From Dehalococcoidia bacterium (GTDB taxonomy: Bacteria > Chloroflexota > Dehalococcoidia > GIF9 > AB-539-J10): 64,000 bases of DNA. The translations under genes were made by a program, and so were the position numbers. This document shows positions 1 through 64,000 of the stretch, in pieces. The notes under the pieces were generated by a model. The model was given only the letters and a program-made list of their open reading frames with translations, was not told where the DNA came from and made no database searches. The stretch is taken from assembly GCA_003562475.1 (NCBI GenBank), contig PWUU01000074.1, positions 4,175 through 68,174 on the forward strand. The letters are read 5' to 3'. The stretch's first letter is position 1; each line of letters starts with the position of its first letter.

Positions 1-1172
1 GCGAGGCGGAGAATATACTGCCACGCCTGCTTGAGGACATGGAAAACGGACACGCTGCGCACGTCTACTCTTCACCAGAGTTGCCGGACATTGAATCGAG
101 TCCTATTCCCATGTGGTCGCTCGTACACAATCATCGCTATCACATGATGTGTCTACAGTACTCGCGTGGCTGTCCCTACAATTGCGAATTCTGCGACATC
201 GTCATCATGAACGGCCGTGTGCCGCGCACGAAGACGCGCGAGCAGGTACTGGCCGAGCTGGATGCGCTCTACCATCACGGGTGGCGAGGAGGCATCTTCT
301 TTACGGATGACAACTTCATCGGTAACAAGCAAAAGCTGAAGGCTGACGTTCTTCCGGCCATTTGCGCATGGAGCAAGTCCAGAGGATATCCATTCTGGTT
401 CCTGACCGAAGCATCGATCAACCTGGCAGACGATGATGACTTGATGCAGTCGATGGTCGAGGCGGGTTTCGACACGGTCTTCGTCGGAATCGAGAGTCCA
501 AATGAGCAAAGTCTGATCGAGTGTAACAAGATGCCCAATAAGGGTCGCGACCTTCTCGCGTCAGTCAAACGGATCCAGCATCACGGGCTCCAGGTACAAG
601 GTGGGTTCATTGTTGGGTTCGATGGCGACCCTCCCTCAATTTTCCGGAACCAGATCAACTTCATCCAGGACAGCGGCATCGTGACTGCAATGGTCGGAGT
701 GCTCATGGCTCCTCCCGGAACATCGCTTTACAAGCGACTGCAGGCCGAGAACCGTCTGTTGCAGGGAGGGACAGGCAACAACACAGACGGATCCACAAAC
801 TTCGTGCCGAAGATGGGATTGGAGGCACTGGCCAATGGTTACAGGCACGTAGTGACTACAATCTACACACCACAACACTACTACGACCGTATTCTCACGT
901 TTCTCAGGGAATACCAGCCACACGGCCCGCGTAGAGGCAATTTCAGCCCCCGCTACATACGTGCATTGCTGCGATGCATGTGGACGATCGGAATCAGGGA
1001 GAGAGGCAGAAGACACTACTGGAAGCTGTTCGGATGGACCTTGCTCAGGAAACCGCGGTGTTTTCCGCTCTTCACAACGTTTGCAGTGCAGGGCTATCAT
1101 TGCCGCAAAGTCGCAGAGGGCACGACCCGCGGAACACAGCTCCAGCCGAATGAGAGAAGACACTTCGCGTAG
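1..1172 (+). CDS. B12-binding radical SAM protein with DUF4070-type C-terminus (5' end lies outside the window)
   Basis: CxxxCxxC motif (RGCPYNCEFC), FFTDDNFIG and VFVGIES motifs. The frame is open from position 3 (EAENILPRLLED...), so the gene starts upstream. Confidence 0.9.
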   Translation, partial: EAENILPRLLEDMENGHAAHVYSSPELPDIESSPIPMWSLVHNHRYHMMCLQYSRGCPYNCEFCDIVIMNGRVPRTKTREQVLAELDALYHHGWRGGIFFTDDNFIGNKQKLKADVLPAICAWSKSRGYPFWFLTEASINLADDDDLMQSMVEAGFDTVFVGIESPNEQSLIECNKMPNKGRDLLASVKRIQHHGLQVQGGFIVGFDGDPPSIFRNQINFIQDSGIVTAMVGVLMAPPGTSLYKRLQAENRLLQGGTGNNTDGSTNFVPKMGLEALANGYRHVVTTIYTPQHYYDRILTFLREYQPHGPRRGNFSPRYIRALLRCMWTIGIRERGRRHYWKLFGWTLLRKPRCFPLFTTFAVQGYHCRKVAEGTTRGTQLQPNERRHFA

Positions 1173-1495
1173 CTGCAACCACACGTTCGTCCACGATTGA
1201 TGTAACCGCAGCGCAAAGCCGGTCGACCAGGTGATGCTGAGTTGCTTCTAGACGGCTCTCTCCTCCATTCCCCATCCCATGGGCGTTCACCGCTTACTTC
1301 GCAATCTTATGAGTACGTATGCCGAGTCCACATTCCGCGTGCGCTGCGGGAGGGATGGCAACGGCACGTCTCACCTGCCCCGACATCCTCATATTGCAGG
1401 CTGCCAAGCCGAAACAAGCGAATTCCCACGCGGGAGCAATGGGCGGCAAGTAATCGCGTGGGATCGTGCCTTTAGCACTCAGGGGAGTAGCGAAG

Positions 1496-1548
1496 TTGAC
1501 GAAGTCTCTCAGAATGTGTATTGTTGAGTACGTTAGTCAACAATACTC
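1496..1548 (+). promoter_or_regulatory. Sigma70-type promoter overlapped by a palindromic Rrf2 (IscR-type) operator
   Basis: TTGACG (1496)-N17-TATTGT. Perfect 10-bp inverted repeat GTATTGTTGA-N9-TCAACAATAC at 1518-1546, directly upstream of the Rrf2 gene. Confidence 0.75.
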
Positions 1549-1563
1549 ACTGAGGAGCTGGCA

Positions 1564-2076
1564 ATGAGACTGGGCACGCGTCCCCGATATGGAATGAGGG
1601 CACTGGTAGACATCGCTACTCATAGCAGAAACGAGCCGGTGAGACTCAAGGAGATTGCACGGCGACAGGACGTGTCTCTCTCCTACCTTGAGCATATCGT
1701 CGGACCGCTTATCTCGGGCGGCATTCTGAGGAGCACACGCGGTCCTGGTGGCGGAGTATCCCTACTGCGTCGACCGAAGGACATCCCGCTGAGGGAGGTG
1801 ATGGGACTCCTCGAGGGATCGCTCAGCACCACAGACTGCGTCATACACCCCGAGGTCTGCCCGCGATCTTCTCACTGCGCCACACGGTCGCTGTGGACCG
1901 AGCTCGCCGACGCGATGCATGCAGTTTTCGACTCGAGAACGCTTGCCGACCTGATGAGAGGTGACGATGAAAAGGCAGAAGACTCCTGCGCACCGGAATC
2001 CTTCAAGCGACTTCACAACCCGGTCTCGAGATCAGGTGTGACTGAGTTCAGCGAGACGCAGGAGAAGCAGCCGTGA
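1564..2076 (+). CDS. Rrf2 family transcriptional regulator with three-Cys Fe-S motif
   Basis: RYGMRALVDIA, LSYLEHI, LRSTRGPGGG; CVIHPEVCPRSSHC; RBS GAGGAG. Confidence 0.93.
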   Translation: MRLGTRPRYGMRALVDIATHSRNEPVRLKEIARRQDVSLSYLEHIVGPLISGGILRSTRGPGGGVSLLRRPKDIPLREVMGLLEGSLSTTDCVIHPEVCPRSSHCATRSLWTELADAMHAVFDSRTLADLMRGDDEKAEDSCAPESFKRLHNPVSRSGVTEFSETQEKQP

Positions 2077-3266
2077 AACTGACCAATATAGTTCTGAAGG
2101 ACATGCTGCGGCGTAAGCGCCGCGTAGCTCACTCTGTGTTTGGTGTGTCGATAGGCATCATGACCGTCATTGCCATGCTCACCGTGGCGAACTCCGGAGA
2201 GCAGCTTCTTCGAATGGAGCTCGAGAGATACGGGCCAAATCTGACCATTGTGCCTGCCACCGCCCGACTCGACGTAGAACTCGGCGGGTTGACCATGGGC
2301 TCCATAACGGTCGGTGAGACCATGCTCGACGAGGCTGTCCTGCCACTGATTCAAGAGGCTGCAGACGATGCAATTCGTGCCGACATGGGCATTTCGGATC
2401 CTGGCCCAATCGCGATTGTGGCGCCGCGATTGTACCTTCCTGCGACCATGGATGATCGCAGCGTGACAGTAGTGGGAGTAGCGCCGAGTGAGGAGAGGGC
2501 GATCCGTGTCTGGTGGGATTATTCCGATGGAGGACACCTTCAAGAATCCGATGATCTCGTCGCAGGCGCGGTGGCGGCCAAATCGCTCGGCCTGGTGGCT
2601 GGCGACACGGTCAGCATTTCCGGTCACGAGTATCACGTCGCCGGTGTGCTGGGAGAGAGCGGATCCAACGACGACTTCCTGCTGTTCGTCCCGCTCGCAA
2701 CACTTCAGGAGACATCCGGACAAGGCCCGGTGGTGTCCACAGTAGACGTACGGGCACTCTGCACCGGTTGTCCCGTGGAGAGGATTGCGCACGCGCTCAC
2801 GACGGATATCCCCGGTCTCCACGCGGTGGCCGTCCGTCAGGTAGCAGAAGCGGAACTGGGGATGTGGCACAGCATGCGCGCCATAGTGCTCATGCTCGCA
2901 ACGGTGACGTTGCTCGTCGGATTGTTCGGCGTAACGAATGCTATGTCGGCCATGGTTGCGGAGCGTAGAAAGGACATTGGGATTATGAGGGCCGTCGGAG
3001 CATCCCGACGCCAGATACTGTCGATGTTCCTGCAGGAAGCCTTCCTGCTGGGATTACTGGGAGGAATCGGCGGCTACCTGGCCGGAGTGGCGCTCGCGAC
3101 CGTCGTCGGCCCGCTGATTCTCGGCGGCGCAATGGTGACCCCGGTGCTCGAATACGTGCTACTCGCAATCGGCCTGGCTGCAGCCATTTCAATGATTGCG
3201 GCGCTGCATCCCGCACTCACGGCCTCTCGCATGAGGGTAGCAGACTCCGTGAGAACCTCTTCCTAG
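2073..3266 (+). CDS. ABC transporter permease, MacB/FtsX family
   Basis: One N-terminal TM, large extracytoplasmic domain, ERRKDIGIMRAVGAS motif, three C-terminal TMs; extracytoplasmic ALCTGCP motif; GTGA overlap with the Rrf2 gene. Confidence 0.92.
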   Translation: MKLTNIVLKDMLRRKRRVAHSVFGVSIGIMTVIAMLTVANSGEQLLRMELERYGPNLTIVPATARLDVELGGLTMGSITVGETMLDEAVLPLIQEAADDAIRADMGISDPGPIAIVAPRLYLPATMDDRSVTVVGVAPSEERAIRVWWDYSDGGHLQESDDLVAGAVAAKSLGLVAGDTVSISGHEYHVAGVLGESGSNDDFLLFVPLATLQETSGQGPVVSTVDVRALCTGCPVERIAHALTTDIPGLHAVAVRQVAEAELGMWHSMRAIVLMLATVTLLVGLFGVTNAMSAMVAERRKDIGIMRAVGASRRQILSMFLQEAFLLGLLGGIGGYLAGVALATVVGPLILGGAMVTPVLEYVLLAIGLAAAISMIAALHPALTASRMRVADSVRTSS

Positions 3267-3279
3267 GGAGTGTGACCAC

Positions 3280-4062
3280 ATGCTCGAGTTGAAGTGTGTA
3301 TCGCGCATTTATGGTGAGGGGGATGCCCGGGTCGTGGCACTCGATCGTGTATCGCTGAAGGTCGAACCGGGCCAGTTTCTGTCCATCATGGGACCATCCG
3401 GCAGCGGCAAGTCAACGTTGCTGAACGTCATGGGTGGAGTCGACCGCATCACTGGTGGAGAGATACTGTTCGACGATCAGCGCTTCGACCTCCTGTCTGA
3501 AGAGGAGTTGACCACATTTCGCCGTAATCGCCTCGCGTACGTGTTCCAGCAGTATCACCTGGTCCCCTCACTGACCGTTATTGAGAATGTGGCTCTCCCG
3601 ATCGTCTTTCGAGCAGCTGGCCGCGATATTACACGCACCTGGCAGATGCTCGAACGCGTGGGACTGAAGCATCGAGCTTCTCACCGCCCTTCAGAGCTGA
3701 GTGGTGGCGAACAGCAGCGTGTGGCTATTGCGAGAGCCCTGGTGAACAATCCGGCACTCATACTGGCCGACGAGCCCACGGGGAACCTCGATCAGGCATC
3801 GGGCAGACAGATTATGAGGCTTTTCACGGAACTGAACGATGAAGGACGGGCAGTGGTGATGGTCACGCACAACCTGCAGCTTGCACAATGCGCACGTGAA
3901 ATCGTCGAGTTGACCGACGGGCGTGTCGTCTCACGTTCCAAGGTCTTTGACAGGATGCTGCCGCCTCTGCGAGGCGTCGATAATCAAATGGCGGATGCTC
4001 CTCCCGGACTCTCTGATGATACTATAATGGGCGTGCCGCCTCAAGGAGGTAATCACATATGA
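3280..4062 (+). CDS. ABC transporter ATP-binding protein (LolD/MacB type)
   Basis: Walker [25 protein letters not shown] signature, Walker [12 protein letters not shown]. Confidence 0.95.
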
Positions 4063-4727
4063 CAATTCGACACCTGTTGCTGTTGCTCGCCATACCGCTG
4101 CTGGCCATCACAGCCGGATGCAGCGAGATCATGGGTCTGATCGAGCAGAGTCCCCCTCCACCGGTAGTGGAGGAGCCGGCAGGTGTTCCCGGTGGCGAAG
4201 AGAACGAGGAGAACGAAGAGGACACAATATCCCCTGCCACACCTGACGAGAGCGAGTTCACCGGCATATCAGAACGAACCAACTCCAAACACGTGTGGGC
4301 AGAACCCCTGGTCGACGATACCACAGTAACGATCCTCCGGTCGGTGGCACAGATGTCTGACCATGTATATTTCGAGATACCTTACGACGGCGGAACGGCC
4401 CGGTTCATCGGTCATTTCGTGGACAGGGCATTCCTCGTCCGGGCAGCCGTCTGTCCCCACTGCCGTGAGGAATCCGTTCAATGGCGTCCGGATATCCTGA
4501 TCTGTGACTCCTGCGACACGAGGTTTGACCCGGTAACTGGTATCGCCAAGGATGAGGCACGAGACTATCCGGTGGGATGGATTATGACCTCGCTATTCTC
4601 TGAGCGAATTGTCATGGTTCTCGATGACCTGCAGGTCGCCTATCAACGCACAGCCTCCGGTGAAGAGAGACTGTTCGAGGGGCGGCGGGATCTCCCATCG
4701 CCACTTCAATGCGCCGGGTGTCGCTGA
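4059..4727 (+). CDS. Lipoprotein with DUF2318-like Cys-rich (putative Fe-S/metal) domain
   Basis: Lipobox ITAGC, Pro/Glu-rich linker, VRAAVCPHC and LICDSCDTRFD, C-terminal CAGC; paralogous to 4920..5402. Confidence 0.7.
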   Translation: MTIRHLLLLLAIPLLAITAGCSEIMGLIEQSPPPPVVEEPAGVPGGEENEENEEDTISPATPDESEFTGISERTNSKHVWAEPLVDDTTVTILRSVAQMSDHVYFEIPYDGGTARFIGHFVDRAFLVRAAVCPHCREESVQWRPDILICDSCDTRFDPVTGIAKDEARDYPVGWIMTSLFSERIVMVLDDLQVAYQRTASGEERLFEGRRDLPSPLQCAGCR

Positions 4728-4919
4728 CGACTCGGAATCGGAAAGCCTGAAGCCCCTCAATCTGTCTGCACTGACGCTGCGTGGCAAACGGTCGCTGCAC
4801 AACTCTCGCCAAAGCCACCAGAGTGCGGCAGCCAGACTCCTCAGCCAGGCCGTTACGGATCGACTCACCAACGATTCACAGTTGCCGTTCCATTTTCTGC
4901 AGTAAGGGAGGTAGTATTC

Positions 4920-5402
4920 GTGAAACGATACAGCAGTCGGATTATCGTCTTGCTTATAGCAACACTGGCCGTGTTTCTCACTGCGTGCGCATCGACCGTG
5001 CCACAAACCGAACCCATACCCGGAACTTGGGTGGACGTGCAGGTGGACGGTGACTCTGCAAAAGTACCACTTACCATGGTCGAGCAGCACCGTAACCTGC
5101 ATTTCGACATCGAATACGAGGGGAGTTCGCTCGCTTTCATGGCATACATTCTCGACGACAGAATACAGGTCAGGGCAAATGCGTGCCCGCCGTGCCGCTC
5201 GCGTGGATTCACGCTTGACGGCAATGTCCTGGACTGCGATGCCTGTCACACACTGTTTGACGCCAGGGACGGCACCGGAATTGAAGGGGCCTGCGTCGAC
5301 TATCCGAAGGCTGCGGTTCACTACAGGATGACTGCTGGCAACATAGTGATGTCACTGGCAGATCTCGTTGATGCCCACAATGAGACCCTCATACCAGGCT
5401 GA
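4920..5402 (+). CDS. DUF2318-family lipoprotein (putative Fe-S/metal binding)
   Basis: Lipobox LTAC; VRANACPPC, LDCDACHTLFD, GACVDYP; RBS GGGAGG. Confidence 0.8.
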   Translation: MKRYSSRIIVLLIATLAVFLTACASTVPQTEPIPGTWVDVQVDGDSAKVPLTMVEQHRNLHFDIEYEGSSLAFMAYILDDRIQVRANACPPCRSRGFTLDGNVLDCDACHTLFDARDGTGIEGACVDYPKAAVHYRMTAGNIVMSLADLVDAHNETLIPG

Positions 5403-5559
5403 GAAAATCGGGCTGTTTCAGACTGAATGCCGCGGCGATTCATGGAGTCTTAACAATTGCCTGTTAGCATCGCAAAGTAACGGAGGCAGGCGGCGTGATG
5501 CGCCCGCGCAAGCGCATCCCGTTCGCGCAGGAACCGAACGAGAGGAGGACCAGGTGGAC

Positions 5560-5751
5560 ATGTACGCGAGTGGGCTATACACCGTTGGCGGTCTGATGAT
5601 GATGCTCTTCCTGTCCGCCTGTGCGGCCAAGGGAGACAATGCGAGCGAGGGACCGACTCCGTCCATTCAGGACAGGCTTGCGACGGAAGCCATACCCGTA
5701 ACTGAAAGGGACAGTCGCCGTCACAACGACAGCATACCTCTCGCAGGTTGA
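5560..5751 (+). CDS. Small putative lipoprotein (possibly a remnant)
   Basis: RBS GAGGAGG, hydrophobic stretch with lipobox LSAC; last ORF before the operon terminator. Confidence 0.45.
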   Translation: MYASGLYTVGGLMMMLFLSACAAKGDNASEGPTPSIQDRLATEAIPVTERDSRRHNDSIPLAG

Positions 5752-5778
5752 TCACAGACGCCGGGTTACTAACGACCC

Positions 5779-5817
5779 CCGCCGGGTGGCACTCTGAGTG
5801 CCACCCGGCGGCGTTTT
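5779..5817 (+). terminator. Intrinsic terminator of the Rrf2-ABC operon
   Basis: Perfect inverted repeat CGCCGGGTGGCACTC-T-GAGTGCCACCCGGCG followed by GCGTTTT. Confidence 0.75.
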
Positions 5818-6044
5818 GGAAAGCCACCCCTCCGACACACGTCCTGCGGCGAAGCGGCGAGGGTTGGTAACAACGCTGATACGACTCATCGCAAGCGGCT
5901 CCTCTTGACACCCACCGGCCCCATGTCTATAGTCAGTTCGTCCGCGGCCAGCCGGCCGCCACACCCACCAGCATAATAGCTCCAGGATTGATAACCCTTG
6001 AAGGGATGCGAGCCTGCCTCAATCTTCGTGAAGGATTAGATGTC

Positions 6045-6389
6045 GTGATAGCTCGGGCTGCAGTGATATGGGGCGCCATTGGCCTGATCATCGCCCTCAT
6101 CATCGATTTTGTCACCCCTCCCAACGCACATCTCTGGCTCTACGCAGGATTCGGATTCCTTGCCGGAGGAGGCTCATGGGGCCTCAATGAGGTGCGCCGC
6201 ATCCCCCAGGGGCTGGTCGTCGGCGCCATCTTCGGATTTGTAGTGGGCTTCATCGATGGAACGATGATGGCCGCAGCGACCTCCCCCGGGACTCTTAACC
6301 CCACACCATTCATCGTCCTCAAGTACACTGCGACGGCAGGGCTATTCGCTTTTCTGGCGGTGCTGCCGTGGACATTGCGGTCGCTGTGA
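6045..6389 (+). CDS. Small Gly-rich hypothetical membrane protein (about 4 TM)
   Basis: Four hydrophobic Gly-rich segments; AAGGA upstream of the GTG; start uncertain. Confidence 0.65.
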   Translation: MIARAAVIWGAIGLIIALIIDFVTPPNAHLWLYAGFGFLAGGGSWGLNEVRRIPQGLVVGAIFGFVVGFIDGTMMAAATSPGTLNPTPFIVLKYTATAGLFAFLAVLPWTLRSL

Positions 6390-6438
6390 GTCACGTCTCG
6401 TTGTGATCGGGAACGCCAGCCCGGTTCAACAGTGCCGG

Positions 6439-7434
6439 CTATAGGTACAGCGGCTCGATAACCGAGCCCAGATTCTTCCGTTCTGCAACCTCGAACGCCT
6501 TCCAGGCGGTGACGACATCCTGGATGGCAAGGCCCGTGGTATCGAAGACCGTGATGGCACGATCGTCGGTGCGTCCGGGCTTGAGGCCGGCGGCGATCTC
6601 GGGCAACTCTGCATACACGCCTGAACGGTCGAATTGTCCACGACTCACCGGCACGTTGATCTCGCCGGCATGGCTGGCCTGCTCCCAGTCGTCGACAACC
6701 ACTACCGCGCGTTTCAGGATGGTCGCCTCTATCTCCTGCTTCCCTTTGGCGTAGGTGCCGACGCAATTGATGTGCATGCCATCATGCACCCACTCCTCCC
6801 TGACAATAGGGCGATCGCTGGGTGTCGCCGTCACAAGTACGTCACAACCACGAACTACCTCTTCCACCGTTTCACACACTCGCGCAGCGAGTCCGAATCC
6901 TGCTGCCATATCCGCCAGCTTCTTCGCCCGCTCGGGGATCAGGTCAGTCACCAGCACCATCTCCACAGCCATCACGTGCCTGACTGCTTCAAGTTGAAAC
7001 GGCCCCTGAAAACCCGCGCCTACGATTCCCAGCACGCTGGCATCCTTCCTGGCTAGAAGCTTTGTCGCCACTCCAGAAACCGCACCGGTCCGCATGCCGG
7101 TAACGTACGTGCCGTCCATGATGCACACCGGCTCGCCGGTGTCAGGACTGATGAGCACGATGGTGGCGATAAGCGTGGGAAGGTTGTAATCCGCCGGATT
7201 GCGGGTGTGGACGTTGATAAGCTTGACCGCGGCCTCGTTCATCTGCGGCAGGTTGCCCGGCATGATGAGCAGCACACCCTGGTGCGCAGGAAAGTGCAGG
7301 TAGCTCTTTGGCGGCATCTCGGTACGTCCAAGCCCTCGCTCGACAAACGCCTGTTCTATAAGTGCCAGTACGTCCCTCATGTCGAGTGTCCCATTCAGAT
7401 CGCTCGCTCTCAGCATACGGAGTTTTCTGGCCAT
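6439..7434 (-). CDS. Ornithine cyclodeaminase/mu-crystallin family (archaeal-type alanine dehydrogenase-like)
   Basis: MPPKSYL, TGMRTGAVSGVAT, GIVGAGFQG, TVFDTTGLAIQD. Confidence 0.92.
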   Translation of the reverse strand: MARKLRMLRASDLNGTLDMRDVLALIEQAFVERGLGRTEMPPKSYLHFPAHQGVLLIMPGNLPQMNEAAVKLINVHTRNPADYNLPTLIATIVLISPDTGEPVCIMDGTYVTGMRTGAVSGVATKLLARKDASVLGIVGAGFQGPFQLEAVRHVMAVEMVLVTDLIPERAKKLADMAAGFGLAARVCETVEEVVRGCDVLVTATPSDRPIVREEWVHDGMHINCVGTYAKGKQEIEATILKRAVVVVDDWEQASHAGEINVPVSRGQFDRSGVYAELPEIAAGLKPGRTDDRAITVFDTTGLAIQDVVTAWKAFEVAERKNLGSVIEPLYL

Positions 7435-7656
7435 CCTGACTGTTCTCCTCTTCTCGCCGGCTGTGATAAGTCATAGTCTATCAATGCACGATTGCCGGGT
7501 CAGCGTCCTGCGCTGTCGCACGGAGTGGAACAGGCCAGCCTGCTCTCCACCCGGGCTTTCCTCTACGGCATGCGTCTTTGTCACTGTGTGCCTCGACACG
7601 GTAGACTACGTCTCCGTGCATTGACGCACGAATGTGAACCATGCGGGAGGAAGAGA

Positions 7657-8154
7657 ATGTCGAAGTCCGAAGACTACTTGAATCAAGCGTTCGCGGGGGA
7701 GTCACAGGCGAATCGCAAGTATCTCGCATTTGCGAAGGCAGCCGATGACGAAGGCTACGGGCAGGTCGCGCGCCTGTTCAGAGCGGCAGCCGAGGCAGAG
7801 ACCGTGCATGCCCACAACCACTTGAGGACACTGAAGGGCATCCGCAGCACAAAGGAAAACTTGCAGGAGGCGATCTCCGGAGAGAATTACGAATTCACGC
7901 ACATGTACCCCGAGATGATCGAGGCCGCGAAGTCCGAGGGGAACAGCGAAGCGCAGCAGACCTTCCACTATGCGAATGAAGTGGAGAAGGTCCACGCCAG
8001 ACTGTTCGAGAGCGCGCTGAACTCTCTTGGGGAGAAGTGCGAGACCTACGTGTACTATGTCTGCCCGGTGTGCGGGTTCACGTCAGAAATGGAAGCGCCT
8101 TCCTCATGCCCCATCTGTGGCACACCGGGGCGCATGTTCAAGAAGATAGACTGA
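7657..8154 (+). CDS. Rubrerythrin family protein
   Basis: AFAGESQANRKY, AEAETVHA, EKVHA, C-terminal CPVCG/CPICG rubredoxin domain; RBS GGAGG before ATG 7657. Confidence 0.95.
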   Translation: MSKSEDYLNQAFAGESQANRKYLAFAKAADDEGYGQVARLFRAAAEAETVHAHNHLRTLKGIRSTKENLQEAISGENYEFTHMYPEMIEAAKSEGNSEAQQTFHYANEVEKVHARLFESALNSLGEKCETYVYYVCPVCGFTSEMEAPSSCPICGTPGRMFKKID

Positions 8155-8205
8155 CCACCAGCTATAAGATGGCGGAAAGAGGCTGCCCGCATGCTCGGCG
8201 GGCCG

Positions 8206-8607
8206 CTATTTCGATGGCTCGAGCAATCTGCGCGGGCGTCTTCCAAAGTGGTAGATCGCAGCTCCAATGACAAACGTGAGCACGATGGCCAGTACCCAGA
8301 CCAGCTTGCCCATGCCGTCGCTTGGCTCGTTGAGAAGACAGTCCGCCAGCACGCTCACCCAGAATATGAACCCCGCTAACACCACGGCGACCACGAACAA
8401 TACCAGCATTTCACTCCACGGTTCACGTTGGATCCCGATCGCCACACCGAGCATAATCAGGTACGTGGTCCCGACCAGCATCACAAGTATGGTAAGGCTG
8501 CGCACCATCCAGGTCCTGGCCCGCCTTACACCCATCACACCCAGCACGATAAGCACGACGCCTGCAGCTATCATCGCAGTCAACACCAGTACTCCCAGTA
8601 TCGTCAC
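8206..8607 (-). CDS. Membrane protein with PLDc N-terminal-like domain
   Basis: Multiple TMs; FWVSVLADC...KLVWVLAIVL...GAAIY pattern; RBS GAGG. Confidence 0.75.
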   Translation of the reverse strand: MTILGVLVLTAMIAAGVVLIVLGVMGVRRARTWMVRSLTILVMLVGTTYLIMLGVAIGIQREPWSEMLVLFVVAVVLAGFIFWVSVLADCLLNEPSDGMGKLVWVLAIVLTFVIGAAIYHFGRRPRRLLEPSK

Positions 8608-9036
8608 TGCAACCTCCTCTGTGACATGATTGGTGGAACCGCATCAGGACTTGTGTTCGGGTCAGTATACCTGTGCGAGTACGTCAGTGACCACCTCAGT
8701 CAAGTATCCTGGCCCATGCATGGCGTTTCCTGCCAGTCCTGCCTGATGCAGCGGAGCACACCATCCACCGGCAATAGCGCCCGGGCATCCGGATCAAGAG
8801 CCGGTCGAGATAGGTACGTCAATTCCGGAGTCTTACGGAGGACGTTGAGGCTCATACCTTCCGAATGGCGTTTCTCACAACCTCAACACAAGATGCGAGT
8901 CACCGGCGCAACTGTCCGGCGCCACGCGCGCACCAGCGTAGAGAGGAACAACTCACCGTAGAGCGCCAGGTCACGTGTTCAGTTCCGGTCGGCACTACGC
9001 TTGACCTGACGAAAAGGCACGCCAGGAGACCCCGGC

Positions 9037-9177
9037 TCAGGATATCGCTCCGCACAGACTGCGATCGCCTGCTGTCCCCGCGCCAAACCAGAGGACTGCG
9101 GCCACAGCGAGCACAATGGCTACCACAATCACTACGGTCCACTCCACTCTGCTCAGCCGGATCCATCCCCACTTCAT
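9037..9177 (-). CDS. Small single-TM protein (46 aa, below the ORF-track cutoff)
   Basis: MKWGWIRLSRVEWTVVIVVAIVLAVAAVLWFGAGTAGDRSLCGAIS*; RBS GGAG upstream. Confidence 0.5.
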   Translation of the reverse strand: MKWGWIRLSRVEWTVVIVVAIVLAVAAVLWFGAGTAGDRSLCGAIS

Positions 9178-9596
9178 CGATTCACTCCGTAATCCCATCA
9201 CTGCTACTTACCTGATCAGGTGCGTCGCCAGGAGGGTATTCCGTCAGCCAGAATACTCGCGACGATCCTATCTGGACACCACCTCAGTGAATCCAAGTGG
9301 CCGCGCCAATCCTTTCTGCACAAGGCGAGCCTCCTTGAACCTGCCGATGACAATGTGCATCCTGTTCCATCCGCTGATGCCCGTCAGTATGTCTCTCGGT
9401 CCAGCTTCTCACACCTGAAGAGTGCCAGCCACAAGCTCACAGTTGCGCTCCCTGACCCTATTCTACAACGGTTCGCGTCAGCAGTTCATGGTTTTCGCAC
9501 AACCTTCGTGCCATAGCACCATCCAGGGCTTCCCACGCCGACTCCATCGGGCTAGAATGAAGACTGTTCACCACAATGCCCGAGGGGGAAGCCGCC

Positions 9597-9956
9597 ATGA
9601 TGAAGATTATCGCGCTCGTCTACCGCAAACCCGGCACCAGGTCCGAGCAGTTTCTTTCTTACTGGCTTAGTACACACGGGCCACTGATGTTACGCCTTAC
9701 CCCGGGACTGTTACACTACACCCAGAACGTGCCGGTGCAGCCAACCGGTTCCGATGACGACGCCGACGGCATCTCGGAACTGTGGTTCGATGACATGGAT
9801 GCACTGCAGGACTATCTTGAATGGCGTGACTCCCCGGAAGCTGCAGAACTGAGGCAGGACGAGGAACGCTTTCAGGATACGCGGCGCACCCGTCGCTATA
9901 TCGTCGAGGAGCACGTTTTCAAGCTCCCCGGACCAAGAGGGGCGCTGCCGGGATAA
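9597..9956 (+). CDS. EthD family protein
   Basis: KIIALVYRKPG...F..YW...HGPL, DGISELWFD, DEERF. Confidence 0.88.
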   Translation: MMKIIALVYRKPGTRSEQFLSYWLSTHGPLMLRLTPGLLHYTQNVPVQPTGSDDDADGISELWFDDMDALQDYLEWRDSPEAAELRQDEERFQDTRRTRRYIVEEHVFKLPGPRGALPG

Positions 9957-10011
9957 TGCACTTATTCCCGGCCGTCTCCAGGCCGCACAGCATCGGGTAA
10001 CCGTAACGGGA

Positions 10012-10449
10012 GTGTCTACTATGGAGAGCGTTCACAGCACAGCAGTCGAGATGACGGCGGAGGAGATGCACTCCCTTCTGCGCAAAGTCTCCTACGGCCA
10101 CCTGGGACTTGCCTTCGAAAACGAGGCCTACGTCGTGCCCGTGTCGCACTTCTACGATGGAAATAAGGTCTGGTTCAAGGTCTCGACGGAGGGCAAGACA
10201 ACCACCTATCTGCAAGCCAATGCACAGGCCTGCTTTCAGGTTGATGAACTGGTAGAGAGTCAGTGGGGCTCGGTCATCTGCTACGGCACGGTCTCGCTTA
10301 GCGATTCCGAGGAGCAAAAATCCCGGTTCCGCACGCTGGCCTCCCGCCAGGGCACTCCTGAAGCCGACAGTGAACACATGGACGTACTGATCTGCACTTT
10401 CACGATTGAGGAGATGACCGGCAGGAAGACTGCCGGGTACTCCGGATAG
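10012..10449 (+). CDS. Pyridoxamine 5'-phosphate oxidase-like FMN-binding protein (NimA-like)
   Basis: YGHLGLA...YVVPVS, EGK, CFQVD, WGSVICYG, EMTGRK. Confidence 0.88.
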   Translation: MSTMESVHSTAVEMTAEEMHSLLRKVSYGHLGLAFENEAYVVPVSHFYDGNKVWFKVSTEGKTTTYLQANAQACFQVDELVESQWGSVICYGTVSLSDSEEQKSRFRTLASRQGTPEADSEHMDVLICTFTIEEMTGRKTAGYSG

Positions 10450-10749
10450 ACAATTGTCAACGGCACGACCAGCGTTCACGACCGATTGCTTTGTAGAGTG
10501 CGGGCATCCGACCCACTGATTGCTGCTGCTACACGGGCGCAATAGTGCCCGTTTCCGGTTCTGGAGTCCTGCGATGCCGCTTCACCTGAAGTCGGGTATC
10601 CAGTGCCGTGGATTTGAGCGTCCGGTGTGGTCCGGGATATCCTTTCGGCGGGAAAGCCCGTCGATATGGGTGCTTGAATCGATGCGGAACCTCTAGTGGC
10701 GGGGCACATGTCCCCGGGAGACTGACTGAACGGACAGGAAGCTCAGGAG

Positions 10750-11646
10750 GTGAACATGCCTGACCTCGATACGATGCAGATCTACTCATGGGCCATTGCA
10801 GTGGCAGCCTCAAGGATATTCCTGATAGTCCTCCTGGCGGTGATTGTCCGCGCCTTGCTCGCCCGGCTCATTCGAAGGGCCATCTCAATGCGCATACGGG
10901 GCCTTAATGAAAACGGGCAGCCGCAACTCGCTGAAAGAGGCAAGACCGTGAGCACGGTACTCGTGCAGGTGACGGGTGGAATCGTATGGGTGGTAGCCGG
11001 TCTGATGATTCTTAGCGAACTGGGAATGAACATCGGTCCGTTGCTCGCCACGCTTGGTCTCGGCGCCCTTGCGATAGGTCTCGCTGCACAGAACATCATT
11101 CGCGACTACCTTCACGGCTTCTTCATTCTTATGGAAGACTGGTATAGAGTCGGGGAGGTCGCTATCGTTGCGGGCACAGGTGGACTCGTCGAAGGTATCA
11201 CGCTACGGCGAACCCTGCTTCGAGATCTTCACGGCACACTCCACATCATCCCGAACAGCAAGATCGATATGGCAAGCAACATGACGCGCGACTGGTCGCG
11301 CATCAACATGAATGTCACCGTCGCGTACAAGGAAAACATCACCCGCGTGTTCGAGGTCATCAACCAGGTCGGCCAGGAAATGATGACTGCCGCTGACTGG
11401 GGAAAGGACCTGCTCAGCGCGCCTCGCGCAGAGAGAGTCGACAGCTTCGGCGAGAGCGGCATTGAGGTGAAGATTCTGGCCGACACCAAGCCGATCAGGC
11501 AATGGGCGCTGGCCGGGGAGCTGCGGCGACGACTCAAGGAGCGCTTCGACGCCGAGGGCATCGAAATCCCCTGGCCACACACCAAGATCTACTTTGGCAA
11601 TGAATTGCACGCAGCCGCAGGCAATCTGCCGGCGAGCTCAAATTAG
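10750..11646 (+). CDS. Small-conductance mechanosensitive channel, MscS family (YbiO/YkuT-like)
   Basis: LAIGLAAQNIIRD, GFFILMED, TLRRT.LRD..GTLHIIPNS, GIEIPWP; RBS AGGAGG (start may be ATG 10756). Confidence 0.93.
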   Translation: MNMPDLDTMQIYSWAIAVAASRIFLIVLLAVIVRALLARLIRRAISMRIRGLNENGQPQLAERGKTVSTVLVQVTGGIVWVVAGLMILSELGMNIGPLLATLGLGALAIGLAAQNIIRDYLHGFFILMEDWYRVGEVAIVAGTGGLVEGITLRRTLLRDLHGTLHIIPNSKIDMASNMTRDWSRINMNVTVAYKENITRVFEVINQVGQEMMTAADWGKDLLSAPRAERVDSFGESGIEVKILADTKPIRQWALAGELRRRLKERFDAEGIEIPWPHTKIYFGNELHAAAGNLPASSN

Positions 11647-11685
11647 GACACGCAGGCATAGAGGCAACGGCATACTACACGGCAG

Positions 11686-12069
11686 CTACGACATCTCCAG
11701 CCGTGCATGAAGGTCGAGCCGGGGCGGAGAGAATACCTCGATCACCTTGCAGCCAGACTCGTGCGTGTAGTAGCCGTGCTCTGAACCGGACGGTACCGTC
11801 ATGATGTCCCCTGCCCTGATACGGTAGAGCTTGCCATCCAGTATTTCGTCGCGCTCTCCCTCCAGCACGATGACAATCTCCTCCGGCTCGTGGCTGTGTA
11901 CCTTGAACGAACAGTGCGCATCCTGCACGATGAAGCTGACTGTCATGTTGTCCGATGCATACAGGTGCGCCAGGGCACCTGGCCCCAACTGTATCTGCGG
12001 TAGCGCCCAGCATCGCTTAACCCGCTTCATCTCTTCCTCTGTCGCCCTTGTCTCTATCGGCTCCGGCAT
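11686..12069 (-). CDS. Cupin domain protein
   Basis: HSHEPEE and AGD...VPSGSEH cupin motifs; RBS AGGAGG before ATG 12069. Confidence 0.88.
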   Translation of the reverse strand: MPEPIETRATEEEMKRVKRCWALPQIQLGPGALAHLYASDNMTVSFIVQDAHCSFKVHSHEPEEIVIVLEGERDEILDGKLYRIRAGDIMTVPSGSEHGYYTHESGCKVIEVFSPPRLDLHARLEMS

Positions 12070-12285
12070 TAGATTCCTCCTATTCGCTGACTTCCACGAT
12101 AACACGATACTACACCAATCGGATTACCCTGCGTGAATTGTGTGCAGGCCACGCTATCCGCCGTGGTGCGCTCCGGGTTATGATGGTACATCCGGATGCT
12201 CCCTATCGCGCCGGGAGAGCATGGCGCGTCATGCGACAAGGACGAGAAGAATGGCGTGAACAGCGAGAGTGCAAAGGAGGAGGAA

Positions 12286-12732
12286 ATGCAGTTGCCTGAG
12301 TACATCACCGTCAGCGAGGTAAAGAGAGTCTGTAGAGAGATAGGTATCCGTGATTGGACTGAACTCAAAGAGGCGAACGTCCTGCCTGAAGAGGCCGCCA
12401 GGATTCTGTCGATTGTCAACGTCACCCACATGCCGGTGGACCTGGAAGACTTCAAGACGGGCCTCGACGTGGAGCTTGAGCACGGCCTGGTCTTTCCTGA
12501 TGCGAACGTTACCAATAACCATCCAATCCTTACCGGCAAGATAGTAATGGCCCACTTCAAGGAGTCGCTGGACTACTACCAGCGTCTCACTGTCGCTGAG
12601 ATCGAGGGGGACATGGCCAAAGCGGCTGCCGCCGGCGATTCGAGCAAGCTGCTGGCGCAATACCGAAAGCTCATACAAGCCAGGCTGGCGCTGGCCGAGG
12701 CGGAGGATGGGCTGCTGGGAACTGGCGCCTGA
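12286..12732 (+). CDS. DUF5661-family protein
   Basis: F..GLDVELEHG, NVTNNHPILTGKIVMAHFKE..DYY.RL; RBS AGGAGGAGG. Confidence 0.75.
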   Translation: MQLPEYITVSEVKRVCREIGIRDWTELKEANVLPEEAARILSIVNVTHMPVDLEDFKTGLDVELEHGLVFPDANVTNNHPILTGKIVMAHFKESLDYYQRLTVAEIEGDMAKAAAAGDSSKLLAQYRKLIQARLALAEAEDGLLGTGA

Positions 12733-12815
12733 GAGGGCACAACAAAGACGAGGCCGGATGAAGTCGCCTGGCCCGACTTCACCGGCCTCTCCTTCCACAG
12801 CGCTGCGGAAAGGAT

Positions 12816-13139
12816 CTAATCCATGTCCGCACGGTCCCGTGCCGCTGAGCCATCTGCATAACCATACTCATAACCCTCAGAGAATCCGAGCCCGTAGCAA
12901 CTCTGACATACTTCAGTCATACGTTTCTCCTCGCCAGCGGCAAGACCATCTTCATAGCCCAGCGCGTACGCCTCTTCCACAGAGACAGCGTCCTCTTGCG
13001 CCGCTGCGAAGCCATCAGCGTATCCTCTCTCGTATGCTTCGTCGGCGATTCTCTGGTCGGGAGTGCATCCGGCGAAAGGTCCCAGGATCAGCGCCAAGGC
13101 AATCATCGAAAGCCACAGAAGTCCTAGGGCCAATCTCAC
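12816..13139 (-). CDS. Hypothetical lipoprotein with YxxGYxxG repeats
   Basis: Signal peptide with lipobox FAGC; YERGYADG, YALGYEDG, YGLGFSEG, YEYGYADG. Confidence 0.65.
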   Translation of the reverse strand: MRLALGLLWLSMIALALILGPFAGCTPDQRIADEAYERGYADGFAAAQEDAVSVEEAYALGYEDGLAAGEEKRMTEVCQSCYGLGFSEGYEYGYADGSAARDRADMD

Positions 13140-13161
13140 GGCTTCACTTCCTTGTGTCGCA

Positions 13162-13914
13162 TTACATTACCTCCTGAGAGCAGCCCGGTGTCCGATCGGC
13201 CTGACAACCCATGCGCCTCTCGAACGCGCTGTTCATCATCCAGACAAATTCCTCTTGTGAGACGAGTGGTTGCCCGACCGATTGAAGCGTCCTCTCGTTC
13301 ATCGTCCCGTTCTTCACCAGTTCACTCCCGGCTTGCCGCGCTGCGTCAAGAACACCTCGCACATCCAGACCGTTGGCCTGCATGAATCGTAGCGCGAGAC
13401 CGTGCGGCCGCAGCAATGCGCCGGCGAAACGCCTGTGGTGCGAGCGACTCAGATCCTTCACCTGGCTGACAAGCGGATCAAAGGCAATCTCCTCGTAGTA
13501 CCCGCAGGTAGAGATGAGCACCACCGCCTTTTCCACGGTGTGCCGAGACGCTACGTGTCGGGTCCGTGAATCGTGAATCTCAAAGCACGGTGAGAGCAGA
13601 CGCACAGTACGCTCCATGACCCGCACCATCTGCTGGGTCATGCCTCCCAGGTGGACAGGCGTCGACAATACCCACACATCTGCGAGCGCCATGCGGTCGA
13701 CCAGCCCTGTGACATCGTCCCTGTGTATGCACACCCCGGGCGTACGATACCAGCAGACCATTTTGCCGCAGCATGTTTCCGCATGCAGCGTGCCGGCAGA
13801 CACCCGCTCCACGAATGCACCCGCTTCGAGTGCCCCCGCGATGAACTGCTCAAGAAGCAGTGCCGTGTTGCCCTGTTCCGAGTGCGGACTGCCATCAATG
13901 GCTATTATCTTCAT
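13162..13914 (-). CDS. Flavodoxin/NADPH-dependent FMN reductase family (iron-sulfur flavoprotein-like)
   Basis: IAIDGSP..GNT, CCGKMVCW..TPGVCIHRDD, STPVH. Confidence 0.85.
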   Translation of the reverse strand: MKIIAIDGSPHSEQGNTALLLEQFIAGALEAGAFVERVSAGTLHAETCCGKMVCWYRTPGVCIHRDDVTGLVDRMALADVWVLSTPVHLGGMTQQMVRVMERTVRLLSPCFEIHDSRTRHVASRHTVEKAVVLISTCGYYEEIAFDPLVSQVKDLSRSHHRRFAGALLRPHGLALRFMQANGLDVRGVLDAARQAGSELVKNGTMNERTLQSVGQPLVSQEEFVWMMNSAFERRMGCQADRTPGCSQEVM

Positions 13915-14239
13915 GCGCTCTCATGGTACAACGTCGCCCCACGAACAGGCGAATTCGACGGCCCCGACTGCACACTCCCGTCGCACAGGATAACCCGTCA
14001 GAAGGCGCCTGGCTCTCGAGGAGAAGGAGTGTTCACTCCTGACACGACTGGTGACCGGTGACACGGGCTACATTGGTGCGGCACTCGGATCTTACTATGG
14101 CGTGAGAGTACACCGGCAACAGCGAACTGCAACTTGCACTTGTGCGGCGCGAAAGAGGCACACGGCTTCGACCAGGCCACATAGACCGTTTGAGAGATTC
14201 TTCTGCACCGGTTCCGACACCCCTCAGGCGCATGCAGCG

Positions 14240-15583
14240 TTACAGCCTCAGCAGCATATGCGCCACGGCGAAATACACTCCAACGCCCGATATATCCATA
14301 ACCGTGGTGACCAGGGGGGCCGACACGAGCGCGGGATCGACCTTAGATAGACGAAACAGGAAAGGGAGCACACTTCCAACGGCAGTCGCCAGTACAGCCA
14401 CCGAGACGAGTGTCAAGGCGACAACCATTGACACCCGCGAGTCGCGTCCGAGCCAGAACGCCCAGAGCAGCACAGCAAGGCCCAAAGCCATTCCCAGCAG
14501 CAACCCCACACTCACCTCTCTTCCAATAATCGATACCGCTCGACGCGGACGTATCTCCCCTGTCGCCAGTCCCCTTATAACCACCGTTGCAGACTGAGCG
14601 CCAATGTTACCGCCAGTGCCAATGAGCAAGGGAATGAACGCAGCAAGCAGCACCACCTCGGCGAGCAGCGCCTCCTGTCCTGCGATGATGGACGCCGTGG
14701 CAGTGTTCACGACCAGCAGCAACAAGAGCCAGGATATCCGCCGACGTACCACGCTGAAGACACGCGTCGTGAAATAGCCTCGCTCCGTGCCCTGTACCGC
14801 ACCAAAGCGGTAGATGTCCTCGGTTACCTCCTCTTCCATGATGTCGGCGACGTCGTCCTGCGTGATGATGCCAACCAGTCGGTCTTCCCGATCAACGACG
14901 GGCACAGCGAGAAGCTCATTGTCACGTAACACTCTCGCCGCCTCCTCACGATCGCTGTGCGTGAACACTCTCTTGGGATTTGGGCTCACGATATCCCCAA
15001 CCTTGCTGTCGGGGCTCGCCAGTACCAGTTCCCTCAGTGAGACCGTGCCTTGAAGGTGCCGTTGCGGGTCGATCACATAACACACATAGATGGTCTCGCG
15101 GTCCATCGAGAGGCGATGTATCCGCTCCATTGCCTGTTCAACAGTCATGTTGCTTCGGAGGTCAACGAAGTACGGCGTCATCTCGCGCCCCGCAGTACCC
15201 TCCTCGTAACCAAGAAGCTGTAGCGTGACCTGACGCTGCTCGGCAGAGAGCAGGCCCAGCAGTCTGCGCGTGACGGATGCGGGTACCTCCTCAAGTAGTT
15301 CAGCCCGGTCGTCCGGCGACATCGCCTCGAGCAGTTGGCCTACAGCATGGTGGGTTAGAGACTCGAGCAGGCGGTGTTGCGTCGGTCCATCGAAGTCATC
15401 GAAGACCTCTACCGCGACATCCTTCGGCAACAGGCGGAACGCGAGTGCCATCTCTTCTTCAGGCACCGACTCGAGCAATATGGAAATGTCCACTGGATCC
15501 ATCGCCATCAAATGCTCGCGAAGGATCTTGAGGTTACGGGACTCAATCAATTCCTCGAACGCCTTCTCGTCAAGTGTCTCCAT
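14240..15583 (-). CDS. mgtE: Magnesium transporter MgtE (copy 1, 447 aa)
   Basis: MgtE_N domain, tandem CBS (TAGREMT, LVGIITQDD), GGNIGAQSAT, PLVTTVMD; RBS AGGAG before ATG 15583. Confidence 0.95.
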   Translation of the reverse strand: METLDEKAFEELIESRNLKILREHLMAMDPVDISILLESVPEEEMALAFRLLPKDVAVEVFDDFDGPTQHRLLESLTHHAVGQLLEAMSPDDRAELLEEVPASVTRRLLGLLSAEQRQVTLQLLGYEEGTAGREMTPYFVDLRSNMTVEQAMERIHRLSMDRETIYVCYVIDPQRHLQGTVSLRELVLASPDSKVGDIVSPNPKRVFTHSDREEAARVLRDNELLAVPVVDREDRLVGIITQDDVADIMEEEVTEDIYRFGAVQGTERGYFTTRVFSVVRRRISWLLLLLVVNTATASIIAGQEALLAEVVLLAAFIPLLIGTGGNIGAQSATVVIRGLATGEIRPRRAVSIIGREVSVGLLLGMALGLAVLLWAFWLGRDSRVSMVVALTLVSVAVLATAVGSVLPFLFRLSKVDPALVSAPLVTTVMDISGVGVYFAVAHMLLRL

Positions 15584-15610
15584 GCAGTTACTCCTGATGC
15601 GCCGTCTGTG

Positions 15611-15918
15611 AGAAGAGGAATGGCCACCCTGTACAAGGAGAGGGCGGCGACCAGTGCGTTGTGCCTCACAGAAAGAACCGGGGCACCCCGTCGCTTGCCG
15701 GGCACTCCTGACCTGCATCCATGAAACAGCGTGTGCGCGGTACCCTCGCGTACGCTGTCGCTCTCACGAGTCTGCGCAAATCGGCATCTGAGCGGTCGCC
15801 TGTATCGATTTCTACAGCCATGCGGTCAAGTCACCGACGCTGCGACACTGTTTCTCAATCGCCGCAATCATCTGGCAATTGCTGCTGGCATTCTATGCCT
15901 GACGTTTCTCCGGGTCAA
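15611..15918 (-). promoter_or_regulatory. Promoter and about 300-nt structured leader of mgtE copy 1 with terminator-like hairpin
   Basis: TTGACC-N17-TAGAAT (15918-15890); hairpin GCCGCCCT/AGGGTGGC (15648-15623) followed by a pyrimidine tract. Confidence 0.6.
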
Positions 15919-16088
15919 CGTATTCCGCCTCAGAAACTATCCAGGCCGGACGAGAAACCCCTCACATCCAGGCCTGCATCAGCCACCACGCGTCCGCGTC
16001 GCAGAGCCCTGTACCGTCCTTGCCTCCAGCAGGCAGCCCGCACCCGGGCGCTTCGCCGACGTCGACAACCACAGCAGGATGCGAGCTT

Positions 16089-17432
16089 CTAGGTGAACAG
16101 GATGAGATGGGCCACCGCGAAGTACAGCGCGACTCCCGCTATGTCCATCATCGTCGTAATCAACGGCGCGGACACAAGCGCAGGGTCAACCTTCGAAAGT
16201 CGAAACACGAAGGGCAACGCACTACCGACAGCAGTAGCCAGTGTCGCCACAGAGAGAAGTGTCATGGCGACCACCAGTGAGACCTGGAGATCGCGACCCA
16301 GCCAGTAGGCCCAGACGAGTACGGCCACCCCAAGCAACAGTCCCAACAACAAACCTACGCTCACCTCTCGACCAATAATCCACAGCGCCCGGCGAGGTCT
16401 TATCTCCCCCGTTGCCAGTCCTCTGATGACGACAGTTGCCGACTGAGCACCAATGTTCCCACCGGTGTCAATGAGCAACGGAATAAACGCAGCCAGCAGC
16501 ACCACTTCTGCGAGAAGTGCCTCCTGGGCGGCAATAACCGATGCAGTCACCGTGTTGACAACCAGCAGGAGCAAGAGCCACGAAATGCGACGACGTGCTA
16601 CGCTGATGATGCGCGTGGTGAAATAGCTGCGTTCCGTGCCCTGCACCGCACCAAAGCGATAGATATCCTCGGTGACCTCTTCCTCCACAATATCTGCCAC
16701 ATCGTCCTGGGTGATAATTCCGACAAGCCGCTCCTCACGATCGACCACTGGGACCGCCAGCAGTCTGTTCTCTCGCAGTATTCTGGCTGCTTCCTCACGA
16801 TCGGTGTGGGTGAACACTCTCTTGGGGTTCGGCCTCGCAATGTCTCCGACTTTGCTGTCCCGGTTCGCAAGTACGAGCTCCCGGAGAGACACTGTTCCCT
16901 TCAGGTGGCGCTGTGGATCAATCACATAACACTCGTAGATGGTCTCACGGTCCACCGAGAGTCGGCGTATCCGCTCCATCGCCTGTTCAACAGTCATGTT
17001 GCTGCGCAGGTCAACGAAGTACGGCGTCATCTCGCGCCCCGCAGTGCCCTCCTCGTAGCCAAGGAGGTGCAGCGTGACCTGACGCTGCTCGGCAGACAGC
17101 AGCCCTAACAACCTGCGGGCCACAGAGGCAGGAACTTCCTCGAGCAATTCCGTCCGGTCGTCTGGAGACATCGCTTCGAGAAGCTGGCTCGCGGCACGAT
17201 TCGCCATCGACTCCAAGAGGCGATGTTGTGTGGAACCATCGAAGTCATCGAAAACCTCCACGGCAAGGTCCTTCGGTAACAGGCGAAAGGCGAGCGCCAT
17301 CTGCTCCTCGGAGGTCGACTCAAGAAGCATCGCGATGTCGAGAGGCTCCATGGCAGTCAACTGCTTACGGAGCGTCTTCAGGTTGCGGGACTCAATCAGT
17401 TCCCCAAAAGTCCTTTCATCCAGCTTCTGCAT
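16089..17432 (-). CDS. mgtE: Magnesium transporter MgtE (copy 2, 447 aa)
   Basis: Same motifs and identical length (1344 bp) as copy 1; highly similar protein. Confidence 0.95.
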   Translation of the reverse strand: MQKLDERTFGELIESRNLKTLRKQLTAMEPLDIAMLLESTSEEQMALAFRLLPKDLAVEVFDDFDGSTQHRLLESMANRAASQLLEAMSPDDRTELLEEVPASVARRLLGLLSAEQRQVTLHLLGYEEGTAGREMTPYFVDLRSNMTVEQAMERIRRLSVDRETIYECYVIDPQRHLKGTVSLRELVLANRDSKVGDIARPNPKRVFTHTDREEAARILRENRLLAVPVVDREERLVGIITQDDVADIVEEEVTEDIYRFGAVQGTERSYFTTRIISVARRRISWLLLLLVVNTVTASVIAAQEALLAEVVLLAAFIPLLIDTGGNIGAQSATVVIRGLATGEIRPRRALWIIGREVSVGLLLGLLLGVAVLVWAYWLGRDLQVSLVVAMTLLSVATLATAVGSALPFVFRLSKVDPALVSAPLITTMMDIAGVALYFAVAHLILFT

Positions 17433-17484
17433 GACACTCACCCCCAGGTGCGGCCACGCCGACCCGCGATGCACCCGCAGAACC

Positions 17485-17606
17485 GAAAAAGAAGATCGCC
17501 ACCCTCGCTGGCTGAGAGTGGCGATTGAGGCGCTATCCTCTGTTGGCACTCTATGGTGCCCTGTCGCGCACAAACGGCAGCATCACGGCGACACCGCTTG
17601 TGTCAA
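17485..17606 (-). promoter_or_regulatory. Leader of mgtE copy 2 with intrinsic terminator (attenuator)
   Basis: TTGACA at 17606-17601 (weak -10); 12-bp hairpin ATCGCCACTCTC/GAGGGTGGCGAT followed by CTTCTTTTTC, about 50 nt before the start codon. Confidence 0.65.
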
Positions 17607-18012
17607 TGCGCCCCATTACGACGCTCCCTATCGCCAGGCTGCTCCTCAGCCAGCTTACGGTACAACGGTTTCCTGGATCGCTATCGGCATCCATATGCTC
17701 GAGTTGCCCTCTTGTGGCCTGCTACGCATCAGTGAAACGAGGCCCCCGATAGAACTATCGCGCATTCTACGCCACGGTATTGAGCAACGTCAAAGCAACT
17801 CGTCATTATGTTCTACATGCCTCTCACATGGTCGGGAGAGGCCCATCCCAATCGAAAGGAGGTGATGAGTCACCAGTGAACGAGCTCAATCCATTGACGA
17901 GAGACAGTCGGGTGCCTAAACTGAGCAGGCCGACTCCACGCAGCCCACCGACTAGAGCTGGTCCATGTGGAGACGCACCATGAGTTGGATGACCCGGAAA
18001 GGAGGACTGCCT

Positions 18013-18798
18013 TTGGACACACAACGGTTCCACAATAAGGTCATCATCGTCACCGGAGGAGGATCGGGACTGGGCGAAGACTACTGTCACGGTTTCGCCT
18101 CCGAGGGCGGAATCGTCGTGTGCGTCGACATCGACGAAGCAGCAGCCATACGCACCGCAACTGCACTCAGGGAGACCGGCAACAGATCCATCGCGGTCCC
18201 ATGCGACGTTACCAGGACACACGAGGTAGAGCAAATGGTCGAGGAAGCGCTCCACACCTACGGGCGCATAGACGTTCTCGTTAACAACGCAGGTGTGATC
18301 AGCCGCCGAAGCCTCGTTGGCACAACCGATGAAGACTGGAACAGGGAGATAGATACCGACCTTAAGGGTCCATTCCTGTGCGCAAGAGCAGTCGTGCCTC
18401 ACATGATGGAGCGGGGGTACGGCAAGATAGTTAACATCTCGTCTGTTGCGGGCATCGTTGGCTGCATCTCCACCGCATACGCAGCCTCGAAGGCCGGAGT
18501 TAACGGTCTGACTCGACAATGGGCGCTGGAACTGGCTCCGTACGGGATACGGGTGAACAGCGTTGCCCCGGGTTATACCGCAACCCCCATCAACGAGAAG
18601 CTACGGCTGACTCCTGCCGCCAAACGTATCGGCGAAACCATACCTCTGGGATGGGGCAAACCGGCGGACATAACAGCCGCAGTGCTTTTTCTCAGCGCCA
18701 ACGAGTCGGACTACATCACCGGACAAACGCTGGCAGTCGATGGCGGACTGACTACCACAGTGGACATGGGACCGGAGTATCGCACTTTCGACACATAG
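18013..18798 (+). CDS. SDR family oxidoreductase (FabG-like)
   Basis: TGGGSGLG, NNAG, YAASK, VNSVAPG, ITGQTLAVDGG; RBS AAGGAGG before TTG. Confidence 0.93.
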   Translation: MDTQRFHNKVIIVTGGGSGLGEDYCHGFASEGGIVVCVDIDEAAAIRTATALRETGNRSIAVPCDVTRTHEVEQMVEEALHTYGRIDVLVNNAGVISRRSLVGTTDEDWNREIDTDLKGPFLCARAVVPHMMERGYGKIVNISSVAGIVGCISTAYAASKAGVNGLTRQWALELAPYGIRVNSVAPGYTATPINEKLRLTPAAKRIGETIPLGWGKPADITAAVLFLSANESDYITGQTLAVDGGLTTTVDMGPEYRTFDT

Positions 18799-18854
18799 AC
18801 CGGCAACAAGCCACGACAACCCGCGAGACGAGCGCGACGGTAGTATAGACAATG

Positions 18855-19256
18855 TCACAAACGAGCTACAGCGGCACGCGCCTGGGATACGAGATCGAAT
18901 GCATAGCGCCACTCTTCCTCAGACATGCTCTTCTGGAACGGTCTGGGAAGGCCAAAAGCGAAGCCCAGCGGTCGAATCTTGCCCACATCTTCATGCACCC
19001 ACTCTTCCTGATCCCGTTCTGGCCTGGCAGCAAGCACCACAGTCATCCCTGCCGGCTTGTTCCGGCGGAAACGTATGCCTGCAAATACCACTTCGCTTCC
19101 CTCACCGACGGGCGCGGCGTAGTCTATCCACCCTTCCCTGTCTATTGAATCGGTTTCAACGACCACAGTATCAGGATAGGTGCTCGTCACCCACGAGTGC
19201 AATGTCGCCAGCATGCTGCAGAGAGGCTCTCGACACTGGGAAATGGACTCGCTCAT
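18855..19256 (-). CDS. Hypothetical protein
   Basis: ORF with RBS AAGGGGG just downstream of the amidohydrolase; no recognisable family. Confidence 0.65.
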   Translation of the reverse strand: MSESISQCREPLCSMLATLHSWVTSTYPDTVVVETDSIDREGWIDYAAPVGEGSEVVFAGIRFRRNKPAGMTVVLAARPERDQEEWVHEDVGKIRPLGFAFGLPRPFQKSMSEEEWRYAFDLVSQARAAVARL

Positions 19257-19275
19257 GCCAGTTGTCCCCCTTTCA

Positions 19276-20691
19276 TCAGTACTCCGGAGGCTTCAAGTCA
19301 CCAGGTATCGGGCACAGGTACTCCTTGCCGCCGGTAGTCCGCTCGAACTCCTGACGCGCCGCCTCCACAAGCGCGGGACTCTGCAACAAGTCCAGTGCGG
19401 TGAGCGCCAACGATTTCGCTACGAAATGCATTCCTTTGAACCCAATCTCCGACCCGCACGATGCGACCGCCTGCCACGAGTGCAACGGGACACCAAGAGG
19501 CATACAACAGGCCGTAAGTTGACCCGTCGGCACGATCTGCGATACGTCACCAACATCCGTCGATACCGGCTGCACCGCGCCCCTGGTAAGCGTACCAACT
19601 TCGTCCAGAACTGCTCCACACAACGGGTCTCCAATCTCATCGGAAGTCATGCCATAGGCATCAAGCATGTCATTCACCGTTCCGGAGGGAACCGTATTCT
19701 TGAGCTCTTCTGCAAAGGTCAGGTCAGCGGCATCGAAATGAGGCGGACCGACTTCTCTCATGTTCTTGAGCAGCACCGCCTGTATTGACTCGTTCGGAAG
19801 GTATTCGTGGCAGGCTGCCACCATCTCGACCTCCATGGCAGTATCAGTCATGAGAGCAGCGCCACGGGCGACGTTGAGGACACGTTCGTAGATGTGTTCC
19901 ACCTGGGATCTCCTGGGAGCGCGTACATAGTACCAGCTTTGCGCACACGCGGGCACGATATTAGGAGCATCACCACCCTCCGTCACGATGCAGTGGATAC
20001 GCGCATCGGAAACGATATGTTCCCGAAGAAAGTTGGTGCCAACATCGGTGAGCACTACTGCATCAAGTGCGCTACGACCAGCCTCAGGAGCTGAGGCTGC
20101 GTGCGCCGCTCTGCCATGAAACGTCAGCTTGAATGAGTTGAGTGCCATCGAGGATGCAGCCCAAAGCGTATTCGCATACATAGGATGCCACGTCAGGACA
20201 GCATCGAGTCCCCCAAACACACCAGCGCGCGCCATGAATACCTTTCCCATGAGCGTTTCTTCAGCTGGACACCCGAAGAAGCGTACAGTGCCGACGATTC
20301 CATACTTCTCCATAACATGCTTCAGCGCAAGGGCACTCCCCAGCCCAGCGACACCGAGAAGGTTGTGTCCGCAGGCGTGGCCCGGTGTATTGGGTTCGAC
20401 CGGTTGCCTCTTCGCACTGACCTGCTGCGAAAGGCCTGGCAACGCATCATATTCTCCGAGGATCCCTATCACAGGCGTACCGCTACCCCACTCGGCAACA
20501 AATGCCACTGCAATACCAGCAACTGGCGCGGTGACGCGGAAACCTGCCTCGCGTAGCGTGCTCGACAGGAGCGTCGCCGCATATGTCTCCTTGAATCCGG
20601 TCTGTGGATGCTGCCAGATATCCTTCGCCAGTGAGACCAGCAAGGGCCGCTGCCCATCCAGATATGCGAGAATGTCGCTGCGTACTGACAT
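19276..20691 (-). CDS. M20 family amidohydrolase (AbgB-like)
   Basis: GEYDALPGL, GHACGHNLLG, GCPAEE, GRSALDA, STDVGDVS, HSWQ. Confidence 0.93.
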   Translation of the reverse strand: MSVRSDILAYLDGQRPLLVSLAKDIWQHPQTGFKETYAATLLSSTLREAGFRVTAPVAGIAVAFVAEWGSGTPVIGILGEYDALPGLSQQVSAKRQPVEPNTPGHACGHNLLGVAGLGSALALKHVMEKYGIVGTVRFFGCPAEETLMGKVFMARAGVFGGLDAVLTWHPMYANTLWAASSMALNSFKLTFHGRAAHAASAPEAGRSALDAVVLTDVGTNFLREHIVSDARIHCIVTEGGDAPNIVPACAQSWYYVRAPRRSQVEHIYERVLNVARGAALMTDTAMEVEMVAACHEYLPNESIQAVLLKNMREVGPPHFDAADLTFAEELKNTVPSGTVNDMLDAYGMTSDEIGDPLCGAVLDEVGTLTRGAVQPVSTDVGDVSQIVPTGQLTACCMPLGVPLHSWQAVASCGSEIGFKGMHFVAKSLALTALDLLQSPALVEAARQEFERTTGGKEYLCPIPGDLKPPEY

Positions 20692-21085
20692 CTACGCCTC
20701 CTTTCCACGCGACGGGAACCGGATCAACTGTCGGAATTGTATCTTACGCTGATATGTCGCTCGCAAACGTCGTAGCCTGACTGTGTCAGTCCTTGCGTCG
20801 GCATCGGGCCTGGCAGACTGAGCCTGCCAACCTCCACACAGAAAGCAAGCGGTCCTTCGTAACAGGCGCTGCGACATGCATGGTTGAACAGATGCCCTGT
20901 GACCAAGCCGGGACAGGCTGCACCATCGATCACGTCGGGAGTTGATAAGGCAAGAATGCCACGGACGGCAGGTGCCAGGTGAGCCGGCTAGCCGGACACC
21001 TGTGAGGGAAAGACGTTGACTTTGGGGGTCGTGACATAGCTACAATTGCTTGACTGGGAAGAGGGCAAGAGCAGGAGGTGGTGCT

Positions 21086-21739
21086 GTGAAGACACAGGCA
21101 GCGAAGCTGCGCCAGTTGCTGCGCAGGCCCGGTCCTGTCGTGAGCGTCGGAGTCTGGGACGCCTTCAGTGCAATCGTTGCAGAACAGGAAGGGTTCGAGA
21201 TACTGACTCTATTCGGATCGTTGACCTCGTGGTCGATGATCGGCAAGCCCGACTCTGGCAGCATCACACAGACCGAACTACTCGATACCGCACGGAGAAT
21301 AATAGGGGCGGTCTCTACGCCACTCGTTGTGGACTGTGAGGATGGCTTCGGTGATCCATTGACCGTCCGCAGAACCGTCCAGCTGGTTGAGCAAGTCGGG
21401 GCAGCGGGAATGTACATTGAGGACCTCAAGAGGCCATTGCGTTGCTCGGCGCTCGGAGGCGGCCAACTATTGAGCAGTGATGAGATGGTAGGCAAGATTC
21501 GTGCCGCAGTGGAGGCACGAGGCAACCCTGACCTGCTCATCATGGCCCGGACCGATGACTACGAGGGCGTGGATGAGCTCATAGCGAGGTCAAAGAAGTA
21601 TGCCGCAGCGGGTGCCGACATGATCCTGGCCATCGGCCTGACCTCGGAAGATGCCCTGACACGAGTCGGCAAGGAGGCCGACGTTCCTATAGCCACTGTT
21701 CAGGCAGCCGGCACGGGGAGGCCGGAGTTGCTACTCTAA
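21086..21739 (+). CDS. Isocitrate lyase/PEP mutase family protein, apparently C-terminally truncated
   Basis: GKPD.G, VDCEDGFG, YIED, ARTD; ends about 70 aa short of typical members. Confidence 0.75.
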   Translation: MKTQAAKLRQLLRRPGPVVSVGVWDAFSAIVAEQEGFEILTLFGSLTSWSMIGKPDSGSITQTELLDTARRIIGAVSTPLVVDCEDGFGDPLTVRRTVQLVEQVGAAGMYIEDLKRPLRCSALGGGQLLSSDEMVGKIRAAVEARGNPDLLIMARTDDYEGVDELIARSKKYAAAGADMILAIGLTSEDALTRVGKEADVPIATVQAAGTGRPELLL

Positions 21740-21785
21740 TCGATACCACACGAGCAGGGTTAGGCCGACTGACGGAACAAGGAAG

Positions 21786-22283
21786 ATGTCGCTACTTCTG
21801 CGTCTTGCAGACGCACTCAACAGGGACGATAGACAAGCCCTCGGACTGAACCTGGGGCTATCGATGGGGCTCGGATTGTTGGCCAACGGCATGACCCTCT
21901 GGCTTGGTCGAGACACACCGGCCGATGCTGTACCCTGGTTTGCCCCGCCAGGATGGGTCGCAGCACTTGTATGGATAGCCCTGTTTGCGTTGCTGGGAGC
22001 CGCACGTTGGCAGCTGAACTCCTACACCATAATCGGCGTGACTCTGGCGCGAACCATGGTGACTCTGCTGATCGTCGTCTGCCTCTTCTGGCCGATCTAT
22101 TCACTGTCTGCCGTCGACCTCACCATCAGACTTGTGGGGAATGTCGGCACTGTCCTCATCGCCATTGCCTCTATCGTGATCGTCCGTCAACGTTCTATCG
22201 AAGCCGCATCCCTGATCACGCCACTGGTCGTCTGGCTTGCGTTCACCACACTGGTGGTAATCGCCACCATGATGCAACTATGA
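21786..22283 (+). CDS. TspO/MBR family membrane protein
   Basis: PWFAPPGW...VW, AASLITPLVVWLAF. Confidence 0.8.
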   Translation: MSLLLRLADALNRDDRQALGLNLGLSMGLGLLANGMTLWLGRDTPADAVPWFAPPGWVAALVWIALFALLGAARWQLNSYTIIGVTLARTMVTLLIVVCLFWPIYSLSAVDLTIRLVGNVGTVLIAIASIVIVRQRSIEAASLITPLVVWLAFTTLVVIATMMQL

Positions 22284-22299
22284 TTCCTGCCCGGCCGGA

Positions 22300-22328
22300 T
22301 TGACGCAGTGAGAGACCTGGCCGATAAT
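22300..22328 (+). promoter_or_regulatory. Putative promoter of ilvD
   Basis: TTGACG-N17-GATAAT. Confidence 0.5.
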
Positions 22329-22378
22329 GCACAGATTGCAGCTACCTCTCCCTGAGAGACTTTCAAGGAGGATTACCC

Positions 22379-24052
22379 ATGAAGAGCGACTCGGTAAGAA
22401 AAGGCGTCGAGCGTGCACCGCACCGCTCGCTGTTGTATGCACTCGGCCACCCGAAGGAAGACTTCGACAAACCATTTGTTGGTGTCGTCAACAGCTACAC
22501 CACAGTCATTCCCGGGCACATGCACCTGCAATCCGTTTCCAATGCCGTCAGGGAAGGTATTCGCGCAGCTGGCGGTGTCCCGTTTGAGTTCAACACAATT
22601 GGCGTATGCGATGGCATCGCCATGAACCACCCTGGCATGAAGTTCAGCCTGCCGAGCAGGGAACTCATTGCAGACGCCGTCGAGATCATGGCCGAGGCCC
22701 ATGGCTTCGACGCGCTCGTGTTCATCCCCAACTGCGACAAGATCGTACCCGGCATGCTCATGGCCGCCGCACGGCTCAACCTGCCCTGCATCTTCGTCTC
22801 CGGCGGCCCCATGCTGCCTGGTCGCATCATGGGAGAGGATGGCCCGATAGACATCGACCTCATTCACTGCTTCGAAGCTGTGGGCAAGGTACTGACTCGC
22901 CGGATGACCGAGAAGCAACTCGACGAGCTCGAACAGCGAGCCTGCCCCGGGTGCGGCTCCTGTTCCCCCATCGCCACCGCGAACACGATGAACTGCCTCA
23001 CCGAAGTCCTCGGCCTCGGGCTACCGGGAAACGGGACTATACCCGCTCCGGAAGGAAGGCGACTCCAACTCGCATTCCTCGCAGGAAAGCAGGTGATGGA
23101 CGTTTACCAGAAAGGGCTGAAGCCGAGCGACATACTTACACCCGACGCATTTCATAATGCATTTGCGGTGGACATGGCTCTGGGCGGCAGTACGAACACC
23201 ATCCTCCACGTACCCGCCATCGCGCATGCCACCGGAGTCGATTTCCCGCTGAAGCGCATCAATGAGATTAGCGACTCCGTCCCGCACCTCTGCAATCTGC
23301 GTCCTTATGGGAAGTTCGGACTTGCCGACCTGGATATCGCCGGCGGCATCCCTGCAGTGATGAAGGAGATTTCCAAGAGGCTCAGGCCGGGCGCCATGAC
23401 GGTACTTGGCAAGACCATCGGCGATGTCTATCGCGACGCGGAGGTACGCGACCGCCGTGTCATTCGCCCGTTCAAGGAACCACTGCATAAGACTGGCGGC
23501 GTCGCAATGCTATTCGGCAACCTGGCCCCGGACGGCGCCGTGGTGAAGACTGCCGGAGTCGCGGACGATATGATGATCCATGAGGGCCCTGCTCGCTGCT
23601 TCAACAGCGAGGAAGAGGCTACCAGAGCCATATCGTCACGCATCTTCCAGCCCGGCGACGTCATCGTCATACGCTACGAAGGGCCGAAGGGCGGTCCGGG
23701 CATGCGCGAGATGCTGACTCCGACATCGATGCTTTCCGGTATGGGTGCGGATACGAACGTTGCGCTCATCACCGACGGCCGATTCTCAGGCGGCTCGCGC
23801 GGCGCCGCCATCGGACACGTCTCCCCGGAAGCTGCCGCCAGGGGACCCATTGCAGCTGTTCGTGACGGCGATATTATTCGCATCGATGTCAACAACAGGC
23901 GACTCGAGATAAAGGTGGACGAAAGGGAGATAGCGGAGCGCCTCGAGTCTCTGCCCCCGTTCACCCCCAAGGTGAAGAAGGGGTTCCTCGCAAGATATAG
24001 CAGACTCGTCAGCTCTGCGAATACGGGCGCCGTGTTCGAGGACGTTGTCTAA
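22379..24052 (+). CDS. ilvD: Dihydroxy-acid dehydratase
   Basis: [62 protein letters not shown]. Confidence 0.92.
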
Positions 24053-24552
24053 TCTCGCAGGGAAGATTGCGCACGGAAAGCGCCGGGTACCACCTGCCCA
24101 ATCCTGGCGGCCTCAGAGTTGGCCCCAGGTCTTCTACCTGGTCGCCGTACTCATCCATCGCGTGACAAGAACCTTGAGCAGTTTACTCCTTCTCACTATT
24201 TGCTCTTTACTGTTCGGTCCCCCACTTCATCTCTACAACCCACCTGTCGAATCAGGCACACACCCCTGTGTCCAATCATCTCTCCGTTCTCTCACCTCCT
24301 GCAGCAACGCTTCGGGGGCTCGACATTGCCGGTCTTCTTCAAGACAACTCGTGTCAGTGCCACACGAGCACACACGACCGCACATGCCCGGGGCGGCAGG
24401 ATCCGGAAACGATGAGCGGGGACTGGCGATGCTCCAGCTATCGGGGGGTCTTAACCGGCGGATCGCTGTCGATCCCTACTGAGAGCGCGAGGCATCTAAG
24501 CTCCGCTTGCAGGCGCTGCCACTACCATGCGGGCAGCAGCCTGCCAAACCAA

Positions 24553-25164
24553 TCAGCGACGGGTCAAACGTCTGAACGTGGCCCGCGAGAGACGGTGGCC
24601 TTCACCGCGACGCCCCGCTGCCAGCGCTTGAGGAGAATCGGACAGCATCTCAGGTCGCGATTCCCTGTACGCCTCGAACACCTCTGCACCCTCACACCCG
24701 CGTGAGAGCGCGGCGGCTATGTCCTTTGCCAGCCTGGTCTTGAACATACGGCCCGTCGATGAGGTGAAATACGCAAATCGCACATCGTCAGGTACACAAC
24801 CCCACACCTCAAGCCTCTTCAGCAACTGCTCCACGGGAACCGTCTTGACTACAGGGCGCTGAAGCCCAAGCTCAATGGGAAACTCACTCATCTGTGAGCG
24901 CGGAAGCACCACGCGATGGCCCGTGCTGAGAATCAGACCACAACTTACCAGGGTCACCGGTTGCCCATGCACGTTTGCTGCCTCCAGCACCAGTTGGGCA
25001 TCATGAGACTCGGCATCGTCTCCAATTGACAGCCCAACGCCAACTGTCACCTTCACGAGCGGACGCTCCCAGTACCGCCTTATCAACTCTATGCCAAGCA
25101 CCACGATCCCGGCCGCCACGCCACCACCAAAAGCCGCAAGGAAGATCCCTTGATCCAGCTGCAT
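24553..25164 (-). CDS. Hypothetical protein with N-terminal membrane anchor
   Basis: RBS GGAGG; N-terminal hydrophobic helix followed by a beta-rich domain. Confidence 0.7.
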   Translation of the reverse strand: MQLDQGIFLAAFGGGVAAGIVVLGIELIRRYWERPLVKVTVGVGLSIGDDAESHDAQLVLEAANVHGQPVTLVSCGLILSTGHRVVLPRSQMSEFPIELGLQRPVVKTVPVEQLLKRLEVWGCVPDDVRFAYFTSSTGRMFKTRLAKDIAAALSRGCEGAEVFEAYRESRPEMLSDSPQALAAGRRGEGHRLSRATFRRLTRR

Positions 25165-25537
25165 GATTCCTCCGTCATGAACTCACATGCGACGTATTCC
25201 CCGCGCCAAGGATACACTCAATGCACGTCTCTGGTCTACAGTCTGTCCTCGCCAACAGCCTCAAGGATCAGAGAACTGAATCATCGGACCTGTCAGGTCA
25301 CGAGTGGTGTCGTCTCGGAAGTACACGATATGACTCTTCACCGTCTATACCTCTCCGAGCTTCCTTAGACCATCGTAGACCATATTTGCCGCAGCTCACG
25401 TGGATCACGGAACGGGAACCCATGCCCTCTAGTTGTCGCCCGAAACCGTACCGTTCCTACGGAATCGGTAACCCGCACTTATCACGTAGCGATTTCGTCA
25501 CGCACTATGTTCTAAGCACAATTGGCACTCCTGTGCG

Positions 25538-25930
25538 ATGCGTTCCCTCCCAGCGCACACATACAGTGAGCGCCGTCGTGAAAAGCTCCGGGCGATGCTG
25601 ATGGCGGCCGGTATGCTCGCCATCGCCGTATTCACAGGTACGATCTCGAACGATGCCATCATCACCATCCCTCAAGATGATTGGACTTCTCCGTCCACAC
25701 AGGTGGTCGAAACACCTTTCACTGAAAAGGCGGGTGCCCTGGAGGTCATCTCCGCCGCAGCAACCAGCGTCTCTCAGTTGCATCAGGATACGTACACCAA
25801 TCGATGGGGAATCGACCGAATGGGAGTGCCCGCCGCATGGGATGCCACTCATTTCTCACCAGTACTGGTCGCAGCGCTCGACACGGGCATCGTCCTGGAC
25901 GCACAGTTTGCCGACAGGCAGGGCCGTTTC
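25538..25930 (+). pseudogene. 5' fragment of a secreted subtilisin-like (S8) serine protease
   Basis: Signal peptide, then RWGIDRMGVPAAWD...VLVAALDTGI (catalytic Asp motif). The His (HGT) and Ser (GTSMA) motifs are absent and similarity ends near 25930. Confidence 0.7.
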
Positions 25931-25961
25931 GACACACCCACAGTAGCGCAGGCCGCCCGCA

Positions 25962-26201
25962 TTACACTTTCAACCGGGCCCAGGTCACCAATAGCTCATC
26001 GGGAATCGATTCTTCCTCCGTCATCGCGTCAAGGGTCACCTCAAGCGCTTCCAGAGTCGCTTCCACATCCGCCTTCGAGTGAGCTGACGAGAAGACGAAC
26101 ATGCCACCACGGAGCGTCGCGACCCCTCGTTGGAGCAGATGCAGATTCATTCGCTCCCTGCACACGGCGCACACAATGTACGGGCGCATTCCGGTGGACA
26201 A
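25962..26201 (-). pseudogene. C-terminal fragment of a class-III aminotransferase (GSA aminomutase-like)
   Basis: LHLLQRGV...MFVFSSAHSKADVEATLEAL matches the family C-terminus; PLP domain missing. Confidence 0.6.
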
Positions 26202-26369
26202 AGCTGTTCATAACTTCACCATTTGGTTCGAGACGTCATGAACGCTGAAGTCGATAGTATGGTTGAAAGGACCGCAGCACAACTGGCGTTTTGACGGACC
26301 TCCGTGAACGCGGTATTGTTCGGGATGATTGCGGGCGTCTGACACACCAGTCACACGGAAAATGACCGA

Positions 26370-27407
26370 ATGGAAATAGTGTTTGAGGTGGCCAGGCACT
26401 TCTGGCACTACGTCCAGGAAGTGTTTCCCTACCTGGCACTGGGATTCTTCCTCAGCGGTCTCATTCAGGTATTCGCCCCTTCCGACTGGATCACGAGACA
26501 TCTGGGGGACGCCGGCCTGCGCCCATTGCTCTATGCCACTCTGGCTGGTACTGCGCTGCCGATCTGCTGTGTCGGCTCCCTGCCGGTAGCCATCAGCCTG
26601 CACGACAAAGGTGCCCGACTGGGCCCGGTTCTCTCCTTTCTTGTGGCAACGCCCGCTACCTCGGTCCCAGCACTTCTTGTCAGCTATGGACTTCTTGGTC
26701 TCCGGTTCACCGTCTACATCTTCATTGCCGTCATTGTCCTGGGCCTCGTCATAGGACTCGCTGGCAACCGGCTCCGATTCACACCTCCCCCACGGGGTTC
26801 ATCCGGCACGAGCGTCACAGATCCGGTGTGCGGCATGCAGGTGGACACATCCAAGCCCGATGTTGTCACTACCAGGCACGAGGGGACCCGGTACTACTTC
26901 TGCTGCGATCTTTGCCGAACCAGGTTCATAAGGCTGCCGGCTGCCGACCCCGCCGCGTGTACAGGTGAATCATGCGCATGCAAGCCGCAGACCGGCAACC
27001 GCATGACACAGGCACTTCGCTACTCGTTTATCACAATGCCTCGCAACATTGGCCCGGAGATACTCCTCGGCCTTGCACTTGCGGCAGTTGTAGCAGCCGT
27101 GACCCCCATTGGACGTTTCGTGGGAGAGTATCTCGAGGGCGGAGTCGCGTATGCGGTGGCGCTGCCGGTCGGCATAGTCATGTACACATGTTCGACCGCC
27201 AGTGTTCCCCTTGTGCACGCGCTGGCAACACAGGGGATGAACATCGGTGCAGGCATGCTCCTGCTCATTGTCGGACCGGTGACGAGCTGGAGTACCATTC
27301 TTGTCCTTCGTAAGGAGTTTGGAGTTCGGACACTAGTGTTCTATCTCGCAGTCATTAGCGTGCTATCTCTCGCTGCTGGAATTCTTTATTCTATTGCGTT
27401 GGCGTAA
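26370..27407 (+). CDS. DUF318/ArsP-type permease with an internal YHS/TRASH metal-binding domain
   Basis: LPICCVGSLP, FLVATPATS, YTCSTASVP; insert TDPVCGMQVD...YYFCCDLC. Confidence 0.88.
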   Translation: MEIVFEVARHFWHYVQEVFPYLALGFFLSGLIQVFAPSDWITRHLGDAGLRPLLYATLAGTALPICCVGSLPVAISLHDKGARLGPVLSFLVATPATSVPALLVSYGLLGLRFTVYIFIAVIVLGLVIGLAGNRLRFTPPPRGSSGTSVTDPVCGMQVDTSKPDVVTTRHEGTRYYFCCDLCRTRFIRLPAADPAACTGESCACKPQTGNRMTQALRYSFITMPRNIGPEILLGLALAAVVAAVTPIGRFVGEYLEGGVAYAVALPVGIVMYTCSTASVPLVHALATQGMNIGAGMLLLIVGPVTSWSTILVLRKEFGVRTLVFYLAVISVLSLAAGILYSIALA

Positions 27408-27456
27408 GAATGCTCACCACATTGCACAGAACAGGTGTTCTCGCTAGTATCGATAC

Positions 27457-28317
27457 ATGCGGACGCACAGGCTAATAGTCTTCTTTCTCTTAACATTTGT
27501 CCTTTCGTGGGGAGTTCCCGGCATGCTCCTGTTGCTAGCCTGGGCCACTGGCGCATTCGATGTCTCTCTCGACAGGTACTCACCACTTCACTTCCTGTTC
27601 TTCTGGGCTCCAACGCTGTCGGCATTGACTGTTGTGGCACTAACGCAGGGACACAGGGGACTGAAAGCCTATCTGCAACGCATGCTACAGGTACGATTCA
27701 AGTGGCGCTGGTGGACTGCCGTCGTAGTTGGCGTTCCGTTGCTCAAGCTACTTGCGTGGGGACTGGCAGATGACCCGAGTCCCCCTGAAATCCTGAACAC
27801 CGCGCTCCCCGCGGGAGCAATGCTGGTAGCCGCCGTCATGGCTGCAACCACCGGGCCCCTTGGCGAACTTGGATGGCGAGGCTTCGCGCTGCCCCTGCTC
27901 CAGCGCCGCGTCAACGGTCTGCTGGCCGCCATTATCATTGGAGCCGTCTGGTCCCTCTGGTACCTGCCATGGCTCCTACCCGGCACCGTAATGGACTGGT
28001 CACCGGGTGGTGACAGCATTCCTGCGATCGTCAGATTCTTCGCCGGTGGCATCGCTCTCAGCATCACGGCAACCGTCATCTTCAATGGCTCAGGCGGAAG
28101 TATTCCGCTTGCAATCCTGTTTCACTGGCTCAACGGCTATCCTCATATGTGGGAACTGGAAGCCCACGTCGCATACGTGGATACCGTTATCACCCTCACT
28201 ACCGCAGTCATCCTGATCTTCATCCTGCGCCGCCGCTATCTGTCGCGCAGCAACCTGTCCACGGACGTCACGCCGGGACTACCGGAGCCCGGCCGACAGC
28301 AGCCACAAGCCCCGTAA
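27457..28317 (+). CDS. CPBP (CAAX/Abi) family intramembrane protease-like protein with degenerate active site
   Basis: GPLGELGWRGFALP.LQ, WSLWYLP, SIPLAILFH. Confidence 0.85.
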   Translation: MRTHRLIVFFLLTFVLSWGVPGMLLLLAWATGAFDVSLDRYSPLHFLFFWAPTLSALTVVALTQGHRGLKAYLQRMLQVRFKWRWWTAVVVGVPLLKLLAWGLADDPSPPEILNTALPAGAMLVAAVMAATTGPLGELGWRGFALPLLQRRVNGLLAAIIIGAVWSLWYLPWLLPGTVMDWSPGGDSIPAIVRFFAGGIALSITATVIFNGSGGSIPLAILFHWLNGYPHMWELEAHVAYVDTVITLTTAVILIFILRRRYLSRSNLSTDVTPGLPEPGRQQPQAP

Positions 28318-28601
28318 CCGGGCCTGACTCTTGTTGCGTCCGGGATAAGTGTCCACGACAACGCACAGACTCCGGCCGCAAGCAGAATTCCGCACTCCTC
28401 TTACTGGCTTCCCCCTGTGCATAGCGCTCCTCTCGACCGAAGCAGGCAACAGACTGGCATCAAGAGTAAGGAAGCGGATCAGGCACGTTCATCACTTCTG
28501 TTCAAACGTGGGCCCACCCTCCTTTGCCGACGTGGTTGTAGGGACGGTTTCACAGTGGTACAGTGACAGAGTCCAACCAGGGTATAATAGAGGAGGGTTT
28601 C

Positions 28602-28976
28602 ATGATACGAGAGGCAGTCTTTGTGCCAGGTGTGCCAAGGCCCACAGCCCCTTATTCGCCTGCCATCAAGGCGGCTGGCTTTGTCTTCGTCTCCGGCCAG
28701 TTACCCATCGACCCATCGGGCACCATGCCGGATGGAATGAGCGCTCAAACCAGACAATGCCTTGACAACGCGAAGGCAATTCTGGCGGCATCAGGTGTCG
28801 GCCTCGACAGCGTCGTCAAGTGTACCGTCTTCATCACCAACATGGACGAATTTGGCCTCATGAACGAGGCATATGGCCAGTACTTCCCGGAGCTGCCACC
28901 CGCACGCTCAACAGTTGAGGTTTCACGACTGGCGAAAGGTGCGCTCGTAGAGATAGACGCAATCGCGCTCGCCTAG
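28602..28976 (+). CDS. RidA/YjgF family enamine deaminase
   Basis: PYSPAI, FVSGQLP, VVKCTVF, PARSTVEV..L...LVEID; TATAAT and GGAGG upstream. Confidence 0.93.
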   Translation: MIREAVFVPGVPRPTAPYSPAIKAAGFVFVSGQLPIDPSGTMPDGMSAQTRQCLDNAKAILAASGVGLDSVVKCTVFITNMDEFGLMNEAYGQYFPELPPARSTVEVSRLAKGALVEIDAIALA

Positions 28977-28988
28977 TCATCGGCACCG

Positions 28989-29342
28989 CTAGCGCTTGAG
29001 TGTGCCTCCAACTGCCACGCCAATACCGATGCCGAGAGGCACCGCGACCTCCTCGAGTACCTTGGTGATTGCTGCCTTGAGCGACTTCTTCTGCTGGCTC
29101 GAAATCTGGTAGCGCGTTTTCACGAGGCGTGCGATTGTGTTCGCCAGATCAAGCTGAAGATCGATACGTTCAGGCGATTCAGCCATCATCTCCCGCAAAC
29201 GCACACGAAGCAGCGCTATCTCGTCGTCAACACCCTCGATACGACACGCAACATCCATTTCAAGCCGCTCAGCTTCGGAGAGCGCAACGGCATAGAACCC
29301 TGTCTCTCGTGTCTGCGTCTTCCGGGTTCGCCTCTTATCCAT
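28989..29342 (-). CDS. Hypothetical protein resembling a phage terminase small-subunit-like family
   Basis: GFYAVALSEAE...IEGVDDEIALLRVRLR motif recalled from Dehalococcoidia proteins; GGAGG upstream. Confidence 0.7.
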   Translation of the reverse strand: MDKRRTRKTQTRETGFYAVALSEAERLEMDVACRIEGVDDEIALLRVRLREMMAESPERIDLQLDLANTIARLVKTRYQISSQQKKSLKAAITKVLEEVAVPLGIGIGVAVGGTLKR

Positions 29343-29538
29343 TGCGCCGCTTCTTCACCTCTGGAGACTCATTAAGAGCCCGTTCTACTTTCGTTCGTAA
29401 GGAGGGTAACAGAGTTGCCCCAGCCTGCCGATGCGCGAGATATGCGTACATCGTTCCACAAATAAGGCGATACGCCGCCAGTTCATATTCACCTGCCACT
29501 ATGAGTTCCTTCAGCGACCGCACCATGTGATGATTCAT
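29335..29538 (-). CDS. Small hypothetical protein
   Basis: Overlaps the downstream ORF by 8 nt; AT-rich promoter-like TGTATACT upstream. Confidence 0.55.
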   Translation of the reverse strand: MNHHMVRSLKELIVAGEYELAAYRLICGTMYAYLAHRQAGATLLPSLRTKVERALNESPEVKKRRNG

Positions 29539-29822
29539 GTGATTAGGTTAAGAATATACTTCCAACTCTCATGCCCACTACTATTAGTATACACCACATC
29601 GGGGGCTTGCCGGAAGCTCGGGCATGGGCTTGAGCTGGCTGTGACAGCAACAGTGCCTGGAGCCAGGCGTGTGCTGCCGCAATGGAATAGCGCCACGATC
29701 CCCACTCACGTGCACGTCGACGATACTGCCTCTCTGTCATGCGATTCTCGATTACACACGGGACGAAACGTCGCCATAATGCTACTATTGGGACGGGCAG
29801 AGGAGGATTGGCGACAGTATCG

Positions 29823-30878
29823 ATGAGTTCAGCCGCAACCACCGGAGTACTGCTGGTTCTTGGCGCGCTTCTGCTCGGGTTCGTGGCCGCGAATATCTAC
29901 ACGCATGTAGCTGCACTCAGCTGGGAGCGCACGCCATATCCATCTGGCCGCCTCATCTCAGCTAATGGCGTCCGTCTCTACACGCGAATCAAGGGCAACG
30001 GCACACCAGTGATACTCATAGAGCCTGCGTTGGGTAGCCCGGGGGCTGAGTGGTGGCGCATCCAGGACGAGCTGGCGAGGATGACAACAGTCGTGACGTA
30101 CGACCGTGCTGGCTATGGTTGGAGTCGGTCAGGCAAGTACCCACGCACAAGCTTCCAGGTCGTGGCCGAGCTACACAGAATGCTGGAGAGAGCCGGTCTC
30201 GGCGGGCCTTACATCCTCATAGGCCATTCACAAGGCGGGCTCTACGCTCAGTTGTTCGGCAGACTGTATCCGGATCAGGTCGCCGGCGCGGTGTTCCTCG
30301 ACCCGGTCTCGTCGAACCAACAGCGATTCAAGGCAGAGCTCAAGCCTCATGCATATCAGATGAGCGGGATCGATACGCTGCCCTACCCCAGGTCCGCGGG
30401 TGTTCTACGCAAGTTGGGACTCTTGCGTCTCTTCCGACCCTTTGTCGAGACAAAACTACTCAGCAATCAGTCCACGCTTCCCGCAACGGTCCGCGAGGTC
30501 ATCTGGCAGCACCTCGCGCTACCGAAGGCCTACAACGCCATCCTGAGCGAGTACGAGCAGAACAGGACACCCGCTAACAGCTCGGAGGTCCGGAGCGCCG
30601 GCACTTTCCCTCAGGTCCCGCTGAAGGTCATCTATCATTCACCCCATAAGATGGTTCGAGAGTTGCTGAGTAACCGGGGATTGCAGCGCGACGACGCCGA
30701 AGAGGTCGAGCAAATCTGGCAACAGCTTGCCCGGGCTTACGTCAGGCTCTCACCCCATGGTGAGTGGATAGTTGCACAACGGAGCGGCCACTATATTCAC
30801 CTGGACCAGCCTGAACTGGTCGTTGAAGAGGTGCGACAGATGGTCCTCGCACTCCGCCAGTCTGTTCCAACAGATTGA
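29823..30878 (+). CDS. Alpha/beta hydrolase, membrane-anchored
   Basis: YDRAGYGWS, GHSQGG nucleophile elbow, SGHYIH; RBS AGGAGG. Confidence 0.9.
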   Translation: MSSAATTGVLLVLGALLLGFVAANIYTHVAALSWERTPYPSGRLISANGVRLYTRIKGNGTPVILIEPALGSPGAEWWRIQDELARMTTVVTYDRAGYGWSRSGKYPRTSFQVVAELHRMLERAGLGGPYILIGHSQGGLYAQLFGRLYPDQVAGAVFLDPVSSNQQRFKAELKPHAYQMSGIDTLPYPRSAGVLRKLGLLRLFRPFVETKLLSNQSTLPATVREVIWQHLALPKAYNAILSEYEQNRTPANSSEVRSAGTFPQVPLKVIYHSPHKMVRELLSNRGLQRDDAEEVEQIWQQLARAYVRLSPHGEWIVAQRSGHYIHLDQPELVVEEVRQMVLALRQSVPTD

Positions 30879-30964
30879 GTCTTCAGCCACGACAGATAAT
30901 TCGCGCCTGTAGTCGACACCTCCAGCCTTGCACCCCCCGTCAACGGGTGCTATTGTTGCAGGGC

Positions 30965-31660
30965 ATGCGGCTGCCCTGGGAGGAGTTGGAGCCCGCGTCA
31001 CACGAAACGCTGGAGCGCCAGCGTCGGGCTGTTCATCAACTAGCGCACCTCGCCGGCACAGCCTTTGCCGTCGCCATGGCCCTGATCGTCCTGCAATTGG
31101 TGGACCGGACCATCTCGTCTGGCCTTACCGCAACTCACCTGTTTGAGTCCATACGCACGCTGTGGCCAACCACGGTTGCCTGCCTGGTGAGCCTCCTCAT
31201 CCTGCTCACATGCTGGCTCCTCCACCATATCCAGTTCCACTACCTGACAAGATCCAGCGGCGCACTTCTGCTGTTACACACAGTCCTGTTATTGGTCGTT
31301 CTACTCGTTCCCTTATCGACAGCGGTACTGCACGAGGTAGGAATCACCCGTGATGTCCTCGTTCTCTACACCGGCCATGTGTTCCTGTTGTTGCTGCTGC
31401 TCCTGCTCATGTGGCGACACGCCGTAAAGGGTGGCCTGCTCTTTGGAAGCGACGTTCCTGCGCGAATCGTGTTTCGATTGCGGCTCATCCTGCGCGCCGG
31501 GATAATCGTTCTACCCCTTATCCTGGGGCTGGCGTTTGCGAGCGCGGCCGCGAGCCTCGGTGCACTCGTCGCCCTGTTCGCAATCTACCTGATCCTCATC
31601 ACAAAGGGAGGCTACACGCTCGACGTCCTCAGGAGCCGAGCGCACCTCACAGAGGTATGA
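30965..31660 (+). CDS. TMEM175/DUF1211-like membrane protein (divergent)
   Basis: AFAVAMALIVL, WLLHHIQF, LVPLSTA; canonical RxxxFSD motif absent; start uncertain. Confidence 0.65.
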   Translation: MRLPWEELEPASHETLERQRRAVHQLAHLAGTAFAVAMALIVLQLVDRTISSGLTATHLFESIRTLWPTTVACLVSLLILLTCWLLHHIQFHYLTRSSGALLLLHTVLLLVVLLVPLSTAVLHEVGITRDVLVLYTGHVFLLLLLLLLMWRHAVKGGLLFGSDVPARIVFRLRLILRAGIIVLPLILGLAFASAAASLGALVALFAIYLILITKGGYTLDVLRSRAHLTEV

Positions 31661-31695
31661 CGCCGGAAAACGACATGCTCCCACGACGCAGCGTC

Positions 31696-32481
31696 TCATC
31701 CAGGTGCGGCATCCACCGCCATTCGCAGCCGCTGCACAAACTCCCCAACACTGGCAAGGCTACGATCGCTGTCCACAAGCTGTAGTAACCGGCTGCCCAC
31801 GATAACGCCATCGGCAACGCTGGCCACGCTTGTCGCCTGCGACGGCGACGAGATGCCGAAACCCACGCACAGTGGCAGCGATGTCCTCATACGGGCACGC
31901 GCAACGAAGGACTTCAGTCCCTCGTCCAGCACTGTGCGTGCACCCGTCACGCCGGTCAGTGACACCAGGTAGAGAAACCCTCGAGACCTCCTGGCCACAT
32001 ATTCGAGCCGCGCATCGGTGCTGTTCCGGGCAACCAGGTAGATGATATCGAGGCCATGGTAAGCACCTGCCTGCTCCAATGCGCCCCCCTCATCTGGCGG
32101 CAAGTCCGGAACGATGAGACCGCTCACACCCGAGTTGACCGACGCCCCGCAGAAATGGTTCAGCCCCTTACGAAGCACCGGGTTGTAGTAGCTCATGAAC
32201 ACGAGGGGTGTTTCCATCTCGTCCGACAGATGAGATGCTATATCGAGACAGACATCGGGCGTGACTCCGTTCGCCAGAGCCACATGGCTCGCCTGCTGTA
32301 TCGTCGCCCCATCCGCAAGCGGGTCGGAAAACGGGATGCCAAGCTCAACAACGTCGCACCCGTTCTTCGCCAGCAGCGGCGCGAGCCGCAGTGTCGTGTC
32401 GACGTCAGGATACCCAACAGTCACATATGCGATGAGCGCCTTTGAGCCAGGGGGCTCGAACACCTTCTGAAGCCTGCTCAC
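31696..32481 (-). CDS. trpA: Tryptophan synthase alpha chain
   Basis: [41 protein letters not shown]. Confidence 0.97.
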
Positions 32482-33686
32482 AGCTCACCTCCAAGAACGT
32501 CGACGACGATCCCCATATCCTTGTCTCCGCGGCCGCTCACATTCACGACGATGATATCCTCGCGGCCACACCTCCCGGCCAATTCCACAGAGTACGCCAC
32601 CGCATGAGCCGATTCCAGTGCCGGCGTGATTCCCTCGGTCCGGCACAACAACTTGAATGCTTCGAGCGCTTGACTGTCGTCCACTGCAACGTATGCCGCC
32701 CTGCCCGAGTCTTTGAGGTAGCTGTGTTCCGGTCCCACTCCCGGGTAATCGAGACCAGCCGACACGCTGTGTGTGCTCAGGATCTGGCCCTGCTCATCCT
32801 GCAGCACGTAGGACTTCGCTCCGTGCAACACGCCAACCGTGCCCGCTGCAAGCGATGCGGCATGCAGGGACGCGTCCAGTCCCTTACCCCCCGCCTCAAC
32901 ACCGACAAGCTGCACCGTTTCGTCTCCAATGAACGGATGGAATATGCCAATGGCATTGCTGCCTCCACCCACACACGCCACTATGTAGTCGGGCAAGCGC
33001 CCGGAGAGCTGGAGCACCTGATCACGTGTTTCCCGCCCTATGATCGACTGGAAGTGCCGCACCACTGTGGGATAGGGTGCTGGTCCCACCACGGAGCCAA
33101 GCAGGTAGTAGGTGCTCTCTACATTCGTCACCCAATCGCGTATCGCCTCGTTAATAGCGTCCTTAAGCGTACGTCCTCCGGATGCGACTGGACGAACTTC
33201 GGCCCCCATCAGCTTCATGCGAAACACATTGAGCGACTGACGCCGTACGTCCTCTTCTCCCATATACACGACGCACTGCAGCCCCAGTTTCGCACACACT
33301 GCTGCCGTCGCAACGCCGTGCTGCCCCGCACCGGTCTCCGCCACGATGCGCTGTTTGCCCATCCGGCGCGCGAGAAGGGCCTGCCCGAGCGCATTATTGA
33401 TCTTGTGCGCGCCGGTATGCGCCAGATCCTCCCGTTTCAGCAGAATCTTTGCATCCCCACAATGGGCACTGAGGCAGTCTGCTTGAAAGAGAGGCGTCGG
33501 TCTACCCACGTAGTCTTTGAGGAGTCCTTCCAGTTCAGAGTTGAAGGACCAGTCAGTGATTGCCTCTTCATAGCCACCCGTCAGTTCCTCCAGGGCCGGG
33601 ATCAACGTCTCAGGGACGAACCGCCCACCATAGTCGCCAAAGTATCCCCTGGCATCAGGCAACGTTATTGCTGATTCCACAAACAA
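32478..33686 (-). CDS. trpB: Tryptophan synthase beta chain
   Basis: [44 protein letters not shown]. Confidence 0.97.
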
Positions 33687-34344
33687 TCTCCTTTTCCGCC
33701 TTTCTCACAGCACGCACAAAGGCTTCTATGAGTATGGGGTCTTTCCTGCCGTCCCGCTCTACTCCGGAGGAGACATCGACCCCGTACGGACGTGCCTGAA
33801 CAACGAGTTGGCCGACATTAGCTGCATCGAGGCCGCCCGCCACTATCACCGAATACGACGCTGACGCTTCTCTCGCCACACGCCAGTCGAACGTCCTGCC
33901 AGTGCCACCATGCGCTCCGTCGACGCCCGTATCCAACAGGAACGACACGGGACGGTGTTCATTGATGCGTACGTAGCTCTCTATCTGTCTCACGAGGTCG
34001 GCCGTCTTTGTTTCGGCAAAGATGCGGAATGTCCTGATGACCGGACGCGTTATACCTGCACAGTAGACGCATCCCTCCTCACCATTGAGCTGCACCAGAT
34101 CCAGTCCACACTGCTCTGCGATGGCATTCACCCTCTGTTGCGCCTCGTTCACAAACACTCCCACCACGGCCGGCCGTTTCGATAACCCATCGAGTGATCG
34201 CACCAACCGCCGAGCCTGTGATGGAGTCACCTGTCGTCTGCTGGCCGCAAACACAATTCCGACATAGTCGACGTCCGCTCGGGCAGCCGCCAGCACATGC
34301 GCCTCATCCTGGAGTCCACACACCTTCACTTTGACCCTGGACAA
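33655..34344 (-). CDS. trpF: Phosphoribosylanthranilate isomerase
   Basis: [34 protein letters not shown]. Confidence 0.96.
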
Positions 34345-35120
34345 CGCAACTCCCTCACTTTCGCACCGATATCGGGCGCGGACATGATGGCCTCGCCCAC
34401 AAGCACGGCGTCCAGACCGACCAATGCCAGCCGCTCGATATCCTCACGGCGCCTTATGCCGCTCTCTCCAACCACCAGCCGACCGGCAGGAATCCCGGGG
34501 CGCAGACGCTCGAAGGTCGAGAGGTCCACAGCGAGAGTTCTAAGATCTCTGTTGTTGATGCCAATGATGAGTGCACCACTGTCGACAGCCCGATCCAACT
34601 CAGCTTCGTCGTGAACCTCTACGAGGCAACGCATGCCCAGCATCCGGCTCAGGTGGAGCATGTGCAGCAGTTGTGGCTGCACCAGTAGTGCCGCGATGAG
34701 GAGGACACAATCAGCGCCATGAGCTCGCGCCTCGTACACCTGATAGGGATCAACGATGAAGTCCTTCAGCAACACCGGGGGGCCGTCCGATCCGACAGCG
34801 TCCACAATACCAGCCAGAGACGAGAGGCTGCCACCAAAACGCCTCGACTCTGTAATGACGGAGATAGCGTCAGTCCCGGCAGCGGCGTACGTACGCGCCA
34901 CCTGCACCGGATCGATGTCGGTCCGTATGACACCACGGGACGGAGATGCCCGCTTCACCTCGGCGATAAGGCTGACACCGCAACCTTGAAGCGCCGCAGC
35001 AAAATCGCGTGCGGGGGCCCGGGCCGCTGCAGCCGCCTCCATCATTGCGGCGGTGCACAGTGACTTGCGAATTTCCAGCTCCTCACGCACACCGGCCACT
35101 ATTTCAGACAGTGCGGTCAT
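34326..35120 (-). CDS. trpC: Indole-3-glycerol phosphate synthase
   Basis: IAEVKRASPSRG, KDFIVDPYQ, GINNRDL, ESGI. Confidence 0.96.
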   Translation of the reverse strand: MTALSEIVAGVREELEIRKSLCTAAMMEAAAAARAPARDFAAALQGCGVSLIAEVKRASPSRGVIRTDIDPVQVARTYAAAGTDAISVITESRRFGGSLSSLAGIVDAVGSDGPPVLLKDFIVDPYQVYEARAHGADCVLLIAALLVQPQLLHMLHLSRMLGMRCLVEVHDEAELDRAVDSGALIIGINNRDLRTLAVDLSTFERLRPGIPAGRLVVGESGIRRREDIERLALVGLDAVLVGEAIMSAPDIGAKVRELRCPGSK

Positions 35121-36139
35121 GCCACCACCTCTGTCCCACTGCGGCTTATTCGGATGAGTTCTTCCAGCTTCGACAACGCTCTACTCGATTCCAGCGCATC
35201 TCTCGCGATAGGCACCGCTTCTCTCACCGAGTCAGCCGCTCCCGCCACATAGAGTGCTGCCGCGGCATTCGCGAGAACTACATCACTGTGTGGACCGGGT
35301 TTCCCTGCCAGCACATCACGCAGTAACTCAGCGTTTTCCTCGCTGTTCCCACCCACAAGTTGTTCACGGGACACAAAGGGCAAGCCCAGGTCACCAGGCG
35401 ACAGCGTGTACTTTCGCAGCCGTCCTCCCTCCAGTTCGCACACCAGAGTCCTGCAGGACAGCGTGACCTCATCCAGGCCGTCTTCACCATGCACCACCAT
35501 GGCCCGACGGCAGCCGAGACGATGCAGTACCCCGGCCATGGTCTCCACCAGCGCCGGTTCCGCGACACCGAGCAACTGCGCACGCGCATCTGCCGGATTG
35601 CAGAGCGGTCCCAGTATGTTAAATACGGTACGAATTCCTATCTCTCGTCGTGGCCCCGCTGCATGCTTCATTGCAGGATGAAACACAGGAGCAAACAGGA
35701 AGCCAATACCAGCATCCCTGATGCAACGCTCCACATCACCCGGCCGCAGATCGAGTTGCACCCCAAGCGATTCCAGCACATCCGCGCTGCCGCAACGACT
35801 GCTCATAGCCCTGTTTCCATGCTTGGCAACACGAACCCCGGCGGCAGCCGCTACGAAGGCCGCCGCCGTGGAAATGTTGAAGCTCTGTGACCCGTCTCCT
35901 CCAGTGCCGCACGTATCCAGCTCCGCACCTGGATCGATACGCACCGCTCGCTCCCTCATCGCCGCGGCCAGGCCTGCTATCTCCTCTGTCATCTCCCCCT
36001 TCATTCTCAGTCCTACAACGAAGGCCGCTACCTGTGCGGGCGTAGCCTCTCCCTCCATCACCTCATGCATTACCCGGGACGCCACCGACATATCGAGAGA
36101 ACGCCCCGCAACAACGGACGCGATGGCATCTCGAATCAT
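35117..36139 (-). CDS. trpD: Anthranilate phosphoribosyltransferase
   Basis: DTCGTGGDG, FNIST, KHGNRAMSS, GSADVLE, GLDE; start at MIRDAI (ATGA overlap with trpG). Confidence 0.96.
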   Translation of the reverse strand: MIRDAIASVVAGRSLDMSVASRVMHEVMEGEATPAQVAAFVVGLRMKGEMTEEIAGLAAAMRERAVRIDPGAELDTCGTGGDGSQSFNISTAAAFVAAAAGVRVAKHGNRAMSSRCGSADVLESLGVQLDLRPGDVERCIRDAGIGFLFAPVFHPAMKHAAGPRREIGIRTVFNILGPLCNPADARAQLLGVAEPALVETMAGVLHRLGCRRAMVVHGEDGLDEVTLSCRTLVCELEGGRLRKYTLSPGDLGLPFVSREQLVGGNSEENAELLRDVLAGKPGPHSDVVLANAAAALYVAGAADSVREAVPIARDALESSRALSKLEELIRISRSGTEVVA

Positions 36140-36708
36140 CGCACTGCTCCTTCCAGGAAGTTGCGCAGCAATTCCTTGCCATTTTCCGTCATGAACGACT
36201 CTGGATGAAACTGCACTCCCTGTACCGGATACTCCCTGTGCCGCAGCCCCATGATGAGGCCGTCGGATGTCCATGCAGTCACCTCCAGGCACTCCGGTAA
36301 CTCCAGTCGTTCCACTATGAGTGAGTGATAGCGGATTGCCACGAATGGATTGGGAAGCCCGGCGAAGAGCGCACTGCCGTCGTGATACACATGTGATGCT
36401 TTCCCGTGCATAATCTCAGGAGCCCTATGCACACGTCCACCGTAAGCGTGGCCAATACACTGGTGCCCAAGACACACTCCGAGCATCGGCAAGTGCGGCC
36501 CCAATCGCCTGACAACTTCGTTCGAGACACCGGCACGCTCCGGGGTGGAAGGCCCGGGGGACACCACAATACGTTCGGGCAGCATCTCAGCAATCTCATC
36601 AACCGTCTTCTGGTCGTTGCGCACGACCACCACTCTTTCGCCCAGCTCAGAGAGGTACTGGCACAGGTTGTAGGTGAAGCTGTCATAGTTATCGATGAGC
36701 AGTAGCAT
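36136..36708 (-). CDS. trpG: Anthranilate synthase component II (glutamine amidotransferase)
   Basis: IDNYDSFTYNL, GVCLGHQ, RYHSL, QFHPES. Confidence 0.96.
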   Translation of the reverse strand: MLLLIDNYDSFTYNLCQYLSELGERVVVVRNDQKTVDEIAEMLPERIVVSPGPSTPERAGVSNEVVRRLGPHLPMLGVCLGHQCIGHAYGGRVHRAPEIMHGKASHVYHDGSALFAGLPNPFVAIRYHSLIVERLELPECLEVTAWTSDGLIMGLRHREYPVQGVQFHPESFMTENGKELLRNFLEGAVR

Positions 36709-38161
36709 CGGACACCTCCCTCTCGCGTTGCGTGCCCTCCGCCTGGTCGATCGCCTTGAGCAACGCGCATGCTTTGTTCATCGTCTCATCGAACTCCTGT
36801 GCCGGCACGCTGTCATAGACAATGCCGCATCCGCTCTGCGCATGCACCACACCCTGTGAGGCAACAATGGTTCGTATTGTGATTGCCATATCCATGTTGC
36901 CCGAGTACGAAAGGTATCCAACCGCGCCGGCATACGGTCCCCGTCGCTCCAGCTCTAGATCGGCAATTATCTCCATCGCCCGGACCTTTGGTGCGCCGGA
37001 CACCGTCCCCGCCGGGAAGCACGCGCGAAGTGCATCGAGCGCCGTCAGATCGATGCGCAGCTTGCCCTCCACATGGGTCACCAGGTGCATCACATGCGAG
37101 TATCGCTCCACGTCCATGAGGTCGCTCACCACAACAGAACCTGGCTCGCTCACGCGTCCGATGTCGTTGCGGCCGAGGTCGACCAGCATGATGTGCTCTG
37201 CCCTCTCTTTCTCGTCCATGCGTAATTCCTGCTCCAGCCGGACGTCTTCCTCGACCGTCAGCCCACGTCGTCTCGTGCCGGCCAGCGGACGCGTCATGAC
37301 CTTGCCATCCTCAACACGAACCAGTATCTCGGGAGACGCACCAACCAGTTGAAACCCGCCACAATCAAGGTAGAACATGTAGGGCGATGGGTTGATCGTG
37401 CGAAGTGCCCGGTAAATGTCGAACGGCGCAGCAGAAGTCGGGCGACTGAGACGCTGAGAGAGGACTACCTGTATGGCCTCGCCTTCACCAACGAGATCCT
37501 TCACCTTCATCACGGCATGCTCGAAATCCTCCCGGCTGAAGTTAGACCGGAACGAGTCGTACGCCACTCCTGCCGATTCATCCTGTGGAGACGTCTCCAG
37601 CGGCTGTTGCAGGCGGGTGACAAGTGAGTCTATTCTGGCAACTGCCTGTCCGTAGCAGTCCTCAAGGTTGCCCTCCGGTTTCACGTGGCTCAACACCCTT
37701 ATGGTGTGTGTCACGTGATCGTACACGAGCATAGTGTGTACGAACATAAAGCAGGACTCGGGTAGTCCAAGCGGATCAGCCGAAGGGCTTGGAAGCCTCT
37801 CGAATCGACCTGCTGCTTCATAGGACAGGTAGCCGACAGCGCCACCGCAGAGTCGCGGCAGGCCGGGCACACGGGCAACCTGAAACTGGCCCATCGCCTG
37901 CGAGAGGCCAATCAATGGGTCGACTCCATCGTCGCTCCTCGTTGTGAGCACCAGGTAAGGCTCGGTGCCGATGAAGCTATAGCGGGCAAGTCGCTGGCCG
38001 CCCTCGACGCTCTCCAGCAGAAAACACGGGCCGTCGCGGTGAACCTTGAGGAACGCCGAGACCGGCGTCTCGAGATCCGAGACGACCTCGCGCCAGACGG
38101 GCACCCACTTTCCTCCCTCTGCGTAGCGTCGTACGTCTTCGAGCGCCGGGTAGTACATCAC
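36689..38161 (-). CDS. trpE: Anthranilate synthase component I
   Basis: LLESVEGG, NPSPYM, PLAGT, EHIMLVDLGRND, GTVSGAPK. Confidence 0.97.
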   Translation of the reverse strand: MMYYPALEDVRRYAEGGKWVPVWREVVSDLETPVSAFLKVHRDGPCFLLESVEGGQRLARYSFIGTEPYLVLTTRSDDGVDPLIGLSQAMGQFQVARVPGLPRLCGGAVGYLSYEAAGRFERLPSPSADPLGLPESCFMFVHTMLVYDHVTHTIRVLSHVKPEGNLEDCYGQAVARIDSLVTRLQQPLETSPQDESAGVAYDSFRSNFSREDFEHAVMKVKDLVGEGEAIQVVLSQRLSRPTSAAPFDIYRALRTINPSPYMFYLDCGGFQLVGASPEILVRVEDGKVMTRPLAGTRRRGLTVEEDVRLEQELRMDEKERAEHIMLVDLGRNDIGRVSEPGSVVVSDLMDVERYSHVMHLVTHVEGKLRIDLTALDALRACFPAGTVSGAPKVRAMEIIADLELERRGPYAGAVGYLSYSGNMDMAITIRTIVASQGVVHAQSGCGIVYDSVPAQEFDETMNKACALLKAIDQAEGTQREREVSDATAHR

Positions 38162-38185
38162 ATTCCTCCTTCAATCGTCTCAAGA

Positions 38186-38476
38186 ACAAGAAAAGCCCCT
38201 CGTCTCTAGGGACGAGGGGCTTCTGCCCTTCGCGGTGCCACCCTGGTTGACCACACATGGAATATGCGTGGCCCCCTCTTGTCAGGTACCACCCCTCAAG
38301 AGGAGCTATACCCTGGGCTTTGATAACTGTGCCCTCTCCGTCAGGGCCTACTCGGGAATGCCCTTTCGGCCTGCGGCTCCCGGGTCCATTCACTCCACGC
38401 GCTATCGCCGGCTCACACCTTACCCGGCTCTCTGAGATCCGCTTGTGGACTTACTAGTCCCGTTCGCAGCCTTTGC
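38186..38476 (-). promoter_or_regulatory. T-box riboswitch (Trp-specific) with intrinsic terminator
   Basis: AGUA and AGAGA motifs; specifier GAA-UGG (38388-38386); T-box AACCAGGGUGGCACCGCG (38248-38231); terminator AAGCCCCUCGUC/GACGAGGGGCUUUU; TTGACA-N18-TACTAT promoter upstream. Confidence 0.95.
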
Positions 38477-38585
38477 CTATTGGTAATATGGGTCAGCATA
38501 GTAGACAGTCGTCAACCGGTTTGTCAAATCGTTCGTGATGACATGCCTCGCCATCAGTCCGACAGCGATTCAGGACGACATCTCA

Positions 38586-39152
38586 TCATCGCCTCCTGAG
38601 CCTCAACTCTACTCCCATGCCCTCAGCCAACAACCTGAGTCTCTCTCGCATGACTCTCGCACGACTCTTGCGATCTTCCCCAAGGCCCGCTTCATCTACC
38701 TCTACTAAGGCCTCACTGAGTGCGGTCTCCAGCTTATCTGTGGGAAGCAACGCACATGCCAGACAGAAATGGCTCTTTGATCGCCCGTCGTCAAACTCCG
38801 TCAGCATCGAACGCAGTACGGCGACACGTCGCTCCTGTCGAACCACGAAACCTGCGATACCGTTTTCTCGTATGCACCGCAGGTTCTCCATCGTATTTCG
38901 ATGAGTGACGAAAGAATCACTCTCGTCCAGTCCTTCGAGACGTACGCACGGAAACTCCGGGCATTCCCCACACGTTTCATACTGCCGGTCGCGCACCGCA
39001 CAGCGAGCAATCACACACCACCGGCCGCCTGTGCCTGAGGCGACGGGTGCTGTACACCCGGGACAGCCGTCATCCTTCCTGACATGGTGCATCGGGCAGA
39101 GGTAACAATCAATACCACAAGCCCCAATCGAAGGATAGTTCTTGTGTTTCAC
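38586..39152 (-). CDS. DUF3795 domain protein (Cys-rich, putative Fe-S)
   Basis: GACGIDCYLC, CPGC, C.IARC, TCGECPEFPC, DDGRSKSHFCLA; GTG start after GGAGAG. Confidence 0.85.
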   Translation of the reverse strand: MKHKNYPSIGACGIDCYLCPMHHVRKDDGCPGCTAPVASGTGGRWCVIARCAVRDRQYETCGECPEFPCVRLEGLDESDSFVTHRNTMENLRCIRENGIAGFVVRQERRVAVLRSMLTEFDDGRSKSHFCLACALLPTDKLETALSEALVEVDEAGLGEDRKSRARVMRERLRLLAEGMGVELRLRRR

Positions 39153-39597
39153 CGACTCTCCCGGCCCACAAGACATAATATTGTGACCGCCTCGCCCTCG
39201 CAAGAGCCACACCCCACCACGACAGCTGTCCAGACATTGTACAAGAAGACCGAAGAGCCAATTTGCCATTGAGCGCAACAAGTCCCACACAACCATGCTC
39301 CATTGTCATCGGTCCCCAGGCCTTGAAACACCACAGACCATGTCCTATCATGGACCCGAGGACTATCACGTCAGCTCGCAACCGCTACCCATAGAGTCGC
39401 CGGATGGCGAGAAACGGAGAGGATGTGAGTTCAGTCACAGCATTGCGGCATCGACTCGAGAGACGTCAGTTCCGACGAACATACGTTGGCCTCGGAGACA
39501 CAACTGCTGGCACTCCCACTTCCCCAGTGACAGCGATAAAGGCCGCGTCTTCTTGGGGGAGAAACAGGCCTCCCCAGTCTTGTCGGGAGTCTGTGAC

Positions 39598-41091
39598 GTG
39601 AGCACCCTGCGTCAGAGGAGGCCTCCCCTGCTCTCGAAGTCCCGGTTTACGGCCGGGCTGCAATGCCACAAGCGCCTCTACCTGGCATGCTTCCACAATT
39701 CACTGGCAGACCCGGTGACGAAACAGCAACAGGTGCTCTTCGACTCCGGTACTGAAGTCGGAGTGCTCGCGCAGGGCCTCTTTCCAGACGGCAAACTCAT
39801 CTCCGAGGATTACACAAACCATTCAGGCGCCATGGCCTCAACACAAGAGGCACTGCGCGCATCCACACCTTCTCCTCTATACGAAGCAGCTTTCGCACAT
39901 GACGGAGTGAGAATCCGTGTAGATCTGCTCGTTCCCGTGGAGCGGACCCGGTTCGACATCATGGAGGTCAAGTCGACGAGCAAGGTCAAGGAGGAACATC
40001 TCTACGACGTAGGGATCCAATGGTACGTACTCCGTGGCTCTGGCATACAGATACGGCATGCCTGTGTTTGTCATCTCAACACTACCTACGTGTACCAGGG
40101 AGGCGCATACGACCTGAGCCGGCTCTTTCGGATCGTAGATGTAACCGGCGAGTGTGAAGCATTGCTGTCCGAGGTTCCTTCACTCCTCGCAGGGATGAGA
40201 CATGCGCTCGACAGCCTCGAGCCACCGGATGTAAGCCCCGGCAGACACTGCATCAGACCGTATCTCTGCGAGTTCTACGGACACTGTCACGCAGGCCAGT
40301 CGGAACATCCCACAACACAGCTTCCCCGTGCTGGTGAAAGTCTGCTGTCTTCTCTCAAAGAAGCAGGAATAGAGGATATCCGGGACATCCCCAGGTCCTT
40401 CCCGGGATTAAACGCCCTGCAACGCAGGGTACGCGACTGCGTGGCGGATAATCGATTCTACCTTGCTCCATCGTTGGCGGACCAGCTGCGGCAACTTAGC
40501 CGACCTGTTCACTTCCTTGACCTGGAGGCATTCAATCCCGCGCTTCCCCTCTACAAGGGCACACGTCCGTATCAGGTCATCCCATTCCAGTGGTCTGTGC
40601 ATTCATTGCAGGAGGACGGGAGCCTGCACCACCAGGAGTTCCTGTACGAAGGAGATAGTACTCCTCAGGAGCCGTTCGCAGAGAGCCTCCTGGCCGCCCT
40701 GGGCGACTCGGGACCGGTGCTCGTTTACTCCAGCTATGAGGCCGCGCGCATACGCGAACTGGCAGAGGCACTTCCCGCACTCTCAGATCGCCTTCGAGCG
40801 CTCCTGGGTGGAAGGATGGTTGACATGCTGGAGCTTGTGCGCGCTCATTGCTACCATCCGGAGTTTCACGGCTCATTCTCTATCAAGTCGGTCGTTCCTG
40901 CACTCATACCACACCTGGGATACGACGACCTTGCCATCGCCGACGGCACATTGGCATCGATGGCCTATGCGGAGATGCTGCGACCCGAGACGGCGCAGGA
41001 GCGAAAACAGGAGATCAGGGAGAATCTACTCGCCTACTGCGCACGTGATACGCTCGCAGTGGTGGAGCTATTCAGGTTTTTCATCAGTTGA
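39598..41091 (+). CDS. DUF2779-domain protein: Cas4-like PD-(D/E)XK nuclease fused to an RNase H-like domain
   Basis: LSKS...GLQC.KRLYL, RVDLL..., EVKS, C..PY.CEF..HC, FLDLE, PFQWS, GSFSIKSV, YC.RDT. Confidence 0.85.
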   Translation: MSTLRQRRPPLLSKSRFTAGLQCHKRLYLACFHNSLADPVTKQQQVLFDSGTEVGVLAQGLFPDGKLISEDYTNHSGAMASTQEALRASTPSPLYEAAFAHDGVRIRVDLLVPVERTRFDIMEVKSTSKVKEEHLYDVGIQWYVLRGSGIQIRHACVCHLNTTYVYQGGAYDLSRLFRIVDVTGECEALLSEVPSLLAGMRHALDSLEPPDVSPGRHCIRPYLCEFYGHCHAGQSEHPTTQLPRAGESLLSSLKEAGIEDIRDIPRSFPGLNALQRRVRDCVADNRFYLAPSLADQLRQLSRPVHFLDLEAFNPALPLYKGTRPYQVIPFQWSVHSLQEDGSLHHQEFLYEGDSTPQEPFAESLLAALGDSGPVLVYSSYEAARIRELAEALPALSDRLRALLGGRMVDMLELVRAHCYHPEFHGSFSIKSVVPALIPHLGYDDLAIADGTLASMAYAEMLRPETAQERKQEIRENLLAYCARDTLAVVELFRFFIS

Positions 41092-41262
41092 GTGACCCTG
41101 TCGTCCCGGCCTTCTCTGTTGCACATTCCATCGTGCGAGAGCTTTACATCATTATCGAATCCGTCTACCATCGCCACAGATTGGATTGCAGGGGCCATCG
41201 TCACCCTCACCTTCCCTGCCTGCACATGTCACCTGTAACGCTCTCGACGTGAGGAGGGGCAA

Positions 41263-42546
41263 ATGCGGCACACGAAGACACGTGTCCTCGTCCTCATGTG
41301 CATCGCGATGCTGCTGGGCTACATGCCCTGGTACAGCTTCTCCGCGGTCGCTGCCTACCTCGCACAGGACTTCGGCCTCGGCGCAGGCCAGATGGGAGCC
41401 ATCCTGTCGGTCTTCCAGGTGGGGTATGTCGTCATCGTCGTCTTCACCGGGTGGCTCGCCGACCGTATCGGACCCCGGAGAGTAGTCGCCTGGGCAACGC
41501 TTCTCGCAGCGATCTCGTCCACAGCATTCCTGTTCCTGGCGCGCGACTTCGCGAGCATCCTTGTGCTCAGGCTGGCTGTTGGCCTCTCGTGCGGCGCCAT
41601 CTATGCACCGGGCATGGCGTTTCTCTCTTCCTGGTTCTCGCCGAAGGAGAGGGGAAAGGCCATAGGCGCCTACACAGCCGCTCTCACTGCCGCCTACGGA
41701 GGTGGCTACCTGGTAGCGGCACCTCTCGCTGCTGCCCATGGCTGGCGGGTAGGAATGCTGGGGACATCTATCCCTGTCTTCGTGGCTGCATTCATTGTCT
41801 TCTTCCTCGTTCGTGACACAGGACCGAACGAGGATTCGCCGGGCAATTCAGAATCCCCGCCGACCGCCGACATCGATCCTTCCAGCTACGGCGGTACCAG
41901 GCGCACGCTGCTGGCAGCTCAGTTGCTCATATCGCTCGCCTACATGGGCCACATGTGGGAGCTTTACGCGTTCTGGGGATGGATCGGGCCTTACTATGTG
42001 GCAAACGTCCTGCACGCAGGCTACGGTGAAGCACAGGCCGTCTCCATCGGCGGCATGCTATCCGCACTGGTCATCTTCGCGGGCGTACCCGCAGTCTGGT
42101 TTGTCGGGTCGCTCTCGGACCGTATCGGTCGCCTCAAGGCCATCATCATCGCATCGCTCGCCAGCCTCATTGTCCAGTGCACATTCGGATTCCTGTTCGG
42201 AAGACCCCTCGAACTGGTCGTACTCGTCGGACTGTGGCTGGGTTTCTGGGTCATTGCCGATTCGGGCATCTACAAGGCAGGGCTCACCGAGTTGGTGAAC
42301 GCAAATCGACGTTCGCTGGCCCTTGGACTTCAATCTGCTGCAGGCTTCTCACTAACCGTTGTCTCTCCAATGGTCTTTGGCAATCTTCTCGAGATCACCA
42401 ACACGAAAGGAATCGACCCAACTACAGCCACGAGCTGGGGGATCCCGTTCCTCGTGCTCGGACTGGGAGCGCTGGTTGCACCTCTTGCAACCGTGGCGCT
42501 GCGCCGCCTGCCAGAGGCGAAGCTGCTCTCGCGGGATCAGAGCTAG
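41263..42546 (+). CDS. MFS transporter
   Basis: GWLADRIGPRR and GSLSDRIGR motif A; GHMWELYAFWGW; 12 TMs. Confidence 0.93.
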   Translation: MRHTKTRVLVLMCIAMLLGYMPWYSFSAVAAYLAQDFGLGAGQMGAILSVFQVGYVVIVVFTGWLADRIGPRRVVAWATLLAAISSTAFLFLARDFASILVLRLAVGLSCGAIYAPGMAFLSSWFSPKERGKAIGAYTAALTAAYGGGYLVAAPLAAAHGWRVGMLGTSIPVFVAAFIVFFLVRDTGPNEDSPGNSESPPTADIDPSSYGGTRRTLLAAQLLISLAYMGHMWELYAFWGWIGPYYVANVLHAGYGEAQAVSIGGMLSALVIFAGVPAVWFVGSLSDRIGRLKAIIIASLASLIVQCTFGFLFGRPLELVVLVGLWLGFWVIADSGIYKAGLTELVNANRRSLALGLQSAAGFSLTVVSPMVFGNLLEITNTKGIDPTTATSWGIPFLVLGLGALVAPLATVALRRLPEAKLLSRDQS

Positions 42547-42797
42547 CCTGCCATCGAAAAACCCGAGACCAGGATCCCAACAATCACAACGGCTGCCACC
42601 ACGAGGAGAGCCACGCGCAACCGGCCACCAGGTCCAGTCAGACCGCAACAACAACCTGAGTCGCTATCAGAAGGCACCGTATCAGCGTCTTCACGCCTCC
42701 CGGACTTCCCACCAGGATGGCGGGAGTCCTCGGGATGGCCTGACGCCTGACCACGTAGCTCCTGGCCGCTCTGGAAATGCCTTCTTTCATCGCTCAT
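42543..42797 (-). CDS. Small protein with CCC motif and C-terminal TM
   Basis: MSDERR...SGCCCG...VALLVVAAVVIVGILV; overlaps the end of the hydratase gene; GGAGGAG upstream. Confidence 0.5.
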   Translation of the reverse strand: MSDERRHFQSGQELRGQASGHPEDSRHPGGKSGRREDADTVPSDSDSGCCCGLTGPGGRLRVALLVVAAVVIVGILVSGFSMAG

Positions 42798-43590
42798 CGC
42801 AGATCTCCTCCGTGCCCCAACGGGGCGTCCGCTTCTCGAGAAACGCCGCAGATCCTTCTGCAGGCTCCCCGGAAGCATACAATCGCTCGATGAGCTCCGG
42901 CTCGGCTGCTGACACATCACCAAACCACGCGGGTGCCGATGCATTCACGAGCTTCTTGGCCATACGCATGGCGAGCGGGCCACCCGACCGCATGCGATCA
43001 ACCACACCTTCTACTGACGGCATTAGCGTCACCGCAGGTACACACATGTTCGCCAGGTTCATCTCACACGCCTCCGCAGCACTCACCTGCCTGCGCGTCA
43101 GGATGAGGTCTTTCGCGTTGGCAGGACCTACCACGGTCACAAGTAGAGGCGTACAGGCCCAGGAGAAGAAGTAGCCGAGGCTCGTGTTTGGCAGCGACCA
43201 TGTGGAATCGTCAGCTGCGACCCGGAGGTCACAGGCGATAGCGATCGCAACGCCCGCGCCTATGCACGCCCCATTCACCGCCGCCACGGTTATCTGCTCC
43301 ACGTCGCGCAAGCGCTTGACCAGGTCCTGTCCAATACGCTGATGCCGTCGCGCCGATGCCGGGTCATTCTCTACGGACATCGCATCGCTCTTCAGGTCGA
43401 CGCCAGCCATGAACGATCTCCCCTCTCCCGTGAAAACGACGAAACGGGTCTGGTCATCTTCGTCCAGCTGCCGGCACAACGCTATCATCTCACGAAGCAT
43501 CTGTCCATCCAGCGCATTATGCAGGCGCGGATTATTGAACCTCACCTTCATGAGGTCACCGTGTTTTTCGACCAGCAGCTTCTCATACAT
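42787..43590 (-). CDS. Enoyl-CoA hydratase/isomerase (crotonase) family
   Basis: N.P..HNAL, FMAGVDL, AAVNGACIGAG, ACDLR, EG..AFLEKR.P. Confidence 0.92.
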   Translation of the reverse strand: MYEKLLVEKHGDLMKVRFNNPRLHNALDGQMLREMIALCRQLDEDDQTRFVVFTGEGRSFMAGVDLKSDAMSVENDPASARRHQRIGQDLVKRLRDVEQITVAAVNGACIGAGVAIAIACDLRVAADDSTWSLPNTSLGYFFSWACTPLLVTVVGPANAKDLILTRRQVSAAEACEMNLANMCVPAVTLMPSVEGVVDRMRSGGPLAMRMAKKLVNASAPAWFGDVSAAEPELIERLYASGEPAEGSAAFLEKRTPRWGTEEICDER

Positions 43591-43928
43591 GCGCCACGAC
43601 TCTTATGTACGTCACGGCAATAGCCGCATCATAGTACCACATCACCCATCGGAGTACAGCTAACCACGACGCGACAATCAGCCGGTAATTCTCCGGCGAC
43701 AGGAACGCGCGAAAGGAATCGGGCGCCACGCAGCGCGTCGCAGTTCAGCCATAGCCGCCATGTCACCCGGCGCAATATCGAGCATCATCACAGGCACGAA
43801 GGTAACCGCTCCTCGAAGTCTCGCCGGTCAGCAGAACGATAATAATGTGCTGCCATACAAGAGGCGGCGCAAGACACTTAGCCTTCCTCACTGCCATTTC
43901 CGCGCCAGAGAGCGTAAAATCCTTCCCT

Positions 43929-44891
43929 ATGGATAACCAGAGCGATTCCTCTATCCAGTCCACCAAAGTAAAGGTCGCGAAGACCGCGATCGTCACCATC
44001 TCATCGCTCTTTGTGCTCAAGGTGGCAGCTGCCGCCGCCACGGGCAGTATCGGGATCCTCGCGGACGCCCTGCACAGCCTCCTCGACCTTTCGGCAGCCC
44101 TGATTGGCTACGTCGCCGTGCGTGTTTCTGGAAAGCCCCCGGACAGGGAGCACCATTTTGGCCACGGCAGGGCCGAGGATATCGCTGGAGCGAGCATTGC
44201 CACAATCATATTCATCGCAGCGGGCATTATCGCCTACCAGGCGATACAGCGGCTTGCAGAAGGTACCGCCGTCCAGATGGTGGAAGCTGGCATCATCGCA
44301 ACAGGCGTTGCGATCGCGATAAATGTGGCTGTGTCACGGTACGTCCTGAGAATAGCGAAGGCAGCAGATTCGGTCGCGCTCGAAGCCACGGGGCGCGACC
44401 TGATGGCAGACGTGATGAGTTCGGTGGCGGTGTTCATCGGACTGATTCTCGTAAGAATAACCGGACAGCCCGTGTTGGACCCCGTGGTGGCACTCATAGT
44501 GGTGGCGCTCATCGCCCGAACCGCCCACGGCACACTGCGCAAGGCTATCAGGAACCTCATGGACACGAAGCTTCCAGAGAAAGAAGAACGCAAAATACGT
44601 CAATTGCTGGGACAACATGAAGAAATAGCCAATTACCATAGCCTTCGTACCCGGAAGGCGGGCAGTCAGCGTCACGTGGTTGCTCACATTGTCGTCTCGC
44701 GCGACCACACTGTTGAAGAGGGCCACCGTATCGCCGAGGAGGTCGAGGACCAGATACGGGCCCTCTACAGGGGAACGACGGTGACCGTCCACGTCGAGCC
44801 GTGCACGCCCGAGTGTACCGAGTGTCCAGCGCCATGCCGAGAGCACCAGGAGCATCACAACGCCCGGAGGGGAACTCAACCATCATCCTAA
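43929..44891 (+). CDS. Cation diffusion facilitator (FieF-like) with C-terminal Cys cluster
   Basis: ADALHSLLD, PPD.EHHFGHG, LRTRKAG, EEGH, VHVEPC..EC.EC...C. Confidence 0.93.
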   Translation: MDNQSDSSIQSTKVKVAKTAIVTISSLFVLKVAAAAATGSIGILADALHSLLDLSAALIGYVAVRVSGKPPDREHHFGHGRAEDIAGASIATIIFIAAGIIAYQAIQRLAEGTAVQMVEAGIIATGVAIAINVAVSRYVLRIAKAADSVALEATGRDLMADVMSSVAVFIGLILVRITGQPVLDPVVALIVVALIARTAHGTLRKAIRNLMDTKLPEKEERKIRQLLGQHEEIANYHSLRTRKAGSQRHVVAHIVVSRDHTVEEGHRIAEEVEDQIRALYRGTTVTVHVEPCTPECTECPAPCREHQEHHNARRGTQPSS

Positions 44892-44968
44892 ACCAGCCGT
44901 GTGCACCATCGTTGTACAGATAGCAGTGACATATGCCGGCGGGACCGGATGATGTCCAGAGGAGTACC

Positions 44969-45208
44969 ATGGACGACACAGCGTTTCATTATTCCCGCAC
45001 TCTGCGGATCATCATGGTTCTCGCAATCGTCGTGCCACTACTTGGCATCAGTCTTCTCTTGTGGTACTTCTCCTCGGTGGACGTTCCCGAGGCAATCGGC
45101 GTCGCAGGCGAGGGAGTGGTCGTGAACGCTGTTCCGAATGATCCGGATGCCCACGTCTCTGGTCTTACATTGGCGCCGGACGGCGACGAGCAGCAGGCTG
45201 AGATCTAG
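44969..45208 (+). CDS. Small single-TM hypothetical protein
   Basis: RBS GAGGAG; one hydrophobic helix and an acidic tail. Confidence 0.55.
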   Translation: MDDTAFHYSRTLRIIMVLAIVVPLLGISLLLWYFSSVDVPEAIGVAGEGVVVNAVPNDPDAHVSGLTLAPDGDEQQAEI

Positions 45209-45308
45209 TCGTACAACCCGGCTTCGCCATGGTTCGCAATCGCAACAGTTCCACATAAGATTCCAAGATTTCCTCCGCAAGATTGCCCTAATCGTAGTTC
45301 ACGAGTGT

Positions 45309-45432
45309 TTGACATTCGTATACGAGCACGACTAGAATGTCGCTGCATCATGAGACATGCAGGCTGGTGTGCGGGAAGCAACTGACGGGCTTAGGCCCTG
45401 TTCCATTGTAAAGACAGGGCCCTTCATTTGTC
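45309..45432 (+). promoter_or_regulatory. Promoter and attenuator-like leader of ppdK
   Basis: TTGACA-N18-TAGAAT; hairpin GGCCCTGT/ACAGGGCC followed by CTTCATTTGTCTT. Confidence 0.55.
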
Positions 45433-45537
45433 TTGAGGGCGCTGGTTAACAGGATAGACCGGAATCCGATTATTCTGGTATTCGCATCGCCGCACCGAGC
45501 TCAATACCGGAGCCTGTGGGTTCCAGCAGGAGGATCG

Positions 45538-48237
45538 ATGACCAGAAAATACGTGTACTCGTTCGGTGACGGGACGGCCGAAGGCAGAGCAGATCTCAAG
45601 GACCTGCTTGGAGGTAAGGGGGCCAATCTCGCTGAGATGGCGCGTATGGGCGTACCCGTCCCGCCGGGCTTCACTATCACAACTGACGCATGTAACCACT
45701 ACCTTAAGAACAACAGGACTCTCCCCGATGGTCTTGAAGAAGAAGTGGAGCAGGCTCTTACAAGCCTGGAGAACGCACGCGGATTGGCCTTCGGTGACAG
45801 GGACGATCCTCTCCTGCTGTCCGTTCGATCAGGATCCCGAGTCTCCATGCCCGGCATGATGGATACCGTCCTCGACCTCGGGTTGAACGAGGATTCGGTG
45901 CGCGGGCTCGCCAAGAAAACGAATAATCCGCGTTTCGCATGGGATAGTTTTCGGCGTCTCATCAAGATGTACAGCAACGTGGTGCTTGGTGTGCCCGACG
46001 CGGTACTGAACAACGTCGAGAACCAGATCAAACATGAGCGAGGCGTACGGTTGGATAGCGATCTTCCTGCAGAAGACCTGCCTGGACTCACAGAGTTGCT
46101 TCGTGAAGAAGTGAAGAAGTTCTCCGAAAAGGAATTCCCGCTGGACCCTCGAGACCAGCTCTGGACGGCCATCGAGGCCGTCTTCAACTCGTGGAACACA
46201 CCCCGCGCCATAGCCTACCGGGAAATGAACGAAATCTCCCACGACCTTGGCACTGCGGCAACGATTCAGTCGATGGTGTTTGGCAACATGGGCGATGACT
46301 GCGGGACAGGCGTGGTCTTCTCTCGAGACCCATCGACGGGCCAGAAGGTCCTCACCGGGGAGTTCCTGCCCAACGCTCAGGGGGAGGATATCGTTGCCGG
46401 CACCTCCACCCCACGTCCAGTCGAAGAGATGCAGGACCTCATGCCCGCGGCCTACGAACAGCTTGAAGCGATGGCACGGCGACTCGAGAAGCACTTCAAG
46501 GATATTCAGGATATCGAGTTCACCGTAGAGAACGGCAAGCTGTGGATACTCCAGACCCGCGCCGGCAAGAGAGCGGCACAGGCCTCTATCAAGGTGGCGA
46601 CAGATCTCACGCGCGAGCGAGTGATGGGCGCGACAGACGCGTTTCTCAGAATCACACCCCAGCAGCTCGAACAGGTGCTACACCCGATCATCGATCCTGG
46701 CGCCAGGCGCGAGGTGGTGGCTCGTGGACTTCCGGCTTCTCCCGGCGCAGCATCCGGCCGCGTCGCCTTCAACCCGGACGAGCTTATCGAGATGCAGTCA
46801 AAGGACGGTGGCTCATACATTCTGGTGAGGTCGGAGACGTCGGCCGACGACATCCGCGGCATCAATGCCGCTGTCGGCATTCTCACCACCCGTGGCGGCA
46901 TCACATCGCACGCGGCAGTCGTCGCCCGCGGTATGGGCAAGTGCTGCGTGGTTGGTGCCTCCGCCATCGACATCCATGAAGACAAGGATGAGTTCATTGT
47001 CGGGAACCGGATTGTCACTAAGGGCGACTGGATCACCATAGATGGCACTACCGGCGAGGTAATCATCGGCCAGCTTCCCACGACACGACCCGAGCTCAGC
47101 ACTGAGTTCCAGGAGCTCATGTTGTGGGCCGACCTTGTAAAGCAGATAGGCGTGATGACGAACGCAGACACCGCCTCTGATTCTCGCGTCGCGCGTCAGT
47201 TCGGCGCGGAAGGAATCGGTCTCTGCCGAACCGAACACATGTTTTTCCAACAGGACCGCATCGACCACTTCCGCAAAGCCATCCTGGCTCAGGACCACAG
47301 CGAGCGCGTCAGCGCCCTCGAGGAACTGCTTCCGTTTCAGAAGAGCGACTTCACCGACATCTTCCAGGTGATGGAAGGCCTCCCTGTAACCGTCCGGCTC
47401 CTCGATCCGCCACTGCACGAGTTCCTGCCTCTCCCCCACGACGAGGACGAGCTGACCGCGCTTGCCAAGCGCCTCCGCCTCCCATATCGTCGTGTTAGAG
47501 AGCGTGTGCATGGGCTCGAGCAGTTCAACCCGATGCTCGGCCACCGCGGCTGTCGTCTCGGAATCACATTTCCCGAGATCTACGAGATGCAGGTCAGGGC
47601 CATAATCGAGGCTGCATATGAGCTCATGCGCGAAGGCGTCACCGTACAGCCAGAGATCATGCTGCCGTTCGTGAGCGCCGAGGAGGAACTGGCTATCCTC
47701 CGCCAACTGGTCTTCACTTCGGCAGAGGAAGTCAGATCCAGGATGAAATTCCCCGACTCGAATTTCAAGTTTGGCATCATGATAGAACTCCCACGAGCAG
47801 CGCTGATCGGGGATCGCCTTGCCCCATACTGCGACTTCTTCTCGTTCGGCACAAACGACCTGACGCAATCGACCTATGGCTACAGTCGTGACGATATCGG
47901 AACATTCCTCACTGCATACGTCGAGAAAGGCATCCTCAAGCAAGACCCGTTTGTGACCATCGACAGGGCTGCTGTTGGCGAGTTGATGCGAACATGCGTC
48001 GAGCGCGGCAAGAGAACCAATTCTGATTTGAAGATCGGTGTGTGCGGCGAGCACGGTGGCGACCCTGAATCGGTGAAATTCTTCCACCAGATAGGAGTCG
48101 ACTACGTGAGCTGTTCGCCCTATCGAGTTCCCGTCGCGCGCTTCGCCGCGTCACAGGCCGCCATCCTCACGAAACGCGAGAGCAACAACGGGCTCATGGA
48201 AACGCGCAGCAAGATGATGCCGCCGCTGACCCCCTGA
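45538..48237 (+). CDS. ppdK: Pyruvate, phosphate dikinase
   Basis: LLGGKGANLAEM, SMPGMMDT, GGITSHAAVVARG (phospho-His), GLCRTEHMF, SFGTNDLTQ, CGEHGG; RBS AGGAGG. Confidence 0.97.
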   Translation: MTRKYVYSFGDGTAEGRADLKDLLGGKGANLAEMARMGVPVPPGFTITTDACNHYLKNNRTLPDGLEEEVEQALTSLENARGLAFGDRDDPLLLSVRSGSRVSMPGMMDTVLDLGLNEDSVRGLAKKTNNPRFAWDSFRRLIKMYSNVVLGVPDAVLNNVENQIKHERGVRLDSDLPAEDLPGLTELLREEVKKFSEKEFPLDPRDQLWTAIEAVFNSWNTPRAIAYREMNEISHDLGTAATIQSMVFGNMGDDCGTGVVFSRDPSTGQKVLTGEFLPNAQGEDIVAGTSTPRPVEEMQDLMPAAYEQLEAMARRLEKHFKDIQDIEFTVENGKLWILQTRAGKRAAQASIKVATDLTRERVMGATDAFLRITPQQLEQVLHPIIDPGARREVVARGLPASPGAASGRVAFNPDELIEMQSKDGGSYILVRSETSADDIRGINAAVGILTTRGGITSHAAVVARGMGKCCVVGASAIDIHEDKDEFIVGNRIVTKGDWITIDGTTGEVIIGQLPTTRPELSTEFQELMLWADLVKQIGVMTNADTASDSRVARQFGAEGIGLCRTEHMFFQQDRIDHFRKAILAQDHSERVSALEELLPFQKSDFTDIFQVMEGLPVTVRLLDPPLHEFLPLPHDEDELTALAKRLRLPYRRVRERVHGLEQFNPMLGHRGCRLGITFPEIYEMQVRAIIEAAYELMREGVTVQPEIMLPFVSAEEELAILRQLVFTSAEEVRSRMKFPDSNFKFGIMIELPRAALIGDRLAPYCDFFSFGTNDLTQSTYGYSRDDIGTFLTAYVEKGILKQDPFVTIDRAAVGELMRTCVERGKRTNSDLKIGVCGEHGGDPESVKFFHQIGVDYVSCSPYRVPVARFAASQAAILTKRESNNGLMETRSKMMPPLTP

Positions 48238-48348
48238 CGAGAGAAACAGCGAGTGTCCATACGCCAACAGCGCAACCTTGTTCGATGGCGTCTTCTCGCG
48301 GGTGTGCATCGTCCCACCGGGGACCTTCACCACACCGCGTTACATCGC

Positions 48349-49133
48349 TCAGGGGTGGTAACACCCTCCGGACGCTTCATCGCGCGATAGATTCGAGGCA
48401 CGCGCTACCCCGGTTACTGCCTGGGACCGGATGCACTCTATTACAGCTTCGTTACACCGTATTTTCGTCATGTCATACCGCTCCCGGCAGACAATCCTTT
48501 CGAGGGAGCGGCGTCGCGGGCCCAGTTCTCGAGCACGTGCGAGCGCCGCAGCCCTTGCCGCCTCCTTTTCGTGCGGGCAGCCGAGAGGAACGATGTGATC
48601 CACGGTGAAGTAGTCGGGAATGCCCGGCAACTCGCGTGTCTCCATCTCGGGTTGCCCATCCTGCAGCGTGCCTCACGCGGTCGCGAGGCCAGGGCCCGTG
48701 GCACCGGCTGGAGACTGTAGACACAGGTCGCGAGCCTCCATCGCCGCAACGCATTGCCGCGAAGGATGCGCGGATACCCTTCCATCACACGTCGATTCTC
48801 CGGCGCGATGATAACAACAGGCGCTGCCAGAGAAACGGCTGCCCAGAGACACTCCACTTAGACGAGGGGGGCACGTGTGCGTGCTTCATCCAGCAGGGAG
48901 GCCACCAATCGTGCTACCTCGCGCCTTACGAATTCATCCTCGACAACGACGTACACGCATGGCTAACTGTTCGTTGTGGACGGCGCAAGGCAAGCGACAT
49001 CGAGTGTCATTTCGGCGACTCCACGGGGAACCGGATCCGGCTTGAACCTCCTGACACTGTGGCGCACCGCAGCAAGATAAGGGAGGTTATCGAATACAGG
49101 TGAACCGTCCACTTTCGAGACCCCTGCCTGCAT
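48349..49133 (-). pseudogene. Nitroreductase pseudogene
   Basis: RHSVRRFKPDPVP...LAPSTTNS*P with in-frame TAG at 48965-48963 where Q is expected; later parts (APVVII; GIPDYFTVDHIVPLG) lie in other frames. Confidence 0.8.
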
Positions 49134-49326
49134 AGCTGACGATGGCGGGAGTCATTGCGTCTTCTTGTACTGGTGGTGTCCGTGCGTCAATTACGCCTGC
49201 CAGCCTGCCCACTCTGGCCCTCTCGTGCACTCCGCCCGGGAGACGCACGCCCGGCCATCTCAGCACGTATCTTGAGCACATCTCATCTCGCGTGAGATGT
49301 GACCAGGTTCGTACTTCCGTCAGTCT

Positions 49327-49770
49327 CTAATGACTCCTGTCACCCGAGAACCGTCCTATCCCTTTGTGCAGCCCGGATTCGGATGCCAGGTATCGTAGCT
49401 CAAGCTTAAGGCGAAGTCGGGAGTTCCAGACCGCCCGTACCCCACGCTCTTCCACCAGCTCTCTGGTCCACTCTCGCACTACCTGACGCTCTTCGGACGA
49501 TAGCCCCAGAGGCTCGAGATTCCCAAGAAACGCCAGAGGGTCTTCCGATGACTCGGGAAACCCCAGTCCCTCATCGGCACGTTCCAGCGTTCTGGCAAAC
49601 TCCTGATTGAGAATGCCTTCGTGCCTCGAGGCGTCCTGGCGAAGCTTCTCCTGTCTCGCGAGGTCCGCGGGAGTGAGGGGTTGTGCGGGGCTTTCACCAA
49701 TGACTGTCCGGGCACTCTGAGGGCCACGTTTCTTGCCGAAGAGACCACCCAAGAAATCGCCGATTCTCAT
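49327..49770 (-). CDS. Hypothetical protein
   Basis: Strong RBS AAGGAGGTG; 147-aa ORF. Confidence 0.7.
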   Translation of the reverse strand: MRIGDFLGGLFGKKRGPQSARTVIGESPAQPLTPADLARQEKLRQDASRHEGILNQEFARTLERADEGLGFPESSEDPLAFLGNLEPLGLSSEERQVVREWTRELVEERGVRAVWNSRLRLKLELRYLASESGLHKGIGRFSGDRSH

Positions 49771-50020
49771 GCGGCACCTCCTTCACAGACAGCTATCGGC
49801 ACATGGACTGTCTGCCTCATCCAACCGGACCCGCCGTAAAAGGGAATCCTCGACATTCTCCAATCCACCGCAAGTCACTACCAACGGTTGTTGCGGCCTC
49901 CAGATTCCCATACGCAGACCAGAATGGGCCCGTTCATTGTATCACAGAGCCCCTCTTCAAAGCTGTGCGTGATCTGAAGGCAGCTTCCGAAAAAGAGCGC
50001 GTTGCTGGTATCGGTCGAGG

Positions 50021-50074
50021 TTCACGCAATCGCAAATACTTCTTCACGCTGGCTTCACATTCCATTGCTAACCT
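50021..50074 (+). promoter_or_regulatory. OmpR-type direct-repeat site and extended -10
   Basis: TTCAC at 50021, 50043 and 50054 (22- and 11-bp spacing), then TGCTAACCT. Confidence 0.55.
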
Positions 50075-50125
50075 TGCAATCGCACCTCCAAGAGGTCATA
50101 TGGATCCTGGTGCAAGGAGGCCGGT

Positions 50126-50623
50126 ATGAGAAAGAGGGGGAAGATGGTGATTGCACTTGCAATCTCCATGCCGCTCATGCTTCTGGGTGGAGGCCTGGCA
50201 GTTGCTGCAGACCAGTTCACGGGATTACAGAACGCGACTGAAGGGGATTGGTCGACCATTCTGTCGGGCGGTAGCAGACTGTCCATGCCCTGTATATTGC
50301 GTGCGGGATTCACGGATTCAACACGGACTCAGGCTGGGGAATGGTGCAGGGTTTGCACTCAGGACCACGACGGCAACTGCGGAGAGGAGTGCTACGTGGC
50401 AGGGGCGTGCCCGGTTGACTGTCCCCTCGTGGCCGAGGGCGAGAGCCTCGCATGCTGCAAGGACGGGAACACTGGTAAGGAGTTCCGGGAATGCTGCCGC
50501 TTTCGTGATGCTCCGCCGGTAGAGACGACTCAATCGGCGGGTTATAGCGGATGTTCCAGGTGTGACTCGGAGCCCCTAAACGAGTATCCGCCCAATTCAC
50601 CGTGGTACACAGGGAATTCGTAG
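50126..50623 (+). CDS. Secreted Cys-rich hypothetical protein
   Basis: Signal peptide ending LAVA; 13 Cys including CxxC and CC pairs; RBS AAGGAGG. Confidence 0.7.
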   Translation: MRKRGKMVIALAISMPLMLLGGGLAVAADQFTGLQNATEGDWSTILSGGSRLSMPCILRAGFTDSTRTQAGEWCRVCTQDHDGNCGEECYVAGACPVDCPLVAEGESLACCKDGNTGKEFRECCRFRDAPPVETTQSAGYSGCSRCDSEPLNEYPPNSPWYTGNS

Positions 50624-50810
50624 CACCGGGCGAGTGGGTGCTACAGGCACCGGCAAATCTATCAGGACCTCACGTCCACGCCTTGACTTGTACCGGCCCC
50701 GGCGCACCTGCGGGGCCGGTCTCCACTGAACGTCAATGAGCTTTCAACATCATTACAATTCGACCAACTGTGATACCATGCCTTCCGCCATCCTGGAGAG
50801 TGCGGAAGAC

Positions 50811-51527
50811 ATGGCTGCAGGAACGATTCTGGTTGTCGACGACGAACCCAAAGTGTGCGATCTGCTGCGCGCCTATCTCGAGCGCAGCGGCTACGGCGTA
50901 CTGTGCGCCACAGACGGAGTCACTGCACTGGAGGTCGTCGAGCGCCGACACTCGGACCTCGTTCTTCTGGACCTCAATCTGCCCGGAATGGACGGCCTCG
51001 AGGTTTGCAGGGCACTGCGCCAGCGCTCCAGCGTTCCCATCATCATGCTCACCGCTCGCGATGAAGAGGCCGACCGGGTTGTCGGACTGGAGTTGGGCGC
51101 AGACGACTATGTGACCAAGCCGTTCAGCCCGAGAGAAGTGGTTGCCCGGGTGAAGGCCGTTCTCAGGCGTCGCGATCCTTCAGTAGACAACCGGCGTGCC
51201 ATGGTGCTCACCGATCTCGTTGTCGACCCATCCCGCTATGAGGTCACCTATCGAGACAAGCCATTGCGACTGACTTCCAGAGAGTTCGCCATCATCGAGT
51301 TCCTGGCGCGCAACCAGGGACATGTCTATTCGAGAACGCAGTTGTTGGACCACGTATTCGGCATCGACTTCGAGGGATATGAGCGCACCATAGATGCACA
51401 TATCAAGAACATCCGACAGAAGATGCTCGAAGCCTCGCCCGACACACCCACCCCATTGACCACGGTGCGGGGCGTCGGCTACAAGCTGGAGGCAGGCACG
51501 AATGCGCAGTCTGACACTCAAGCTTAG
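50811..51527 (+). CDS. OmpR-family response regulator
   Basis: [45 protein letters not shown]. Confidence 0.95.
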
Positions 51528-52650
51528 CATCCTGTTCGTCCTTGTTTCGCTGGTGGCAGTCCTCGTCGTCGCACTCTGGGTGGGTCAGCGAGTTGAGGCC
51601 GAGTTCGCCGACTACTGTAGACAGGTATGTCCGGATAACTGCTGCGAGTCACACGGTGGGGGAGGGGATCATCAGGGTCGCTCCGTGACTGGAACGCTCG
51701 AACTGGCGTATCTGGATGCGATTCGAACCTCGTTGTGGCAGGCAGCCGTGGTCGCCGGGATTGCCGCCATTGGACTCGCGGTCATCTTCAGCCGACTCAT
51801 CACCAACCCCGTCAACAATCTCAAGGCTTCGGCTCAGCGCATTCGGGATGGGGATCTGTCTCAGCGGGTAGTCCCTCAAACCAGCGACGAGATAGGCGAG
51901 CTTGCAGTGGCCTTCAACAGCATGGCCGAGAAGTTGGAAGAGAATGAGAAGAGACGGAGACAACTGCTCGCGGACGTCGTTCACGAACTGAGGACTCCTC
52001 TTAGCATCATCCAGGGAAACCTCGAGGCATGGCAGGACGGCGTGGTCGTTCCCTCCCGGGAGACGATCACTCCGGTGCACGAAGAGGCGGTATTGCTGTC
52101 GCGCCTCATCACCGATCTCAGAGATCTTTCACTGGCAGAAGCAGGACAGCTAAGCCTTAGACGCGAAGCCGTCGATCTCTCTGCTCTCGCGACGTCGATC
52201 GTCGCTCCCTATCGAGAGTGGGCTTCGTCACAAGGTATTAACCTGACGCTGGTACTTCCCGACACGACTTTCCCCGACGTACATGCCGATCCTGTCCGAA
52301 TCGGACAGGTCCTCCGCAACCTGCTGGACAACGCGATGAGACATACTCCACGTAGGGGCGACATCGAAGTGCGGGTAGATCGACAGTCTGAGCCGTTTCT
52401 CACAGTCTCGGTCAGTGATACGGGCTCGGGTATTTCTCCCGAGGACCTGCCTCACGTGTTTGAGCACTTCTTCAAGGTTGACCCCGCACGTGAGCGCAGT
52501 CGATCCGGATCGGGGATAGGCCTGGCCATCGTCAAACAGCTCATCGAAGCACACGGAGGGTCAGTATCGGTTCGAAGCGAGCTCAGGAAGGGAAGCATCT
52601 TCTCCTTCACGCTTCCCGTGACCTCACCGCCGCCAAACCTTTCGAAGTAA
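51502..52650 (+). CDS. HAMP sensor histidine kinase (BaeS-like) with a short Cys/His-rich extracytoplasmic loop
   Basis: [26 protein letters not shown]; loop [20 protein letters not shown]. Confidence 0.95.
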
Positions 52651-52726
52651 CCTGTGATGAAGACGGCTTGACCTTGGGTTGACTGAGGTTGTAGCGTCTT
52701 GTAAACCCGGTCACGGAAGGCGGACC

Positions 52727-53719
52727 ATGAAAGCGCTCAGAGTTCTTGTGAACTCACCCCTGTTTGAGGACACAGTGCCACGCATCGCCGCCATGGATTC
52801 GCGCCTCGAAGTCCTCCACATCGGCCGCATGATGAAGGCAGAGAGAGCAGGTGATACCGTAGCCTCCAGGGAGCTGGACGACTTGCTCGAAACCGCGGAG
52901 GTGGTCGCGGGCATGCGGCTTCCAGACAGACTGCTGCGAAGGGCACCACGTCTCAAGTGGGTGCAACTTACGAGCGCGGGAGTGGACCACGCGCTGGATG
53001 ATACGCTTAGAGCCAGCAGTGTCGTACTGACAAATGCAGCTAATCTACACAGCTTCGCCATCGCCGAGTTCGCGTTCACCGCGTGTCTCACACTTGCGAA
53101 GAACGTGCGCGAGTGCTACAGGCAGAAAGAGGAACGACTGTGGCAACCATACAATCCCATCATCTTGCGGGGCAAGACAATGGGGATTGTTGGTTTCGGC
53201 CACATTGGTCGACGTGTTGCACGCATGGCTAATTCCTTCGAGATGGGGGTCATCGGCCTTCGCCGTTCACAAGCGGCACCAGGCAGCGCACGCTACGCGG
53301 ATCTGGTCCTGCCCACCACTCAGCTCTGGAGACTGCTGAAGGACAGTGACTTCGTGGTTCTGACACTCCCCCTCACCCGGGAGACTCATCACCTTATAGG
53401 TGAGGAGCAGCTTGCCCGCATGAAGCGATCCGCATTCCTTGTCAATGTATCGCGCGGCCCTATCGTGGATGAAGCTGCTCTCGCCAGTGCGCTAGAGCAC
53501 GGTGTCATCGCAGGTGCAGCTATGGATGTCTTCGCAGTTGAGCCCTTGCCGGATGACAGTCCCCTTCTTACTCTCCCGAATTTTTTCTACAGCCCGCACA
53601 TTGCTGGATGGCTTGCAGAATACCCCGAGATGGTGCTGGAGGTCTTCCTGAACAACCTCAAGCGCTACCTGAATGGAGAGAAGCTACGAAATTTAGTCAA
53701 CAAGCGGCGAGGATACTGA
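52727..53719 (+). CDS. D-2-hydroxyacid dehydrogenase (copy 1)
   Basis: SAGVD, GIVGFGHIG, NVSRG, DVFAVEPL, SPHIAG. Confidence 0.93.
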   Translation: MKALRVLVNSPLFEDTVPRIAAMDSRLEVLHIGRMMKAERAGDTVASRELDDLLETAEVVAGMRLPDRLLRRAPRLKWVQLTSAGVDHALDDTLRASSVVLTNAANLHSFAIAEFAFTACLTLAKNVRECYRQKEERLWQPYNPIILRGKTMGIVGFGHIGRRVARMANSFEMGVIGLRRSQAAPGSARYADLVLPTTQLWRLLKDSDFVVLTLPLTRETHHLIGEEQLARMKRSAFLVNVSRGPIVDEAALASALEHGVIAGAAMDVFAVEPLPDDSPLLTLPNFFYSPHIAGWLAEYPEMVLEVFLNNLKRYLNGEKLRNLVNKRRGY

Positions 53720-53849
53720 CACCACAGATGTGTTCGTCAGTCCGTGGACAGGCGTGCAACTGCCGATGTTCGGTAGTGCCTGCAAGAGCCTGGATCGACA
53801 GAACTGAACACAGGACATTCCGCAACCCGAGCGCAAAGGAGGACGCCAC

Positions 53850-54845
53850 ATGGAGCCCATCAACGTTCTGGTGAACGATGAGATAACCGAGGATGCGCTG
53901 CCTCGCATCGAGGCCATCGATCCGCGTATTAATGCACTCCACATTGGCAAACTGCTTACCGCCGAAACAGAAGGCGACGGTGAAGCCAAGGAACTCCTCG
54001 ACCGGCTCCTGAGCACAGCCGAGGTCTATGCCGGAATACGGATCCCCGCGCAACTCTTCAGTCGAGCACCCAACCTGAAGTGGATTCAGGTCACCCGCGC
54101 AGGAGTGGACAGGGTGCTCATGGACGCTGAGTTTCGCAAGAGCTCCATTACTCTGACCAATGTGGCCGGAGTCCATAGCTATGGACCGGCTGAGCTTGTC
54201 ATACAAGCGTGCCTTGTGCACGTAAAAGGAACCCTTGAATGCGCCAAACAGAAAGCGGCAAAGCGCTGGGAACCTTTTCAGACCGGCACCCTGAGGGGCA
54301 AGACTATGGGCATAGTCGGGTATGGCAACATCGGCCAAAGGGTGGCACGTGTCGCACAAGCGTTCGAGATGCGGGTCATTACCACCCGCAGGTCAACAAA
54401 GGCGCCTGGAAAAGCACGGTTTGCAGATCTGCTGCTTCCCATCGAACAGCTCAACCGACTCCTGTCTGAGAGCGATTTCGTGGTACTGACAACGCCACTC
54501 ACTCCAGATACGTACCATTTGATCGGGCCTGACCAGTTCTCTGTCATGAAGAGGGATGCGTTGCTCGTGAATGTCTCGCGGGGCCCAACGATCGACGAGG
54601 CTGCGCTTGCGCTCGCGCTTAGAAGCAAGCAAATAGCGGCAGCAGCGCTCGACGTATTCGAGACGGAGCCATTACCCCAGAACAGTCCCCTGTGGGACCT
54701 GCCAAATCTCATCTACAGTCCTCATATCGCGGGCAACGTACCGGCATACCCCCTGATGGTACAGGACCTGTTCGTACACAATCTGGAGCAGTATGTGAAG
54801 GGCGGCCGCCTCGATGGTATCGTCAACAAGAAGCGCGGATACTGA
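53850..54845 (+). CDS. D-2-hydroxyacid dehydrogenase (copy 2)
   Basis: RAGVD, GIVGYGNIG, NVSRG, DVFETEPL, SPHIAG; same C-terminus VNK.RGY as copy 1. Confidence 0.93.
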   Translation: MEPINVLVNDEITEDALPRIEAIDPRINALHIGKLLTAETEGDGEAKELLDRLLSTAEVYAGIRIPAQLFSRAPNLKWIQVTRAGVDRVLMDAEFRKSSITLTNVAGVHSYGPAELVIQACLVHVKGTLECAKQKAAKRWEPFQTGTLRGKTMGIVGYGNIGQRVARVAQAFEMRVITTRRSTKAPGKARFADLLLPIEQLNRLLSESDFVVLTTPLTPDTYHLIGPDQFSVMKRDALLVNVSRGPTIDEAALALALRSKQIAAAALDVFETEPLPQNSPLWDLPNLIYSPHIAGNVPAYPLMVQDLFVHNLEQYVKGGRLDGIVNKKRGY

Positions 54846-55034
54846 GGTTATGACAAATGTTGCGGGTCCCATGACCAGCGCCGGACATGCAAGAGACTTC
54901 GCCGGGGGTAATTGCCACCCCAGTGCGCAAGCTGCGGCATGTCGTCACCTCTCCATCCGCCTTGCCTCATGCTCTCCACTTGTCGTTGACATCCCACATT
55001 GTGTCGCAGTAGAGTGACCAGCACAGACAGGGAA

Positions 55035-55391
55035 ATGAAACCGAAATCCTGGAAACCAACAACTGCCGGGATTCTTGAGATAATCGCGGGAGCTCTGCAT
55101 CTCGTCGCAGGAGCGGCAATCGTTCTCCTCGCAGGAGCCGTGGCAGGCGGGCTGCGTCTCGCTGACTTGCCGGAACTCGCTTTCATGGTGCCATTCCCTC
55201 TCATCGCAGCAATAGGACTGCCGCTACTTCTGCTCGGCACCGTCACTCTGCTGGGTGGGATCAGTGCCATTCAGCGAAAGAGGTGGGGGCTGGCGCTTGC
55301 AGGCGGCATCTGCGCGCTCATTCCGGCACAGACACTGCTCGGCATTCTGGCAATCGTCTTCGTGGTCATGTCCCGAGATGAGTTTGAGTAG
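55035..55391 (+). CDS. Small membrane protein, tandem paralogue 1
   Basis: WKPTTAGIL..IAG ... GGISAIQRKRWGLALAGGICAL ... EF. Confidence 0.8.
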   Translation: MKPKSWKPTTAGILEIIAGALHLVAGAAIVLLAGAVAGGLRLADLPELAFMVPFPLIAAIGLPLLLLGTVTLLGGISAIQRKRWGLALAGGICALIPAQTLLGILAIVFVVMSRDEFE

Positions 55392-55457
55392 CCAGAAGAT
55401 CAGAGCTACACACATGTTATGTAAGTTAAGACACGAGGGAAGCAGGGGGATCGACCG

Positions 55458-55814
55458 GTGCAACGAACGTGGAAACCCGTCAGCGGAGGCGTCCTTAGCA
55501 TTGTAGCCGGAGCGCTCAGTGTGGCGCTGGGACTCCTTTTCCTCTTTCTCGGTGGCATCCTCTCAGGAGTGCTCGCCGCAGTCGGGCTGCCGGGTATTCT
55601 CTCATTTATTCCGCTGCCGATACTCGGCGGCGCCGCGATTCCTCTCTTCATTCTGGGCACGGTGGCCATTCTCGGTGGTTCATATGCCGTTCGCCGAAGG
55701 AACTGGCCTCTCGCCCTCGCCGGAGCAATCTGTGCCTTGTTTCCCCCTCAAGTGACCATCCTTGGCGCACTGGCAATTGTCTTCATCGTGATGGGGAAGA
55801 ACGAGTTCGACTAG
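55458..55814 (+). CDS. Small membrane protein, tandem paralogue 2
   Basis: WKPVSGGVL..VAG ... GGSYAVRRRNWPLALAGAICAL ... EF. Confidence 0.8.
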   Translation: MQRTWKPVSGGVLSIVAGALSVALGLLFLFLGGILSGVLAAVGLPGILSFIPLPILGGAAIPLFILGTVAILGGSYAVRRRNWPLALAGAICALFPPQVTILGALAIVFIVMGKNEFD

Positions 55815-55841
55815 TCTTGGTGAACTCCCTGGAGGTAGACC

Positions 55842-56303
55842 ATGCAGAAGACCTGGAGATCAACAGTAGCAGGAGTACTGGCGATTGTCGCGGGCGCGCT
55901 TATCCTCCTATTCGGGCTGATGCTCTCCCTGCTGATGCCGGTTGCGGCGGCCTACAGGTTCGCACTCATGACAGTAGTCCTGATCGGCGCACTATTCCTT
56001 GGGACAGGCATAGTGGCTCTCATCGGCGGCATCACCGCACTCCAACGTCGTCACTGGGGTTTAGCACTTGCTGGCTCGATATGCGCACTGATGCCTCCAG
56101 CAACGATACTTGGCATCGTTAGCATAGTCTTTGTCGCCCTCGCCCGTGAGGAGTTCACTTCCGTAACCGCCGAGACAGCAGGAGCAGCGGAGAGCACAAC
56201 AGGACAGGATACCCCCGCAACCACCACCTCACGACCAGACGCGGAACTCACATCCTACGATCGTGCACATACTGAAGCTGACGAAGAAGAGCGCAACGCC
56301 TAG
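55842..56303 (+). CDS. Small membrane protein, tandem paralogue 3 (acidic C-terminal tail)
   Basis: WRSTVAGVL..VAG ... GGITALQRRHWGLALAGSICAL ... EF. Confidence 0.8.
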   Translation: MQKTWRSTVAGVLAIVAGALILLFGLMLSLLMPVAAAYRFALMTVVLIGALFLGTGIVALIGGITALQRRHWGLALAGSICALMPPATILGIVSIVFVALAREEFTSVTAETAGAAESTTGQDTPATTTSRPDAELTSYDRAHTEADEEERNA

Positions 56304-56335
56304 ACCCCGAGTGGCATTCCCTCAGCGACATTCCG

Positions 56336-56869
56336 TCAACCGACACAGCGGCGATGACCGCGGCGCTTCTCCAGATACTGCTGATGATATTCCTCGGCAG
56401 GCCAGAAGGTTGCAGCGCCTTTGATCTCAGTGACAATAGGGCGACTGTACCGCCCTGTAGATTCCAGCTGGGCTCGTGACCTCATCGCCTTACCCTTCTG
56501 TTCACTATCATGGTAGAAGATAGCGGAGCGATACTGCGGGCCGACGTCCGGCCCCTGCCTGTTCAGCTGTGTCGGGTCGTGACTCGCCCAGAACACGTCA
56601 AGCAACGTTTCGTACGACACCATCGCAGGATTGTAGGTAATAAGGACCGACTCTGCATGACCTGTATTCCCTGTACAGACCCGCTCATAGGTCGGATTCG
56701 CGAGTGTACCCCCGGTGTAGCCGACGGTTACATCGACAACTCCCGGAACCCGCCTGAATGCCTCTTCGACACTCCAGAAGCATCCAGCAGCGAACGTTGC
56801 ATTCTTCAGCACCGGATCCTGCCTGATCGCGTCTGCTGCGCCATGAACGTCGTCGGACCGCATCCTCAA
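56336..56869 (-). CDS. msrA: Peptide-methionine (S)-S-oxide reductase
   Basis: FAAGCFW, GYTGG, TGHAE, QGPDVG.QYRS, AEEYHQ.Y. Confidence 0.96.
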
Positions 56870-57382
56870 TCAGTCAGCCACTATGCCGGCGCTCTTCAGT
56901 GAGGGGAACGGCGGCCTGCTCCGCGCTCTTCGGTCCTTGAGCGCCCTATCACGAAGACCGATGAGAGAAATCATCAGCTGCTTGCGCTCTCGATCCGAGA
57001 GACCCTTCAGAATCTGCCTCACTGACTCACGCTGAAACGTCTTGAAACAGATGTCGCGGCCCCGGTCGGTGAGCATAATGGAAACCGCATTCTTGCGCTC
57101 CGGATCCGGAACGCGCTTGATCAGACCGTCCCTCTCCATCCGTGACAGTAATCCAGAGATGGAGTGCGGTTCTCTTACCAGCCAACGTGCAATCTCGGCT
57201 GGCCTCGTTCGTCCACCCATGGTGTGTATGACGAACATTACACCAGCCTGTACTGTGGATACGCCGTACTCCTCCAGTTCAAGCTCTCTCGCCTTGTAAA
57301 TAGCGTTCCTTGTCTGCTCAAGCAGCAGCCATAGTGCCTGATCTCTGTCATTACATGGATACTGAGTCGCTTTATCAGTCAC
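56870..57382 (-). CDS. MarR family transcriptional regulator
   Basis: ELEEYGVS..Q, EIARW, ISGLLSRMERDGLI.R, LTDRG; GTG 57382 after AGGAG. Confidence 0.9.
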   Translation of the reverse strand: MTDKATQYPCNDRDQALWLLLEQTRNAIYKARELELEEYGVSTVQAGVMFVIHTMGGRTRPAEIARWLVREPHSISGLLSRMERDGLIKRVPDPERKNAVSIMLTDRGRDICFKTFQRESVRQILKGLSDRERKQLMISLIGLRDRALKDRRARSRPPFPSLKSAGIVAD

Positions 57383-57449
57383 ACCTATTCTCCTGTAGTG
57401 CACCGCGGATTCTTGCCACTCCTGACCCGGCATGCGATCCGGACTCAAC

Positions 57450-57486
57450 TCAGTAGTCGAATCCGACTATTGAACGTATTCTAGCA
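57450..57486 (-). promoter_or_regulatory. Extended -10 promoter and palindromic MarR operator
   Basis: TGCTAGAAT followed by inverted repeat TCAATAGTCG-N4-CGACTACTGA (9 of 10 positions pair). Confidence 0.65.
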
Positions 57487-57556
57487 GACCGACTGCAGAC
57501 AGTCTAACAGAATCCTCTCGAATACGAATCTTGCTGTCGGGGACGCTGCCGGTATC

Positions 57557-58039
57557 TCAATCATGTCGCATGAACAGCTCCAGCCGAGCGAGTGATTCGC
57601 AGCTACCTGTCATTCGTCCGTCGCAGGTCACATCAACCTGCCAGTAACGCCTCAGTCCTTCCTGGCAGGCTGGCTTCAGTATTCCGGCATTCCAGTTGCG
57701 ACAGGAGTCGGGACGCGCATCGTAGATACCGCACAACGAGAATCTTGCGTCAGTTTGATCCCGACGAAGGAATACGCAGCCTCTTGCATCATGCTTGATC
57801 AGGTGGCTCGCGGGATCCGGCCAGCGAGGCTCATGGTAGCGGCCGACCCAGTTCCAGTAGTCTATACCGAGGTACTTGGCTATCCGTTCTGCTTCTGCAC
57901 GTGAGATACGCACCTGGTATACGCTGCAGCAGATGCCACAACGAATGCAGGGGAGTTCGACAGGTTGTTCCACCGTCGCAAACCTCGGAAGGAATTCGTC
58001 CGTTGGCCGCTCTCGACACCATCCCGGTGGGACGACCAT
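57557..58039 (-). CDS. YkgJ family cysteine-cluster protein
   Basis: CIRCGICC, CVFL, CGIYDARPDSCR. Confidence 0.88.
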   Translation of the reverse strand: MVVPPGWCRERPTDEFLPRFATVEQPVELPCIRCGICCSVYQVRISRAEAERIAKYLGIDYWNWVGRYHEPRWPDPASHLIKHDARGCVFLRRDQTDARFSLCGIYDARPDSCRNWNAGILKPACQEGLRRYWQVDVTCDGRMTGSCESLARLELFMRHD

Positions 58040-58150
58040 TGCTTGACTCCTCGATAGCAGTTATCCTATTGTGAGCGGCATAGTATAGCGCCAGGGCGCC
58101 GCGCAGTCACTTCGAATGCCACACATCCAATGGAACGAGGAGGAATCGTC

Positions 58151-58438
58151 ATGGCTCATGCCGCAGGAGCAGCAAGGGCAGCGGCTGCAGCAGCTATTGC
58201 ACGGGCAACCAAAGCTTCCGGGGCGTTCGCAAATATGGAGCCCGACGGCTTCCCGGCGATCGTGCACAAGCGCGAGAAACCACTCGTGGTCATCGCCACA
58301 GGATGGTTCCTCAGCAGATCCTTCCGGCACCTTGTTGGCTACAAGGGGTTCGTATTCCACACGAACCTCAGGAACGAATTTGTGCTGCCCGGCAAGGCTG
58401 ATGTCGTCCATGCAAGAACGGTATGGGCCCCGGGGTGA
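58151..58438 (+). CDS. Conserved small hypothetical protein
   Basis: Ala-rich N-terminus, AIARATKASGA, KPLVV, YKGFVF; RBS GAGGAGG. Confidence 0.7.
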   Translation: MAHAAGAARAAAAAAIARATKASGAFANMEPDGFPAIVHKREKPLVVIATGWFLSRSFRHLVGYKGFVFHTNLRNEFVLPGKADVVHARTVWAPG

Positions 58439-58511
58439 TCGTGTCTTGCGCAGCAGCGGTGATCACCCCGAAATACGCGCCCACGAGTGATCTATTACGA
58501 CATGCTCCATC

Positions 58512-59414
58512 ATGAACGTACCTGAGATCAAGCTTCGCAGTCTGGCCGAGGCGGCAGCCCTTATCAAGAGTGGCAGTCGCATCCACCTCGGCGGGATGGC
58601 CGTACATAACCATCCCATGGCCTTCGTCTATGAGCTCATTCGCCAGGGAACTCGAAACCTCACCATCGTCGGTCACGTAAGCGCGAGCGACGTCGACATA
58701 CTTATCGGCGCAGGCCGGGTAAGACGGCTGGAATTCTCCTACGTAGGGCTTGAAGAGTTCGGCACGGCACCCTGCTTCAGGAGAGCTGTCGAGGCAGGAG
58801 AAATAGAGCTTTCCGAATACAGCGAGCCCGTGGCGTTTGAACGGTTTGCATGCAGTGCACGGGGCATGCCGTTCTTCACCACACGTGAGATGATAGGTAC
58901 CGACCTCCCGCGCGTCAACCCGGACATAAGAGAGATCTGCGACCCGTTCGGAAGCGGCACCTATCATGCGGTGTCAGCCGCCGAGCCTGAATGGGTAATC
59001 ATCCACGCACCGGCAGGTGACAGATACGGAAACGTTCTCTTCTTTCCATACCGACAGCTACCTGAGGATCTCGACCTCACCGCCACACGCACCACAAGGA
59101 ACTTGATTGTAACGGTCGAACAGATAGTGTCCCACGATAGGGTGAAACAGTCACCCTACCTTAACCTCATTCCACGATTCAGAACGACCGCCATCGTTGA
59201 GGCGCCATATGGCGCTCATCCTTTCTCCTGCCTGCACGTGTATGACCAAGACAGGAATCACCTCGGACACTACGCATCGGTTGCGCGAACCACTGAAGGA
59301 TTCAATCGCTATCTCGATGACTATGTTTACTCGGTGCAGACACACGACGCATACCTTGAACTGATTGGCGCGGCGAGACTCGCGAACCTTCGACAGATCG
59401 GGGGTATTCTGTGA
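58512..59414 (+). CDS. CoA-transferase subunit A (glutaconate CoA-transferase-like)
   Basis: HNHPMAFVYELIRQ, DILIGAG, A.GMPF, IGTDL, D.YGN, PYGAHP. Confidence 0.92.
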   Translation: MNVPEIKLRSLAEAAALIKSGSRIHLGGMAVHNHPMAFVYELIRQGTRNLTIVGHVSASDVDILIGAGRVRRLEFSYVGLEEFGTAPCFRRAVEAGEIELSEYSEPVAFERFACSARGMPFFTTREMIGTDLPRVNPDIREICDPFGSGTYHAVSAAEPEWVIIHAPAGDRYGNVLFFPYRQLPEDLDLTATRTTRNLIVTVEQIVSHDRVKQSPYLNLIPRFRTTAIVEAPYGAHPFSCLHVYDQDRNHLGHYASVARTTEGFNRYLDDYVYSVQTHDAYLELIGAARLANLRQIGGIL

Positions 59415-60238
59415 CACGCCAGCCCGCCAGCATCTACGAGATCATGGCAACGGTCATCGCACGCGAGTTGCGAGACAATGAGCTGTGGTTTCTCGGGCTC
59501 TCCACGGGCCCACAGACAATACTCATGCTGACCCGTATCCCCATCGTCGGGATGGCGCTTGCCCAGTACACACATGCCCCAAATTCGTGGATGCTCGTTG
59601 CTGGATGGGTGATGAATCCTACTGTAAGCAGTGTGCCCACCCAAATGGAGAGCGAGTTTGGGACAGCCCTGGGACGGTGGCCGGCAGAGGCCTTCAACAA
59701 CAGCCTGTCCATGTCGTACGTCGCAGCCCGCCACGAGATCGACGTCGGATTTGGCTCCGCAGCACAGGTCGACAAGTACGGCAACTGTAATACTGTAGCG
59801 ATAGGCGACTATGCCCGTCCGAAGGTTCGCCTCATTGGGCCGGTCAATCAGCCAGGTCACTTCTCACTCTTCGGGCGTGAGATCATCATCCTGCCCCATG
59901 AGAAGCGCAACTTTGTCGACAGGGTTGACTTCATCTCGGGTGCAGGTTATCTCCAGGGCCCCGGCTGCAGAGAAGCGGCAGGGCTCCATCAGGGTGGGCC
60001 CTGCATGATTCTGACCGATAAAGGAGTCTTCCGGTTCGATCGCGACACCAAGCTCGCGCAACTCGAGTCCATGCATCCCGGAATCACACTCGATGAGGTG
60101 GTCGAAGAGACAGGCTTCGTTCACGACTATGTGCCGCAATCTGTCTCCGTAACATCGCCACCCAGCCAGGATGAGTTGTTGCTCATACGTGAGCAAATAG
60201 ACCCACGCAATGTCCTGCTGCCTCCTTCTGCATACTAG
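59411..60238 (+). CDS. CoA-transferase subunit B
   Basis: AQVDKYGN.N, FVDRVDFISG.G, TDKGVF, HPG; GTGA overlap with subunit A. Confidence 0.92.
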   Translation: MTRQPASIYEIMATVIARELRDNELWFLGLSTGPQTILMLTRIPIVGMALAQYTHAPNSWMLVAGWVMNPTVSSVPTQMESEFGTALGRWPAEAFNNSLSMSYVAARHEIDVGFGSAAQVDKYGNCNTVAIGDYARPKVRLIGPVNQPGHFSLFGREIIILPHEKRNFVDRVDFISGAGYLQGPGCREAAGLHQGGPCMILTDKGVFRFDRDTKLAQLESMHPGITLDEVVEETGFVHDYVPQSVSVTSPPSQDELLLIREQIDPRNVLLPPSAY

Positions 60239-61455
60239 AAGAAGAACCCCAGCCTTCTACGGCGGAGACTCGCATTCAGCTTCCCCTTCCCGACATCCGT
60301 GAGATACAGTTGTGCTCCTATCAACGTGATCAACCCTTCCTCAAAGAGCTCCTCGAGTATGCCATCGACGTGCTTCCGGTAGTCGAATCCTGCTGCAGGG
60401 CTACGATGCGTCGCATGTGGCAAGTCATCCGGAGTGAAGGTCTGGTCATAGCGCAGGACGACGTCCCGGCGATTACTGACCTCCTTGATCGTTAACAGCG
60501 TCCATATCTTGAAGAAGTTCCACCTGTGCCAGTCAAACCCGCGCTCATCATCTGCTCCGGTATCGCCCTTGATGTCTGTACTTCGGGCCACATGAGAAAG
60601 CTCGATGGCCAGCTCTACAGCAGCGCGCAGAATGAGGAGAGCTATGAGCAACGCTACAATCGCGTCGACTGCGTAGATTCCAAATCGTGCGAAGACCAGA
60701 CCAATCAGTACCGCTGCTGCCTGAAATACGTGACTGCGGCTATCTACCGACTGCGAGATCAGCGCAAGGCTCCCCCCACGCTTACCCACCACACGCTGAT
60801 AGACGCTGAGCGCATACGAGACTCCCGCAGAGACTATTACCGCCCCGAATGCCGCCGGGGGGGTTGCAACGACCGCTGACAGCATCAACCGCGTGATTCC
60901 CTCGTATATGATGAGACTGGAGAGCAACCCCATTACCGCAACCACAAATGCCGCCGACATCAGCTCCTTTCCGAATCGCACACCAAGGAGCACAATGGAT
61001 GCAGACAGGACATCAATGAGGCTGTCCAGTCCGTCTGCCACCAGTGCCGCACTACGAAAGGTGAATCCCGCTGCCAGCTTCAGCAGTGCCAGGAAGACGT
61101 ACGAAATCACCGAAAGTCGGGACGCAACAGATGGGCTGTGCATCAATGCGGTCCACCCGTCCTCCGACTCACGCGCACGCCGGTATGCAGACTCTGCGAG
61201 TTCCTGTCCCTCCGCCGTGAGGGAATAGGCGTCTCCTTCTTTGCTTACGAATCCCTTTCTCACGAGGGCGCCCAGATTCTCGTCGAGCTCGCGGTGGAAT
61301 CTCCATCCACGATCTTCACCAGCAAAGGAAACGGGCAGTCCCATGTAGTGCAACAGACGCTCGTACTTCTTACGAAGGCCTTGCTCCGTGTCGGCGCCAT
61401 TCCTGAGCGCCATCAGGATGAATGGTTGATGTCCTCTGAGTCGGGTTGGAGTCAT
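60235..61455 (-). CDS. Cation diffusion facilitator TM domain flanked by two winged-helix-like domains
   Basis: CDF core (KLAAG...SAALVADGLDSLID, SLALISQSVDSRSH); N-terminal LVRKGFV...YSLTAEG; C-terminal LFEEGLI...LYLTDVG. Confidence 0.8.
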   Translation of the reverse strand: MTPTRLRGHQPFILMALRNGADTEQGLRKKYERLLHYMGLPVSFAGEDRGWRFHRELDENLGALVRKGFVSKEGDAYSLTAEGQELAESAYRRARESEDGWTALMHSPSVASRLSVISYVFLALLKLAAGFTFRSAALVADGLDSLIDVLSASIVLLGVRFGKELMSAAFVVAVMGLLSSLIIYEGITRLMLSAVVATPPAAFGAVIVSAGVSYALSVYQRVVGKRGGSLALISQSVDSRSHVFQAAAVLIGLVFARFGIYAVDAIVALLIALLILRAAVELAIELSHVARSTDIKGDTGADDERGFDWHRWNFFKIWTLLTIKEVSNRRDVVLRYDQTFTPDDLPHATHRSPAAGFDYRKHVDGILEELFEEGLITLIGAQLYLTDVGKGKLNASLRRRRLGFFF

Positions 61456-61551
61456 GTTATGCTATCCAAAGCGCACATTATAACCCGCCATCAAGACAAA
61501 CGGGCATCTCCAGGACTCTTACCACAGCCCCCTTTTGAACGACAGACTCAT

Positions 61552-62382
61552 TTAGAAGCACCACTCGATCCGCCCCAACAACCCGTGTGCAGTTGCCACC
61601 TGCTCCACTCTGTCCCGAAGGGCAGCCTCATAGTCCATCGACCCGGAGGTAAACAGGATCTTTCGATATCTTGAGAGGAGTGACGGATCGATGGCGCACA
61701 CCGCCGCCGATACGGCAGGCCACATTCCTGCTCGACGATTCAACCTGTCCACAAATAGACAATCCGGCTGCAAGTCAGCTGCTGCACAGAACAGGCGCCG
61801 AAGCCCTTCACCAGCATCGGACAGGCCGGGTAGCAGCGGCCCAAGAAATACGAAGGTCTGCATACCGATCTTGCGTGCCTCCTCCAGAACGCGAAGTCGC
61901 TGGATCGGGGGTGATGCACCGGGTTCGAAGACACTCGCAACGCCAGCATCTTCTGTGGTGAGCGTAATGCCAAACCGCACATTCGCATGTCCCTCCAGCA
62001 GATCGAAATCGCGCTGCGCGAGCGCGCTCTTGGTTTGCAGAAACAACGGGTAGCCAGCTTCCAGCAGCAGACTGAGACATCGCCGGGTTATTCCATAATC
62101 GGCCTCGGGCCATTGCCACGCATCACACACAGAGCTAATGTAAACGAAGCCGGGACGGGAACGCTCCAGTTGCCGCTGCAGTACGGAGGGAGCGTTGATC
62201 CTGACATCCACGAAGCTGCCCCAACTCTCTCCCGGGTGTGAGAATCGCGTGGCAAACCTGGCATAACAGTACACACACGCGTTTGCGCAACCCGAATAGG
62301 GATTCACACAGTAGTCGAAGAGCTTCGAACGCGTGAGCGCAGAACGAACTGTCACCTCTCTGATTCGCACATCCATCGTCAT
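61552..62382 (-). CDS. Radical SAM protein, SplB/Rv2578c-like
   Basis: NPYSGCANACVYCYA, SSVCD, TKS...RD, FEPGA. Confidence 0.9.
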   Translation of the reverse strand: MTMDVRIREVTVRSALTRSKLFDYCVNPYSGCANACVYCYARFATRFSHPGESWGSFVDVRINAPSVLQRQLERSRPGFVYISSVCDAWQWPEADYGITRRCLSLLLEAGYPLFLQTKSALAQRDFDLLEGHANVRFGITLTTEDAGVASVFEPGASPPIQRLRVLEEARKIGMQTFVFLGPLLPGLSDAGEGLRRLFCAAADLQPDCLFVDRLNRRAGMWPAVSAAVCAIDPSLLSRYRKILFTSGSMDYEAALRDRVEQVATAHGLLGRIEWCF

Positions 62383-62660
62383 GCATATGTATGATACCTG
62401 AGAACCCTTCGCAACCCATGGTGTTCACCAAGACTGTTCTCACGCTGCTCTCTCACGTACAAAAGTGGCCAGCACTGTAGCACATGAGCTTTGGCAACTG
62501 GTAAACGAGGATGCTTCACGGCCGGGGCATGGTCGGGCTTTGAGTGTCAGCTTCCCCACGACGATCCGCAACCGTCGTTTCCTTCTGAGATCTGCACCAG
62601 ACTAAGGGTGGCGCATCAGACCGAGGGTTGCTCAAGAATCGATTCCGTGGTATGGTAACC

Positions 62661-62812
62661 TGTGTCCCGGGCGACCAAGCCAACAGGCATCGGAGACCCA
62701 CTGGGCGGATGCCGGGGCAGATCCCGGTCCGGAGGACCCGGATCAATAGTTGGGTAGATGCCAGAAGACGGTCTCCGCAGCATTGACTAGTGAGGCCACC
62801 CGGGGCTTTCTT
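62661..62812 (+). ncRNA. Candidate structured small RNA, 6S-like
   Basis: Promoter TTGCTC-N17-(TG)TATGGT; ends pair (GTCCCGGG/CCCGGGGC) followed by TTTCTT; internal CGGAGACC/GGTCTCCG; apical hairpin GATCCCGGTCC/GGACCCGGATC. Confidence 0.65.
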
Positions 62813-62980
62813 GTATCAACGGCCGCAACGGTCTCTGTGCTATTCGTGCATCACCCGCGCCACGACTTCTATCCAGTGTTATAATCAACGTGCCGAGAAG
62901 CCAGTCTCCCTTTGTCACCCGGCGAGAACCAGAGGCGGCTGTTTGAGTGCCGCCAGGAGCGGGCGAAGGAGGTGTGAGGG

Positions 62981-63868
62981 ATGATTGGGAGGATACTGGC
63001 ACCAGTTGACGGTTGCGCACGCGCAGAGGTGGTGCTTCCTTACGTAGAGGAGCTCAGCAATCGCGTTGGTGCGCACGTCACTCTCCTTCACGTATTTCCG
63101 CCGACACTCCACGAGCAGCGCGAGGCACACGTTCAGTATGTTGAGACACTGGCATCGCGGCTTCAAGCTCGCCTGCGACACTCCCGAGTTCAGGTAGACG
63201 GAATAGCTATCGAAGGCAAGCCCAACCGGGAAATAGCCGACTACGCCGCTCGAGAAGACATAGATCTTATTGCCGCTTCACCTCACAGTCAAAGGAGTCA
63301 CGGACACTGGACGGTTGGCCGAACGGCAGACAAAGTCATTCGAGAGACAAGCAAACCCGTCCTCCTCGTCCACCTCGAGGCTCCAGCCACCGCCGCTGGC
63401 AAAGACCTGTTGAACCGCATCCTGGTTCCTCTCGACGGCTCCAGGGCGAGCAGGGATGTGCTGCCACACGTTGAAGCAATACTCGACAAGGAATGGCTGT
63501 CGGGTAGCGGTATAGTCTGGCTCATGCACGTTATCCCGTCAGACCACTACGCAACAGGACCGTTGATCGCGAAACGTGTACCCTACAGCTCCTCGGAATT
63601 GGATGTAATGCGCCTCCAGGCGTCACGCTACCTGGAAGAGATCGCGAGGCGGCTGCGCATTGACGAAAGAAGGATAGAAACGAGAGTTGCCACGGGCGAT
63701 ACCGCAACCATGATTATCCAAGCTTCTGCTGAGGTCGGAGCCAATCTCATCGCGATGACGACCCACGGTCATTCAGGATTCAGTCGCCTGTTCCTCGGAA
63801 GCGTTGCCGACCGGATCCTGCACAGATCGACGATCCCGCTCTTACTGGTGAAGCCGGTTGCGTACTGA
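62981..63868 (+). CDS. Universal stress protein (tandem USP domains)
   Basis: ILAPVDG and ILVPLDGS, GRTADKV, MTTHG.SG...LGSVADRIL. Confidence 0.94.
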   Translation: MIGRILAPVDGCARAEVVLPYVEELSNRVGAHVTLLHVFPPTLHEQREAHVQYVETLASRLQARLRHSRVQVDGIAIEGKPNREIADYAAREDIDLIAASPHSQRSHGHWTVGRTADKVIRETSKPVLLVHLEAPATAAGKDLLNRILVPLDGSRASRDVLPHVEAILDKEWLSGSGIVWLMHVIPSDHYATGPLIAKRVPYSSSELDVMRLQASRYLEEIARRLRIDERRIETRVATGDTATMIIQASAEVGANLIAMTTHGHSGFSRLFLGSVADRILHRSTIPLLLVKPVAY

Positions 63869-64000
63869 AACGGCCTACGACCTGCACCGGCATTGGTGTG
63901 AATGATAATAGCAGGTGCCGGAACGACTGGCGATGGATGGTCAGCAGGAAGGTGGCAGTGCCAGCGGTAGTGTCATTCACCGGGTTCTTTGACCCACCCA

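Follow-up and report, generated by a model that had tools for sequence, protein, structure and literature searches.

Each of the two mgtE copies in the 64-kb stretch of DNA analysed here (the window) is probably preceded by a leader-peptide, i.e. ribosome-mediated, transcription attenuator, with a putative response to Mg2+ exerted through translation of an open reading frame situated upstream (uORF), a reading to which we give a probability of roughly 0.6. The short hairpin element that a preliminary description had placed upstream of both copies is, as read from the sequence, the 3' end of a larger candidate leader, composed of a promoter-like site, a uORF, a stop codon located in a hairpin loop and an intrinsic terminator, followed by mgtE. 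The features are as follows.

17764..17793, minus strand: promoter-like site of leader 2, TTGACG-18 nt-TAGAAT (consensus scan)
17551..17694, minus strand: uORF2, 47 codons plus TAG, MDADSDPGNRC...VRDRAP* (ORF comparison)
17629..17655, minus strand: predicted antiterminator strand of leader 2, nt 40-66 of uORF2 (RNAduplex, fold)
17567-17563, minus strand: GCGAC of copy 2 (letters checked)
17545..17560, minus strand: stop-codon hairpin of leader 2, GGCAC 17560-17556 / GUGCC 17549-17545 (fold, pairing in 13 leaders, covariance model)
17527..17540, minus strand: small spacer hairpin GAGG-AUAGCG-CCUC, separating the stop hairpin from terminator 2 (MFE and centroid folds)
17485..17525, minus strand: intrinsic terminator 2, 12-bp stem, 7-nt loop, tail CUUCUUUUUC (consensus scan, fold, pairing in 13 leaders)
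16089..17432, minus strand: mgtE2, 447 aa, MgtE_N, CBS and MgtE domains (domain search)
15890..15918, minus strand: promoter-like site of leader 1, TTGACC-17 nt-TAGAAT, some 62 nt upstream of uORF1 (consensus scan)
15666..15821, minus strand: uORF1, 51 codons plus TGA, MAVEIDTGDRS...DGVPRFFL* (ORF comparison)
15694-15690, minus strand: GCGAC of copy 1 (letters checked)
15661..15686, minus strand: stop-codon hairpin of leader 1, GUGCC 15686-15682 / GGCAC 15665-15661 (fold)
15610..15652, minus strand: terminator-like hairpin 1, GGUCGCCGCCCU / AGGGUGGCCAUU (fold, covariance model)
14240..15583, minus strand: mgtE1, 447 aa (domain search)

A direct check of the letters located the strings claimed for the element at their minus-strand places in both copies, and the 5-bp hairpin does have its arms exchanged between copy 1 and copy 2. 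What had been proposed as a compact metal-sensing RNA has to be reinterpreted, since a conserved uORF of 47-51 codons has its stop codon in the loop of this hairpin: the TAG of uORF2 (17553-17551) lies inside the loop in leader 2, and the TGA of uORF1 (15668-15666) inside the 16-nt loop in leader 1. Taken together, the conserved uORF, its acidic N-terminus and the fixed distance from its stop codon to the terminator indicate that sensing would take place through translation. The two intergenic regions are also less dissimilar outside the element than had been stated, both containing a promoter-like site and, 62-63 nt further on, a uORF bearing the N-terminal motif common to both. The transcription start of leader 2 is predicted approximately 62 nt before uORF2, and the promoter consensus scan reported three sites, compared with 1.3 expected; in relatives, TACAAT or TAGAAT was seen by eye at the place matching the leader 2 site. 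The hairpin of terminator 2 spans 17525-17495 and its tail extends to 17485. Small hairpins analogous to the spacer hairpin of leader 2 were noticed by eye in relatives.

The proteins MgtE1 and MgtE2 are 84% identical. Copy 1 looks like a weakened, degraded version of the attenuator. uORF1 is a diverged copy, with a less acidic N-terminus, and has lost the usual stop after ..VP, which adds four extra codons; its stop-to-terminator distance is 13 nt, compared with 21-30 nt elsewhere. Terminator-like hairpin 1 (5' arm 15652-15641, loop 15640-15631, 3' arm 15630-15619, pyrimidine tail 15618-15610) has a poor U tract, interrupted by C, and went unreported in the terminator scan. Folded as a lone sequence, the element of the preliminary description gave a z-score of -0.27 in copy 1 and of -2.95 in copy 2.

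The best local alignment between the two intergenic regions did not reach significance (score 32, compared with 27.3 +/- 3.5 and a maximum of 43 in 200 shuffles) and fell outside the element. A covariance model trained on 11 relatives, with the window left out, matched 17484-17583 (minus strand) with 58.5 bits (E 5.9e-12) and 15609-15710 (minus strand) with 39.7 bits (E 1.4e-7), the next matches in the 64 kb having E-values of 0.016 (the same terminator on the opposite strand) and 0.052. On 13 related leaders, the two hairpins were paired in 85.9% of cells, compared with 43-47% with slid partners, and two-sided changes were observed in five of their pairs. Matches of model R1 in 41 genomes were restricted to mgtE leaders, save for one weak match. 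The earlier proposal of a terminator-based attenuator common to both mgtE copies and kept after the duplication is borne out; conservation in related mgtE leaders, the lack of which had been named as a finding that would speak against the proposal, was observed. It had further been suggested that the 5' GCGA(C) competes with the terminator by pairing with (G)UCGC. Such pairing is possible, with 73.8% of cells paired over the 13 leaders, but shows no covariation beyond shuffles, 258 of 500 of which reached this percentage; 5 of the 13 leaders contain GCGAC as such, and two more contain pairing-compatible variants (GCGAU and GUGAC). The GCGAC:GUCGC helix was rejected for want of covariation. In group A (the group to which the window belongs), a pairing between the 5' arms of the stop hairpin and of the terminator, which by eye amounted to only about 4 bp, was dropped as well.

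The relatives carrying such leaders are Dehalococcoidia MAGs, within the Chloroflexota. In 10 of 12 mgtE upstream regions from the same genus, the gene is preceded by a terminator and, before it, by a uORF whose N-terminus is acidic or of the Pro/Asp type; this was also observed in 49 of the 53 upstream regions of a wide set of Dehalococcoidia-type mgtE, defined by at least 58% identity of the MgtE protein to MgtE1. The first ten codons of the group A uORF encode a conserved acidic N-terminus, M-D-x-D-S-D-x-G-D-R, the acidic motif of uORF2 occupying codons 2-10 (17691-17665), while the sister groups B and C display S-D-K-E-P-D or S-P-D-P-D motifs, which resemble the EPDP of E. coli MgtL. The uORF comprises 25-31 codons in groups B and C, compared with 47-51 in the window. 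In 48 of the 49 leaders, the 5' arm of the terminator begins 21-30 nt after the stop codon, and this across three groups that cannot otherwise be aligned at the RNA level. Model R2 matched only one of 31 group B and C leaders (E 0.039), and an RNA-level link of group A to groups B and C was not made by this model. Among 105 further mgtE loci, mostly from Clostridia, cyanobacteria and Thermodesulfobacteriota with few Dehalococcoidia, no new case of the layout was found, the only flagged loci being five group A contigs already counted in the genus set. The third mgtE paralogue of the genus (31% identical) had no obvious leader of this kind when inspected by eye.

The RNA of uORF2 offers a partner to terminator 2. 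The leader 2 antiterminator strand shows complementarity over the entire 5' arm and the loop of this terminator (RNAduplex -30.2 kcal/mol, with none of 200 shuffles as good), through ungapped helices of 11 bp and 7 bp, and it appears in both the MFE and the centroid folds of a transcript ending before the terminator 3' arm; the predicted antiterminator pairing of copy 2 is well supported. In group A as a whole, pairing of the uORF with the upper stem and loop of its own terminator averaged -14.9 kcal/mol, compared with -12.2 kcal/mol for the terminators of other leaders, a result reached by 4 of 5000 permutations. In group C, GUGGGGC at the end of the uORF and GCCCCAC in the 5' arm were paired in 98.9% of cells. 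With no ribosome, GUGGGGC is predicted as the principal partner in 24 of 29 leaders, and with a ribosome footprint at the stop codon in none of the 29. In group B, the predicted antiterminator is located downstream of the stop codon. The position of the group A antiterminator varies, some leaders having their partners at the start of the uORF and others at nt 29-66, and single-sequence duplex z-scores were unremarkable in 10 of the 13 leaders. The consensus helix GGCGACCG:CGGUCGCC was paired in 84% of cells but without significant covariation (63 of 500 shuffles reached it). An RNAalifold consensus antiterminator, obtained from a truncated alignment, had conserved pairs, also without significant covariation, and was rejected. 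For copy 1, no support for an antiterminator was obtained, with a cognate rank of 10-11 out of 13, a fold z-score of 0.21 and the poor U tract.

From a mechanistic point of view, transcription would start about 62 nt before a uORF of 47-51 codons, the stop codon of which lies in a hairpin loop some 25 nt before the terminator. In the default fold, the terminator's 5' arm and loop would be paired with uORF RNA, which would act as an antiterminator, and mgtE would be transcribed. A ribosome reaching the end of the uORF would unwind or cover this antiterminator RNA, to roughly 10 nt past the stop, leaving only the terminator able to fold, and transcription would stop. The acidic N-terminus, or Pro/Asp in the sister groups, may render completion of the uORF dependent on Mg2+, in the manner of E. 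coli MgtL. When Mg2+ is low, the ribosome would be destabilised or would stall in the first codons, the leader would be ribosome-free and mgtE would be on. The sequences show the architecture and its conservation, an open frame under selection and the copy 2 complementarity; we infer that the uORF is translated, that the switch operates in this direction and that Mg2+ is its signal. In equilibrium folding of full leaders with ribosome masks, the terminator won in most of them, whatever the mask; since it is dominant at equilibrium, such a switch would have to be kinetic. Some group A antiterminator strands overlap the motif codons, so that a ribosome that stalls there, as opposed to one that drops off, would favour termination.

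A leader-peptide attenuator sensing a signal other than Mg2+, such as general translation capacity, EF-P activity, the availability of Asp-, Ser- or Pro-tRNA or, in group A, Pro-stop stalling, is unlikely; its architecture would be identical to that of the Mg2+-responsive attenuator. The ribosome-destabilising density of acidic and proline residues (at least four D/E/P in six residues, a threshold drawn from the accessible text of bioRxiv 10.1101/2021.02.02.429294) is reached by only 2 of the 13 group A peptides, which would suit another signal, compared with 7 of 7 in group B and 24 of 29 in group C; as a null, the threshold is reached in the 64-kb window by 1 in 40 long and 7 in 310 short ORFs. 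uORF2 contains four D/E/P in a 6-residue window near its N-terminus, whereas the best window of uORF1 falls short with three. A signal other than Mg2+ would also be consistent with the Pro-stop ending of 11 of the 13 group A peptides and with L138, a 50th region, which has the promoter-uORF-terminator layout without the motif. The controlled gene, however, is always that of the MgtE channel, the EPD or PDPD motifs of groups B and C are close to the EPDP of MgtL, and the peptides contain no codon run for a single amino acid, unlike trp/his-type attenuators, where such a run corresponds to the regulated amino acid.

Less probable still, at long odds, is an RNA-only riboswitch for Mg2+ or another ligand, which would pick between antiterminator and terminator, the open frame being incidental or secondary. 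It would accommodate the conserved hairpins and terminator with some compensatory changes, and the long-range complementarity to the terminator; the enterobacterial mgtA leader itself is still debated between an action of Mg2+ on the RNA and translation of mgtL, according to the available part of PMC11552253. The behaviour of the frame argues against it. In group A, the frame remains open over about 90 otherwise unconserved nt (the uORF middle has only 36% nucleotide identity), with no in-frame stop in 13 sequences, compared with 25 and 24 in the other two frames, and indels are kept in frame (+12 nt in L110, -60 nt in G009_E2); the open frame is evidently under selection. Outside the terminator, the sole strongly conserved sequence is the start of the ORF, with a codon-like variation: in the N-terminal motif of all three groups, the third codon position is the most variable (positions 1/2/3: 0.14/0.10/0.23 in group A, 0.08/0.07/0.17 in group B and 0.04/0.09/0.13 in group C), and the motif Ser codon is AGC in group A and UCN in groups B and C. 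This pattern may be read as signs of selection on the peptide. Furthermore, the stop-to-terminator distance is constant across groups with differing RNA, and no conserved multi-helix ligand pocket is evident.

With the 4227 covariance models of Rfam, no match was obtained in the window at the gathering score, nor in 15500-18050 at E<=10, and the enterobacterial mgtA Mg sensor, among the families tested on the leaders, gave no match. Ten related loci from groups A, B and C yielded only an unrelated pan motif elsewhere in L110, and nothing relevant was found at gathering or permissive thresholds in the window and 30 related or control loci. The M-box (ykoK, RF00380) is the usual mgtE regulator in Firmicutes, acting via an intrinsic terminator in the leader and switching the gene off at high Mg2+. 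The leaders described here resemble it as mgtE leaders with an intrinsic terminator, but the M-box needs no translation and, as had been stated in the preliminary description, is absent here: RF00380 was found neither in the window, nor in 15500-18050 (E<=10), nor in the whole genome (95% complete); in the B. subtilis and L. lactis controls, this search did recover the M-box.

It is highly improbable that the uORF encodes a small trans-acting protein, acting for example on MgtE, with the hairpin and U tract as its own terminator or as a constitutive damper. Group C peptides are conserved over their whole length (METKSSPDPDHKRRQIAIFVRWWWGLL), but group A conserves only about 10 N-terminal and 2-5 C-terminal residues, a frameshift in L126 and L127 alters the C-terminal half of the peptide while keeping the G-rich RNA, third-position variation is not in excess over the last 12 codons of group C, and the uORF peptides match no Pfam family; in the protein database, they match only three unnamed proteins, the only entry for uORF2 being the window's own. 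Just as little credit can be given to a protein-dependent antitermination or termination in which a regulator would bind the stop-codon hairpin, conserved with covariation and with a loop that is often CAUAG, the uORF being irrelevant: loop and arm sequences differ among groups A, B and C, the neighbouring genes (a short-chain dehydrogenase/reductase, SDR, and an FMN reductase) provide no linked candidate regulator, and the open frame would be left unexplained.

In the trp and his attenuators, a leader ORF is combined with an intrinsic terminator, and the position of the ribosome selects the hairpin. The leaders described here share with such classical attenuators a leader ORF ending close to an intrinsic terminator (48 of 49 leaders), but no clear 1:2 pause or anti-antiterminator hairpin was found in them; group C also differs in that, without a ribosome, the antiterminator is already the predicted partner. 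The tandem attenuators of mgtCBR in Salmonella likewise combine leader ORFs with intrinsic terminators and ribosome-selected hairpins, as far as the available text of PMC3641672 describes them.

A close likeness exists with mgtL/mgtA of E. coli and Salmonella, where a Mg2+ transporter gene likewise has a short ORF in its leader, with a D/E/P-rich motif right after the initiator Met, as here in copy 2 and most of groups B and C. The N-terminal EPDP of MgtL was reported to cause more aborted translation at low Mg2+, with MgtA being raised (bioRxiv 10.1101/2021.02.02.429294, accessible text), and translation of mgtL and corL to be inversely related to transporter expression (PMC11552253, in part). 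In mgtL/mgtA, this inverse relation operates via alternative folds, which are only proposed here, and the ribosome is the Mg2+ sensor, in the accessible portions of both sources. By contrast, the motif of the window's own group (D-S-D-S-G-D) is made of Asp, Ser and Gly without proline; the uORFs here are longer than mgtL and show no sequence relationship with MgtL, as judged from the quoted EPDP and MEPDPT strings alone. Termination in the mgtA leader is Rho-dependent, as far as PMC11552253 could be consulted, compared with a GC-rich hairpin and U tract at a fixed distance from the stop here, and an ATPase, MgtA, is controlled there, compared with the MgtE channel in a Chloroflexota. In corL/corA of E. 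coli and Salmonella, uORF translation represses a Mg2+ channel gene in response to intracellular Mg2+, but with Rho-dependent termination, few acidic or proline residues and unrelated sequence and host (same source, same portion). An 'mgtE motif' riboswitch candidate (PMC11109978) is also an orphan RNA motif upstream of genes annotated mgtE, but in the available text it is exclusive to Thioalkalivibrio, multi-stem and includes the main ORF's SD and AUG; neither a uORF nor a terminator is described there, and it is set apart here on this description.

Literature searches retrieved no report of an mgtE leader peptide, and an attenuator of this kind appears not to have been noted previously in this bacterial group. 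In the literature searched, Mg2+ sensing through translation of a D/E/P-rich leader was described only for enterobacterial mgtA and possibly corA, mgtE being otherwise tied to the M-box. It is conceivable, at somewhat less than even odds, that these leaders form a Dehalococcoidia MgtE leader-peptide family, in which the ribosome would be the Mg2+ sensor, MgtL-like N-terminal motifs, Asp-rich or Pro-Asp, would be wired to an intrinsic terminator and, with the uORF extending over the entire antiterminator domain, ribosome traffic alone would decide termination. Such a family stands apart by its distant phylum, its different transporter and its intrinsic terminator, and it offers simple test cases, with leaders of 25-31 codons, SPDPD motifs and sigma-70-like promoters. 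The uORFs are unannotated, and a riboswitch-finding tool would wrongly report them as orphan RNA motifs. As a second family, unrelated to the first but following the same peptide logic, these leaders would lend weight to ribosome stability as a widely used readout of cytoplasmic Mg2+. If true, Mg2+ sensing by ribosome destabilisation would have arisen or been kept far outside the Enterobacteria, on another class of transporter, and, no longer peculiar to enterobacteria, would be a general bacterial strategy.

The leader element that the preliminary description had placed before both mgtE copies is indeed shared: all quoted strings were found in place in both, and R2, a covariance model trained on 11 relatives with the window copies excluded, matched copy 2 at 17484-17583 (minus strand, E 5.9e-12) and copy 1 at 15609-15710 (minus strand, E 1.4e-7). 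The features concerned are as follows.

17793-17764, minus strand: promoter-like site of leader 2, TTGACG-18-TAGAAT
17694-17551, minus strand: uORF2, upstream ORF of leader 2, MDADSDPGNRC...VRDRAP-stop
17525-17495, minus strand: terminator hairpin 2, then CUUCUUUUUC; passes a simple terminator scan
17432-16089, minus strand: mgtE2, 447 aa, with MgtE_N, CBS and MgtE domains
15918-15890, minus strand: promoter-like site of leader 1, TTGACC-17-TAGAAT
15821-15666, minus strand: uORF1, upstream ORF of leader 1, MAVEIDTGDRS...DGVPRFFL-stop
15583-14240, minus strand: mgtE1, 447 aa, with MgtE_N, CBS and MgtE domains

The two genes, 84% identical, stand in tandem on the minus strand. Each uORF starts about 62 nt 3' of the promoter-like site, and the element comprises GCGAC, a 5-bp hairpin with its arms exchanged between copies and, in both, the uORF stop codon in its loop, a GC-rich hairpin and then pyrimidines. 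Of the two GC-rich hairpins, that of copy 2 alone passed the terminator scan; that of copy 1 has the tail CAUUCCUCUUCUC, a poor U tract. Fold z-scores of the short elements were -0.27 (copy 1) and -2.95 (copy 2), and direct alignment of the two intergenic regions revealed no significant sequence likeness. The conservation expected in related mgtE leaders was likewise observed: the same hairpin-plus-terminator precedes this mgtE type in the genus, seven other genomes of which carry it, three of them in tandem. Across 13 leaders, 85.9% of the cells of both helices were paired, vs 43-47% with the partners slid, and five base pairs showed both-sided changes. The R2 scan of the 64 kb yielded no other convincing match beyond both leaders; a weak one lies at 53803-53880 (minus strand, 15.9 bits, E 0.052). 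With R1, a second model of the element, matches in 41 related genomes were confined to mgtE leaders, bar one weak exception. This exception (L193, G000:C22, about 1500-1600, minus strand, E 0.008) is an unrelated terminator, GGCCAUCCCG...CGGGAUGGCC followed by a U-rich stretch, and sits about 60 nt 5' of an ORF of >480 aa with a hydrophobic N-terminus; a 20-codon ORF crosses its hairpin.

The element is not an M-box, as had been proposed: none was found in the window or in the host genome (95% complete), while the positive controls, B. subtilis and L. lactis, both gave one. No Rfam family matched anywhere in the window at gathering score, nor around both leaders at E<=10, and ten related leaders gave nothing relevant. 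The Thioalkalivibrio 'mgtE motif' candidate is not the same element, judging by the text of PMC11109978.

A uORF of this kind was present in 10/12 same-genus upstream regions, typically 47-48 codons long and beginning with M-[DE]-x-D-[ST]-D-x-G-D-R; its middle is not conserved, and the peptide ends in [AVG]-P-stop. Public genomes and metagenomes, which identify the host as a Dehalococcoidia MAG, yielded two sister mgtE groups (proteins 58-64% identical) to the window's own group A, with sigma-70-like promoters and shorter uORFs. Their peptides read M-[KE]-T-K-S-D-[KR]-E-P-D-K-R...VAL(E)-stop in group B and M-E-T-K-S-S-P-D-P-D-H-K-R-R-Q-I-A-I-F-V-R-W-W-W-G-L-[LP]-stop in group C; at L110:1007-1099, an in-frame gain of 12 nt doubles the Pro-Asp repeat (SPDPDPDPD). 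In total, 49/53 upstream regions examined had such a uORF followed by a terminator-like hairpin, with 21-30 nt between stop codon and terminator 5' arm in 48/49. The sole outlier is window copy 1 (13 nt), where uORF1 has lost the usual stop after ..GVP and gained four codons. Exceptions were G004_E2, G010, L130 and L138. The first (L017, G004:C53; 5' of an mgtE2-type copy) is a decayed leader by eye: part of the sequence encoding the motif (..CGATTCAG..) survives in an interrupted frame, with just a weak palindrome and a T run left. L138:960-1165 keeps TTGACA-18-TATAAT, a 27-codon uORF (MRVNHTWFQSKNKKISVFPGNRRANSV), 28 nt and a terminator, despite lacking any acidic or Pro motif.

A scan of 105 additional mgtE loci, the majority more distant, yielded no further instance of the layout; the five contigs flagged all belong to group A and were already counted. 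Other structures were seen around mgtE loci. A strong, conserved terminator-like hairpin, CCCTTTCTGC...GCAGAAAGGG then TATTTTTT, directly precedes mgtE (-32..+1 from the predicted start) in Acutalibacteraceae/Clostridia (L051, L054, L055, L058-L060, L062, L066, L067, L073) and may be another uncharacterised mgtE leader; Rfam gave no match on L051 and L053, the two loci of this set scanned. At L071:4450-4521 (plus strand), a Clostridia-type mgtE is followed by a skipping-rope RNA (RF02924, 59 bits), and a pan motif (RF01749) lies 5' of the mgtE leader region at L110:520-600 (minus strand; 36.3 vs a gathering score of 36.2 bits). A third, distant mgtE paralogue of the genus (29-32% identity; L021 at G000:C72, L008-L012, L018-L020) showed no obvious uORF-terminator leader by eye, nor any Rfam match in L021 and L008.

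Several observations bear on whether the reading frame of the uORF is genuine. No in-frame stop occurs in the group A uORFs, compared with 25 and 24 stops in the two alternative frames, which is partly by construction since uORFs were defined as ORFs; codons 12-40 are just 36% identical in nucleotides. The start motif and the stop hairpin can each be aligned independently as landmarks, and no case shows a break in the frame between them; the changes in length (+12 nt in L110, -60 nt in G009_E2) preserve it. The third codon position is the most variable in the N-terminal motif of all three groups, and group A uses AGC for Ser, groups B and C UCN. No third-position excess of variation is seen in the last 12 codons of group C. 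In L126 and L127 (L126:1018-1104), a 1-nt insertion shifts the frame after codon 15, displacing the stop 5 nt downstream and altering the peptide tail but leaving both the G-rich string GGUGGUGGGGC and the terminator intact. Towards its 3' end, the uORF therefore appears constrained as RNA, and this natural sequence variant suggests that its 3' half matters as such. Pfam holds no family for the peptides, and a collection of 5.8 billion proteins gave just three matches, all unnamed, one being the window's own. The architecture by itself, a leader with uORF and terminator, can be regarded as well supported. The preliminary reading of a compact metal-sensing RNA thus stands as regards an attenuator, but not as regards an RNA that senses by itself: with a conserved uORF whose stop lies in the hairpin loop, it is most likely the ribosome that reads the leader.

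What the ribosome would control is an antiterminator, i.e., RNA pairing with the terminator 5' arm. In group C, this arm (GCCCCAC) is complementary to GUGGGGC, a string within the W-G codons that lies 10-16 nt upstream of the uORF end; pairing is possible in 98.9% of cells, in invariant columns that make covariation uninformative either way. When transcripts ended before the terminator 3' arm were folded, the 5' arm was predicted to pair mainly with GUGGGGC in 24/29 leaders, whether no ribosome was placed or its footprint covered codons 6-10, and in 0/29 with a footprint at the stop codon. In copy 2, uORF nt 40-66 (17655-17629) show complementarity to the terminator 5' arm and loop over their full length (-30.2 kcal/mol, equalled by 0/200 shuffles); this pairing contains ungapped helices of 11 and 7 bp and is present in the MFE and centroid folds. 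Across group A, the 5' part of a leader fits the upper stem and loop of its own terminator better than those of other leaders; the observed mean was reached in 4/5000 permutations, a test in which additive composition effects cancel. In G003, L102, L103 and L131 the partner is located near the uORF start, in others at nt 29-66. A consensus helix of GGCGACCG (codons 8-10) with CGGUCGCC was paired in 84% of cells, with no significant covariation. Copy 1, which has no convincing antiterminator, a weaker acidic motif than copy 2 and a poor U tract, we read as a weakened copy. Equilibrium folding favoured the terminator in most leaders, so that any switch must be kinetic.

From a mechanistic point of view, a ribosome reaching the stop codon would clear or cover the antiterminator strand, which would sit within the uORF, as the polymerase makes the terminator, and mgtE would be off. 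Translation aborted or stalled in the first codons would let the leader fold into the antiterminator, and mgtE would be on. In some group A leaders, only ribosome loss, not stalling, would give read-through, since motif codons and antiterminator strand overlap there. Such an abortion is described for E. coli MgtL: EPDP after the initiator Met makes the ribosome unstable during translation, which aborts inside MEPDPT, more strongly at low Mg2+, and MgtA is up-regulated as a result; when the exit tunnel is filled by a long nascent chain the effect is opposed, so the motif must be N-terminal (bioRxiv 10.1101/2021.02.02.429294). The 4-of-6 D/E/P window published there was found in 7/7 group B and 24/29 group C uORFs, with a null of 1/40 and 7/310 window ORFs. 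In group A it was found in 2/13, including copy 2 but not copy 1, and the motif has no proline, which is the main weakness of the Mg2+ reading for the window itself.

The controlled gene is an MgtE channel in every case, and a literature search found no report on mgtE leader peptides. We consider a leader-peptide attenuator with Mg2+-dependent translation the probable reading (probability about 0.6). Such leaders would work like those of mgtL and corL, where leader translation is inversely related to transporter expression via Rho (PMC11552253). They differ from these in having no apparent sequence relationship to them, in an intrinsic terminator at fixed distance from the stop codon, in the transporter family controlled (MgtE) and in their occurrence in Chloroflexota.
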